Assembly (NCBI GenBank): GCA_004431415.1
Contig: QPMI01000444.1
Location: forward strand, 1-64,000
Reading direction: 5' to 3'
Length of the DNA stretch: 64,000 bases
DNA from: Cyanophora paradoxa CCMP329
Taxonomy: Eukaryota; Plantae; Glaucophyta
This document shows positions 1 to 64,000 of this stretch, piece after piece (the stretch's first letter is position 1; the number at the start of each line of letters is the position of its first letter). The position numbers and the translations under genes were made by a program. Below the pieces are notes generated by a model. It worked only from the letters and a program-made list of their open reading frames with translations, searched no databases and was not told the origin of the DNA.

Positions 1-3000
1 TGCGGCGCGTCGCCTCGTACCCGTCGCACCGCGGCATGCTGCAGTCTGCGCGCCGGCCGCTCAGAAGAGAAGAAGCAGCGGGGGCGGCGGGGGCGAGGGC
101 AGGGGCGGGCCCATCCAGAGGAGGTGGTAGGGGCGCGGGGCGGCGGCGAGGCGGGCGAGGGCCTCGAGGCCGTCCCCCGCCACGTCCACCGCGTGCCCCG
201 CCCGCTCCAGCAGCCGCCGCGCCACCGCCTGGTTCACTGCAGGGCGGCGCTGAGCGGAGCGCTGGGGGGTATGAGCAAGAGGGCGCATAAGCACCCGGGT
301 TGTCCTCCACGACGAGGAACCGGAGGGGGCGGTGCGGCGCCCGCGCGCGGGGCGGGGACGCGGCCGCCGGCTGTGCTGGGGCGGGCTCGGCGGGCCTTTG
401 GCCGGGTCCGGGACCGGGGCCCGGCGTCTGGAGGCGGCGGGCGAGCTCCGCGGCGACGGCGGCGCGGGAGACGGGCCGCCGGAGGCACGCGGCGGGGTCC
501 GGGCCCGGGCCGGCCGGCGGGGCGCGCCCGTCGCCCGGGAGGATGGCGACCAGCGGGGGGCCCGCCGCCTCCTGCGCCCCGCGTCACCCTCACTTCTCTG
601 CACCCGAGATCAAGCGCACGCACCCAGGCGGCGAGGGCGGCGGGGCGCCCCGGCAGGCGAGGTCGAGGAGGGCGCAGGGGACGCGGGCGCCCTCCCCCGC
701 GAGGCGCGCGGCGAGCGGCGCCAGCTCGCCGGCGGCCCCGCAGGGCGCGGCGCGCGCCCCCGCACCCTCCAGGAACCGCTCCAGGAGCGAGCGGAGAAAG
801 GGGCGGGCGAGGAGCGGCACGGCGACCGGGCCGGCGGTGTGCTCCGGCGGGTCCGGTTCAGGCGGCGCCGGGGGCACCCCCGCCTCGGAGCCCGGGGAGG
901 CCCCCGGGGGGTACTCCAGCGCCACGGTGAACGAGAAGACGGAGCCCTTGCCGAACTGCGACAAACATATGCATTGAATCGCGCTATATGTATTCGAATC
1001 GATAGTAAGAACATCATCCGGCACCTGGGAGCGGACGGAGATGGTGCCGGCGCCGTGCTCGGCGCTGCTCGCCGGCTCCCGCCCCGCGCAGCGCTCCACA
1101 ATCGTCTTCGAGATCGCCAGCTGCGGGCGCGAAGCTTAGACACGCTAAGGCCCGAGGCGCACGAAGAAGAAGAGAAGAGGGCGCGCCCCCAGGCCGGAGC
1201 CCTCCCAGCGGCGCGAGAACGAGCTGTCCACCTGCCCGCCCCAGCCGCCCCGCGTCAGAGGGCGCTCGACTCCTACAGTTGGCGCCAGCGGGGCGCCGGC
1301 GCCAGCGGGCCTGGGAGAAGCGCTGGAAGAGCTTGGGGAGGTCCTCCTGCTTGATCCCCACCCCGGAGTCCTCCACCTCCACCCGCACCACGCACTCCGC
1401 CCTGCGGCTGCCGTCGCCCGCCCGCGCCGCCCGGCCAGAGCGGAGCGGGGCGGACGGCGCGCACCCGACGCGGGCGACGAAGGTGACCGTGACGAGGATG
1501 CCGGGGGGATCCCCCTCCCCGCCGGCGCAGCCCGAGCTGAACTTGACCGCGTTCGAGAGCAGCTGGGGGTACAGCGTTGTCAGGGGGCGGGGGGCAGGGG
1601 GCGGGAGCCCGGGGGGTACGCGCACGTTGGAGAGGACCTGGGTGAGGCGGGTGGGGTCCCCCACGAGGCGCCGCGGGCAGCGGGGGTCCACGGCGGCGCC
1701 CACCTCCAGCCCCGCCCGGTGCGCCTGCGTTTACAGGGCGGGCGGATCGGATCGGACCAGATCAAATCGGATCGGATCAGGTGAGCGCGCGCCTGGGCGG
1801 AGGCGGCGGCGACGCAGGCGTCGACGAGGGCCTCGAGGTCGAGCTCGGCCGCCTCGAGCCTGACGGCCCCGGACTCGAGCACGGAGAGGTCCAGGAAATT
1901 GTTGATGATGCGCAGCAGGTGCTCCGCCGACTGGTGGACCGTCCGCGCCGCCTCCGCCTGCTGCTCCGTCAGCGGGCCCGAGTCCATCAGCAGCTCCGTC
2001 ATCCCTGCCGCGGCGGCGTCGGCGGCGGCGGCGGTCCGACGGTAAGCAGCGCAGGAGCGGCAGGCGCCGCGCCGCGGGCGTCGGCCGCACCGATGATGGC
2101 GCCGCAGGGTGTGCGCAGCTCGTGGCTCGTGTTCGCCAGCAGCGCGTCCTTCGCCGCGTCTGCCGTGCCGCCCCGCCGCTCGAATCAGAGCTCCAGACGC
2201 CGGGAGACCGAAGAATCAAAGGGGCGGACCGAGCATGGCGAGCTGGCGGTTCTGGGCCTCGAGCTCGCGGTTGTTGGCGGTGAGCTCCTCCCGCAGCGTC
2301 CCGTTCAGCAGTGCCACGGCGAGCTGCGCCCGGCCCGGCCCCGCCCCGCCCCGTCAGAGAGCTCTGCTTTCCTTTGCCTCGCTTTGCTTCCTCCAGATCT
2401 GGCGCGCCTGGAGGGCGAGGAGCTGGAGGAGGTCGACGCGGTCGGCGGTGAACACCCCGCCGCGCGCCGGTTCTCCAGGTACAGCACCCCCATCATCTCC
2501 ATCTGCGGCGCGCCATCATCAAAACTCTCAGAAAAAGCGAAAGGCGTGGGCGCGGCGGCGTATCTAAAAGCGACACGACCAAGGCCTGGGGCGGGGCGGG
2601 GCGTGGCAGGGTGCGGGCCTGGTAGACAACGGGGAGGGCGAGGACGGACTTTACGCCGGCCTGCCGCACGTGCCGGCAGCTCACGAAGTCCCCCTGCGGG
2701 GCTCGGTAAATAAGGCGAGGGGAAAGGAGGCGGGGCGGGCGGGGCGGGCGGCGCGGACGGCGGCGGCGGCGTTCGGGAGGCAGACGCGCTCGCCGGCGCG
2801 GAGGACGTAGTCCAGGACCGCGGGGGAGGCCCCCGCGTACTGCGCCCCGGCCCGGAATCACGAGGCGTGCTCCAAGCGAGACGGAGCGGGGCGGGCCTCC
2901 TCGAGGGGTACGTGGATGCAGCGGACGCGCGCCGAGGCGCCCTCCGACGGCGGCGGCGACGGTGAGGGCGAGGGCGAGGGCGGCGAGGGCGGCGGCGGCC

Positions 3001-6000
3001 CGCCCTCCTCCTCCACCTGCCTCCACGGGGCCCGATCAGGGGACGAAGGCGGAGAGGGGGGCGGGGCGGCCGCGCCTCGCCCTCGACGCGGACGCAGTAG
3101 CGGACGGCCGGCGAGTCGGGGGGGAGCCGCCCGGGGTCCCCCGGCCCGTGCCGGCACCGCTTGTTGCTCCGCAGCACCAGCGCCGCCGTCGTCGCCCCGG
3201 CTGCGGCGCGCGCGATGGAAGCTCGGACCGCGCCGAACGGGGGGGCGGGGCGGGGCGCGCCGTTCTCGATGGCGAGGAGGAGGAGGCGGGAGAGGAGCGC
3301 CTCGAGGTCCTCCTCGGCCGCCAGCGCCAGCGCCGTCCGCACGACGGTGAGCAGGTCCACCGACAGCGCCCCGCCGCCCCCGCCGCCCCGCGTCACAGCG
3401 AGCCCCGAGGCAGACGCAGACGCCGCCCCGGCCGCGCTGCTGCAGGGATGAGGGAGCGCGGGGGCTCCCGCGGGGGGGAAGAGGGAGAAGGACCCGGCGA
3501 CGGGCAGCGGGGAGATGGGCGACTTGCCGCTGCTCCCGCTGCCTCGGCCCCCGCCCGGCCGCGCCGGCGCCACCGGCAGCGCTGCTCGAGGGACGGGGCA
3601 TGCGCATCAGCGGCGGGCTCGAACGAGGCGGGAGGCGCGGGGGGGAGCGGTCACCAAAGAAGGAGGCAGGCCGCTCGCTGGCCTCGGAGGAGGCGGAGCC
3701 CGAGCCGGAGGCGGACGAGGCGGCGGCGGCCGCCGCGGTGGCCCGCGGGGAGCGGCCGGCGCGGCGCCGCGCAAGCATGCGTGCCGCTGGAGCATGAGCG
3801 CGACCTGGCGGGCTCGTCAGCTTCCTGTTTCTTTCTCCATTCTTCTTTGGGCGCGGGCCTTGGTGCGGGCGCCCCAGGCGGCGTAGTCGGCGAGGGCCTC
3901 GCGGAGGTAGGCCCGCGAGGCGGCGGCGGCGCCGGCGCGCTCGCAGAGGGCCGCCGCCGCCTCGTGCGCCAGTCCCGCAACATTCGGCGCGGAGACCTGC
4001 CCCCGAGCCCTGAGAGGAAGCGGGGCGGGGTAGCCGCTGGGCGGGGGCTGGGCGGGCCTCGCGCGCGGCGGCGCCGGCAGCCTCGTAGAGGGGCAGCGAG
4101 GCGAGGGCGGCCGCCGGCGTGGGCGCCAGCAGCCGGCCCAGCTCGGCCTGCGGGGCGCCGGGGCCCTCGGCGCGGGACACGGGGAGCGGGGGTACAGGAC
4201 GGACCTCGAGGAAGAGCGAGCGGCAGGTGTAGATGCGGTTGTGGCTGGCCAGGACCTGCCCGGGGCTCGCGGGGGGTACGGGGAGCGCCTCGGGGGAGGG
4301 GCGCGGACGCGGAGGTGGTCGACGGAGGCGCGCCCGATGGCGGCGGCGGCGGCGCGCTCCTCCTCCGTGAGGGCGGCGCCTCCCCCCTCCCCGCCCCCGT
4401 CCCCGGCGTCCCCCGCTGCGCCAGCTTAAAAAAGAGGAGGTGGAGGGGGGTGGGGGGCGGGGCGGACGCCAGAAGCCGAGGCGGGCGGTGAGCTCGTAGA
4501 GGCCCTCGAACCACGCGAACTCGATCCCGAAGATCATCCCCTGCCCGCCCCCGGCGCGGTGAGAGGGAAGAAGGAAATCGCAGAGTTTGGCGGGAGGGCG
4601 AACGGCGTTGTAGGGGACGACGGCGGCGAAGGCGGGGAAGGCGGCGGCGGCCTCGCGGAAGCGGCCGAGGGCCAGCAGCGTCACGAAGCGGAACGAGAAG
4701 TACGTCGCCTGCCGCCGCGGTCAGCCGGAGGAGGGGCCAGAGGCGGGCGGAGGGCGGGCCCGCATGTAGTAGCCGCGCTGGGCCGCCTCAGGTCCCATGT
4801 CGGCCGCCGCCAGCAGCGCCTCCGCGTCCTCCCCGGGCCCCTCCCCGCCCTGCGCGGGGAGAGGGTCAAGGGCGCGAAGCCCGGGGACCCGGGGAGACTA
4901 GGAGGGGCGCGCGTGTACCAGGAGCACGCTGTAGTGGCGCGAGGCGGCGACCACCGACTGCGGGGCGGGTCGTCGCCCGAGGGCGGGAGGGGGGAGGCGG
5001 GGGAAGGGGGTACGGGGCGGGACCTGCTCGAGCTCGTGGTTGACGCACTTGCGCACGAAGGCCTCGTGGCGGGCCGCTGCGGGGGCCCCGGGGGGTCGGG
5101 CCGGAAGGGGCGCGCTGGGAGCCGGGGGATCGCGCACCGAAGGCCGCGTTCTCGGCGAGGGGCTTCCCGTGGAAGAAGGAGACCCAGTGGTACTGCGGCC
5201 CCCGGCGGGCCCCTCGGCGAGGCGCGGGGGGCGGGGACGGGATCGGGGCCCGGGGGCACCTGGTTGAGGACGTAGAGGGCGTTGTTGAAGTCGCCGACGG
5301 CCGCCGATGCCGTGAACCCCGTCGCCAGCGCCGGCAGCTTCTCGCACCTGCGCCCGCGTCAGACCTCGCCCGGCGCTCGGTGCGCCGGGGGCCGGGCGCG
5401 AGCGCGCCAGGTCTCGCCCATGGGGAAGGGGGCGAAGAGGAAGACGGCGGTGCGGCCCCTGCGCACGCTTAGGCGCTAAGACGCGGGGGCCACAGGGGGG
5501 AAGGAGGTGGAGGGCGGGCGCCTGCAGAAGTCGGAGACGCCGTCGCGGGCGGAGAGGGCCGCGGCGGCCCGCACGAAGGACTCGCCCTCCTCGTACAGGT
5601 ACTGGAAGCCCTGCGGCCGCGGGGTCGCGGAGATGATCGCGCGCGGGCCCCGTGCAGGCAGCGGCGAGCGCGCTAAACAAGAGGGAACAGCGGGGAGCTT
5701 GCTGTGTGCATTCCTATCCTCGAGCGCGATTGTGCGAAACAGGCCGCGGTATGGGCTCCCTCTATCTTCCAAGGGGGCGCACGGAGAGGGAGAAGCCGTG
5801 GATGGCGAGCCAGGGGGCGGCGGCGTCCCCGCCCCGCCCGCTCTCCACGCACAGCCGCGCCACGGCCGCCACCAGCACCTGGTAGAGCTCGAACCTGAGG
5901 AAATTAGAGCAGATTGAGAATGCTGAAGCGCGGAAGGGCGGAGAAAGGGGGCCGGAGGCGGGCCTGGCGAGGAGGTAGAGGACGGGGACGACCTCGACGG

Positions 6001-7705
6001 CGTTCGTGAGGAGGCGGTGCAGGTCCCCGTCCACTTCGGCGGCCCCCTGCAGGCGCGCACGCGAGCTTAAGTCGGCGGCGGCAGGGGAGGACGGAAGGGG
6101 CGGGGCGGACGAGGGGCAGGCCGGCAAGGTCGGGCACGGCGAGGCCCCGCGCCCGCAGCGCCCCCCGCACCCCCTCGTGCGCCTGCGGCGAGCCGTGAGT
6201 GAGAGAGGCGGGCCCGCGATGTGGAGGCGCCCGGTGCCGCACCGCGGCGATCTCGTCGGGGGTCGGGTGCCCCTCCGCGCTCAGGTACACGCCGTACTCC
6301 CCCAGCATCTGGAGGGGCGTAAGAGGGGGAGAAGGGACCGAAGCTGCGCGGTGTCGCCCGCGGCACCTGGAGCCCGCAGCGCATGGAGGCCTCGAACCTG
6401 AGAAGGAGGCCGTCAGAGGGCGGTCATCAAATATTGAGGGGAGAGGGGGAAGGCGCGCTGGTTGGAGGCGGAGAGGATGTTGAGGCGGAGCCGCGCCGCG
6501 TCGAGCCGCTCCCGCCGCGTCCCGGCGCGCGTCTGCACGCTTCAGCTTCAGAGGAGGGGCGGGGAGGAGGAGGAGGGGCGAGGGCGGGGGCGCGCCTCGG
6601 CGGCGGCCAGGTGGCGGAGGGCGGCGGGGACGTCCCCGCACTGGTACTCCGCCTCCACCAGCCTGCCGGCCCCGGCCGGTCAGGTCTTTCCAATGGGATT
6701 AGCGTTCCCGCCCGCTCGGACCGCAGGAGCAGGGAGAGGGCGAGGGGCCGGGAGGCGGGGTCTCCCAGAGCGTCGTCCAGGCACGCCGCCTCCGGCAGCG
6801 GGTCACCATCCTCGGGCTCGGGCTTAGCTCCCGGACGCGGGGCCCGCAGCGCCCGCACGCCGGCCGCGAAGAACGCCCGCGCCGCCTGCGCGCGCCCCGC
6901 CCCGCCGCAGCCTCAGCCGGGCTCCTTTCCCTGGGACGTAAATCAAATAAAAGGCGGGCCTCGTAGGCGGTGGAGTCGGCGGCGGTGGCCCCCGCGCGGG
7001 CGTTGAGCTCCGCCAGGCGCCGCCGCTCGGCCGGGTCCGACACGAGCCGCTCGCCCCGGTTGTAGTGCGCCGCCAGCTCCTGCCCGGCAAAGCTTAGAAG
7101 AGGGGGAGGAAGAGCGGGGGGGAGAGGGACCTGGACGTCGACGTCGGCGGGCCCGGGCTCGGAGTCGGCCTCGGCGTCGGGGTCGGGCGCCCAGTCCGCG
7201 CCCTCGGGGCCGGGGGACGCCGGCGGCGGCGAGGGCCGCGCCTCGCCCTCGCCGCCGCCCCCGCGGGCCGCGAGGAGCCGCCGCCCGATCTGCAGGTGCA
7301 GCGCCGGCAGCTCCTCGGGGGGTACGAGGCCTGAGAGGGTTGAGAACGAAGCGAAGCCGAGGGTGCCGGGGGGTACGGGGCGCACAGGAGCAGGCCTGCT
7401 GGACGCGGTCGTGGACGAAGCGGTGCACGCCGCCCGAGGGCGAGGCGGCGTCGACAAGGCGGGAGCGGCGGGCGGCGGCGAGCGCGGCGCGGACGGCCGT
7501 CATCGGCAGGCCGGCCGCCGCCGCCAGCAGCCGCGCCCCGAAGGTGTTGCCCAGGAGGGCCGCCACCTGCACAAGGCCCGGGCGTCGGGTCTAGGGGCCG
7601 GGGCGGAGGACTCGGACGAGGGGACGGGCGCGGGCCTTGAGGGCGCGCTGGGTGCCCGGGTCGAGGTGCCCGATGAAGCCCACGAGCATGTCCACCACCT
7701 GAGGG

Positions 7706-7737
<32 letters not shown>

Positions 7738-10527
7738 CGTGGGCGCGGCGGCGCTCGGGCCCGCGCGCGGGCGGGGCGGGCGGGGCGGGGGCGGCACGTT
7801 GTCGGTGTAGCCCTCGCGCTCGATCTCGGCGACGTCCCAGCGCCACGCCCCCGCCTCCACGTCCGCCCGGATCTAATCCGGCCCCGCGTGGGCCGCCGCC
7901 GGCCCCGCCCCGAAGGACCCGACACAACGAAAGCGGACCTTGCGCTCCGAGTGGAGTGTGGCGAGGAACGAGCGGATGAAGACTGCGCGCGGGCGCCGGC
8001 TCGGGGGGAGGGCGGGTTCGAGGGGGGCGGGGCGGGGCGGGCGGGGGCGCACAGGGGTTCCCCCCCGTCTTGGCGTGCACGAGGCGGGCGAGGGGCGCCG
8101 CCGCCTCCGGCGGGCACCGCAGCGCGCTCGCCAGCAGCGCGTTCGCGTCGCCCTCGCCCAGCGGGCCCACCTCCAGCTCCTGCCGCCAGCTCGAAACTGA
8201 AGAGTGGCTGGGCGGGCGGGGCCGGGCCCGACCTCGACGTGGACGCCGCTCTCGCGGATCTCGCGCATCGCGTGCGCCACGGGGTGCCCCGCCGGCACCT
8301 GCCCCCGCCCCGCCCCGCCCCGCATCACCACTCTGCCCGATCCGCGCGCGCCGCCTGGCTGCACTGGCCAGGGCCTGACGGGGCAAGGAGGGGGGTACCT
8401 CGTTGGAGCGGAAGGCGAGGACGAGGAGGCAGCCGACGGCCGGGGAGGCCAGAAGGTCCCGGATCTGCGGCGGCGGGGCGGGGCTCAGAGACGAGGGGCG
8501 GCGCAGAAGGGGCGCGGGCGGCGCGCCAGCTTGAGGGAGGCGGGGTCCGCCCACTGGACGTCGCTGCGGGCGGGAGGGGTCGGGCGCCGGCGGCGGGGCG
8601 GGGCGGGGCGGGGCGGACTCGAGGAAGAGGACGAGGGGCCGGAGGGCGGCGAGCAGGGCGCAGAAGGCCGTCGAGAGCCGCAGCGCCGCCTCCGCCGGCG
8701 GCAGCGGCACCGCCGGCCCCAGCGGCGCCCCGGGGAACAAATGCTGCGCGGGCGCGAAGCTCGAACCTGGAGTCCAGGCCGCAAAGGAGCCGGCGGGGCT
8801 CGAACCCGGGTCTCGGGGATGAAGTCGACGAGGGCGGGGGCGCTGTCGCCGAGGGCCGGCACCGCGCGCGCCCGCGCCGCCGCCAGCCGCTCCCCGTCGG
8901 CAAGCAGCTGAGAGGGGCGCCAGTCAGAGGCGAGCGAGGCTCGGATCGGGCCGAGGCCGGCGGGGCGCGCCGAGCGGACGTGTCCGGCGACGGCAACGAC
9001 GAGGGCGCTGTAGGGCCGCGCGCAGGCCCCCGCGTCGTACTTGCCCCGCAGCAGCCCCGGCGCCCGCTCCGCCGCCCGCTCGGCGAGCTCCTCGACGAAG
9101 CCCGCGACGAGGCGCGTCTTCCCCGCGCCGCTGGGCCCCCCGACGAAGGCGGCGGCGCGGCCGGCGCGCTCCGCCGCCGTGTGCGCGTCGGCGAGGCGCC
9201 GGAGCAGCTCCTCCCGCCCGAAAAGCCTCCCGCCCAAAATAAGCACACGGCGAAGCAAAGCAGAGGAAAGGAGAGGGAGCAAGCGAGGAGGGCACCGGTC
9301 GGGGAGCTGGAGGGCGCTGGAGAAGTCGTGCCGCCCGAGCTCGAAGCCCGGGCCGGCGGGGGGCGCCTCCCCGGCCCCGGCCCCGGCCCGGGCCCCGCGC
9401 AGCACCTCCAGGCAGCGTCGCAGGTCCTCCCGCACCCCTGCGCGCTTTCAGTTCCACCGCGCCGCCTGTTTCCGAGGGCGGGGCGGGGAGGAGCGGGGCG
9501 GACCGTGGGCGCTCTGGTAGCGCTGCTCGGGATCCTTCTCCATGAGCTGCGCGCCGCGGCGGGCTTCAGAAGAGGAGCAGGGGCGGGGTCCGAGGGAGGG
9601 GCGGGGGCGACCGCGCCTTCGCCACGATGCGGCAGAGGGCCTCCGGCGCCTCCGGCCTGCGGCGGGGGAGGGAAAGGTGAGGGGGGAAGCAGGGAGAGAT
9701 GTCGGGGCGGGGGCGGCTCGCCGGAGGGAGGCGGCGGGCGGGGCGGCCCGCGCGATGTGCCCGTGGATCACGGACATGGCGTCGCCCCTGCCGCCCGGCG
9801 CGCTCGGCAGGGGCGGTCGGGCTGGGCCCCGCGAGGCGGGCGCCGGCGCACGTGAACGGCAGGCGGCCCGTCAGGCAGTGGTACAGTGTGACTCCTGCAC
9901 CGCGACCGTCGGCGAGGGGGTACAGGAAAAGAGCTACAGGAAGGGGATACCGAAGCTGTAAAGGTCCGAGCGGTGGTCCACAATGCCGTGGACGCGCTTC
10001 GTCTGAGGGGTGGGGGAGGCGTCAAGAGGGTACAAGCGCTGCCGTGAGGGGTACACACCTGCTCGGGAGCCATAAAGGCCAAGGAGCCCTCTGCGACGAT
10101 CGGGTACAGGTCGTCCGGGCGGTAAGGGGAAGCAGGGCCAGAAGGGGTACCCATCTCGGCCTGAATGTATGTGTCCTGAGCGCGCTTCCAAGTCAGACGG
10201 CTTCCACTCGAGAAAGAGGTTCATCGGGCGGGGTCGGGCGGGGGAGGGGGGTGAGGGGGGGTGAGGGGGGGGGGTAAGGAGGGGGGGCGAGGGGTACCTG
10301 CACGAATCCCGCGAGCCCGAAATCCGCCAACCTGACCTCGTCCCCCGACGCGCTCACGATAACCTGGAGGGGGGTACGGCGTTCGGGGGAGGGGCGGGAG
10401 AGTATGTGCCGAGCACGGGCTGGGCGCCCAACGCACGTTCCTGGCGCGAGGGCGTCAGGGCTGGGGCCAGGGTCGGACCGGGGCGGGAGGAACGCTCACC
10501 CTGACGTCACGTCCCTATGCACAATCT

Positions 10528-10559
<32 letters not shown>

Positions 10560-11447
10560 AGGTGGGGATGTTGCGGCCCGGCAGCCGCCCCAGGAACGCA
10601 GGCGCACCTCGCGGGCGTGAACGGAAGCGAGCGCGGACGCCACACAGACTGCAACGGGGAGGAGTCGCTCCAGAGGTACCGGACCCTCCTCCGCAACGAT
10701 CCTGTACCCGGGCAGCACGGTTACCGCGGATCCGGGGGTAGAAGGGCGGGGCGCACCGGTCCAGGGAGCGCCCGTCGATATCCTTCGGAGGCGGCGAGGG
10801 ATCAGATCGAATCAGCTCAGATCAGATCAGATCGGGGTACAGGGCACCTCGAGGACGATCGCGGCGGACTGCGGCGTCTCGACCAGCTCGTGCGCTGCGA
10901 GGCGCGCGGCGCCGGTCAGCTGGCTCTGAAACGAAGCGGCCTGGCGCGCGCGTTCTCGGTGCTCACCTCGAAGCACGTGCGGGCACGCGACCGCCGACTG
11001 CGCATGCGGCACGCGCGCGGAAAGAAGCAGTCGTCACGTCAGCGGCGCGGGTGGGCGCAGAGGCGGGGCTGGGTGCCAGAAAGCGTATCCCGGGCGCGCC
11101 ATCACTCTGAACTCGCGCCGCAGCTTCTCGAGGGACTTGGCGTCCGGCGGCTCCCCCGCGAGTTTCTTCAGCACGACCCGCGCCCCTGCGCACGCGCCCC
11201 GCGCGCGACCGTCAGGCGCGCTCTCCCGCGAGCATCGAGGCTCGCGGCGCTCATGATCACCGTCGCGCTGGCGGACGGCCCGAACCAGCGCCCGCGTCCG
11301 CCGGACGCAGAGCGCCTCCGCCTCGACGACATAGCCTGCCAGATCGTATCAGATGCGAGAGGAGTGCTCGAAGAAGAAGAGACGTGAGTCAGGCGAACCT
11401 GGGAAAGGTTGCGCGTGCGCGGCGCTTATGTGCAGCTCCAGGGCCAT
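1..11447 (-). CDS. Multi-exon hybrid Ser/Thr kinase + AAA/P-loop ATPase + GAF + histidine kinase + receiver protein (HstK-like / fungal group X HK-like); 3' end lies beyond the window
   Basis: Spliced translation from ATG 11447: MALELHISAAHAQPFPGYVVEAEAL..RVVLKKL; kinase motifs HRDVTSGN, DFG, EGSLAFMAPEQ, DHRSDLYSFG, EKDPEQRYQSA (about 11447-9400); Walker A GGPSGAGKT (about 9115-9150); LVLFLEDVQWAD; KTGGNP; RFVHDRVQQA; GAF-like SVLALPVVYQ/GVLYLEN (about 3350-2400); H-box ANTSHELRTP (about 2110-2135); HATPase_c GDPTRLTQVLSNLLSNAVKF, VEDSGVGI, GSGLGL, GKGSVFSF; receiver FLVVEDNPVNQAVARRLL..LLWMDCSMPRCDGYEATRR at the edge. Confidence 0.92.
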
Positions 11448-11994
11448 TGCGGCTCCGATAGGTCGCGGCACCGGCACCAGGATGCGTACGGGGCGTACGG
11501 GGCGTCGAACTAGTTACCTACTGCAGCCAAATGCTACAGCGAGCTTCGCGCGCCGCCACCAGCGCGCCCGGCGGTGTCAAGCTGATCCGCTTGAAACATG
11601 CAGGCCTTCGTCTAGAGTCTGGCTTGGTGTGCTAGATGCAGCTGCGAGAGAACAGCGGGACGTGCGGGAGTCGGACGTGGATTGACGAAAAAACTCGGCA
11701 AGCGGGGTACCGACACGTGAGCAAGCCGGAGCTTGTGTAGCCTAAAGCAGCCTTCCGGCCAGGCAATCGCTGGCAATAGCTGCGTATTTCCTCTACCCCG
11801 CCCGGCCCGTTTCACGGCGCTGGATCGATTCTCGGGCAGCCGCCGGCTGGAGCCGCCGTATGGATAGGAACGAGCCAGAACCACGAGACAGCAGGCCCCG
11901 ATTTCAGCTCTTCAAGCCGAGAGTCCGTGTCCGCTGCCTAACACGTACGGGCACATATGCATGCACATCAGCGCTAGCTAGCTATGCAGCGGCC

Positions 11995-14900
11995 ATGATG
12001 TTGCTCGTTGCATTCGCTCATCTTGCATCGGGAGCCTCGACGCTCTACGCCCTGCGGACCTCGGGCTCGCTGCGCTTCGACGTGAGTACGCTTAGGCTCG
12101 CGGGACGCGCCCCCGCAGACGCCGTGCCCGCAGATCACGTTCGCGCCGCATCCAGATGTGACGCGCTTCTCGATTTACCCCGTTGCGCCTCCCTCCCTCG
12201 CCAGCAAACGCGGGCTCCGAACTAATCCGAGCCGGCGCCTCGAGCCCCGAGGCCCGGGGCGCGCGCCTGGGGCTGACCGGGGCCCCCGCAGCGATACGTC
12301 GGCGCGTGGCCCGAAGGGAGCGTGCGGGGCGACCCCGCCATCGTGCGCCGCGCCCGGTGCGAGCGGCCTTCAGACCTGACCCAGCGAGGCTCCGCGCAGG
12401 CTTCGTTCTACGCGCTGACGGTCGCCGGCGTGCCGGGCGGGAGCGGGCGCAAGACCTTCCAGCTCGATAACATGCCCGTGCGGCCCCGGCCCGGCGCGGC
12501 CCCGCCACGCGCGCCCCGGCAGACGACCCTCACCGGCAGATCGGGCTCTACAACTTCTCGGCGAGCGACGCCCGCATTTCATTCCTCGCGGGGCCCCAAA
12601 TCGTCCTCTGGACCCGTGCTTGATCCCCGCCCGCTCCGCTTCGGCTCTCCGCTGCGGCCTGATCGCGCGGGCAGCGGAGGACTGCGCCGCGACGCGGCTC
12701 CCCTGCACGAGCGCGGGCGTCACGTACCCCTCCGGCGCCGCGATCTCCGAGCCGCCGGAGAACGGCGTCGCCATCTGTAAGTCGCTCTCCCCCCTCCTCC
12801 CCCTTCGGGTCTGAGCGCTCGGGCGGGCAGCGCTGCAGGCGACGCGGCAGGGGCCCAACTCGCAGACGGTCCTCCAGCCGGCCCTCGCCTCGGGCTCGGG
12901 AACCACGAGCACCGGCGGCGGCAGCAGCAACCCGGGCCCGCCCGGCTCCATCCGGGGCGACCTGCTGGTGCGCGCGAGCCCGCCGGCGAGCGCCGACCGC
13001 GGCCGGCGGCGCCTAAAACGGGGCGGGGCGGGGCCAGCCGGTGGCGGTGGGGGCCGGCCTCGGCGGCCTCGCGGTCCTCATCGCCGCCATCATCCTCGCG
13101 TGGCGCGCCCCGCCGGCTCTCCCGCCCCGCCGGCCCGCCGGCCCGCCCCGGCCGACGCGGCGGGGCGGGGCGGGGCGCAGGGTCCTGCTGCGCCGCTCCA
13201 GGAGGGCACGCGCCACAGCCCCCGACGACCCCCGTCCGCCCCGCCGGCCCCTTGAGCGCCGCCTCGCCCCTCACGCCCCGGCCGCTGCAGCGGGGCCCAA
13301 GCCGGTGGACCGCCACCTCGACAGCTGTGCGGTCCCGTACCCCCCTCTCCTCCGTCCCGGCCCCCCCGACGCGCGCGGCAGCGGCGCCCAACCCCGGTGC
13401 CTTCATGGCGATGCACCCCGCCTCGTCCCTGCCCCTCTCCGCCCTCGCCGAGCGCTCCGGCTTCCCCAGGCGGGCGTACCGCCCTCCCGTCCGCCCGGCG
13501 CCGGCCCCTGAGCGGCCAGCAGCTCGGTCTGCGTGGCGTGTGGCGGGGGCGGGGGCCCCCTCCCACCCGACGAGAACGCCGAGAGCGCCGCCTGCGCCGC
13601 CTGCCGCGTACCCCTCGCCGTCCAGAGGCGCTTCTACCCCCTCGCCCGCGTCGGCGGCGGCGAGTTCGGCACAGTCTTCGTCCGTGACCCCGCTCCGCGC
13701 CGCGATGTGCCGCGTACCCCCGCCTTCACTGATTTCGCGTACCCGGCAGCTCGCGGTCGACCTGCACTCCCCGTCGAGCAAGCGCTGCCTCGTGAAGAAG
13801 GTGGGAGAAGAGAGATTGTCCCCCGCCCCTCCGCATCCGGTTCGAATCCGCGCGGGGACAGTTTTCGTACTTCAGCCGGAACAGCAACGACCACCTCATC
13901 GCCAAGGCCGCCGAGCTGTTCCTCGAGGAGGCGAGCCGAATCGCTGTACCCCGGGCTCTTTTGTTCCCCCAGCTCACGGGTACCCCCTCAGGGCCGCGTG
14001 CTGGAGCAGCTCGCCCACCCGCGCATCCCGAAGCTCCTCGGCTCCTTCCAGTGGCGGGTTCGAATCCCCGAATGTGCCCTTGCTCCCCGCCCGCGGCTCG
14101 GCCGACGCGTTTCCCTCCTTCGACTACCCAGGGAGACCTTTTCCACGTGATGGATTTCGTGCGCGCGACCTTCGAAGTCGCTGTTTTTTGGGCCCTCCAG
14201 CGAGCCGCGCCGGCAGGTGCCCGGGCGGGACCTGCAGCGGGCCTTGCGCGAGTCCTCGGGACCCTTCCCCGAGGCCGAGGTGCTCTACCCCCTCCTCTCT
14301 TGCCCCCCCCCCGGTCGAGCGGGAACGGGGGTACAGGTGCTGCGGCTCCTGGACGACCTGCTGGGGGCCCTCGAGTACGTCCACGCCACTCGCGTCCTGC
14401 ACCGCGACGTGCGCTCTTGTGCTGTACCCCCCCTCCAGATTCCCCCACCCCTTTCGCTGATCCCGTGCACGTGACCGGCAGGTCAAGCCCTCGAACATCA
14501 TCGCTGGGGACGACGGTGCGAGGCCGTACCCCCGCGAGCCATCCCCGTACCCCTTCCTCGACCGGCCCGGCAGGGTACTACTACCTGGTGGACTTCGGCC
14601 TCTCGGCGACCGTTCGCCCGGACTGGCAGCAGGCGACTCAGATAGGGACGTACGCCTACGCCGACCCCGAGCAGGCGGGCGCCCCTGTACCCCCCACGGC
14701 TTCTCGCGCCTCTGATCGCGGCGGCGCGGAGCAGCGCCGGGGGTACCCGACGGAGTCGTCGGACCTGTTTAGTCTGGCGGCGACGTGCGTGGAGCTGCTC
14801 ACGCGCGCACTCCCGACGAGCGAGTACTTCGTCGACTGGCGACCCAGTGCGCCGCTCCGCGCCCCGTCCGCGCTAGCTAGCTGCGGCCGACGCCCGCCTC

Positions 14901-15380
14901 CGACGCGCGCGCAGCGGCGCAGCTGTCGATCGGGGCGCCTCTGGCGGGGGCCCTGGAGCGAATGCTGGCCCGGGCCCCCGCCGCCCGCTTTGAGTCGGCG
15001 GCCGCCGCCCGCCGCGCCCTCGCCCCCGCCCTCGAGCGCCTGGGCCCCCGCGCCCCGAACCCCAAGGCCCTTCTCGGGCCCCTCAGCTCCAACGCCGACT
15101 CCAGCTCCCAGGCGCGCACGCGTACCTCCACCCCCCACGCTCGCCGACGCCCTCGAAATTTGAATTAATATTTAAAACCTCGGACCGGCATGCGCAGGTG
15201 CTGGTGGAGGAGCTGAGCGGCGAGCTGGCCTTTCGGGCCGGCGGCGACCCCACGAGCTCGGCCCCCATCTACATCCTCCCGTCCGCCTCCGGATCCGCAC
15301 CCGGCGCGCCTGCGCCCCCTCGTGGCGCTGCCGAGGGGTGGGGGCCCGCGCCCGCGAAGGCCCGCCTCGCTCAATCATGA
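11995..15380 (+). CDS. Multi-exon single-pass receptor-like Ser/Thr kinase: signal peptide, ectodomain, TM, CxxC..CxxC zinc ribbon, bacterial/cyanobacterial Pkn2-like kinase domain
   Basis: Signal-like MMLLVAFAHLASG; TM VAVGAGLGGLAVLIAAIILAWVLLRR (about 13040-13200); CVAC..ENAESAACAACRVPL; kinase VGGGEFGTVFLAVD, RCLVKK, AAELFLEEGRVLEQLAHPRIPKLL, HRDVKPSN, LVDFG, GTYAYADPEQ, SDLFSLAATCVELLT; stop at 15380. Confidence 0.88.
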
Positions 15381-15656
15381 GCGCGTGTCCTTCTAGATCT
15401 ATATATGGCCAATTCGAATTCGAATTCGAGGCGTGAGGTTGCCTATGGTACCGGTTGGGCCGAATTGACCCGTACGCGAATTCGAACCTTGAGCGGCCAT
15501 CGCTTCGTCCCCGCGGCGCCATCCATTCGACATTAAGCTTTCAGCCGCAGCTAGCATTGCGCCGCGGCTGGATCGGCGACTCTCTGTTCGAATATCAAAT
15601 AGTACACACTCTACACGACATCTACGCCTACCGACGCGCGCCAGGCGGAAAGGGCC

Positions 15657-16160
15657 TACGAGCTCCTGCTCATCCCAAGGCCCCCCCTAACCAGTTGCTG
15701 CCGCCGCGCTCCGCTGGAACCGCGGCGCCGGGCGCCGCGCTCCGCGCCCGGATAGCCGCACTCAAGGTCGATGCCGAACTCCAGGTAGCGCGTACCCCCG
15801 ACTGGCGGGGGGGGGGAGAGAGAAAGGCAGCGACGTCAGGGCAGGAAGGTGGGAGCGGTCCGGGGGCGGCGGGGCGGGGGCGGCGGACTCTTGGTGAGCT
15901 CGGGGTCCTCCAGGGCCGCCACCAGCGTCGAGGCGTTCGCCGAGAGCCCGTGGATCAGCCGCGCGCCTGCAGCCCAGAGGCTTCAGCCGGTGGCGCGGCG
16001 CGGCGCGGCGGGGAGGGCGAGACGGGAGAGGCGCACTGTAGTACCTGGGGCGAAGGAGGGGGGGGAGGGCATACGTGTAGTGTGTGCTGTACATGTACCC
16101 ATAGACGCGTGTCACAGGCCGTGTTTGTTCAATTGCATTGCGCCGCTATCGAGAGCCCGC
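15657..16160 (-). CDS. Possible small spliced gene or gene fragment, hypothetical
   Basis: Frame-preserving splice pattern, including an 8-nt exon GTACTACA near 16036-16043, gives ..YYSARLIHGLSANASTLVAALEDPELTKIGGTRYLEFGIDLECGYP..; no clear start codon and no recognised domain. Confidence 0.3.
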
Positions 16161-16237
16161 GCGGCGACGTTTTGGCGGCGGACGGGACGCTCGGAAGACA
16201 GCGCTAGCCAGCGGGCAGCGCAAAGAGCAAGCGCGCG

Positions 16238-17384
16238 ATGGCGGAGACGGATCCGATGTACATCCCCGTGGACCTGGGGAACATGGTGTCGGCGGCCATC
16301 CTGGGCGTCTCCGTCCTGTTCGACAGCTTATCCATCGGGGGCCAGTCGCGCGGACTAAGCTTCAAAGTGCGCTGTGGTGTTTGAGCGTGTTGCTCATCGC
16401 TGTGCCGACTCTTCTGGCTCGCTGGCTTACACGTGCACGCACTGCGCGGCACCGCGCAGAGCGGGACCCACTCAAGCGACAGCACCGACGAGCCAGTGAA
16501 GCCCGACGCGTCGCCCGGTCTTCATCTCAGCTCTAATGACGAGAGCGAAGCGCGTCCAACCCCCCCGCTTCGCAACAGCCGCGCGCGTGGCCTGACCTTT
16601 TGGCTCATCAGGCGTCATCGGGGACGCACACCCCAGTGCGCCTCCCATCTCGCAACCCGTCGTTCTTCGAGGTGCGCTCGTGGTTGAAAGCGCCGTACGG
16701 GCCCACCGACGCCCGCCCCGCCGCAGGAGGAGCACGGAGCGGAGCAGTCGGAGGCGAAGACGCCGGACCTCGAGCGGACCCGGCCCGGCACCGAGCCGGG
16801 CGCAGCCTCCCCGGTGCGGGCCACGCTCCGCACTCTTAGCCGCACAGGGACGCCGACTCATCGCGCGCAGGACGCGTACGCGGGCGACGAAGAGGGCGGC
16901 GCCGTGAAGGATTCCGCCGCGGACGGCGAGGCGCCGGCCGAGGTCGAGGGCGCCCCGCCTCCGCCAGCGGAGCCCGTCCCCGTTTGGGCGGCGGAAGCGG
17001 CCGGAGGGGGCCCTGTCGAGGGCGAGGCCGCGGCGGGCCCGTCCGCGCAGGGAGGCGCCCCGGATAGGGCGCTGCCGGGGTACGCGGAGGTGCCCGAGGG
17101 GGGCGGGGCGGGCCTCCTCGGGTCCCTCGTGGAGGCATCGATCGAGGCCGCGGTGAGCGCGCGGCGCGCCCCGCCCGCGCCCCCCGCGCGTCTGAATCGG
17201 GGTACAGGGATCGGGGCACTCGGCCGGGGCGGGGGCGGGGGCGGGGGCGGGGCGAGAGGAGAGCGGCCGGCTGGCGGCCTCGGCCTCGGCCTCAGCCTCG
17301 GAGTCGCATTTCTCCCTCGTCGTGGGCCCGCAGCTCCCTGCAGCGACGGCGTCCCACGCAGCAGCTGCGGCAGCCTCTTCACAC

Positions 17385-17416
<32 letters not shown>

Positions 17417-18171
17417 TTCGGACGGGGCGCCGGTGTACGGCGCCGCGTGGGAGGGCTCCGGCGGCGCCCGGCCGCACCTCGTCGAGCCGGCGGTCGCGGC
17501 GGCTGTGGCGGCTACTTCGGCGGGGAGCTCGGGAGGCTTTGAATTCGCAGGCTCGTCCGCGAGCGGCGCCCGCGCGCCGTCTGTCAACGGATCGGCGGCG
17601 GCAGCAGCAGAAGCAGCGGCGAATCGGGGCTATGAGGGTGCTCAAGCGGGGACGGCGGCGGCGGGGCGGGCGGGGGCGGGCCCGGCCTCGCCCCCGGCCT
17701 CGCCCCCGGGGGAGGCCTGGGACTCCGGGAGCGAGGCGGACTTCGACGCCGACGGCGGCGAGTTCAGCGGGCCCTCCGCCCCCTCCGCCCACATCGGCCG
17801 CGACCAGCTGCCCCTCTGGCGGCCCGTCCAGGAGCGCGAGGTCCGTACCCCCCTCTCCCCCCCCCTTCCCCGCTGAGGGCGGGCAGGTGGACCTGGACGC
17901 GATCCGGGCGGCGCTGGCGGCGGGGAGCCTCCCGACGGACTTCCGGGGCCCCTTCGCCTACTCGGGGCCGGCCCTCGCCCCGGGCCTCGAGCTCGCCGCC
18001 GTCGGCTTCGGGCTCCACCCCTGCGCCTGCGCCTGCGCCTGCCCCGCCGCCCCGGCCCCGGCCCCGGCCCCGGCCTCCGCCTCCGCCTCGGCCTTCGCCG
18101 CGGCCGAAGCGGAGGAGGCCGAGGACGCCGCCTTCGGGTCCCTCGCCGACGCCGACCTCCCCCTCCTCTGA
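16238..18171 (+). CDS. Multi-exon hypothetical protein, Ala/Gly/Glu-rich low complexity
   Basis: ATG 16238 MAETDPMYIPVDLGNMVSAAILGVSVLF; typical short introns; last exon QVDLDAIRAALAAG..DADLPLL* ends 18171. Confidence 0.6.
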
Positions 18172-18252
18172 TTCCAGCTTTTCCGACTTTTTTTAGCGAC
18201 TTTTTCGGATCCCGGCTCTCAGGCTTCGAGCCGGCGTGTAATTTGGACACAG

Positions 18253-18517
18253 TCCTTTTTCTCATTTGCACAGGTTGTGCGCGCGTAGGAGCGCTCTGTT
18301 CAATCAGCCGCAGGACATTTCTTTTCAATCCCTAGGCCTTCGTGCCGCGTGCCGCTTAACTTAGTAAGCTTTTTCCGTAGCCCTATAGCTATGCGTTCGA
18401 AAATCGTCATATGCTCGATCTAGACGTCCTTTTTTCTTATTTGCACAGGTTGTGTGCGCGTGCAGCCGCTCGCTTCAATCAGCTTCAGGCCAGTTTTTTT
18501 CAATCCCCAGGTTTTCG
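18253..18517. repeat. Two diverged direct copies (about 88 bp) of TCCTTTTTCTYATTTGCACAGGTTGTG..TTCAATCAGC..TTTTCAATCCCYAGG
   Basis: Copies at about 18253-18340 and 18427-18517. Confidence 0.75.
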
Positions 18518-18775
18518 AATTCCTGCCTCTTTCCTCCTCATGATCAGCAGTTTCCCCCTTCCTTCAAGGGGCTTGTCCGTGTTTCAGAGTCCGACGATTG
18601 CCTCGCGCAGGAGTTCGATATTCGTAGTATTAATATTAGTGCAGTCACGGATACGGCGAAAGACGCGCTTCGCCCCCATTCAATGATTTTATGATCAGGC
18701 TCCTCTATCATGTTTAAACTAGCAGACCGCGCCCGGGCCTGTGCAAGTGCGGCAAGTGCGGGCCGCGCGCGGAGG

Positions 18776-20229
18776 TGCAAGGGGGGGTACTTGTACATAT
18801 TGCAGGGTACTTGGGGGGGGGGAGGGGGGAGGGGGGGCAGAAATCTAGAGGCAGGGCGGGCGGCCGGGGGAGGCGACCGGGGTGGCGAGGCGGCCGGGTG
18901 GGGCCCGGGGTGGCGAGGCGGGCGGTTGGGGTGCCGAGGCGGCCGGGTGGGGTGGCGAGGCGGGCGGCGGCACCAGGCTGGCGGGCAGGCGAGGGCGGCG
19001 GGGGGCGGGGAAGCGGGAGGACAGACAGGTGGCGCCGGGCCCTGCGCATAGCCTGCACATACGCAGATCCGAGGCGTCAGCTCGCCCCGGACAGCGGCCG
19101 TGCGGGGGCGGGGCCCAGCGGTGGCGGTTGGGTGATCGAGATGCGCAGCAGCAGCCTGGCAGCGGCGGGGCGAACCTGTAGCCGACAAAGCTGAGGCAGC
19201 CGGCGGGGAAACCGGCGGAGCGACAGGTGGCCAGGCACTGCGCACAGCCTGCGCAGGGCCGAGGCGTCAGCTCGCGCCAGACAGCGGTGGCGGGGCCAAG
19301 CGGTGGCGGCAGGGTGAGGTGCGCAGCATTAGCGGCGCGGCGACCAGCGGCGGCGGCCGGGCGAGATGCACAGCAGCAGCGGCCGCGGCGGGGCGAACCT
19401 GGAGTCGACGAAGCTGAGGCAGCGGGCGGGGCGGCGGGCGGGGGGGCGGCGGAGCGGAGCTGCGCATAGCATACGCAGATCTACAGCCGCGGCCGAGGCG
19501 CGCATGCGCGCTGGCTACTTGCTCACCGGCATGACAGCAAGTAGCTTGAACCGGAGTCCGTCAGAAACCGAGAGCGTATTCGTAGAGCGAGAGAGAACGC
19601 GGCGTCGCTGGCGCCTTCATCCTGCACGGTGCTTCGGGCAACACAAGTGCTGCACGGGCGCCCCCGGCCCGGCGCGGACGTGGTCACGGGCGCTTCGGCT
19701 GCTTGAAGTGCTTCCCGCATCATTGTGAACAAGGTTGCGAACCATTCGGAGAGATCAACATCGCTTGCTGTTATGCGCCATGGCGGCCAACGCTGTTGTA
19801 CACAGCAAGCGGCGTCCATTCCCCCCTGCTCCATTCCCCCCAAGCAGCGTACGGGTACTGCAACACGATAGACGCCAAACTCTCAGGAGCGCTTTTTTCC
19901 GGCGCCCGGTACAACAGGTACTTGAGGCGGTCTAGCGCGCCACACGCCGCTTCTCGAGCCCGGGCATGTATGACACAGTTTGTAGAGCGCATCGAGAGCA
20001 ATCAGGAGCACGTGGTCCGGCGCGTATAGCAATAGCAGGTGAGGCGCGACCTCGACATGTTTGCGCAGCCCCGCCCTTTCATTTTTTTCCGCCGCTCGCA
20101 GCGGCTACGATGCGATTACGCCTATACGAGAGTGCATGCAAAGAATCGCATCTTACAAAAATTGCTAACACAGAAAGTACGCCGCACCAACTCACCAGGG
20201 GAGCAAGGGAGGGGGTACCCCCCCTTGCA
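18776..20229. mobile_element. Candidate non-autonomous element bounded by perfect 15-bp inverted repeats
   Basis: TGCAAGGGGGGGTAC at 18776-18790 and its exact reverse complement GTACCCCCCCTTGCA at 20215-20229; internal 21-bp and about 200-bp repeats; no TSD or transposase recognised. Confidence 0.3.
18878..19480. repeat. Short tandem repeat GGGGTGGCGAGGCGG (about 4 copies, 18878-18968) followed by a diverged repeat of about 200 bp (about 19025-19210 and 19222-19440, partial third copy)
   Basis: Repeated blocks GACAGGTGGC..CGAGGCGTCAGCTCGC..GCAGCAGC..GCGGGGCGAACCTG..AAGCTGAGGCAGC. Confidence 0.75.
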
Positions 20230-20355
20230 ATTTAGATGCTCGATCGAGCTGCGCGCCGCGCCGGCGCCGGGCGCCGCATACGCTTGCATGCCGCATGCAG
20301 TGCTCCATTCATGAGTCACGAGCGCTAGTATTTTACGTACTATAGCTAGTGCTAG

Positions 20356-22808
20356 ATGAGTACCTGCGCGCAAGCCGGCGCCAATTAAGCTTTGAAGATG
20401 AGCCGCTGAGCGCCCGGCCTGCGGCAACGCGTACGCGTATCCCCCAAGGCTTTCACCCCCCCCCACTTTCTCCCAGATCGCGCGCGCTCCCGCTCGCGCA
20501 GCCACTTGTACGTATACGCTCAATTCTTTGAAGCGCATTTCGACCCTGCGCATCTTCCGCCACGCGATGCCACTCGTAATCTCGTTCGGCGGCGGTCTCG
20601 AGCAGCTCTTAGGCTCGCACTTTTCTCCTGGTAGTATAGATCTAGAAGTCAAAAATCCGTACGTCCCGATCGCCTCGGACGGCCCATGGACGCCGGACGA
20701 CGAAAACCGGTTCACCAGAGCCCAAATCGAAACCGGAGACCACAGCAACGAATGTGCGCGGTCGTTGATTCTTAAGAACTCTCTGAGATGGATTCTCACG
20801 TCCGCGCAGGGGAGAACTGGCCTTTGTTGCGAGTTTCCGCTCACGTTCAGAAGGCTCAGCAAATGTACATGTGGTTCTGGCGCCGGCGATCTGTAGAGCA
20901 CGGCTTCACGATGCTTATGCATATGCAAGCGCAGGGCAATCAAAGCCTGGGCTCGCCCGATCGGGTCGCCCGAGCGCATCGAACAGGCGCAACAGGCTCT
21001 GAAGATCTGCCCTTACAGCACGGAGGCTTTCTACCTTCTGGGAGTAGAGGCGAAGACTCGCGAGGTGCTCTTGCAAGCGCACCGCACGCCTTGAATCCCA
21101 TGCGCCTCGCTGACTCCGGATCCGCGCATGCGCAGGAGGCGCTGCGCTGGTTCGAGAAGGGCATTGAGGCGGGCCCTCTCGTCGTCGGCGCGGCTGAGTT
21201 TGAAGAGGCACGCCGGAAAGGGGACACCTGGAAGCGATTCGCGATGCGCACCTTTTACCGGGTCCGCCGCCCTTCTGTGACTCCCTAACTATCGCTATAT
21301 CTGAGCGGCATGCACGCGCAGTGCCTGTTCGGGGCGGCGAACGTGCTGCGCAAGATGGGGCGTTACGAGGAAGCGTACACAAGATACAAGGAGCTCCTTC
21401 AATTCGACTCGCACACGTCCGCTGCTCTCTCACCGAGGCCCGCCATGTGCCGCCGCGCCTGATCTTACGCATGCGCAGGTACGCCTGGACCACGTGGATC
21501 AACCCGTACCCCAGCCTCATCGAGTGCCTGCTGGGCCTCGGAAAGTGGGGCGAGGCGGCAGCGTACCTCTACTCCCTGGACCCCGAGATACTGGATCTCG
21601 CGTCGAAGCCGTCGACATACCTCACCTGGGCCTACACCCGCATCCTCGTCGCCCTCAAGGCGCGCCGCCAAAAGCCCATAAATTTCCTTTCTCCGCCCCT
21701 TTCTGAGCGGCGCTGCAGCTGGGGAGGGCCCCGGAGATCCCGGAGCAGCCCCCGGTGCTGCACATCCTGCTGACGACCTGGTGGGAGGGCGTCTGCCCTG
21801 CCTGCGCGGACACAAAGCCGCAGCCTCCCAGACGACAGGAGGTCGCCCGGGGCCACTCCTGCGAGACGGACCCCGTCCTCGCCCTCCTGCAGGGGAAACC
21901 CGTGCCCGCGGGGCGGGACCCCTCCACGCAGGGGCCCGTTTCGTCCGTCGCCGCCCGCAGCTACGTCCGCGAGTTCGGCAAGCACTGGCGCGGTGCGCGG
22001 CCCCGCATCCCGGCCTCTGCGCGGCCCGCGGCTTCTCTGACGCCAACTGCAGCGGAGCCGGAGGCGCTCGTCAAGCTGATCGAGATGGACAGGACCGTCC
22101 GGAGCCGCTGCGGGGGGTCGGGACCCCGCCGCGAGTGCCCCATTCAGGTCCGCTGCCGCTTACCGTGCCCCCTTCCCCTCCCCCTCCTCCCCTCCCCTCC
22201 CCTCCCCTCTTCCACCCCCTCCCCCCTCCCCCCCTCCTCCTCCCCCCCCCCCCCGCCCCTCCCCTCCCCCGCCCGGTCGCCGACTGATGCCGGGCGGCAG
22301 GTGATCAGGGACCTGGGGTGCCCTTGCTGCGGCTTCGGGGAGCACGCCGAGAAGAAGAAGGGCGCGAGCTCGAAGAAAGGGAAGCCCAAGACGGCGGCGG
22401 CGGCGGCGGGACCCTCGCGCCCCGCGCACGCGCGGCGCACGGCCGAGAACGAGCCCTCGAACACGCGCGCCTGCGACGCCTGCGGCAGCCTGGACGACGG
22501 CGCCGGCCTCCTGTTGTCCGCCCCCACGCACCCTAGGCCTTTGGTCCCTCCGCTGGTATTTACAGAGCGGCGGCAGGTGCTCCGCGTGCCGCCAGGCGCG
22601 CTACTGCGGCGCGGGGTGCCAGCGCGCGCACTGGCCCGCCCACAAGGTGCCCCTTCGAGCTCGGCTCCGAATCTCCCGCCCGCCCGCCCTCCCCGCCGAC
22701 GTCGCCACCCCGCGGCAGGCGGCGTGCAAGGCGGCCGCGCAGCGCGCCTCTGCGGCCGCGCGCGGCGACCCGGAGTCCGCTGACCTCGCAATGCACGACG
22801 TCGACTGA
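20356..22808 (+). CDS. Multi-exon ST7-like TPR protein with C-terminal MYND zinc finger (5' end uncertain)
   Basis: Spliced AIKAWARPIGSPERIEQAQQALKICPYSTEAFYLLG..EALRWFEKGIEAG..RTFYRCLFGAANVLRKMGRYEEAYTRYKELL (TPR/ST7-like); MYND [31 protein letters not shown]; TGA 22806-22808. Confidence 0.8.
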
Positions 22809-22915
22809 CCCGGCCCTTCCGCGCCCCCCCCCCCCCCCCGACCTCCCTTCCCCTCTAATAGATGCAGTTCTGCAGTTCGATCTGCAGTTCGGGAACTCTG
22901 AAGCAGAGGCTAGTA

Positions 22916-25060
22916 CTAGTACTCGGTGACTTCGAGGGGCAAGGTCGGGGGAAGCAGGCCTAGCAGTGCGGCCCGCGTCTGCTCCTGGCGCCCCTTGGCG
23001 ACCACGGCCTGCGGCAGTTCTCAGCGGGCCGAGCGCGCCGGCGGGCGGCAGAGGGCCCAGCGGCAGGGCGCACCGTGAGGGAGTAGCGGGCTGCGTGGGG
23101 GGCCCGCCCCAGCGCCGCGAGCGGCTGGAGGCTCTCAGAATCCGGCAGGAAGAGCCGCAGGGAGGCGCGCCGCAGCCCGGGGGCACCCCTCGCGACCTCC
23201 TGCGGCGCGCGTCAGGGCCGGATCCAACGCCGAGGGCCCTGAAGGGAGGGGGGCACCTCGAGGAGCTCGGCGGGCGGCAAGGGACACGCGAGGGCGAGCC
23301 GCGTGAGCGCCGGGCGCGCGCCGCGGAGCAGGGCCGCCATCGCGCCGAAGTCCAGCGGGGGGAGGCTGGGCTTGCGGGAGGGGCCCGCCCAGGAGTTCGG
23401 GCGGGCGAGCCCGGCCCGTACCCTCGCCAGGTACCAGGGGTTCGGGCCCCTTGTCTCCGCGCTGCGGAAGTGAGCGTCCACTATGAACAGTTCAAGCGAC
23501 TCCAGCCGCGTCGCCCGCGCCAGCGCCGCGGCCGCCGCGGTCAGCAGGGCGCCCCCGCGGCTCGTCTCGGCGGTGGTCACGTAGTCCGGCAGCTGCGGGC
23601 GGGGCGTTGGCCGTCGCCGGCGCGCGAAGCCGGTGAGCGAGCGGCGGAGGCGGACCTGCAGGGAGAGGCGGAGGTGCCGCAGGTCCGCAAGGTCCGCGAG
23701 GCAGGGGAGGAACGGCGCGGCGGAGGAGAGGAGCTGCGCGATGGGCGCGGTGGGTGAGAGGGATCCGAAAGCTCGAAGAAAGCTCGAGGCCATACCCCCA
23801 GGGATAGGCTGCGAAGGTTCTTGAAGGCGGCGAAGCTCTCGCGGCAGGAGCGGGCGTCGACGAGGGCGAGCGGGAGGGTGCCCCAGACCGGGTCGCCCGC
23901 CAGCACCTCGAGGGAGGCGAGCTTCCCGCCCGCGAGGCCGGCCTGCAGCGCGGACAGGAGCGTCTCCCCGCACTGGTGCGCGTCCGCAACGACGCGCAGC
24001 TCCTGCAGAGACGCGATCTTGGCGAGGGGTGCGAGCTCCAGCAGGCGTGCGGGGCTCGTGGCCTGGACGTCGACGGCGCGCAGGCCAGGCCAGCCACTGG
24101 CCAGCCGTTCCTGCGCGAAACTCGACGCGGCGCAAAGCGCCGCGCGGATCGGAGCGCACCCAGAGGCCCTGGCTCGCCAAGTCGAGGGCGTTGCGGGCGG
24201 ATTCGATCGTGAGGCAGCGGGTGGTCGCGCAGGGGAGCAGCGCGATCAGGAACAAAGCGGCTAATTCCTTCCGCGATCCGATGCTCCGCGGCGTCGGCGT
24301 CAGCGTCGTCGTTGAACGCTGGTCGTCGTGGCCCGAAGAGGATCCGAAATACACTTCGGCTTCTCCGAATGCCTTGGAGAAGATGACGTGCTCTAGAGCG
24401 CCCGAGGCCGCGAGCGCTGCGAGCAGAGCTGCCGCGAATCGATCAGCAGTGTATGGCGCGGCGGCCGCAACGTCAACGCGCGCGGCCCCGCGGCCGCGGC
24501 GCCGGCGCTGTCACGGCGCTGCGCGTGACGGCCAGACGCGGGCGCTCACCCGTGGACGATGTCCAATAGTTGTTCAGTTCGGCGCTCTCCTCCGCTGACA
24601 GGGCGTTCCGATGCGCGCGCGCGAGGAAGTCAAAGATCTCCCTGCTTTGGGGGCCGCCGCCAATTGAGACACGCCGGGCTCCCTTCGACGCTCCCTGCTT
24701 CAGCTGTCCCGTCAGCCACTGCAGGAACCCAGTACGGTTGCGGCAGAGCTGCAGAGGATCGCTCGGCTGCGCCGCGTCCACCCGCGCTGCGAGCTCGAGG
24801 CGAAGCTCATCGAACTCGACGCTGGTCAGCAGGCGCCTCCAGCGGCGATCCAGCGACCAGAGCTTGCTCCTCTCGTACGCATCGACGAGCTCCAGCCTGC
24901 TGAGGATTCGCGAGAAGAGCTCGTCGGGCAGCTGGTCGAACGGGTTCTCCGTCCCTTCGTCCCCCGTATCGGCTACATGGGGCCCTTGCGGCGCGACGGG
25001 AGGTGCGGCTGGGGCGTCTTCCAGCTGCAGGCGCGCGCGCTTCGCGGCTGGCGGCTGCAT
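22916..25060 (-). CDS. Multi-exon F-box protein with Leu-rich C-terminal region
   Basis: MQPPAAKRARL (NLS-like); F-box NPFDQLPDELFSRILSRL..LWSLDRRWRRLL; LRR-like LADLRHLRLSL, LESLEL, LTRLAL; last exon ..LPLEVTEY*. Confidence 0.8.
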
Positions 25061-25101
25061 TTGCTGCTCAATGTCTGCCGTCAGAGTGTACCCCCCCAGT
25101 C

Positions 25102-26294
25102 AGAGTGTACCCCCCAGTTAGCTTAAGGGGGGGCACTCTCTAGTTTTCATGGGGCATCCATCCATGCGCCGGCATTTGGGACAATTGGCGCACTCTAAGG
25201 AGCCCGGAGCTGCAACAATCCTTGTTCTAGCATGAATAATGATTGTAGGCACGCGCTGGAGGGCCGGCGCCGCCGTTTGGGCGGACGCGCGCCGGACCGT
25301 AACGGTCACCTGGAACCGATTGGCCGAAAATGTGTTGGGTACATCGGTATTTGGAGCATCCTGCACTGAATCTTTGTGTTCAGATCCACAGTGAACGTTA
25401 ACTGCGCACTCGCGCCGTAGTGCCAGCGCGGCGACCCGCGCCGCGGATCAAGGCGCTTGGGGGTACACGCAGCCTGACACCGGCTAGCTGGGCGTCAGAT
25501 TTGAACGCGACGTCGACATCTGACGGAGCTCGAGCGTGGAACTTCGCGATCGGGAGCGTAGAACTTCGGAATGTACATCTACAGGTACACGCCGTGGGAC
25601 GGTCTGGTGCGCGTTCGGGCACTGACGCTGTCGGTGCGTTGCGCCGCGTGCACGTGCGCCGCCCACGCGTACGGCCGGGCGCGCGGTGCACGTGGCCATG
25701 GCCAGGCGCCGTACGTGCCGCGCCGCTGTACGCGTGGCGCGTGAGCTGAGCTGACGCCGACGCGGCGCGTACAGAGCCGAAATGACGAAGATGAGTGCAA
25801 GGACGTCGACGTCGACACTGACAGCGAGCCGAGCATCGAGGTGGTGTGGAACCACGAGCCGGACGATCCATATCTTCGCGCCTTGCGGCGGTCCGCAGTG
25901 AACAGCCACGTCCACCACGGCCGGCAGACTATCAGCCAGATCCTGGAGTTGATGCATTTCTCAGCCTCTGGAAGGAGCTCGCCGAGGACGCGGACTGGGA
26001 CCCGGATTTCGCTGCCTGGGTTCGGGAGAAGTTCGTGCCTTAAGTTGTACATCGGTACCGGCCGCGGTGCTGAGTTCGCCGCGCCCGCGCGCCGCGGCGC
26101 CGGCGCCGCACGCGCATATGCATGCGCAACGGGTTCGATGTCGATGTAAGCGGCTTCGACGCTTGGCCCCTGCGGCGATGCAGACATGACTGGATAAAGA
26201 GTAAAAGCTTATGACGTGCGTGCAAACATACCGGGGTGAGGCCCTGGAGCTTGTGGCCATGGTTCCCGCGCTTCATTGCTGGGGGGTACACTCT
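25102..26294. other. Segment bounded by perfect 16-bp inverted repeats (MITE-like element or mirrored cis-motif between divergent genes)
   Basis: AGAGTGTACCCCCCAG at 25102-25117 (a second copy with 7 C at 25083-25099) and CTGGGGGGTACACTCT at 26279-26294. Confidence 0.45.
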
Positions 26295-26628
26295 CCCCCG
26301 GCCTCCGGCCGCTCGGATTTTACCCCACAGCTCGTTCTTAAGCTTGGCCTGCCGGCCAGCTCAAGTATGCAGCTGCTGGCTGCAGCCTGCAGCCTGCAGG
26401 TGCGCGCTGAACGTACACGTAACGCCAGCAGGCTCAGTTTGCATTGACTTTGCAAGTGAATTTCGTCTTGCCGCTTTCCCCCCCCCCTTGAGGGGATACG
26501 CGTGCGAAGCAAGCAGCGGGCCGTCGGAGGCCGATGCGCCTCGTGCCCAACCCCTCGGTAGCTTTCTGGTCTTGATACAGCCTGTGCTGCCCCTGCCGCG
26601 GCGCAACGGCCGGGCGCACCGCTCGAGA

Positions 26629-29600
26629 ATGCGAGCTAGGAGCCGCTGGACCGGCGGGTCTTGCGCGCGCCTCCTTGTGGCGGCCGTGCTCGCGCTTCTG
26701 GTCGGAGCTTGCCGCTCGCAGTCAGGTTCGCAGCCACGTGGGTGCCTGCTGTTGCTCTCCCCCTGTACGAAGGCACGCGTGCAGCACGGCTGTCGCTGCT
26801 GGAACCGGCCAACTTCGCGGTGCTCGTGCATGGCGAGCCCGTGGATCTTGTGTGGTCGGCGGAGAGCCTGGGCCCACGCAACGTGACCATCTCGACTATC
26901 GGTGCGGGTTGACGATTTTGCGGCCATGCCGCCTGCTCGCCGAGTCGCGCCGTCGCAGCGGCGGAAACCTCGAACCAGACAGACCACTTCACCGTGCCGC
27001 AGGACCCCGCGCGCACGACCTACACCCCGAGCACCGATCTTGCGCCGGGCCGGTTCGCCCTGCCTCGCCGCGGCGTCGCGCTGCGGGGCACGAGCGGGGT
27101 CGGCAGATACGCGCTGCAGGTCTTCACGGCCGTCGGCTCAAGCAATATCGGTGCGGGGCCCCGCCTGCTGAGCCCGGCTCGCACGCCGCCGCCCCGCCGC
27201 TCAGCCCGCCGCAGGCGACTGGTCCCTGGTGGCCATCAAGCCCCCGTCCCCCGGTGCGGGCTCCCCGCCCCTAGCTCCACAGCCGGGCTCACGCGGCGCA
27301 TGCGCAGGCGGCGCGGCGGCGATCTTCACGCCCTTCAACGGGGCCGTCCTCGTGTACAACCAGAGCCTCCAGGTGACTGTCGGCTTCTCCAGCCGCGTAA
27401 CCTACGGCACCCACTTCAACATGACCCTCACGGGTACTTTTCCGGCCCCGCCCCCGCCCCGGCCCCACCCTGCCCCCGCCTTCCTGAGGCGTGGGGCAGG
27501 CGACGGCGTGTCGCTGCGCATGTTCTCGTTCCGGAAGCTGCTGGCGGGGACGTGGAACGGGACGTGGACAGTGCCCGACTGGCTCCCGCTGGGCCGCTAC
27601 ACCGTCAACCTCGCCTCCGCCTCCGGGAACCACACCCTGCAGGACTCCGTCCGCGTCCTCGTCTACTACAACTTCCCCAGTCCGAATCCCGGCGGAGCCC
27701 CTTTTCCCTGCTGTTCGCTGGGGTTCCGAGCGGGGCGGGGCGGGCCGCAGACGCGCCGGAGAACGCGCCGAAGGACCCGCTGGGTGTGGCCGCGCTGGGC
27801 ACGGAGACGCCCCGGGGCGAGGACAACCTCTCCTTCTTCCGCATCGCCAGCACCTGGTCCGCGGGGCCGTCGACCTCCTTTCTTTTCTCGCCCCACGCGC
27901 CCCCTCCCGTGCCTCCAGGCCGCAGCTCTCGGTGATGCCCGTGCGGTGGAAGTGGCTCGGCGTCCCCAACGTCGCCGTGCGCCCGGGCCGGCGCTGGCCG
28001 GCGCGCCGCCTTCCTGCGCCCTCCCGCCGCCGATCCGTGCCCCTGCCGCAGATCTCGGTGCGGCTGCGGAGCGACTGCGTGCAGATCTCGCAGTGGGACG
28101 CCTACCGCTACGCCTGCGCCGGTGCGCCCCGCCCGCCCCGCCCCGCCCCGCCCGCTCCGCCCCGCCGCGCCGGCCGACGGCCGCGCCCCCTCCCTCCCTC
28201 CCGCAGGGACGACGTACCTGGCGGCGTACCCCGGGACGTTCTCGGGGATGCTCTTCTGGCTGGTGCCCCGCATCCGCGGCGTCATGTTCCTCGAGGCCCG
28301 CCCCCGGCCCCGCTCCGGCCTTCTCTTCTCTTAGAAGTGGCCGCAGATCTTCGCGACGAGGGGCGGCCTCACCCGCACCGACTCCCTCCAGGGCGCCATC
28401 TGGACCCCCGTGCGCCCCCGCTGCCCCACGCTGCGCTTCGCGCCGCCCGCCCCCGCCGAGTCCCGCCCCCGGCAGTCCTTTACGGTGACGAGCGTGGTGC
28501 CGAGGACCTCCCTGGTCGCCCGCATGAAGCTGCCCGCCCTCAGCTACGACTCGTGGGCGGTGGACGACGAGAAGCCCAACGCCTACCGCCTCGCCCTCAG
28601 CAGCGCCCTCAACGTCTCCGCCGAGCGCCTCAGCATCCTCTCCGCCACCGCCGGCTCCGTCTACGTCGAGACCGAGTTCGCCGCCGCCGGTGCGCCCCGC
28701 CCCGCCCCGCCCGCCGCGCCCCCTCGAGAGGCCCTCCAGACGCCCCGGCTGAGGCCCCGGCCCCTGCTTGCTCGCAGGCTCCGGGCCCTCCGTCTCCGAC
28801 GTGCGGGGCGCGCTGCAGACCGTGCGCCGCCGCCAGTGGCGACCGCCGCCGACGCCCCCGCGCGGCCTGGCTCACTCCGGGGGCGCAGAAGGGCCCCTTC
28901 GACCTGGGGTCGGGCCTGGGGACGGTCGCGCTCGACGCCCTCCTGCAGAACCCGAGCGCCCAGGCCGGCGAGCCCGGCTTCATCGGCTGTGCGCTCCGCT
29001 TCTCGCCCCCGCGCCCCGCGCCCCTGACCGGCCCCGCAGCGGAGGGCGGGGGCCCCACCGACGGCGGCGGCGACGGCGGCGGGGGCAGCCTCACGCCGAC
29101 CTTCAGCCCGCGGCCCGTGTACAACGACAACGCGCGCCCCGCCCCCGCCCTTCCCCTCCCATCTACCCGCCCCGCCCCCTCCTGACGCCGCCCGCAGAAC
29201 AACTCGACGACGTGGGGCCCGACCTTCCTCTCGATCATGGTCGTGGTGGCGATTCTCGGCATCTTCATCTGCGCCGTCGCCACCCGCCTCGCCCTCTACG
29301 TCTGGTGCCTCCGCCGCCGCCGCTCCGGCTTCTCGATGGAGCCCACGGGCACGGACGTCGTCGTCACGGAGGACGGCCAGCAGTACGAGGTCCAGTGGGT
29401 CGGCGGGCGCCCCACCGCCCGCCGGCGCCTCCCGGGGGGGCCCCCCGGCCCCCCGCCCTCCAAGTTCATGAACGCGCGGGGCGGCATCAACGGCTACGCC
29501 CGCGCCCTCGTCGAGTCGCGCACCTTCGGGGAGGCCGACATCGCCACCCGCGCCGACCAGGAGTGCGCCGTTCCCCTGCGGCCCTCCGTCACCCTCGCCC

Positions 29601-30869
29601 CTCCCCTCCACTCGTCTGACGCGGCCCTGGCAGGCGGTGCGCGGTGTGCCTGACGGAGTACGAGGCGGGGGAGCAGATGCGGATCCTGCCGTGCATGCAC
29701 GGGTACCACAAGGCGTGCATCGACACCTGGCTGCACCAGAAGACGACGTGCCCGATGTGCCACTTCGACCTCAACAAGCACTTCCTCGAGCAGGAGGCGG
29801 CCGGCAACCTCGTCTTCAACCCGCCGCCCCCGCGCGCCCGCCACCGCCGGCCCCGCGGCTCCCCGCTCGGGCCCGACGGCGCCCCGCTCGGGTCCGAGGA
29901 GGGCCAGCCCTCGGACGGCGAGCCGGGGGCCCCGGGGCCCGTCCCCCAGGCCGTCGCCCTCTGGGACGCCGGGCCCGGCCCCGGCCCCAGCCGCCCGCCC
30001 CATGCCCCTCTTCGGCTTCCGCCTCGGCGGGCGCCGCGGCCGCCGCGGCCGCCGCGGCGAGGAGGCGGCCGCCGCCGCCGCGGGGCGAGAGATGCAGCCC
30101 GTGCCGCCGCTGTACGCGGGGCGGCGCCCCCGCCGCAGTCGCTGTCGGCGGCGCTCGCGGCGCAGGCGGGCCCCGCCGGGGGCGAATTCCGCACCCTCGA
30201 GAACGTGCGCCTCGACATGGGGCACCCCACCGCCTCGGGCTTCGCCCCCCTCGAGTCGGAGCCGCCCCTACCCCCGACCGGCGCCGTCCCCCCCGCCCCG
30301 GCCGCGACGTGGCAGCCGCTGCCGCCCCTCGCCTCCTTCGCCCCGGCCGCCGGCCCCTCCGGCTCGCGCTACGGGTCGCCGGCGGGCCCCGCGGCGGCGG
30401 CGCCGGCGCGGGAAGTCGCGGGTACGTCGTCGGGGGCGCGCCGGCCCCGCCGCCGGCCCTCCGCGCCTCCGACTTCGGCCTGGACCCGGAGAGCGAGGAC
30501 GAGAGCGACGCCCCCGCCCCGCCCGCCGCCTCTGGCTACGCCAACTTCCCCGCTCCGGCCGCGCCCGCCGCCTCTGGCTACGCCAACTTCCCCGCTCCAG
30601 CCGCGCCCGCCGCCTCCGGCTACGCCAACTTCCCCGCCCCGGCCGCGCCAGCCGCATCTGGCTACGCCAACTTACCCGCCCCGGCCGCGGCGGCGGCGGC
30701 GGCGCCGGGGCGGTCGGTCGGTGGCTACCTGGTGGCGGGCGGTCGCGAGCCGCCGGCCCTCGCCTCGGACCTCGGCGCCGAGAGCGGGGACGAAAGCGAG
30801 CGGGGGGGCGCCACCGCGCCGGCCCCCTCCGGCCCGCAGCCCGTCCGCAACGGCTACATTGTCAGCTGA
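26629..30869 (+). CDS. Multi-exon type I transmembrane RING-H2 E3 ubiquitin ligase with large ectodomain and repetitive cytoplasmic tail
   Basis: Signal peptide RLLVAAVLALLVGACRS; ectodomain with many N-x-S/T sites; TM FLSIMVVVAILGIFICAVATRLALYVWCLRRRR (about 29225-29320); RING-H2 CAVCLTEYEAGEQMRILPCMHGYHKACIDTWLHQKTTCPMC (about 29638-29760); probable 1-nt frameshifts near 30000, 30120 and 30400. Confidence 0.88.
30531..30698 (+). repeat. Coding tandem repeat, 4 x 42 bp (SGYANF/LPAPAAPAA)
   Basis: Units start at 30531, 30573, 30615 and 30657. Confidence 0.95.
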
Positions 30870-31480
30870 GGCCCGCCGCGATCCAGCTGGCCCCTTTTTC
30901 TGCAGTTCTCGCAAGCAGCACGCCCTCTTCGCTTTTAACAAATCCCGCCCCTCCAGGCCCCGGTTTAGCTGAACAGCCATCTTTTTATTTGTAAGTTGTA
31001 ACGCGCATGTATAGCAGTCTATAGCAGTCCTGTGGATTAGCGAGATTTCTATACGTTAAGCACGGTTTGCAGTAAACACGTCTAAGCCTCGAGCGCTCGG
31101 TCGCGGCGGGTGGGGGGAAAGGCTGGTGATGCAATTCGACAAGAAGCAGAGAATAAGAATGTGGAAGACAGAATTGCTATGTCGCGGCTGTACACGTAGC
31201 GGGCAGGAGAGCAGCACCATGCCAGGACCACAGAAATCGTCGCCCGCCTAACCTGCGCAGTTGCAAGGAGCTAAGCATCGAGCGGAACGGCGAGGGTAGC
31301 CAGGAGTCAGGCGAGCCATCTAATACGCGCGGTTAAAGAAGGGGAAAGGCGGCCGATGGGGAAAGATGTGCCAATCCCGATAGAGGAGATCACGTAGAGA
31401 ATCGTGAATCCGTTGGGAGTAAGGATGAGTCGCTCTGCCTGGTTTTTGAGCCAGAACGCCACGTGTGTGGGCGCTTCGAC

Positions 31481-31578
31481 TGGTTTCGCCAGGCGAGAAA
31501 GAGGATAAGAGGGAAAGCGGGAAGATGGCTTCGCCAGGCGAGACTGAGGATAAGAGGGAAAGCGGGAAGCTGGCTTCG
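31481..31578. repeat. Intergenic purine-rich tandem repeat, about 2.2 x 45 bp
   Basis: TGGYTTCGCCAGGCGAGA..GAGGATAAGAGGGAAAGCGGGAAG at 31481 and 31526. Confidence 0.9.
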
Positions 31579-32304
31579 ATCTCGCTAGGAGGAAGCGGCC
31601 TAAATGATATCGTTCTATAGAACGGGCTCAGAGCGATGGACAGACGCGCGCGCTGCGATCCGCGATTCGCGATGGCCCGGCGAGCTCGCGGGCGCACGCG
31701 AGGCGGTCTTGACCAATCCGCTGCGATCCGCGATTCGCGAAGGCGAGCTGATGGGGCACAGGCCGCGCTGCCTCGGCTGCCTCGCAGGCGCGTGTGGCGA
31801 TCTTGCTCACGAAGCGTCTGTACCCCCACACAGCTAGCACCCCCCCTCTGCAGCACATTCAACGATGCGGAATCCGTCGCCTGCTCCCTATCTTCCACCG
31901 CCCCCTCAGGGAACATGTTCGCCGCTCGCCACGCCGCTTGCCACGCACCACACGAACTCACGCTCCCGCAGCTTCGCGCTATGGCGCTGCAGCCGGCGCG
32001 CAGCCGCCGCTCATATCGCCCGGAGCCGCTGGAGCAGCAGTATCATTGTCTGCGCCGCACTGGGCCGGGCGGGAAGGGTGGGCGGAGAGCTCAACCCGAC
32101 CGGTGCGCCCTAGCGATTCGCCGCGAGAGCTCCAAGTTTCCGAATAGCGATTTGCAAGCTTGCGCTTATCAAACGACCCACCCTCCGCCGCGCCCGCCGA
32201 GCAGCAGCTAAGCGGTTTCAAAAGTGCAGGCGCGCGGTCCGGTCCGAACGACCCCTGACACTTGCGCGTAGGTGGTGAACAGGCGGCCGAGCGAGGACGG
32301 GTCG

Positions 32305-33359
32305 ATGCACGGCATCAACACGGGCCCGTCGCTGATGAGCGGGATGGACAAGGCCGGGGCGGCGCGCACGGTGCTGTCGGAGCGCCGGCTGCTCGTCGAG
32401 GTGGTCGCGGCGCGGAACCTGCTCTCCGCGGGCGGGATGTTCGCGTATGTTTTACATTTATTGCTTATTATGCTCCCCGCATCCCGAATCCTCCCCGCAG
32501 CGGAAAGGAAAACAACGGGTACGTGCTGCTGGCCTTCGGCGAGGCCGGCTTCAAGACGCGGACGCGCTTCAACGAGGACCTGCCGATGTGGCGCCAGGAG
32601 GTGCGCCGCCGCCGCCCGGGGCCGCCGCCGCCGCCGGCTGGGGTCGCGAGCGCGCGGCCGCGCAGTTCTCGTTCCGCGTGGAGGCGGGGAGCCTGCTGCC
32701 GGACGGGCGGATGCACCCGCTGCACGTCGAGCTGCGGAGCCAGCGCGGGGAGGCGCCGGCCATGGAGGACCCGCTCCTCGGCTCCATCAACATCGACCTC
32801 AACGCGATGAAGTCCAACGAGAACTACAAGAGCTGGTACACCCTCAGCCTGCCCCCCGGCCGCGTCCGGCCCCCCATGTCCCGCGACGGCGACGTCCAGC
32901 TCTCGGTACCCCCGCGCCTGCACATGCTCTCTGTACCCTTTGCGATCCCTAATTTCCTACTAGATATTTCTTCTGGATTTCCCCAAGCTGCTGGAAGATA
33001 CGCGGAAGGACGAGCGGGAGCGATTCGCAACCAACTCCGCCAAGGCACGTCGCCGCCGTACCCCCCTGCCGCTGCGCCCGCGGGGCCGTAATCGTACCCC
33101 CTCCCCTGCAGACGATGGAGGTACAGCGAGCACTCGAGGCGCAAGTGGTTCAGGTGAGGGGCCCCCCCCGGCGGCCGTCGGGGCGCCCGGAGGGTCGCTG
33201 ACGGGGGCGGGGCAGCTGCGGAGGGAAAACGAGGAGCTGCGGGGCGGGGCGGTGAGCCGGCCGGTGCTGGGCCGGGGCGTGGTGAAGAAGGGCCAGTCCT
33301 CCTCGGGCCCTGCGGACGACGAGGACGAGCGGCAGTGCGCCCAGTGCACGATCTCGTAG
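32305..33359 (+). CDS. Multi-exon C2-domain protein with short coiled coil and C-terminal CaaX box
   Basis: LLVEVVAARNL..YVLLAFGEAGFKTRT..PMWRQEFSF..LLGSINIDL..SWYTL (C2 fold pattern); C-terminus ..VVQLRRENEELR..ERQCAQCTIS* (TAG 33357-33359). Confidence 0.82.
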
Positions 33360-34076
33360 GCCGCGCGCCCCTCCCCCCTAGGCCTCCCGCCCCACCTGCC
33401 CCCGCCCCCGCCTGCCCCCGCCTGCCCCCCCCCCCCCCCCCCCCCTCCCCTTGCCTGTTCATCGCCCGAGTCCCCGGGCCCGCGAATTGGAACAAAACCG
33501 AAGCGGGCCTCGTGGGGACTGGATCCCTGAGCTTTAGCTCGCTCGAGCTCTAGATAGGGGGCCCCGTCCGGCCCCAGCGGGGGGCGGGGGCGGCCCGCTT
33601 CGCTGCCTTAGCCCGCGCTATAGCTACCTGTGTGAAAGCCGGCGTCTCGCGCGAGCTACGCGTATGTTACAGACGCAATATATACGAACTGCGACACAAA
33701 ACTGGGCTGGCGCTACAGCAGCGAGGCGGCGAACCCGCGGCGACGAGTGGACCGAGGCGTAGCGCCGGAGGCTGAGAGAAAGGAGAGTGCTTTCAAAAGA
33801 GGCGGATACGTAAGGCAAGGAGGGTTGGCGTGGCCGCTGCTGGCGGCAACGCTCGGGCTGACGAAGAGAAGGAACAGAGTGTCTCCTGGAATGCGGGCGC
33901 TCCCAGAAGAAGGAAGAGGAATAGAAGAGGAAGACGATGCAGAAGAGCCGAGCGTAAAAGACCGCGGCTCAACAGCCTGGAAACCCGACCTCGGCGCACG
34001 CGGTCAAGCCCGCACAAGGCAGGATCCACGGCCAGGCGGGGGCCGGCGCGGCTAGCTGCGATCTTCCTTGACGCAG

Positions 34077-34745
34077 CTACTGGTTGCGCTTCCGCGAGTA
34101 CGGAGTCGGATTCTGCAAACGGCGGGCAAGGGTCAACGAGGTCTGCAGGTACTCGGACCGCAGGGAAGGCAGCGGACCTGGTTAACGAACGTTGCGATCA
34201 CCTCGTGTTCCTGTAAGCGATCCACGTGAGCAGGTTCCACGCGCCGCGCGCGGCCGAATCCGGAGAACGCACCTCGACCTTTAGCTCGGAGAAGTGCTTA
34301 GACACCATCTGAACCAGGAGGCTCTTCGGACTGTTCGGTGGTACGCTGAGCCTGTAGTGATCGCAGTATCTCCGTAGAGTGCTGCGGGGACGCGGCGACG
34401 CGGCGGTCAGGGGTCAGACCCCGGTCGGAACGCGAACGCGCACGGAGCACAACCGGGAGCGCCCAACCGCGCGAAGCGCGGTGCGTACCTGGCTTCTACC
34501 TTGTCGAAGTTCACGAAAGACAGTCCGTAGCCGTCCTCTCCAAACCTCCTGCGCTTCAGGCCGACTTGCCGAGCTTTCGCGGCGGTCTGGCTAGGAACGC
34601 CCGGCGGGGGACCCGCGCGAGGACGCGGCATATCGTATCCGTTCTCCTTCTTCTTCGCAGGGACGCTGGTGCTTGGGGGCTGCCCCCGAGGCGCAACGTC
34701 GGGGTCCTTCTTGTCCGCGGCAGTCAAGCGCTCACGTTGCCGCAT
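34077..34745 (-). CDS. SAP30: SAP30-like protein (Sin3-binding domain of the Sin3/HDAC complex)
   Basis: Spliced VNFDKVEASTLRRYCDHYRLSVPPNSPKSLLVQMVSKHFSELKVEEHEVIATFVNQ matches the SAP30 Sin3-binding pattern (TLRRY..V..HF....V.E.EVI..F); basic NLS-like LKRRR; start and last exon approximate. Confidence 0.78.
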
Positions 34746-35008
34746 CGCTCTTGCTTCCTGCTGGATCGGGCTGCGATCTACAAAGGTTCCTGCGACGCGC
34801 TGCGGTTTGCTTCTTCCGGTCGAGCTTCGAGTTCGTGGGTACGGCCACCAAGAAGCCGATCGTCGCAACATCTCGGGCGGTCCGGCCGCCGATCGCAGCT
34901 GAACGATCGTGTGCTTAGCTCCTGCAGTCTTTCTAGACGCCCAGATCCCGGCTCTAGCGCCGGCGGGGGCGTTCGCGCCCAGCGCGCCAATCTTGCAGCA
35001 ACGCGTCG

Positions 35009-36951
35009 ATGACGTATGATCATGGACCGGGGCTGCTGCAGCTCAGCGACGAGCTGCTCGGGCTCGTCATCGAGGAGCTCGACAGCACCGGGGACCGGGC
35101 GGCACTCTACGCCACGTGCCGCCACCTGCGTCGGCCGGCGTGCCGCGACCTCCTCTTCAGGCGCGCGGTTGTCGGCTGGTCCCTTCCGAAGCTCGACCTC
35201 GTGGGCTGGGCCGGAGCGCTCCGCTCGCTCGTCCTGGACCACGCGCCCGAGGTGCGGCGTGGCCAGCGCCGGCGCCAGCGCCAGCCAGCCCGGCGCACGG
35301 CGCTCATCGCCGCACGCGCGCGCAGGACGACGGGTCCCTGTTCGAGGCCGCCGAGAAGGAAGCCCCGCGGCTGCGCGTCCTCGCCGTCCAGTTCAGCGGG
35401 CCCCCGGTCCGCCCCCGCCCCGCCCCCGCCCGCGCCCGCGCCGAACCCGCCCGCCCGCCCGCGCGCAGCTGGACGCGCCGCTGCTGAGCATGGCGCGGCT
35501 CGCGCCGCGCCTCGCGTCGCTGGCGGTCACCGTCGCCGGCTACCCGAGCTCGCGGCACCGCGTGGCGGCCGACGCCCTCGCCGCCCGCTGCCGCGGCTGC
35601 GTCCGCCTCACCCTGGGCGTCCCCGTCTCCTCCGCGGGCCTGCGCGCCCTGGCGGCCGGGGCGCCGCTGCCGCTAGAGCGGCTGCGGCTCGCGGGGCCGC
35701 AGGCGAGCGAGGAGGAGTCGGCGCTGGCGGCGCTGCTCGCCGCCGCCCCGCGCCTCGTCTCCCTCTCCCTTGCCGACGCCAGCGGCTCCGTGCAGCCGGC
35801 GCACCCCTGGATCCGCCTCCTCCCCCCGGCCTCGCCGCCCGCCCTCGCCCACGCCTCCCTCTTCGCCCTCTCGTCGGCGGCCGTGGCCGGCCTGCTCGCC
35901 GCGTACGGGCCCTCCCTCACGGACCTGCACCTCAACCCGCACGCCGCATGGCGCCCGCCGCGCTGCACCCTGCCCCGCCGCTTCCTCGGCGCCCGCTCCG
36001 CCACCGACCCCGCCCTCAACGGCGACGACGTCGTCGTATCCCTCGTGTGCTTCCCCCCCCCGCCTCCCCCCCCCCGCCCCATCCCCGCCGCCTTCCCCCG
36101 TCTCACGCACCCCCGCGCAGTGCGAGGCGGCGCCGCGGCTGCGGTCGCTGGTGCTGCAGGCGCCCGGGGCGGGGCGCGGGGCGCTGGGGCGGCTGGCGGG
36201 GCGCCTGGGCCCGTCCCTGCGGTTCGCCTGCCTCGAGGGCCCCGAGCTCGACGACGCCTTCGCGGCCGCCCTCGCCGCCTCCTGCCCCTCCCTCACCGCC
36301 CTCTCCCTCCGCCGGTGCCGCCCCCTCCCGCCCCCCCCCCCCCCCCCCTCCCCCGCCGCCCCACCCCGTCCTCCCTCACGCCCGCCGCGCAGCTGCCGGC
36401 TCCTCACCGCCGCCGGACTCGCCGCGCTCGCCCCTCTGCCCCACCTTCAGGAGGTCCGTACCCGCGCCGCTCGGCCCGTGTACCCCGCCCCTCACCTCCC
36501 GCGCCGCAGCTCGCGCTGCACGGGTACACGGACTTCTGCGCGGCGGCGCTGCCGGCGTTCGCGGCGCTGCGGCGGGCGGTCTTCGTGGCGACGATCTTCG
36601 CGGACCGGGAGCCGGGCCTGTACCTCGCGCTGGCCCGCGCCGCCCCGCGCCTGGAGGCCATCGCGGTGGACGGCGCCTCGCTGCGGGTTCTGCTGGCGCT
36701 GCCGGCGGCCGCCCCGCTGGCCCCGCTGCTCGCCGAGTTCGGGGGGCCGGCCTTCCCCCGCTCCTGCCCCGCCTGCTTCGCCGCCGCCGTCGCCGTCGAG
36801 GCCGAGGACGCCGCCTGCGGTCCGCCCCCGCCCCGCCCCGCCCGCCCCGCCCCGCCCCGCCCCGCCCTCGCCCGCCTTCGAGCTCGGAAGCTGATCGGGG
36901 GCCGCGCCGCCGCCGGCAGACGCCGCCCTCGAGCTCGCCGGCCCGCCGTGA
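35009..36951 (+). CDS. Multi-exon F-box / RNI-like LRR protein
   Basis: GLLQLSDELLGLVIEEL..DRAALYATCRHLR; repeats APRLASLAV, APRLVSLSL, GPSLTDLHL, CPSLTALSL..LLTAAGLAAL; TGA about 36949-36951. Confidence 0.8.
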
Positions 36952-37738
36952 TCGACCCCATGCCGAATCGTCATGCACACGCTACTCGAGCTGCAGTGTG
37001 AAGGCATCTTCCTCTTGCTCTCGATCTCGCAGCTCCAGGCGCATGCACACGCAAGCTCCAGGTTCGCGGCCAGCGCAAGGCCTCGCCCGAACTTCGTTCG
37101 CTCTCCCTCGCGATCGTGCTCTAAGCCCTCGTCGCTCGCAGGCGCCGGCGCGTTCTCGGCTCAGCAAAGGCCCCCAAATTAAAAACCCTCCCACGCGTAC
37201 GGCGGGCGAGCCCTCAAATTAGAATACGCCACTTTAAAGCGGACCCCGCCCAGACCCCGCGCTTGTAAAGTCGGACGTGGATTTTCGATAATATTGAATG
37301 AATGAAGTCATATAACAACACACTCGATCTTATTCTACACTCCTACAACTACGCGTACGCACTATATACCTGCCTAATGTGCGGGAGCACATGTACAGTT
37401 GCAATAACAATATGATCGAAGCACAGATCGATCGAATTCGAGTATAGTACGATCGCGAGACGCCGCGAAAAAATGGGCGGTATGATACAGGATGTCAGTG
37501 ACATTGATGAAAGTTTGCGGAAACGATACGTGAGAACAGCATCACGTAAAGCTAACACCCTCACTTACAAGTTACAAAGAGAGAATATGGAACTGACCCA
37601 AAAAAGGATGCGTCAACGGGCGCACCCGCCCCTGCCCGACTGAGAGCAAAGATGAAGGCTAGGACTAAGAGGAAACGAAGACTTGAAGTTGAGAGGTCCG
37701 GCCCGACGTCTCAACGGCTCGCCGTGCCGCCGAGCCGC

Positions 37739-40700
37739 TTAGTGGGCGCCGGAGCCGGCCCCGAAGGGGTGGCCGTGGTGGTCGCCGGCCGTGTTGCCGC
37801 GGAAGGTCACCTGGCCGCTGCCGTTGTCCTTGAGGCCGTTGGCGGCGGCCTTGCTCCGGTGGTACTCGATGGCCTGGGCGCGCAGGGCCTCGGCGCCGGC
37901 GTGGCCGACGTTGGCGCAGAGCTTGTAGAAGGAGGACTCCGGGTTGTTGAGGAGCGTCACCGGGTTGTCGAACTCGGCAACCTTGCCGGCGTCCATGACC
38001 AGGATCTTGTCCGACGTGATAATCGTGTCGAGGCGGTGGGCGATCGTGAGCACCGTCGAGTCCACGAACTCGCCTGCGGGGAGCCGGCGGCGTAAGAAAC
38101 AAACGAGGCGGCCCGAGACTTCACAAATTTATTCAGAGGTGGCGCACGCTGGATGGCGGCCTGGATCTTGGCGTCGGTCTCGAGGTCCATGGCGGCGGTG
38201 GCCTCGTCGAGGCAGAGGATGCGGGCCTTCTTGAGGATGGCGCGGGCGAGGCAGAAGAGCTGCTTCTGGCCCAGCGAGAAGTTGGCGCCGCCCTCCTCCA
38301 CCGGCGTGTCCAGCTTGAGCGGGAGCTGGTCGATCGCGTCCTTCAGGTACGACTTCTCCAGCGCGACCCAGAGCTGGTCGTTGTTCTCCTGGAAGGGGTC
38401 CAGGTTCGAGCGGATCGTCCCCTTGAACATGACTGGCGCGCGGGAAATCAGATAACGAGCGCTGAATTCGAAATTGAATGCAGAGATCTAGAGGGCGGAC
38501 CGGGCTCCTGGGGCAGGATGCCGAAGCGGGCGCGGACGTCATGGAGGCCGTACTGAGAGACGTTCTGGCCGTCGACGATGATCGCCCCCGAGTCGCACTC
38601 GTAGAGGCGGAAGAGGGCGAGCAGCGAGGTCGACTTGCCGGCCCCCGTGCGCCCGACGATCCCGACCTTCTCGCCGTGCATCACCTTGAACGAGACGCCG
38701 CGCATCGCCGGGTCCAGCTCCTTCGCGTAGCGCTGCGCGGAGGCGGTTAGCTCAACTGACGCAGTTTAAGATTCAACGTAGAGCGCTGGCGCACCATGAC
38801 GGCGTCCTTGAACTCGATCTCGCCCTTGGCGGGCCACGACTCGGCGGGGCGGCAGTTGGGGAGCACGAGGGGCGCCTCCTCGGGGATGTTGTCGGTGTAG
38901 TACTTGACGCGCTCGACGGCGCCGAGCATGGACTCGATGTCGGCCGTGCCGCGCACGAAGGCGGTGAAGAAGAGAAGCATCTGGAAGGCGTTGGAGACGG
39001 CGAAGCCGAAGTTGCCGGCGGTGAAACCCGTCGAGGCGGGGTCGAAGGCGACGGCGAAGGCGGCGACGGAGAAGACGAGGAGCGAGCCCATCCAGTCGAG
39101 GCGGTGGGAGGCCCAGAGCTGGCACATCTCCAGGTTGAAGACGGCCTTGTGGTTGCGGTCGATGCGCTTGATGTTCTCCGCCTTAAACTGGTCCTGCACG
39201 CGGAAGCCGCGGATGACAGCGATGCCGGTGAGGGTCTCGGCCAGGTGGGCGTAGATGGGGCCGGCTGTGTTGCCGGAGATGCCCTTGAGCACGCGGGTCG
39301 TCTTGAGGTAGTACTTGTTAATCAGGATGAAGCCGACGACGAGAATGAACGACACTGCGCGAGGAGACGCCGTCAGAAACGAAATTAATATTGTGGGCGA
39401 TTCGAGCTATAGCTAAATTAAACGCACCGATGGCGAAGTAGTAGAGGACGCCCGTGACGAAGAAGAGGGTGACGACGAGGATGAACATGTAGATGGTGGA
39501 GAGCATGAAGGCGTCCGGCAGCGACTCGTCGATGATGTCCATGTCCTTCGAGACGCAGGCGAGCAGGCGCCCGAGCGGCGTCTTGTTGAAAAACTCCATC
39601 GGGGCGCGCAGCACCTGCACTCTTGAATCAGACCCAAACGAGAGAGAGAGAGAGATAGAGAGAGGCGGCGGACCTTGCGGAACATGTTGTTGTGGAGGCG
39701 GGTGGCGGCGGAGAGGGCGATGCGGAAGAACCAAACGCCGCGGAGGAACATGAGGAGCCAGAAGACGACGAGGAAGATGGCGTAGACGATCATGAAGATC
39801 TCGCGCGAGATGTTGTTGTAGTTCAAGTCGTAGTTCTTGTCGAGCGGGATGCGGTTCTTCGGGTTGCCCGAGTCGGCGGCCGTCCAGATGGTGAGCCAGT
39901 AGTCGCCGGCCGTGCGGCAGACTTGCGCGAGGGTGAACCAGGTGATCGAGAGCGCGAACTTGCCGGTGCCCATCGCCTGGATCCAGAGGCCGAACGCCTG
40001 GAAGAAGTTGAGGCGGCCGCTCGACGTGTCCTCCTTTACGATCTTGCCAGCCGCGCCGACAGTCTTCTTCCCGGGGACGTGGTCCTTGGGGCGCGCCACG
40101 CGCTTCACCTCCACCTCCTTCTTCTGCTCGCCGCCGCCGTGCGCCGCCCGCACCTGCGACGCGGAAGCCAGCTCAGCGCACGCTCCAAATCGGGATATAT
40201 CGAGCGGGGCCGGGCGCTGACCTTCTCCTGGCCCTCAGCCCACTGGGGGAAGTGGTTGGCGACGACCTCGTACTTGTACGGGCCGTAGTAGTCCATGCCG
40301 CCCTCCTTCATGATGCCGACGTCTGCAGAGCAAGAAGATTAATTACAGCGTAAACGACAAAGAAGGCTGAAGCGAAGTGATCGACGCACAGTCGCACTGC
40401 TCGAGGAGCTCGAGCTGATGGGTGACGAGGATGACGGTCTTGCCCGAGGCGACGAGGATGTCCTTGATGCAGTAGTCGAAGATGTGCTTGCAGGTGTGCT
40501 GGTCGACGGCCGAGAGCGGGTTGTCGAGGAGCATCACGTCGTGGTCCGAGTAGACGGCGCGCGCGAGGGCGATGCGCTGGCGCTGCCCGCCCGACAGGTT
40601 GATGCCGCGCTCGCCAATCTCCGTCTCGTCACCGTCGCCGAGAATCTCCATGTCGCGCTCCAGGGCGCAGGCGTAGACGACGTGGCGGTACTTGTAGTCG

Positions 40701-43140
40701 TCGAAGGGCTTGCCGAAGAGGATGTTGGAGCGGACGGTGCCGAACTGGATCCAGGGCGCCTGCGGCACGTACGCGAGGGTGCCGCCGACGGAGAGCGAGC
40801 CCGAGAGGGTCTTGGTCTCGCCGAGGACGGCGTTGAGGAGGGTGGACTTGCCGCAGCCGACGGGGCCGACGAGGCCGAGCAGCTTGCCGCGGGGCAGGTC
40901 CATCGAGATGTTGCGGATGATGGGCTCGGGCGAGCCGAACGAGAAGGCGGCGTTGTTCATGGTGATGCCGACCGTCCCGCGGTCCTTGAGCGACTCGACC
41001 TCCGGGCGCTTCAGGAAGGCTCCGATGCGGTCAAGGGCCTGCCCGCGTCGAAATCGGTAAATCGAAACGACTTCGATTGGAAAGCAAATTCCAAGAGAGG
41101 GACGCACAGCGAGGGACTCGGACAGGCCCTTGATGGCCTTGGGCAGGAAGGACATGGGCAGGCGGAGCGTGTTCTGAGAGCAGGCCAAGCTCAGCGAAGG
41201 CTCAAGCAATATAAATAAAACAGAATAAAGGTCGACGCACGAAGAGGGTGAGCATGGTGAAGACGTACTCGCCGTTGAACTTGGTGCCCTGCTCCGAGAA
41301 GATCCAGGTGGCGAAGACGACGACGGCGATGGTCGGCGGCGTCCCGAACACGGAGAGGATGTTGATCGACTTGATGGTGCCGTTCGCCTTCATCAGCTTC
41401 AGCTCGCGCTGGCGGATCTCGGCCACGACTGCGCGCCAAAGCAATCAGACCGAGCGCTTAGATAAACAAAGAATCGCAGAGAGATATATAGAAGTGCGCA
41501 CGGTCGCCGAACTGCTTCTCCCAGGCGTACATCTTGATGGTCTTGATGGACTGCAGGGCCTCGTTCACAACCTGGACGCGCTGGTCCGTCGTCGCGATGT
41601 TCAGCGACCGGTTCTTCACGACCTGCGAGGAGACGGCGGGTTAATTATATGGCGCGACGATAAGAAATTAAAAGCAGAGTGCATTGCGAGGGCGGACCTT
41701 GGCGCCGATGCCGAACTGGATGATGAAGAGGAGCGCGAGGACGCCGATGGAGGGGAGCGCCTTGGCGCCGATCATCGTGCACATGCAGACGACGATGGCG
41801 ATGGCCTCCGCGGGGCCCGCCCACAGGTAGTGGAAGTACGTGCAGCCGTCTGCGTGCGCAGTTCGGTGAGCTTAAATCCGAGAGCTGTCGGACCCCCTTA
41901 AATAGAGGAGGGCGGACCCATGAGGCGGGCGCAGTCGTTGGAGATGAGAGAGACGATGTCTCCGACCTCCGAGCCGACGTTGGGGATGCGCAGCGACTTG
42001 CGGTACACTGCGCGCGCGCCGCTCAGCTGGGGCGCGGCGGGCGGGGCTCGAGTGGGGGCCGGGGCGGGGCGGGGCGGGGCGGGGCGGGGCGGGGGCGGAC
42101 CCATGGTCATGAGCGAGGCTCGGACTTTGATGCCGACTTGGAGTGATTTGGCGGCCATCTGCTGCAGGCAGCAGCAGAGCATGAAGCACGTCACGAAGAA
42201 GAAGATAGCCAGCGGCCAGCCGGTCTGCGGGGCGCGCTCGCGCAGTCAGCACCGTGGGCCTCATGATCGAGCCGGCCGGGGGCGCACGGAGGGGCCGGGC
42301 TTGTCGATGAGCTTCTCGTCGGCGCGGTCGCGCACGTACACGAAGAGAAAGCGAACGAAGTAGAAGGCCGCCAGGATGACGAGGGTGGCCCACGCGCCCT
42401 TCCAGCACCCCGCCACTGCCATCTCCCGCCCGAACGACTTCTTCAGAGCCTTCAGCAGCGACGGGCTGCGCGCGCGGTGCCGGGCCGGGGTCAGTCCCGC
42501 GGCGCAAACGCCGAGAGGGGGCGACGCACTCGGAGCTCTTCGAGCACTCCTCGTTCCAGTTGCGCTCGAACTTGGCAAAGTTCTTCGACGCGCGGTCCGC
42601 ATCGTTCAGCTGCGGGCGGCGGGCGCGGCGCGCATGTCAGCCGACGCGTACGCGGACGGGCGCGCCCCGCCCCGCAGCCAGCCTAGGCCCCGGCGCCGGC
42701 GCCCCGCGTCCCCGCACCTCCAGATTGTCCTCGCTGAGCTGGCCTGCGCACGCGGCGGTTGGCGGGCGCAAGGGGCAATGATCGGCCCCGGCCGCGCGGG
42801 GCGGGGCGGGGCGCACCCGAGGCGCCCTTGGCGAGGATCGGCGAGGCCCAGCGGAACGTGAGCTTCGAGAGGAAGTTCGCCTTCTCGAACTTGGACTTCT
42901 TCCCGTCGTGCTCGCCCGCATCGACGTTCACGTCGTTCAGGTTCTGCGCGTGCGCGGCGCTCAGCACGCGTACGCGTACGCGTACGGGTGCGCATGCGCA
43001 AGTCCCGGCGCGGGCGCCTATGATTGCGTCCGAGGGGCGGGGGTGCGCATGCTGCGGAGCGCGCGCACCACGATGACGGGGCGATCAGCGGGCTTGACGG
43101 CCTGCGGGCCGGCAAAGGGAGCATGGCCACCGCGGCCCAT
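37739..43140 (-). CDS. Multi-exon ABCC (MRP-type) full ABC transporter, short form without TMD0
   Basis: Lasso motif [21 protein letters not shown]; TMD1 [10 protein letters not shown]; NBD1 [37 protein letters not shown]; TMD2 [16 protein letters not shown]; NBD2 [34 protein letters not shown]; TAA at 37739. Confidence 0.96.
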
Positions 43141-43753
43141 GTTCGTCGCCGGGTGCTGCTGGCGACGAAGTCTGCTAAGGCTGTGCTTCGGTGCTGCGTC
43201 CGGGCCTGGCGGCTGGGCGGCGGGCGCTGCTATCCGAATGACGAAGGCCGTCGGCAAGGACCGAGGTCAAGCCGGGGCCGATGATAGGTCCCGTGTAAAA
43301 GGAAATACTTGGGCCGGCTTGCGATCAAGTATGATCGCAGCCAAGTATGAGCGGCGCTTCATGAGCATTTGAGGCGCGTGTTCCTGGTCGGAGGATTCGC
43401 GGAGGTTGCAGGTTGCAATGCGATCCATCATGCTATAATCAATTGCTTTCAATTGCTTCAATTGCTCTGGGCTATAATTCAAACCTCCGCATTCTTTTTT
43501 ACTCGTAATAATAACCCTCCGCATTTATAAACTGCCCATACTTACCACATGATCCGGCCAACCATGCGCGGCGGTGATAGCCGGCAGTGATAGGGCGCTT
43601 CGGACTTAGCGCGCGCGCCGCCAGCCCCTAACACACCCGAACAGGAGGCGGAGAGGCACCGGAGGGGCGCAGCAGTTCGCACCGCAGCCCCGCAGAGAGA
43701 GCGCGCGAGCAGCCGCAGAGCAGCGTACGCAGCTAGTAGCGAAAGCGATTGCG

Positions 43754-46626
43754 ATGGCGCCCCCTCCTCCCAGCAACGAGCCCATCGATGTCCTCATCGT
43801 CGGCGGCGGCATCTCGTGCGCGCCGCCCGTTCCTAGCCCGCATACGTTGTCCCTAGTGGCACTAGATCCCACGTTCCGTGCGCGGGCGCGGCGTCGCCGG
43901 CGCGGCTGGCGCGCGCCGCTGTGCTGCCGGTTGGCGCCGCGGCACATGCACACATAATGTGTTGCGCGCCGCGACCGAGTTCCGCTCGCGTACGTCATCG
44001 CCGCTAGCCGGGTCGGGTGCTAGTTTGGTCGGGGCCGGGCGCCCCCGTGTACACGCTTCTGCCCGAGCCGCGGCCGCGCCGTGCTGACCTCCGCGCGACG
44101 CGCCGGCGCGCAGGGGACTGTGCATGGCCCTCACGCTCCTGGACCAGGGCGTCAAGAACGTGCGTGTCATCGAGAAGAACCTCGGCATTGCCGAGTTCAA
44201 GAAGGTACCCCCGGCCCGGCCCGGACCCGGCACGCAAGGCCCTGCATGCGGCCGGCTGACTTGGGCACTCGCAGCGCATCGAGCTCCACCCCCGTACGGT
44301 TCGCCAGGCCCAGAGATGCGCGCCGCCCCCGCCCGCGCTGATCGAGGCGCGCAGCTCGAGATCTTCGAGCGCCTGAATGTGCTCGACAACCTCGTCCGCC
44401 GCGGCACGAAGCATGAGGAGGTGCGCCGGAGGCGCTCTGCCCGCGTGTCGCTGGCCCCGCCGCTGACGCGGGCGCGCGGCGCAGGTGCAAGTGTTCGTGT
44501 CGGGCGACTGCGCGTGCCGCATGAAGCTGGCCGACCTGCCCGGCGCATTCCACCACTACATCCTCGGCGTCGGGTGCGCTCGCCGCGCCAGGCGCCCGCC
44601 TTGACCCGCGGCCGCTGAACGCTTGCGCCGCGCGCACAGGAAATGGGACATCGAGGGCATCCTGACGGCGCGGCTCGGCGAGCTGGGCATCCAGGTCGAG
44701 CACGGCGTCTCGCTCGTCGACTTCGATCACTCCGTCGCCGGTGCGCACGCGCGGCGCGGAGGGCGCGCAGCAGCTGTGCACGTCCGCTAGCGCTGACGCC
44801 GGGGCGCGGGGCGGGCAGGCCAGGTGACGTCGCGGATCCAGACGATGAACGGGGCGACGGAGACGATCGTGTCGCGCTTCCTGATCGGCGCGGACGGCGT
44901 GCACTCGCCGGTGCGCGACAAGCTCGGGTTCCGCTTCGAGGGCAAGTCGGAGGAGGCGGAGGAGCTGCTCACCTGCAAGGCCCGCCTCGTGCTCAACGAC
45001 TCGCACGTCGACCTCTTCAACAACGTCCACGTCTGCATCGACCAGGGCCACCTCATGATCGTGCGCGCCTTCGCAGTGGGGTCTGGCGAAGCTTCGCGCT
45101 GAGCCCCGCGGCAGATCTCGAAGATCAACGAGGAGCACTACAGCATCCTGGTGTCGAAGCCGGCGACGGCCGGCGAGGTCGAGGAGGGCTACGCCAAGCA
45201 GCGCCAGGCCACCGTCCAGGAGGTGCGGGGCCCTTCCAGACCCAGGCGCCGGCGCCGGGCCGCCGCCCTGAGCTCGAGCCCCGCGCGCGCGCAGGTGGAG
45301 CACGAGATCGCGATCCACCCGCACACCGCCGGCATCCGCGTCATAGACCCCGTCTACATCGGCCGCTACCGCTCCCGGCCCCGCCTCGCTGAGCGCTACG
45401 CCTCCGACAACCTCCGGTGCCCTCGCCCCGCGCCCTCCCGGCCGCGGGGCCCTCGTTAACGCTCCGGGCCGCGCCCCCGCAGCTGCTTCCTGATCGGCGA
45501 CGCGGCGCACAACCCGTCGCCCATCGGTGGCCAAGGCACCGACACCGGCGTGCAGGACGGTGCGCGCGGGCCCGGCCCGGCCTGCCCCCCTCCCCTTCCC
45601 CCTCTCCTGCCCCCCTCCCCTACCCCCTCTTACCCTTCTGCGCAGCTTACAACCTGGCGTGGAAGCTCGCGCTGGTGCTGAAGCGGGACCCCCGCCTGTA
45701 CAGCGATAAGGCGCGGGCGCTGCTCTCGTCGTACGAGGCGGAGCGCCGCTCGACCGCCCTGCGCATCGTCTCCACCTCGAAGCACCTCTTCGACCAGTTC
45801 GCCAACGCCCCCACGCGCGGCCCGAGCGCCCACGGCCCGTCCCGGGCGCCCTCCGTCAACAGCCGGAACCCCTTCATGCGCTTCGTGCGCATGTTCGCCC
45901 CCTCCATGATCGGCGACCAGGAGGTCGGCCGCCGCGCCCTCGAGTCCTTCAACCCCGGTACCCCGCCCCCCTCTTGTCCTCCCGACACCCCTGACCCCGC
46001 CCCCCTCCCCCAGGCATGTTCCTGTCGTACACGAACTCGCCGCTGACGCTGGAGTCCTCCGGGGAGTTCCAGGGGGGGCCGGTCCCCGGCGCGCACTGCC
46101 CGGACGTCTTCTACAACAGCCGCTTCCACCTGCAGAAGCTCCTCGTCGACGTCAAGGGCCACATCCTCCTCTACTTCATGTCCCGCAACGAGGCGCAGCG
46201 CGAGCTCTCCCAGCTCTACACCGGCATCGCCTCGACGCTCGCCACGCGCCTCCCCAAGGACGCGGCCCGCGTCGCCTTCGTCACGGGCGTGCGGCCCCAG
46301 TTCAGCGACGGCCGCCTCCTCGTCCTCGGTGCGCATGCGCCCTCGTATCGTCGGGTCGCCCTTTTATCGTCTTTTATCGCCCTGGCTCGTGATCACCGCG
46401 TGTTCGGCGCAGTGGACCCGCTGCACGACGTGTACAACGCCTTCGGCCTCGAGAACGACAACAACGTCAACGCCGTGCGCCCCTACCCCCTACCCCCCGC
46501 TTCTTCCTTCCCCCCCCCCACGCCCCCCAGATCTACATCGTGCGGCCGGACGGGTACATCATGTACCGCTCGACGCCGGCGAACGTCGAGGAGGCGATCC
46601 ACGTCCTCGAGTCCAACATCCCGTAA
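43754..46626 (+). CDS. Multi-exon group A FAD-dependent monooxygenase (PheA/TfdB / aromatic hydroxylase family) with C-terminal thioredoxin-like domain
   Basis: [108 protein letters not shown]; TAA at 46626. Confidence 0.92.
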
Positions 46627-47240
46627 ACCCGCGGCGTGTCGAGCTTTCTCCGCCCCGGGCCCCCCGCCGGCGCCGGCACGCGGGGCGGGCGGCATCGATC
46701 GCGGCGCAGCAACTCAGTAGTGTACATTTCGAGCGTCTTCTTCGTCTTCGTGTTCGAAATCGATCCTCGAGCTTCCTCTAGCTACCTGCACCCTGTTATC
46801 CCTAGCGTTAGCTTATCATTTCGATCCGGCTTCGGTTGCGGGGGCCGCCGCCCCACCGGGCCCCTCGCATTTCGAATTCCTTTCTTGCGACTGTATTTGA
46901 TGTGTAGTCCGGGGTTCTGGGGCCGCTTCGGGGCGTACGCGTTGTGTGTGTATTTGTACGATGGCCATCCACCACTTTTTGTTCTATCGATATCAGTCGT
47001 ATTTAACATAGATACAAGGATCCTACGTGCTGTTGAATGCGTCACTGGGAACTGGCAACGGAGGTTCTAGACTGTCCAAACTACGACTCACGAAATTAAA
47101 GCGCACGCTTACTAAAGGATACATTGCACGCGATTCGGGGGCGGGCTCACATACGAGGAAGGAAACTACTCGTTTGCAGTCTCAAAGGATTTCGAAAGAA
47201 GTACTCGCGATCGGGCCCGGGGGTTCGGGGCCAGGCCCCT

Positions 47241-50200
47241 TCAGCGCTCGGCGGCGGCGGCCTCGCCCGGTCCCGGGGGGGCCACCATGCGCGCCCTGCG
47301 CGCGCCCCGTCTCAGGAAGAGCAAGCATTCGAAGGCTTGAAGCCCGAATTCTTCAGGGGGTGCGGACCGCCCGAAGTGGCTGATGCGGACCGAGCAGGGG
47401 GCCCGCTGCACCCACGCCTCCCCGTCCGCCTGCCCGACTCGCTGGCTCACTGGGGGGAAATCTGAAGGAGGCCGGGGGCGCGCGGGGGGCGGGCCTGGAG
47501 GGCGGCGGGACCGCAGAAGGAAGCTGCGAGGGAGATCGAGGTGCCCTGCCCGGCGGGCGGTCAGGCGGGGCGCCGGCTGGGCGGAGTGACTCCCGGCCGC
47601 CCCAGCCCCGGGCCCTCACCTGAGCGAGGCGGATGGCGTGCTTGAGGCGCATGTGCGCCAGCGCCTGCCGACAAGGTCAGAGGAAGGGGGCGGGAAAGGG
47701 GCGGGGCGGGGCGGGGCGGGGCGCGCCAGATGGACGGGGCCCAGCAGGGCGACTACCTCGAAGATGCCGTCCCCGATCTCAGCCGGCCGCAGCCGCCGCC
47801 GCGGGGGCGGCGGGGGCGGCGGGGGCGGCGGAGGCGCCGCCGAGGGTCCCGCGGGGGCCCCGAGGGGCCGGCGGAGGGCGGGCGGGCGGGGGCTGGGCGG
47901 GGCTCCAGAGGGCGGGCGGGGCGGGGGCCGGGGCCGGCGGCGCCGTCGGGGCCCTCCCCCTCGCTGCACTCCGAGCTGCAGCTGGCCCCGGCGGGGCGGC
48001 GTCCTGCGGGCCCGCGTGGGCGCCCCGCCCCGCCCCGCCCCGGCGCGGTGAGGCGGGCGGGAGGCTGGCGCACGCGTAGGGCCGGGCGGGGGCGGCGGGG
48101 CCTGCTCGGGGGCCGCCGCCGCGTCCACAGGTCGAGCCCCGCCGCGTACGACGGGCTGCGCCGGCGGCGTCGGCGTCGGCCCGGGAGCTAGATTCGATTC
48201 GATCCCTATGGCGAAGGGATGCGGGGCGGGGCGCACATGTTGCAGATGACGAGGGCCCCGGTGGCCGGCGGCACGGCGACCGGGCGGCCGTCCACGCTGC
48301 GCGGCGGCGGGGAGGTGGTGTTGGGGCGGGAGGCCGGAGGGGGCCGGCGGAGGGGCGGAGGGGCTCGCCTCAGCGTCAGGAAGGAGCCGAGCTGCGTGGG
48401 GCAGCGCTGCGAGCGCACCCGGCCGGGGCGCGCCGGCCGGGCCGCGCCGGAGCCGGCCCCTCCCCCGTCCCCCTCCGAGTCCCCCTCGTAGTCGACGCCG
48501 GCGGCGGTGGCGCCGCAGGGCGCCGGCGGGGGCGTCGGCGCCAGGATGCCGCGGATTCCGTAGTGGATGTACCTGAAGGCACGGTGATGGATTGGGGGAG
48601 GGGGGGGGGGGGAAAGGAGGGTGGGTACGCGAGCTTGTTGAAGAAGCGGGTGGACATGAGCCCGGGCTGCCGCTCCCGCAGGGCGTGGAAGTCCAGCGTC
48701 ACCTGTACCCCGGGGGGGTGAGCCGGGGGGGCGGGGGCGACCCGCGCGGGCTGCCGAGCCTGAGCGTCGAAGCCTGCGCAAAGGTCGCTTCATCGCCGGC
48801 GCGGGGACGGGCGGGGTACACACCGATGCTGAAGTAGTTCTGGAAGACCCGCCTGGAGAGCAGAGACGTCGGCGGGGGTACCGGGGGCTCGCGGGGTACG
48901 GGTCGGGGTACCGAACGGGGTTCGCGGGGGCCGGGGCGAGCGAGTCCGATTCCACGAGCCAACTGAGGGGCACATGGTATTGAGCTGGCGCGAGGGTACT
49001 GCGGAGGTCAGGGGTGCGGCACGGCACCGGTCGAGGGGTACGAGGTTCTTCGAGAGCGATGCCAGGCGCGCCTTGCGGACCACGTCGCGGACCTAAACGG
49101 GTACAGGTTTCAAACGGGGTAGGCGGAGCGGGCTTTGGCGGGGGAGGAAGGGGGGGCTACCGTACTGCAGGTAGTACCCCAGCCAAGAACCTGGAGTAGC
49201 GGCGCGCGGCGTCGGCCCGCGAGCTCGCGGGGGGCGATGGTGCAGGCTAGAGGGGGCCGGGGGGGCGCGCCCGCGCGAGGTCGTTGCCTGTACCCAGAGG
49301 GATCGGAGCCACCTGGCGGGCGCAGGCCAGCAAGTCAGCACAGGCGGTGGGAGGGTCGGTGCGGCGCGGGCGGGCATCGCACGGGGTAGCGGGCGCGGCG
49401 GGGACGCAGCGAGTCGACCAGCTGGTTCATCCAGGCGACCGAGCTGCGCGCGCGGGGCGGGCGGGCGCGCGTGGGCGCGCCGGCGGCGGGCGGCGCGGGA
49501 GGAGGCGCGGGGGCGGGCGCGCCCGTCGCCGCCGCAGACGACGACGCGGAGGCCGTCCACGTGCCGCAGCGCATCGAGCCTGCCGCGAGGAGGGGCGCGA
49601 GCGGTCAAAGCAGAGGCCAGGGGGATTGAAGTCGTGTCGAAGTCAAGAGAGAGGCGGTCGTGGGCGGCTCACCCCGGGGCGGGCGGCGGCACGGGGACCG
49701 CCGAAGACGACCCCTCGCCATCGTGGGCCTGCAGCAGCCGCGCGCGGGGGTCGTCCCGCGGCGGCGCCGGCGGCAGCCCGGCGTCCGGCTCGCGGTCCTT
49801 CGCGCGGTTCCCGCGAAACTCAGCGCGGGGCACGGAGAGCTGCGCTGTCGCTCGCCCGGGCGCACGAACGCGAGGCGGGGGCCGCCCGGGCCGAGGATGA
49901 AGATCTGCGTCACGAAGGGGAGCTCGCTCTGCGAGGGCGGTGAGAGGCCGCGCGGATCGAAGGGAAGCGGGGCACAGGAAAGCACCAGAGCGAGGAGAGC
50001 CTCCTCGCCTGCGCGGTTCCCGCTCCGATAGTTCACGAACGCGGCAATCGGGGCGTACTCGGCCGGAGCCGCGCGGGGCGCTGTGGGCGAGGACGCGTCA
50101 CGCGCGCGCAAAGTTTCACGCGAACGCATTGCACGCGAACTTGGCGCGGTCGCGGACGCGACCTCGGGGCGGCGCGCGGGACGACGCACCGAACTCGACG

Positions 50201-50426
50201 AGCTCCACGGGGCGGATCTTAATGCGAGAGAGCGCGACACCCTGCGCATTTGCAACCTTCTTTCTCGACCGCTTCCGCCTGAAAACACGCCGCACTGCGA
50301 GGCATCTGAGTTTTGGTTGGCGCCAAGGCTCGGGGGCGGGTGCTCACGCCAGGTGCACGAGCAGCACTTCGCCTTCCTCTGTGCGTCGATTTCCTGCTCG
50401 CGGGAGGCCGCGCGGACCGACTCCAT
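47241..50426 (-). CDS. Multi-exon diacylglycerol kinase (catalytic + accessory domain; no C1 domains seen)
   Basis: AAFVNYRSG; LRVVVCGGDGSVAW; PLGTGNDLARVLGWG; FQNYFSIG; LDFHALRE; GDGIFEVVAL; AIRLAQ; QADGEAW; start ATG tentative. Confidence 0.88.
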
Positions 50427-50478
50427 GCTTGTACACCGTACCCGGGGCGCCCGGCAAAAAAAGAAGGCGCTCGTTGGG

Positions 50479-53400
50479 ATGGCCGCCACGAGGCAGAGCA
50501 GATCAGCGACCTATCCCTCGAGGAATGAGCCGCCACAACCAGCGCCCCAAGACGAGGAAATAGGGCAGAGCGTTGTCACGGTGCTAAAACCGGCCAGTTC
50601 GCGCCGGCCAGCCGGCTGAGCGCCTCGCCCTCGCAGGTTGTGCGCATTAGGAAAGCGTTTGCTCAAAGAGGAGAGGTAAAGGCGCTCGGCGTCAAGGAGA
50701 ACAGGAAGACCGTCCAGGTGCCAGCGCCCCTGCGAGCCCCCAGCGCCGCTACTAGCTGCATCCCATTCTTAGCTATGCTAGTCTCCGGACCCTGCGCCCG
50801 CCCCCTCTCCGCCCACCCGGCGGCCGACTCGCCCGCATCCGGACACAGATCACCGCCCCGAACGCACGGGATGGCAAGCTTGGGATCGAGCGGGCGTACT
50901 CCTTTGACGCGGCGTTCGAGGAGTCGACGACCCAGCAGGAGTTCTTCGACAACTGCGGCATCAAGGACCTCCTGCGGGCGGCGCTCGACGGGTTAGCCGC
51001 GGGGCCCCCGCCGCCTCCCCGCGCGCCCCCGACGCCGCGTACGCACCCGCAGGTACTCCGTGACGGCCTTCGCGTACGGGCAGACCGGCAGCGGCAAGAC
51101 GTACACGATGTCGGGTCCGCCCATTGGCCCCGGGCCTCCCCGGCGCCGCCGCCGCCCGGCGCCTCCGTAGCGCTGCCTTCTGATCGCCTCTTCGCTCCTT
51201 TTCCTTCCTTCCCCGCTCCTTTGTCAGGGCTGGAGGAGGTCGCCGGTGCGCCCCGCGACCCGCCCGCCCCGCCCCGCCGCCCGCCCGCCCCCGCCGCCCG
51301 CCGGCCCGAGCCGCCGCCGACGCGCCGGGGGGCAGGGTACACGCCGCGGATGGCGAAGGGGGACGAGACGGCGGGGCTCATCCCGCGCTCGATCCGGTAC
51401 CTCTTCAAGCACATCAACAACCGGCCCAGCGTCCGCTACACCGTCCGCGCCGCCTACATCGAGATCGCCAACGAGCAGGCGCGCCCCGCCGCCCCGCCCG
51501 GCCCCGCCCTTTCCCCCCTCGCCTCTCTGACCGGCCCCGCCCTTTCCCCCCTCGCCTCTCTGACCGGCCCCGCCCGCCCCCCCAGGTGTTCGACCTGCTG
51601 CAGATGAACGGGGAGACGCTCCCCGTCCGGTGGGACGTGTACCAGGCGCGCTCGCTCGCGGGGGCGGGCCGCGGGGCGCCCTCCCCGCTCCCCCTCTGAC
51701 CCCTTCGCTGCGCGGCGCGCAGGGCTTCTTCGTGGACAACCTGCTGAACGTGCCGTGCCGGGGCCAGGAGGACGTCCTCCGCGTCTTCCACGAGGGTCCG
51801 CTGTCCCGCGCCGCGCCGCGCCGCGCCGGGCGAAGCTGAGGCGGGGGCGCAGGGGCGAGGAACCGGAAGATCGGGAGCCACGCGATGAACACGGACTCGT
51901 CCCGCTCCCACTCCATGATGTTCCTCTGGCTCGACGCCGAGTTCGAGGCCCGCCCCGCCCCGCCCCGGGGCCCACGCCCCGCCCCAACGAGCTGCGCTTG
52001 GGGCTGACGGGGTCCGGCGCGCAGGACCCCGAGACGGGCGCGACGTGCTACACCCACGGCAAGGTCAGCGCCCGGCGGCGGTGGGCGCCCGGGGCTGGAG
52101 CGGGCTAGATGCGGGGTTGAGGAGGGGCCGGCCGGCTAGCCGGCCAGCGCACGGCGGCGCCGCGCCCCCATCCGTCGCCTCCGCTGACGCTCGGGCGGCC
52201 AGGTGTCGTTCGTGGACCTGGCGGGGAGCGAGCGGCTGCACAAGACCAAGTCGACGGGCGCCGCCATCCGCGACACCGGCTACATCAACAAGTCCCTCTT
52301 CACCCTCGGTGCCCGCTTCTGGGCCGGGCCGGCGCGGGCAGGGCGGTCCGGTCCCTAAGCCCCGGGGCGCGCAGGCAAGGTGATCACGGCGCTCTTCAGG
52401 AAGGACCGCGTGCGGCAGCGCACCGGCGGCATGCAGGTCCGCCCGCCCGCCCGTCTGTGGCCAGCGGCGCCGGCCCGCCCGTCCCCCCTGGCCCCCGCCT
52501 GAGCGGGGGGGGGCAGGACGGGGGCTTCGTGCCGTACCGGGACTCGAAGCTGACGAAGCTCCTCTCCGACTCCCTCGGCGGCGCCGGCATGGCCCTCATG
52601 GTCCGCGGGGGCCGCCCCGGCCCCGGGGTCCGCACCGGCCGGCGGGGTGCGACGGGGCGGCAGATCGCGTGCTGCTCGCCGGCGGCGGACCACCTGGACG
52701 AGACGCTGAACACCCTGCAGTACGCCAGCCGCGCCGCCCACATCAAGGTGCCCGGGGGCGGGGGCGCGGGAGGGCGGCCTGTGGGGCCTGGGCTGACGGG
52801 GGCGCGGGGCAGAACACGCCGCAGATGTGGTCGGAGACGGGGGGGGCGGGGGGCCGGCAGGACGAGGTGCTGCGGCAGGAGAACGAGCGGCTGAAGGCCG
52901 AGGTCGCCCAGCTCCGCAAGCGCCTCGCCGCCACCTCCAGGGCCCGCCCCCCCGCCCGCCCCGCCCCGGGCCGCCCCGCCCCGCCGCTGAGGGGCCGGCC
53001 TGGCGCGGCGCGGAGCGCAGACGCTGGAGGAGGTGCAGCGGTCGACGACGGGCTCGCTGCCGCGCACCGCCCTCGAGGACGCCCTCTCCGTCGCCGTCGA
53101 GGTCAGATGCGCTCGCGGCGCGGCGGGGCCGGGGCGAGGACCGGGCCGAGCCGGGTCGCTGCGCAGGTGGGGGCGGGCGGGCGGACGGCGGGGGCGGGCG
53201 GGCGGAACTCGCTGCCGCAGCTGCCGGAGACGGCCTCCACGACGACCGCCTCGAGCGCCGGCGGCAGCCGCGCAGGCTCCGGCGGCTCCATGTCCTTCAA
53301 GTGCGCCCCAGCTCGAATCTTTCTTGTGCTGCGCTTCGCCCGCTTGCTCACGCGCGCCTCGCCCGCGAGCAGCAAGGTGAAGCTTGTGAGCGGCATCCCC

Positions 53401-54255
53401 GTCGCCGGCGCCCATGTGCCCCCGCAGGGCAACACCCACCTCCCCTCCCTCCAGCAGCGCCCCAAGTGCGGCCCCGCGCGCCCTGGCCCCCCGTTCCCCT
53501 TCGCGGCTGAGGCGCCCCGCGCGCTCGCGCGCGCCCTCGATCGCAGCGGGCGCGTCCTCCCCCCGCAGTCCGCCGAGTCCCAGCCCCTCTCCTACGCGGC
53601 GGGGGCCCCCTTCCAGCGCCCCCCCGGGGACCCCTCCGGGCCCCGCGGCATCGGCGGCGCCCCTGCGACGGCGATGGCCTCGGGCCCCCGGGGGCAGGGC
53701 GCGGGGCCGCCGGCGGCGAGCCCGCTGGTCCGCAACTCGTACTCGGCGGCAGTCTACACCTCCATGGCCTCCATCGTGCCCCACGAGCCGGCCGTCCCCG
53801 CCCCGGGGCCCCCGCCCCGCCAGCCGCAAGGCCAGCAGCAGCAGCAGGCGGGCGGCGAGCGGCCGCTGCAGGGCAGCTCCCGGCCCGTGCGGGCCCCGCC
53901 CTCCTCGGACCCCGGCAGGCAACCGCAGGCCTCGGGCTCGGGCGCCGGCGCGGGGCCCTCGGGAGCCCCCGTTGGCGCCGGGACGGGCCTCGTGGGGAGT
54001 GGCCTCATCGGGGCGTCTCGGGCGGCGGGGGCGGCCGGCGGGGGCGCCGCGCAGCCCGTCCTCTGGGACCGCACCGAGGTCCGCCGCCGCGCGTCGCGCA
54101 GCGCACTGCGGGACCGGGGCGCGCCGTGAGGCCCCTCCCCGCAGGTGGTGAAGCATCTGCAGAAGGCGTGCCGGATCCTGAACGACTACATCTCAGAGAA
54201 CTCGCGCCTCCTGAAGGAGACCGAGGCGCTCATGGGCCTCACCACCAAGCGCTGA
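50479..54255 (+). CDS. Multi-exon kinesin, KIF12/kinesin-16-like
   Basis: YSFDAAF; [35 protein letters not shown]; [13 protein letters not shown]; [16 protein letters not shown]; NTDSSRSH; [13 protein letters not shown]; [18 protein letters not shown]; [12 protein letters not shown]; coiled coil; TGA at 54255. Confidence 0.93.
51501..51572 (+). repeat. 33-bp tandem duplication inside a kinesin intron, duplicating the branch point
   Basis: GCCCCGCCCTTTCCCCCCTCGCCTCTCTGACCG occurs twice. Confidence 0.9.
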
Positions 54256-54866
54256 GGCTGGCGGGTACGGGCGGGGGCGGGGGCGCCCCGCTGTCCAGAG
54301 CGGGCGGCGCCCCCTGTTGCGAGTGTAAATTCTGATGAATCATGAACAGTGCATCTCCGGCGCGCCCTGAGTGGGCCAGGTGCACATGCACGGCCACGTG
54401 CGGGGAGCTGCATGCAAGTGCAGGAGGAGGATCAGCGGCGCAAGCTCGAGCTCAGCGAACTCCGGAGCAATTCAAATTTAGAGCTGGGGGGTAGGCAGTT
54501 TTTGGGGGTAGGCGACTTTGCCCGCTCCTGCACGTTAGGGGGCGAGCGGGACGTGCACCAACGTTCTCTGTAGCGTTGTGTGCAACACGTGGCAGTCGGA
54601 GCCGACGTTCGTCCGCAACGCAACGCTCGCGTACTGTCCCGACCGCCCTTGAGCTCTAATCAACGTTCGCCGTACGCGTGCGCGCGAAGCTCGGCGCCGC
54701 GGCCGGCTCCCGGCATCGTCGGACCGGCCGCGGACGCAACAGTCGGACCGGACGCAACGGCGCCAACTGAGCGGCGCCAAGCTTATGCCAGGTTCAGCCC
54801 CAAGCTGATCATCGCACAGCCGCGCCTTCGGCGCTCGCGTGAGAGCTCGAGGTTGCCCGCGCCCGG

Positions 54867-57800
54867 ATGAGGCGCAACGTGCGCACGAAACATGTACAGG
54901 ACCCCGAAGCATGCGCGGAACCGGAGGTGCTCGAGCTGGAGGCCGAGGCCGCGCAGCTCGGCGACGACCGCCAGATCATGACCGCCTTCGGTGCGCCCGA
55001 TCCCTTCCTTCACTTTCGGCGCATGCGCACTCGATCGAAGCGGCCGCGCGCCGACGTGTCGCGCGCGCAGCGAACCTCGAACTGGCGCAGATACACGACG
55101 CTGTGAAGAGCCTGGATGTCGCCTTCGATGTGCGCCCCGCCGCCGCGGTCCCTAGCGCTCCACGCCGTGCGCCCTTCTCATCGAGCGGGATCGCAGGCTC
55201 TGCGAATAAACGACGGCGGGGAGCCTCCCGCCGCCGGCGGGCCGCGGCCCGCGCCGCCCCAGCCAGCCCCTCCTCCTGCCGGGCAACCGAGTCTTCCATC
55301 GCGCCCGGATCCCGCGCTCCAAGCCCTCGCCGATCTTCTAGCTGGCGCCACGACGCAGCAGGTCGCGAAACCGCAGCTGGCTCGCTTCGGCCGCCTGACG
55401 CAGCGCAGGGGCTCCCTCCGTACCGGGTGCTTCCGAGCGAGGCCGAGCGGCTGGTCGAGGAAGTCGAGGGGATGGCGGATAGTCTGCGGCGAGCGACGGC
55501 CCCCGACGTGCCTGCGGCGGCCGCCCGCCTCGCGCTTGTGCGTTCGGAGCCATCGATATCGCGCCTCCCAGAGCAGTCTCACGCCTGCCGCAGGCTCTCT
55601 CCGACGCGCGGCTCTGCGGAACCAGTCTCTACCAGACCTTCGCTGGCCGCTGGCGCCTCCGGACCTGCTTCGGGGCGCTGCGCATCAGGGCCGGGCACAC
55701 CGGCTGCCGCCTGGTGCGCGCTCTCTACGAACGCCGCACCACGCACGGCTCCAGCCGTTCATGCCGCGCGTCTCTGCGCAGGTTTGGGCCGAGGTCCGGC
55801 GTGTCGCACGGGCGCTCATGCGGCCCCTTCCGCTCCCCGAAGAATGCACGGAGCACGCTGTGTACGCTCGGGCTCGCTTTCTTGTGCGTCCTGAATTCCG
55901 AAACGCGCTCTCAGGAGGGAAGAGGACGTCGAGACCCTCGCGCGGCACGCTCTTGCTTTCGTGGAGGTGCCGGCGCCCAGCTCGCGATCGCTCGCTCCCG
56001 GCCCCGACCCGCGCCTTTTCCCGTTGTCCTCTCAGGCGGCCACGTCGAACGGGGAGCGCCCGGACGACGCGCACCACTTCGAGATCGACTTCGCCCTGGC
56101 GGAGCGCCTGGCGACCTACGTGGACGACCTCTCGATGCCCTTCGTCGCCTCGCCGCGCCCGACGCGCGCCCTGGCCCTCTTCCTGCGCGCCTTCGTCCTC
56201 CGCGTCTTCGACCGGCGGCACGCCGCCATCGAGCTCCTCTACGAGGTCCCCTCTCTTTCACTCCAACTCCCTCTCCACACCGTTACCCTCGCTTTTCGCT
56301 GGCGCGCTCCGCCGACCCCGGCCCCTTCCTGCACAGGCGTGGAGCGAGCTGCGCCGGAAGCAACTAACGCCCAGCGCGCTGGAAGCGCGCATCGTGCCGA
56401 TTCTCGCGCAGACGCTGTTCAACACGCAACAGTTTCGCGCCGGAAGGGCAGGTGTGCAGACCGAATCGACGCGCCCCGGCCCGGCCCCTTTCGCTTTGCC
56501 GCGTTTTTTCACGCTGGAAAGCAGTCGCGCAAGCGGCGTATGCCGTGATGTGCGATACGAAGGAGGAGACCGAGCTGTCGAGGTTCAGACTCGAGCGAGT
56601 CTCCAGTGCGGCCGCCGCGCGCGCGCGCAGCCGGCGGTCGCGGCCGCCGCCCTGAACTCGAGCCGGCGGCAGTGGACGCGCGGCGTTGGATCGGCGACAA
56701 GGGCGCGGCGAGGCGGCACGCGCGGGCGATGAAGGAAGTCGCCGAGAGGCTCGCTCCTGACTTATGGTTTGCTCCCAATTCAGCCCTATAGCTAGCTATA
56801 TAGGCGGATGCATCGCCGAGCGCCGACGCGGCGCCGCAGGGAGCTGAGGGCGTGGGCGGCCTTCGAGTCGGCGGTCGTGGCGGTCCTGTCCGGCAGCGCG
56901 CGCGAGAGCTACACGAACGGCACCCGCTGCGCCGCGCTGCTCGTGCAGCACTGCGACCCGGGGGCCCCGCACCCCGCCGACCCGACCGCCCCCTCCGGCG
57001 ACCCCCTCTCCTTCTTCCGCTACTCCCTCGCCTTGGTGCGCCCCTCGAGCCCGGCGCCCCGCCGCGCCGAGGCCGACGGCCCGGGGGCAGCTCTCCCCCG
57101 GCTTCGTCGCCCTGGAGGCCAAGATCGGCGCCTCCGCGCTCCAGGTGCCCCGGCCCGCGCCGCGCATGCGGCCGGGGCGCGAACCCGAACTCAGCCCGCC
57201 TCGCAGCGAGTGGGCGGCGAGCGCACGCCCGTCGTAGCGCACGCCTTCTACCAGCTCGCCGAGTACCAGCTCGCCGCCGGTTCGAATCGAGTGAGAGTCG
57301 CGTCTCCGACTGCAGCCTGACGCGCGCGCGCGGGGCGCGCAGGGGACCGAGCGGCGGCGCAGCGGTCCCTCGAGAAGTGCGTCGCCGCCTACACGGGGCC
57401 CTTCGAGTTCCTGTATCCCCCCGAGCACCCACGGCGCCGGCGCGCGGAGGAGGCGCTGGGGGCGCTGCGGGCGGGGCGGCCGCCCTCCGTCCGCTACGCC
57501 GAATTTCTACCCTCGACGGGGGCGGGGGCGCGGGCCCCCGCCGCCGCCCCCGCCGCCGCCGCCGCCGCCGTGCCCCCCGCCGTCCTCGCCAGCGTCAAGC
57601 GCTCCGGCGTCTTCGCCCGCCTTTTCCTCTCGCGGCGCGCCAAGGCGCTACAGCCGGAGCCGGAGGACCAGGCCGGCGGCGCGCCCGCCGACGAGCTCTC
57701 TCCGCTTTCTCCGGAGGTCGCCGCCGCGTTCCAGCGTGCAGAGACGGATCCCGATGCGGGGGAGCGCCCGGCGACTCCGGGACAAGATCGGGGCGTCGGC

Positions 57801-58664
57801 GTCGGCGCCGGGTTCGTGGGGGTGCGGGCCCCCCCTCCGCCCCTCTCACCTCCTCCCGCGCGCAGCTTCCCCTCCTCTGCCGAGCCGCCCCCGCAGCGGC
57901 CCCCTGGGGGGGTCCCCAGATTCCCCCCTGCGGCCCCAGGCCACGGCCCCACGCCCCCTTCGAATTCCTTCTACCTCGTCGACCCCGACGCGCCCGGGAT
58001 GGCCCCGCACCAGCCGAACCCCGTACCCCCGCCTCCCCCTCCGCTCGATGGCCCGCCGGACCCGGTAGCTGGCGCCGCCTTCCTGGAAGCCCTGGACCCT
58101 TCGGCAGGCGAGCTGGCGGGCGGGACCTCCTCAGCTGACCCCAGCAGTGCGGTCGTGCCGCCGCCGCTCCCTCCGCTGGACGGTCCCCTGGACCTGGCTG
58201 CCGCCGATCCGGGATTCCTCGAAGCCGTGTACCCCCTCCCAGGCGATTTCACGGGCGGGACCTCCCCGGCGGACCTGATCTTAGCGACCGCGGTTCCCCA
58301 GCCCGTACCCCCGCCGCTCCCTCCGCTCTACGGCCCGCTGGACCCAGCCGCAGCCCCCGGGTTTCTGGAAGCCCTGTACCCCTACCAAGGCGATCTGGCG
58401 GGCGGAGACGTAGGCTCTGTAGACTTGAACCCGGCGGCCGCAAATCCTTATCCGTACCCCGACGCTGGGCCCGACGCCGCCGCCAGCGACCGGCTCCCGT
58501 CCCTCGCCAAGGTTGTCCCCTTCCCTTCTGGCCTCGCACCCGGCCCAGCCAAGCCCCGAGCAACCCCCAAGGCCCCCGTCCAATCTCCTTCCGTGGAGCG
58601 GCCTCCAGCGTTAGAAGTCGCCTTTCCGATCTCCATCCGAGGCCGGCCTGCCGTTTCCCACTAG
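54867..58664 (+). CDS. Multi-exon hypothetical protein with helical N-terminal part and Pro-rich repeat C-terminus (start uncertain)
   Basis: Codon-biased exons (e.g. HHFEIDFALAERLATYVDDL, RELRAWAAFESAVVAVL) separated by typical introns; long last exon ends TAG at 58664. Confidence 0.65.
58011..58440 (+). repeat. Three diverged coding repeats of about 46-48 aa (PPPLPPLDGPLDxAA..FLEAxYP..GDLAGG)
   Basis: Visible in ORF 57570..58664. Confidence 0.85.
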
Positions 58665-59725
58665 CTTTTGAGCAGCATGCATATGCAGATCGCTCTTTTC
58701 TCTTTATTGGATGTCTGCTTTTGCTTTGGTCTTTAAATTGCTCAAGAAATGAGCCCCAGCGTCCTTTAGCGTCCCCAGCCCCCCAATTGTGAAGAGCCTC
58801 GGAGGCGAGCGATCTTCGGATATCGATATATATATCAATCGCGAGCTGCCAGGCTGTCTCGTAGATCTAGATAGAGGGAGGCTGCCGCACGGATTTAGAG
58901 CGCGAGGTTCGCCGCAAACACACGCGCAAGGGCTGCCACGTGCACGCGGCCCGGCGGTGCAGACGGAGCCGGTGAGGCAGCCGTGGAAGAGCGCCTTCGA
59001 ATTCGCCGCGCGAATTCGAATGATGGCCATGGGGGCGGCCCATGGGGGCGGCCCCCGGCTGCACACGCGCGAAGAGGCGGAGACGAGGCCTAGGCCGATG
59101 GGGTGGGGATATCGATGGAGCCCGGGCGCGCTATCGGCCGTCGCGATCGGGGGCCGAGTTGCAACTTGGCAAGTCTAACGGCGGCCGAGGCCGGCGCCGG
59201 CCGGGCGCCGCGGGGCGGCGGGCAGGGCTGACGGGCCCGCCGCGAAAGTCGCCGAGCGCGAGCCCGTCGTTGGACGGCGGGGCCTCGGTTGCTTCGAATT
59301 CCGGAATCAATCAATGAATCAATGTAACTGTGCATGCGCCCCGCGCGGGGCGCTGATCATGAGTGAATCGAAGGGGCAGCTGCAAACTCAGGTCCATTAA
59401 TTCAGGTCCACCCACCACTAGCAAGCAGTACTAGTGAGCCCAATTGCTGCTTGCTAGGGCGAGCTAGAGCCATTAATATTCCTGTCAACTTGGGCAAGCA
59501 GCTCAGTCCTGAGTCGAGAGGGGCCATATGCAGGTTCACTCCGGATCCCGGCCCCTCCCTTCACCTCCACCCTGGCCTCCACCTATAGATCTCGAGCTCA
59601 ATATTAATACGTTTGCTATGCATGCATGTACGTATGATATATATTTAGATCTTGAGGAGATCTATAGAAATTAAATATTAATCAGATCGAGATCTAGATC
59701 TGGAGCGGGTCCGGAGGGCTTCTAG

Positions 59726-62649
59726 ATGTGGCATGGGAAACCGCGTGCGCTCCCGGCCCGCGCGCGCGCACGCGGCGCCAAACTTGACATATACATGCAT
59801 CGCGTATCGCTTAATTGCGAGCTCGAGCTGACGATCGATATATATATTACGATCTCGCAGAAATCAGTTGCAGGGCGCAGGCCTGACCCGGATTATGAGA
59901 TCCTGGACCTTCCGGATGCACTGCTGGGCCTTATCATTCGGCAGGCATGCGAAGATGATGAAATTTTCGTCCCCGAAGACGAATTGAAGGCCAAGCTTCT
60001 TGCCGAGGATGCGATCGCGCGGTCAGCTGCAGCTGCAGCTGCAGCATCGTCGTCGCAACCGCCTGCCCCTGCAGGAGATCCCGATTGCTCGCGAGAGCCG
60101 TGGGTCGACCTTCGGCGGGTTTGCGGCCTGCGGCGAGTGTGCCGGCGTTTTTCCGAGGTGCTCAGAGCGGGGGGCGTGGCGGTGCGGGCGCGACTGCACC
60201 TGAACCGCGTCTTGCCGACTTCGACGGGCGCGGACGACATGGAGACTTCGCTAGTCCGCGATGGCCAGCTCGAGACAATCGGTAACAAATTTAATTTGGT
60301 GTATATATATATAGTTGTGGGCCACTTGTAATTGTGGCTCCCATGGCCAAGCGCACTGCGCTTGTCATGATCATGATATCGATCTTAAAAGATAATGAGG
60401 AGACCGATCGTCAGCTCGCGATCGGGCTCGAGGCGCAACCGGGTGCGCATGCGCATGCTGGGATTGTATTCATATTAATTCGCGATCGGAATGGCTCGAA
60501 GCTAACTTCGAATCGATACGCGATTTCGAAGGATCCGGATGCCTGGATACCTCAATGCAAACGGCCAACGTTGACGCAGAGGAAATGGATCCGCAGGCTT
60601 CCCAAGCGACTTCAGATCTAGAGCTCGAAGTCGACAGCGATCCCGAGCTCGACCTTAGAGCTGAAGCAGAACGGGAGCGCCAGGTGGAAGAGGCCACGCG
60701 TACAGCCAGGTGGACTCACGAGGAATGTCGGGCATCGATTGAGGCGGCGCTGGAATGCGCTTGCAAGGACATTACACAGGTGGGAGTCCTTTCGATTGAG
60801 GAGCTCGAAGTGGAAATTTCGGGAGACTTCGAGGTTCGCGATCGATCCACGGTTAACGCTAATTATAACTCTACTTGCGTCAGCGTTATCTCTTTTTTAT
60901 CATGCACGTAATAATATAAGTATAGTATATATATGCGCAGGGCGTGGAATTGTATCCGCCACAGGACAAGGAAATAAGCTTCTCGTTGGCTCCACTCGCC
61001 CGTTTCACCTCCCTTCGCGCCCTCTACCTTGCAATACCCGGAGCACTCGAGGCTGACGACGTTTCGCCGCTGGCGAACCTTCGCCAACTCTCTCGCCTTG
61101 GCCTGCGCTGCGTCTATGACTGCGATTGCAATGACCCGGTCAGCATGAGCCCCATCAGCCCCGCAGCCATCGCCTCCCTTTCGTGCCTCCCCCTCGGCGA
61201 TTTTGCAGCAATTTTCGACTATCGTTCCGACGATCCCAAGCGAACCATTGCCGATATTTCAAACATGCTGAGATCTATTGCAAGAGCATTTCCTGGGCTT
61301 CGGCATTTGCGGCTTGATTTCAGATCGCTTTCTTTTTCTGAGGATGCCGACGTCGACATGTACACTCCGCAAGCACTTCCCAGAACTCTTCTGAAGAATC
61401 TCACCTCACTTGTATCGCTTCAATGTGAGAACGGTCTAGATCTAGATTTATATATTATATATTTCGAATCTCATACAGCTGCATACGCAGCCTTGAGCCT
61501 CTTGTTCAAGTCTGACTATTTAACGATAACATCGATATCGTTCCAGCCGCTGCTGGCCGAACTAGGCCCAGGCCTCCGTCACCTCGAACTCGAAGTCGAC
61601 TCGGACTCTTATCTGCTCCCACTTCGCTTCCTGACCGGCCTTCGCTGTATGCAATGCCAAATTAAACTCGCAACGTTACTGCAATCGCTTACGTCAAGCT
61701 CTGGTTGCGCAGCGCTCTCACTGGACCGATCGCCCATCAAAACTATTTCGTTCCTCGGGGCGCTCACCAAGCTGGAAGCTCTGAAGATCATCATCAACAA
61801 ATCGCACAATCTCTCTGACCTTGACTGCCTAGCACCTCGGATTCGCTGCCTCGAGCTCTACGTACACGGCGGTCATGATAATCACGAATTCGCTAAAGCT
61901 GTAGCCAATAAAATTCTCCACTTCACGGCGCTCGAAGTAAGTGCTAAAAAGAACTTCGGAAGCTTTTAAGTGCTCGATCATCTTTTTGATCGATCACGTC
62001 ACGCAGGACCTCTCCGTATGGGATTATCATAGAGCTGGAGTCCTTGAAGCCCTCTCGACACTGTCGCGATCGATTTCGACATCGCTGACCGCTTGGAGCC
62101 GTGTCCGAACCCTCGAACTACGCGTCCAATCTTCAGATCTCGATGCCAAGTTTTTCGAGCTCCCGGCTTCCTTTCTTACAGTGAGCTCAGAGCTCGAGGG
62201 GCTTGTCTGTTTGCAGAGTCCAAAATATTTTGTTTCCTTATAAGCGACTCAGCCACATCCACGGCCGTGTGATCATGATGTACATTTTACCTCGAGCTCA
62301 CACGTGCACGTGCGTTCGCAGCACATCGCATCCGACTTGAAAAATCTGCGGGAACTGGTCTTCGCTGGCGTGGCGCTGCCCCACCCACTGCCCGACAACG
62401 TGGCAAAAGACTTGATTCGCCACGTGCACCTTCGCCGCCTTGGCATCCTCGGCTGCAGGTTCAGTTGTGATCAAGAAATAGAGAATGTGCGAAAGTCAAC
62501 GCAAATTTGATATTACGCAAAGATTTGAAATTCGACTCAGTCCACGTCCGCAGTGGAAGCTAAAATTGCAGGAGCTGAAGGACACCCTGCGCCCCAACAT
62601 TGAAGTCAATCCCAGTCCTGCACGACCTTGGTGGAGAGAAGGCCATTAG
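59726..62649 (+). CDS. Multi-exon F-box/LRR protein in a lower-GC segment (start uncertain)
   Basis: EILDLPDALLGLIIRQA..LRRVCRRFSEVL; LRRs FTSLRALYL, LANLRQLSRLGL, FPGLRHLRL, LTGLR, LGALTKLEALKI, LKNLRELVF; last exon ..PWWREGH* at 62649. Confidence 0.75.
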
Positions 62650-62811
62650 GTGTGTGGCTGTCCTGTCAGTAAATTCAAAATGCGATTCAAGCCCAAACTT
62701 TTGGACCTTAATTATAAGCTTAAGCTTGGTACCCGTTTCCGAGTCGGGGATCACGATGGGAATCATGGGGGGCCTAGTGACAGATTTTATTTCCGACATG
62801 GCTTTGATTTC

Positions 62812-62936
62812 CCGAAAAGAGCATTTGATTTCCCGAAAATTGAAAAAAAAGCTTTCCCTGCTTCCCTGCGCTGCTCACAATTGCAATTTCCTTGCGCTGC
62901 TCACAATCTAATTTAATTCCTCTGCGCTGCTACAAC
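62812..62936. repeat. Clustered short direct repeats in AT-rich intergenic DNA
   Basis: TTTGATTTCCCGAAAA twice (about 62803 and 62825) and TGCGCTGCT(C)ACAA three times (about 62868-62935). Confidence 0.7.
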
Positions 62937-63929
62937 TTCGAATTCGAGTCAAAAGCCTTCCAATTCGAAGCACACAATTATGAATAGAGACTATTAATTA
63001 ATTCTAATTGCAGTGCCCCTGCGCGCGGCGACCCATCTAATAGTAGGAGTGGCCCCTTTGCCATGGGTCTACGGGCTTTGCCAGATTTGTGTTATTAAAC
63101 GGGGGCTTAAAACCAAAACGCGCCACGGTCACGTTTCACGGCATCTCGGACCGTGCAGCACACCGGTACCATGCCGCGCTCGAGCTCACACGCTCGTACA
63201 TATTATGTTCTGGAGACGACTTCGTAGACTACAGCTAAAGAACCAGCTCGACATGACTACTAGCTGTCACTCTCTGCAGCATCCCAGTATCCGGGGCGCG
63301 GTGTCCAGTATCCTTCTAGAATCTGTGCCCTAGGGGAGGCACGGGACCGTCGGACTGAGTCAAGTCAAGTCCCAACCAACCGTCGGACTACGGGAGGCCC
63401 AACCGAGTCAAGTCTGGTCTGCAATAAGAGAAGGCGCCGGCTTAGGATGCGTTAGTGCAATGGTCCCACAGGTCGTTAGTGCAAGCAGACTGCTCTTTTG
63501 TATATATATACAGGGCCAGGGGCATTCACACGACTGTGGCCGGTACCGGTAATTCATCAAAAAACATTCACACGACTAAATTAAATACGAAATGAGGCCT
63601 GTAAGAGGAAGTCGTACGAACTGTATACATTTTGTATGAAGAACTCAATTCTACTGACGTCGATGTCGGAGGCCTAGGGGCATTAGGGAAGGGGGGATAA
63701 GGGAGGGATCGAGGGCACGGCCCGGGCCTGCTGCTCCTGGGCCGTCGGTTTATCGCCCCAGAGGGGCCGCCAGAGGGCCTAGTGGGTACGCCAGAGGGGG
63801 CCTCCTCCGGATCAATGTCCAGATCGGAATGGAACCCGCCTCTCGCGGCTCAATTTTTGCCCGCGACACGTTTTCTCCAAATTTGAATTTGAGCGAAAAT
63901 TCCGACGCCGGCCCCGGGGGAGCTTGCGC

Positions 63930-64000
63930 TCAGCGCTTGAGGTGGACGACGCGGTGGATGGCGAGGCCCTTGAAGAGCTCGAAGGCCGCGAGGAAGACCG
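63930..64000 (-). CDS. 3' end of a gene entering from the right edge
   Basis: Codon-biased frame ..VFLAAFELFKGLAIHRVVHLKR* with stop at 63930-63932. Confidence 0.6.
   Translation of the reverse strand, partial: VFLAAFELFKGLAIHRVVHLKR

Follow-up and report, generated by a model that had tools for sequence, protein, structure and literature searches.

The window analysed here is a 64,000-nucleotide stretch of contig QPMI01000444.1 from the glaucophyte Cyanophora paradoxa CCMP329. An intron-rich coding region for a receptor-like kinase occupies positions 11995–15380 on the + strand and corresponds to a public nuclear gene model, tig00020684_g12847.t1 (EukProt), for a protein of 650 amino acids, referred to below as P0001. 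The model was retrieved with a stop-free genomic reference as query and, by scripted exact mapping, P0001 was found to be identical to the spliced translation of 11995–15380, in 23 exons with 22 introns of 52–110 nt (17 GT-AG and 5 GC-AG). Coding periodicity is strong, with a GC content of 0.92 at codon position 3 of the P0001 frame, against 0.69 at position 1 and 0.57 at position 2. Bacterial contamination was considered and rejected, because the gene carries 22 spliceosomal introns and a eukaryotic GC3 structure. P0001 was predicted with Augustus/BRAKER, and the protein databases searched yielded no copy derived from a transcript. The neighbouring gene upstream encodes a kinase domain on a GC3-guided reading; a tblastn search of the window with kinases found no further copy.

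From its N-terminus, P0001 comprises a signal-like segment, a small beta-rich ectodomain, a Ser/Thr/Gly stalk, a transmembrane (TM) helix, the basic motif RRSRR, a linker, a CxxC-x17-CxxC element and an RD Ser/Thr kinase. Exon 1 (11995–12081) supplies the start codon and a hydrophobic N-terminus read from the sequence as signal-peptide-like (MMLLVAFAHLASGAS); judged by hydropathy only, this segment is short and lacks a basic n-region, and its counterparts are clearer in the paralogues P0002 and P0003. Exons 2–7 (12134–12967) encode the ectodomain (residues ~30–193, delimited by paralogue alignment), which is beta-rich to residue ~108 and continues through a Cys pair (DC..LPCT) into the Ser/Thr/Gly-rich stalk. 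An AF2 model of residues 16–108 was all-beta but of low confidence (pLDDT 45), no relatives of the ectodomain were detectable outside Cyanophora and nothing usable came from an ESM Atlas feature search. Because the ectodomain has neither a usable fold model nor relatives outside Cyanophora, no ligand can be proposed.

The TM helix (residues ~194–215, PVAVGAGLGGLAVLIAAIILAW) is encoded by exon 8 (13038–13102) and corresponds to the only Kyte-Doolittle peak in P0001, across residues 190–222 (2.62 over 19 residues), followed by RRSRR in exon 9; a single TM peak with a basic C-terminal flank is present in all the Cyanophora paralogues. P0001 is accordingly predicted from its sequence to be a type I protein, with the N-terminal part facing outwards and the basic flank of the helix placing the C-terminal part in the cytosol. 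Exons 9–11 (13181–13233, 13291–13326 and 13382–13469) encode the putative cytoplasmic juxtamembrane linker (residues ~216–273), which differs in length between paralogues. GC3 is 0.89–1.00 in exons 8–11, which encode the TM helix and the linker, the same bias as in the model as a whole.

Exon 12 (13523–13679) begins three residues before the first Cys of the motif C277xxC280-x17-C298xxC301 and also encodes the glycine loop, GGGEFG, as placed by paralogue and cyanobacterial alignments. All four Cys are invariant across the five paralogues, and AF2 modelled this element and the glycine loop at pLDDT 80–95. Zinc-ribbon models in Pfam gave no match to P0001 at E ≤ 1; the Cys pattern nevertheless suggests that the four residues bind zinc. 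The catalytic domain proper is encoded by exons 13–22 (13750–15111) and is supported by Pfam Pkinase (residues 315–516, E 6e-34), invariant columns, AF2 and Foldseek, while a Pfam scan run exon by exon gave only sub-threshold Pkinase matches (E 0.015–0.22). The catalytic set is complete (GGGEFG 318–323, K342 in VKK, E366, HRD 440–442, N447, DFG 460–462, DPE 484–486, D497 and R549) and all these residues are invariant among the paralogues, as expected of a catalytically competent RD Ser/Thr kinase of Hanks type. Activation-loop residues S464, T466, T475 and T479 are likewise conserved. The AF2 model of the kinase is confident (mean pLDDT 89.4, pTM 0.88), and its best Foldseek fold matches are the kinase domains of PknB, PknA and Myt1. 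Exon 23 (15198–15380) encodes a low-complexity Pro/Ala-rich tail and the stop codon; conservation of the tail is absent among paralogues.

A preliminary description of this locus, made from the sequence alone, had reported an intron-rich gene with one TM helix ahead of a four-Cys kinase, and the 22 introns and single hydropathy peak bear this out. The peptides that it quoted were all recovered: CVAC..ENAESAACAACRVPLAVQRRFYPLARVGGGEFGTVF within a single exon (13523–13679), LAVDLHSPSSKRCLVKK at 13750–13800, ..AKAAELFLEE at 13862–13930 and GRVLEQLAHPRIPKLL at 13992–14057. The count of paralogues that it called for stands at five Cyanophora proteins (P0001–P0004 and P0121), encoded on four contigs and sharing the order signal-like segment, ectodomain, TM helix, linker, four-Cys element and kinase. 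Identity among them is 60–68% in the kinase and 23–39% in the ectodomain.

Relatives of the kinase were sought by exhaustive search against 1.84 billion representatives followed by local per-domain rescoring, which was used because whole-protein scores are inflated by proteins with several kinase domains. The best per-domain matches outside Cyanophora, ranking next after the paralogues, were N-terminal ‘MSYCLNP..C..CG’ zinc-ribbon kinases at 147–178 bits, compared with 88–131 bits for Chloroflexi, ~90 for Actinobacteria and Planctomycetes and ≤81 for eukaryotic kinases, so that cyanobacterial family members score twice any eukaryotic kinase. All the named top matches in the exhaustive and profile searches were cyanobacterial, the family is broad in cyanobacteria and Cyanophora was the sole eukaryote among the top matches. 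This signal emerged only in the exhaustive search, the per-domain rescoring and the profile search; it was not visible in the first, word-indexed search, which returned mixed phyla at 31–41% identity, and a single-protein search of genome contigs yielded no more than four kinases, all weak and unrelated (from Blautia and other sources, 27–32% identity). A sequence search of solved structures (PDB), in which the best match scored 81 bits, gave bacterial and eukaryotic kinases alike ~80 bits, and neither this search nor Foldseek separates the two groups. The cyanobacterial relatives probably belong to families that the bSTK atlas preprint reports as specific to cyanobacteria, such as Cyan1/Cyan2.

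P0001 and the cyanobacterial N-terminal four-Cys kinases (the latter of the form ‘MSYCLNP.C...C..CG..L...RYR...IGQGGFGRTFLAVD’) are 34–39% identical over ~275 residues and share an arrangement in which the four-Cys element adjoins the kinase; the last Cys and the first Gly of the glycine loop lie 17 residues apart, aligned without gaps. Also shared are FLAVD..PS...C.(I/V)K, KAAELF..E...L..L.HP.IP.LL, HRD(I/V)KP.NII, (I/L)VDFG, G(T/S).xYxxPEQ and SDL(Y/F)SL..TC..LLT. Across the combined Cyanophora and cyanobacterial alignment the second CxxC is invariant and the first Cys nearly so, and the motif is carried by 69 of the 76 closest bacterial relatives. Differences lie in the first Cys pair (CxxC in Cyanophora, Cx4C in the cyanobacterial kinases), in the loop between the pairs, which is longer in Cyanophora, and in the 22 spliceosomal introns of the Cyanophora gene.

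In a careful tree, the Cyanophora family and all 21 of 21 named cyanobacterial kinases formed one clade (support 100/99), although branching inside this clade was unresolved and the Cyanophora stem was long (0.77). Two myxobacterial sequences fell on either side of its boundary, Sandaracinus outside and a Polyangiaceae MAG inside. An AU test (p 0.0025) rejected the grouping of the Cyanophora family with the eukaryotic comparators available, a small set comprising a PAK-like kinase from a bird, the plant kinase P0120 and two more. These results, together with the named matches and the conserved spacing from CxxC to glycine loop, uphold the earlier proposals that the four-Cys kinase is of cyanobacterial type and does not group with the eukaryotic kinases available, for which the PDB best of 81 bits was also considered. 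The ‘Pkn2-like’ of the preliminary description should be read as a loose label, the myxobacterial sequences compared being Sandaracinus and the Polyangiaceae MAG rather than Myxococcus xanthus Pkn2 itself.

What distinguishes the Cyanophora proteins is the position of the shared module. In cyanobacterial kinases it forms the extreme N-terminus, with any TM helix or sensor (WD40, GUN4, TPR or periplasmic binding protein) after it, whereas in Cyanophora it follows a leader, ectodomain and TM helix; in P0001 the four-Cys motif starts at residue 277, C-terminal to the helix at 194–215. The kinase was N-terminal in 76/76 of the closest bacterial relatives (glycine loop before residue 90), as had been anticipated, and a TM helix followed it in 25 and preceded it in none. 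Since none of these 76 relatives has a TM helix before its kinase, the topology in Cyanophora is reversed, as first suggested. The bSTK atlas similarly places the TM helix of bacterial Ser/Thr kinases C-terminal to the kinase, with the eukaryote-like order in only 1 of 42 families (10.1101/2025.01.12.632604).

The same type I plan (leader, ectodomain, one TM helix, juxtamembrane segment and cytosolic RD Ser/Thr kinase) is found in plant RLK/Pelle and animal IRAK proteins, and an earlier study reported seven RLKs from Cyanophora (PMC10868138). However, RLK/Pelle kinases lack the four-Cys element of P0001, the plant kinase P0120 scored only 44.5 bits against the P0001 kinase, the 60 top-scoring sequences of solved structures included no RLK or IRAK, and IRAK4 appeared in Foldseek as a generic fold match at 20% identity. 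On these comparisons, in which RLKs were thinly sampled, the P0001 kinase appears to lie outside the RLK/Pelle-IRAK lineage.

Among bacterial systems, Mycobacterium tuberculosis PknG resembles P0001 in having a rubredoxin-like four-Cys module directly N-terminal to a Hanks kinase, and the rubredoxin domain of PknG has a regulatory role, providing a precedent for a four-Cys module that regulates the N-lobe. PknG (2pzi_B) was among the fold matches, at 20% identity in the fold alignment, but is only a distant sequence relative and, unlike P0001, is soluble with a C-terminal TPR domain. The PknB/StkP PASTA kinases of Gram-positive bacteria gave the best structural matches (4eqm, 5u94, 1mru); these Hanks kinases cross the membrane once and signal through dimerisation and autophosphorylation of the activation loop. 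They nevertheless have the opposite orientation to P0001 (kinase N-terminal, sensor C-terminal) and lack the four-Cys element; P0001 scored 90.6 bits against NCBIfam NF033483 (PknB_PASTA), below the cut-off of 450, and a Pfam scan of P0001 found no PASTA domain.

The explanation that we consider probable is that P0001 is a type I single-pass Ser/Thr kinase in which a module of cyanobacterial descent was placed behind a leader, ectodomain and TM helix and the product then duplicated. A sceptic might object that the gene model runs two genes together, a small secreted or TM glycoprotein (~exons 1–9) and a cytosolic zinc-ribbon kinase that keeps the bacterial N-terminal arrangement and begins at Met252 or Met254 in exon 11. 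These residues lie ~23 residues before the first Cys, near the bacterial start position, making a separate kinase ORF conceivable in this copy, and the gene set was predicted automatically, its authors stating that such models need curation (PMC6704402). Yet all five paralogues, spread over four contigs, show this order of parts, and the models of two of them, P0003 and P0004, have no Met between the TM helix and the four-Cys element. In addition, the TM exon is separated from exon 12 by only ~420 nt and, as this interval is filled by three exons (GC3 0.89–1.00) and four typical short introns, there is no room for a terminator and promoter. We regard such a chimaeric model as unlikely.

Slightly less probable again is a genuine fused protein located in an internal membrane, either that of the cyanelle envelope or thylakoid or an endomembrane, with its signalling taking place within the organelle. 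The cyanobacterial descent of the kinase module would fit such a location, as would the N-terminus of P0001 (MMLLVAFAHL...), which is atypical for a signal peptide and has a Phe among its residues; an N-terminal Phe motif is a feature of glaucophyte transit peptides. Against this, P0002 and P0003 begin with long hydrophobic stretches like those of ER signal peptides rather than with hydroxylated transit peptides, and the Ser/Thr/Gly-rich stalk and ectodomain Cys pair fit a protein of the secretory pathway. Very improbable, in our estimation, is that the cyanobacterial likeness misleads, either through convergence of an old, fast-evolving eukaryotic kinase or because cyanobacteria received the family from eukaryotes. 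The long stem, the small number of eukaryotic comparators and the similar solved-structure scores of bacterial and eukaryotic kinases leave some scope for this reading, but it has to contend with the twofold difference in per-domain scores, the rejection of a eukaryotic grouping by the AU test and a distribution that is broad in cyanobacteria with a lone eukaryote among the top matches. It must also account for the joint possession of the four-Cys element, its exact spacing to the glycine loop and extra-catalytic motifs (PS..C.VK, KAAELF, HP.IP.LL and SDL.SLA.TC..LLT).

If a relocated cyanobacterial module is the correct explanation, the zinc-ribbon kinase would descend from a cyanobacterial family whose proteins begin with this module, and endosymbiotic or horizontal transfer would have brought it into the glaucophyte nucleus. 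In its new setting it would have gained ~11 introns and come to follow exons that encode a secretory leader, an ectodomain and a TM helix, before duplication of the fused gene gave rise to at least five paralogues. In the mature protein, binding of an extracellular ligand or ligand-driven dimerisation may bring kinase domains together, and the paired domains could then autophosphorylate the activation loop (S464, T466, T475, T479) and phosphorylate cytosolic substrates, while the zinc ribbon might cap the N-lobe in a regulatory or dimerising role.

To our knowledge, receptor kinases are thought to have only a handful of origins in eukaryotes, each from a eukaryotic kinase lineage, and we found no paper in the literature on this Cyanophora TM-four-Cys-kinase family. 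We put at about even the chances of a broader claim: that glaucophytes evolved a separate class of Ser/Thr receptor kinases for the cell surface by setting a zinc-ribbon kinase, from the endosymbiont or a later cyanobacterial donor, behind a leader, ectodomain and TM helix of eukaryotic kind. Such a class would be independent in origin of the RLK/Pelle, TGF-beta-type and tyrosine-kinase receptors, and no earlier one would have a catalytic domain of bacterial lineage. The family would offer an apparent case of a prokaryotic signalling module, accessory four-Cys element included, being inverted in membrane topology and reused as a eukaryote-style receptor, and an example of genes derived from an endosymbiont or bacterium feeding host signalling rather than plastid metabolism. 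The five paralogues also provide a tractable family in which to ask what role the zinc ribbon plays.

GC content was 0.62–0.79 across most of the window and short introns were densely packed, matching the published properties of the C. paradoxa genome (67.6% GC, an average of 9.2 introns per gene, mean intron 86 bp; PMC6704402). Gene models for this genome were produced with BRAKER/Augustus trained on RNA-seq and, according to their authors, ‘will require additional manual curation’ (PMC6704402). Per-exon Pfam scans gave Pkinase hits below threshold only (E 0.015–0.22); a stop-free genomic stretch spanning three kinase exons led to two proteins in EukProt whose ‘tig’ identifiers are those of Cyanophora paradoxa, and a cluster look-up named one paralogue as EP00741_Cyanophora_paradoxa. 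Later searches used P0001, the 650-residue gene product tig00020684_g12847.t1, which maps exactly to 11995–15380 on the forward strand, its exons, joined by script, translating identically to the protein. The gene is split into 23 exons by 22 introns, each 52–110 nt long (17 GT-AG and five GC-AG, all 22 terminating in CAG), in agreement with the intron-rich gene of the preliminary description, whose quoted peptides were all recovered by three-frame translation. In the P0001 frame, GC was 0.69, 0.57 and 0.92 at the first, second and third codon positions, respectively. Given the exact mapping, the peptides and this periodicity, the preliminary observation is real, far above chance expectation.

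GC-AG introns make up a high proportion (5/22) in this gene; they start at 13103, 13470, 13931, 14675 and 15112 with the donor GCG[ACG]GC, and in two cases (13931 and 14675) the intron is supported by the spliced protein being exactly colinear with cyanobacterial kinases. Copies of the motif GTACCC(C) are concentrated in coding-strand introns (13337–14687, forward; 10028–10372 and 48814–49099, reverse complement); within the P0001 gene nine of 13 copies are intronic, often two per intron, and their distance to the 3′ splice site varies; the motif could act as a splicing signal within introns or be a relic of intron spread. Several introns, with intron 3 (12343–12399) 57 nt long, have lengths divisible by three and no in-frame stop, and their retention would keep the reading frame. 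Spurious long ORFs are common on both strands, with 48 of at least 250 aa in 64 kb of GC-rich DNA.

Head-to-head with the receptor kinase gene, ~550 nt away (11450–11995), lies a reverse-strand neighbour (~300–11300), which reads as a multi-domain signalling protein when exon pieces are chosen by GC3 periodicity. The pieces read as a Ser/Thr kinase (VVLKKL at 11085–11192, DFG at 10298–10375, subdomains IX–XI at 9478–9895), AAA_16 with the Walker A motif GPSGAGKT (8983–9237; Pfam E 2e-11), a GAF-like part (2428–2708), the HisKA H-box SHELRTP (2068–2184), HATPase_c (1272–1700) and a receiver start, FLVVEDN (299–358); this kinase–AAA–GAF–histidine kinase–receiver order is typically bacterial.

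P0001 begins with a short hydrophobic N-terminus (residues 1–15), followed by a region predicted at low confidence to be all-beta (~16–110; AF2 pLDDT 45), a Cys pair (DC..LPCT) and a Ser/Thr/Gly-rich stalk reaching residue ~190. As had been proposed, one TM helix precedes the kinase: residues 194–215 form the sole strong hydrophobic segment (Kyte-Doolittle 2.62), and the RRSRR that follows would place the C-terminal part in the cytosol by the positive-inside rule. A linker (216–273) leads to the zinc-ribbon-like 4-Cys motif C277xxC280-x17-C298xxC301 and the kinase (Pfam Pkinase E 6e-34), with GGGEFG, K342, E366, HRD 440–442, N447, DFG 460–462, DPE 484–486, D497 and R549; the C-terminal tail is Pro/Ala-rich. 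For residues 270–565, an AF2 model built from 40 aligned sequences had mean pLDDT 89.4 and pTM 0.88, with pLDDT 80–95 over the 4-Cys part and poor definition confined to the activation loop. Foldseek matched this model to Hanks kinase domains of the ordinary kind (PknB of S. aureus and M. tuberculosis, PknA, human Myt1) and also to PknG, which has a rubredoxin-like domain.

The same order of parts is common to four further Cyanophora proteins (P0002, P0003, P0004 and P0121), the family occupying four contigs altogether. Identity to P0001 is 60–68% in the 4-Cys–kinase region versus 23–39% in the ectodomain; the four Cys and every catalytic residue are invariant, and P0002 and P0003 have clear hydrophobic leaders. 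P0121 (tig00021038_g17581.t1, 1188 aa) lies on the contig of P0002 (g17554), 27 gene numbers apart, and its model may be over-extended in a ~490-residue low-complexity Pro/Ala/Ser/Gly tail beyond the kinase. Prediction might have joined two neighbouring genes, but we consider this unlikely: in P0003 and P0004 the stretch from TM helix to 4-Cys motif lacks Met, the TM exon and three small TM-to-kinase linker exons show coding periodicity (third-position GC 0.89–1.00), and merely ~420 nt separate the TM exon from exon 12. These points argue, indirectly, for a single gene encoding the predicted ectodomain, TM helix and kinase.

An exhaustive HMMER search of 1.84 billion representatives was rescored per domain, because multi-kinase proteins inflate scores; a word-indexed search had returned the paralogues first and then mixed bacterial phyla at 31–41% identity. 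Paralogues scored 364–452 bits and the next block, ~40 proteins at 147–178 bits, all began with a motif of the type MSYCLNP.C...N......C..CG..L...RYR...IGQGGFGRTFLAVDE.KPS.P.CVIKQF; its named members were all cyanobacterial (Leptolyngbya, Leptolyngbyaceae, Pseudanabaenaceae and two Cyanobacteria MAGs). Named cyanobacteria overall scored 95–178 bits, Chloroflexi 88–131, Myxococcota 75–107, Actinobacteria and Planctomycetes 89–95, the best solved structures (RSK2, Aurora A, StkP) 77–81, a bird PAK-like kinase 73 and a plant kinase 44. A profile built from all five Cyanophora proteins, run against proteins of 163–518 aa, found no eukaryotic entries; named matches to E 1e-38 were cyanobacterial only (Gloeocapsa, Spirulina, Microcoleus, Synechococcus PCC 7335, Anabaena, two MAGs), with Microcystis, Nostoc and Chloroflexi just below. 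Aligned with each other, the Cyanophora and cyanobacterial sequences all keep the second CxxC, and nearly all the first Cys; 17 residues separate the last Cys from the G-loop in both groups, whereas at the first pair Cyanophora has CxxC and the cyanobacterial kinases have Cx4C.

Phylogeny of 50 kinase cores (IQ-TREE, LG+C20+F+G4 PMSF; zinc-ribbon columns and the fragment P0269 excluded) placed the five Cyanophora sequences in a 100/99 clade with 21/21 named cyanobacterial kinases, two kinase–TM–periplasmic-binding-protein receptors (one the sister of Synechococcus PCC 7335) and one Polyangiaceae MAG. The eukaryotic comparators fell outside this clade, as did Chloroflexi, Planctomycetes, Actinobacteria and Sandaracinus; a quick tree of 120 rows agreed. 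The Cyanophora proteins are monophyletic (100/100), with a long stem (0.77); the tree supports their place in the clade but no particular position within it. Constraining Cyanophora with the eukaryotic comparators—four rows only, two without a name—cost 21.4 log-likelihood units (AU p 0.0025). The bacterial affinity proposed earlier is thus upheld; that the resemblance to cyanobacterial kinases misleads is very improbable, and by descent, as judged from sequence, the catalytic module belongs to the cyanobacterial zinc-ribbon kinase lineage.

The proposed reversal of topology also stood. Among the 76 closest non-Cyanophora relatives (per-domain score at least 130 bits), the G-loop lay before residue 90 in all, the 4-Cys motif just upstream of it in 69, and a TM helix was predicted after the kinase in 25 and before it in none; the nearest neighbours, P0249 and P0007, run zinc ribbon, kinase, TM, periplasmic binding protein. 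The module is thus N-terminal in cyanobacterial zinc-ribbon kinases but not in Cyanophora, whose order is the reverse, so that in architecture the protein falls outside this lineage. A preprint survey of bacterial Ser/Thr kinases makes the same point: just one of 42 families has its TM helix ahead of the kinase, the eukaryote-like order (10.1101/2025.01.12.632604). Exon 12 starts three residues ahead of the first Cys, where the bacterial ORFs (MSYC...) start, which fits a fusion at the former N-terminus of the bacterial module. The overall plan resembles that of RLK/Pelle receptors, of which seven are reported for Cyanophora (PMC10868138), but the protein, as judged against a thin sample of RLKs, lies outside RLK/Pelle; our literature searches found no report of a cyanobacterial-type receptor kinase.

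The protein would act as a type I receptor at the cell surface or in endomembranes; the rival reading, in which it is routed to the cyanelle or stays in endomembranes and signals inside the organelle, seems improbable. Binding of a ligand, or clustering among ectodomains, may bring the cytosolic kinases together, leading to autophosphorylation of the activation loop (conserved S464, T466, T475 and T479), in the manner of PknB-type kinases and of receptor kinases in eukaryotes. Sitting on the N-lobe as a cap, the zinc ribbon would serve regulation or dimerisation; the closest precedent is PknG of M. tuberculosis, which has a rubredoxin-like domain.
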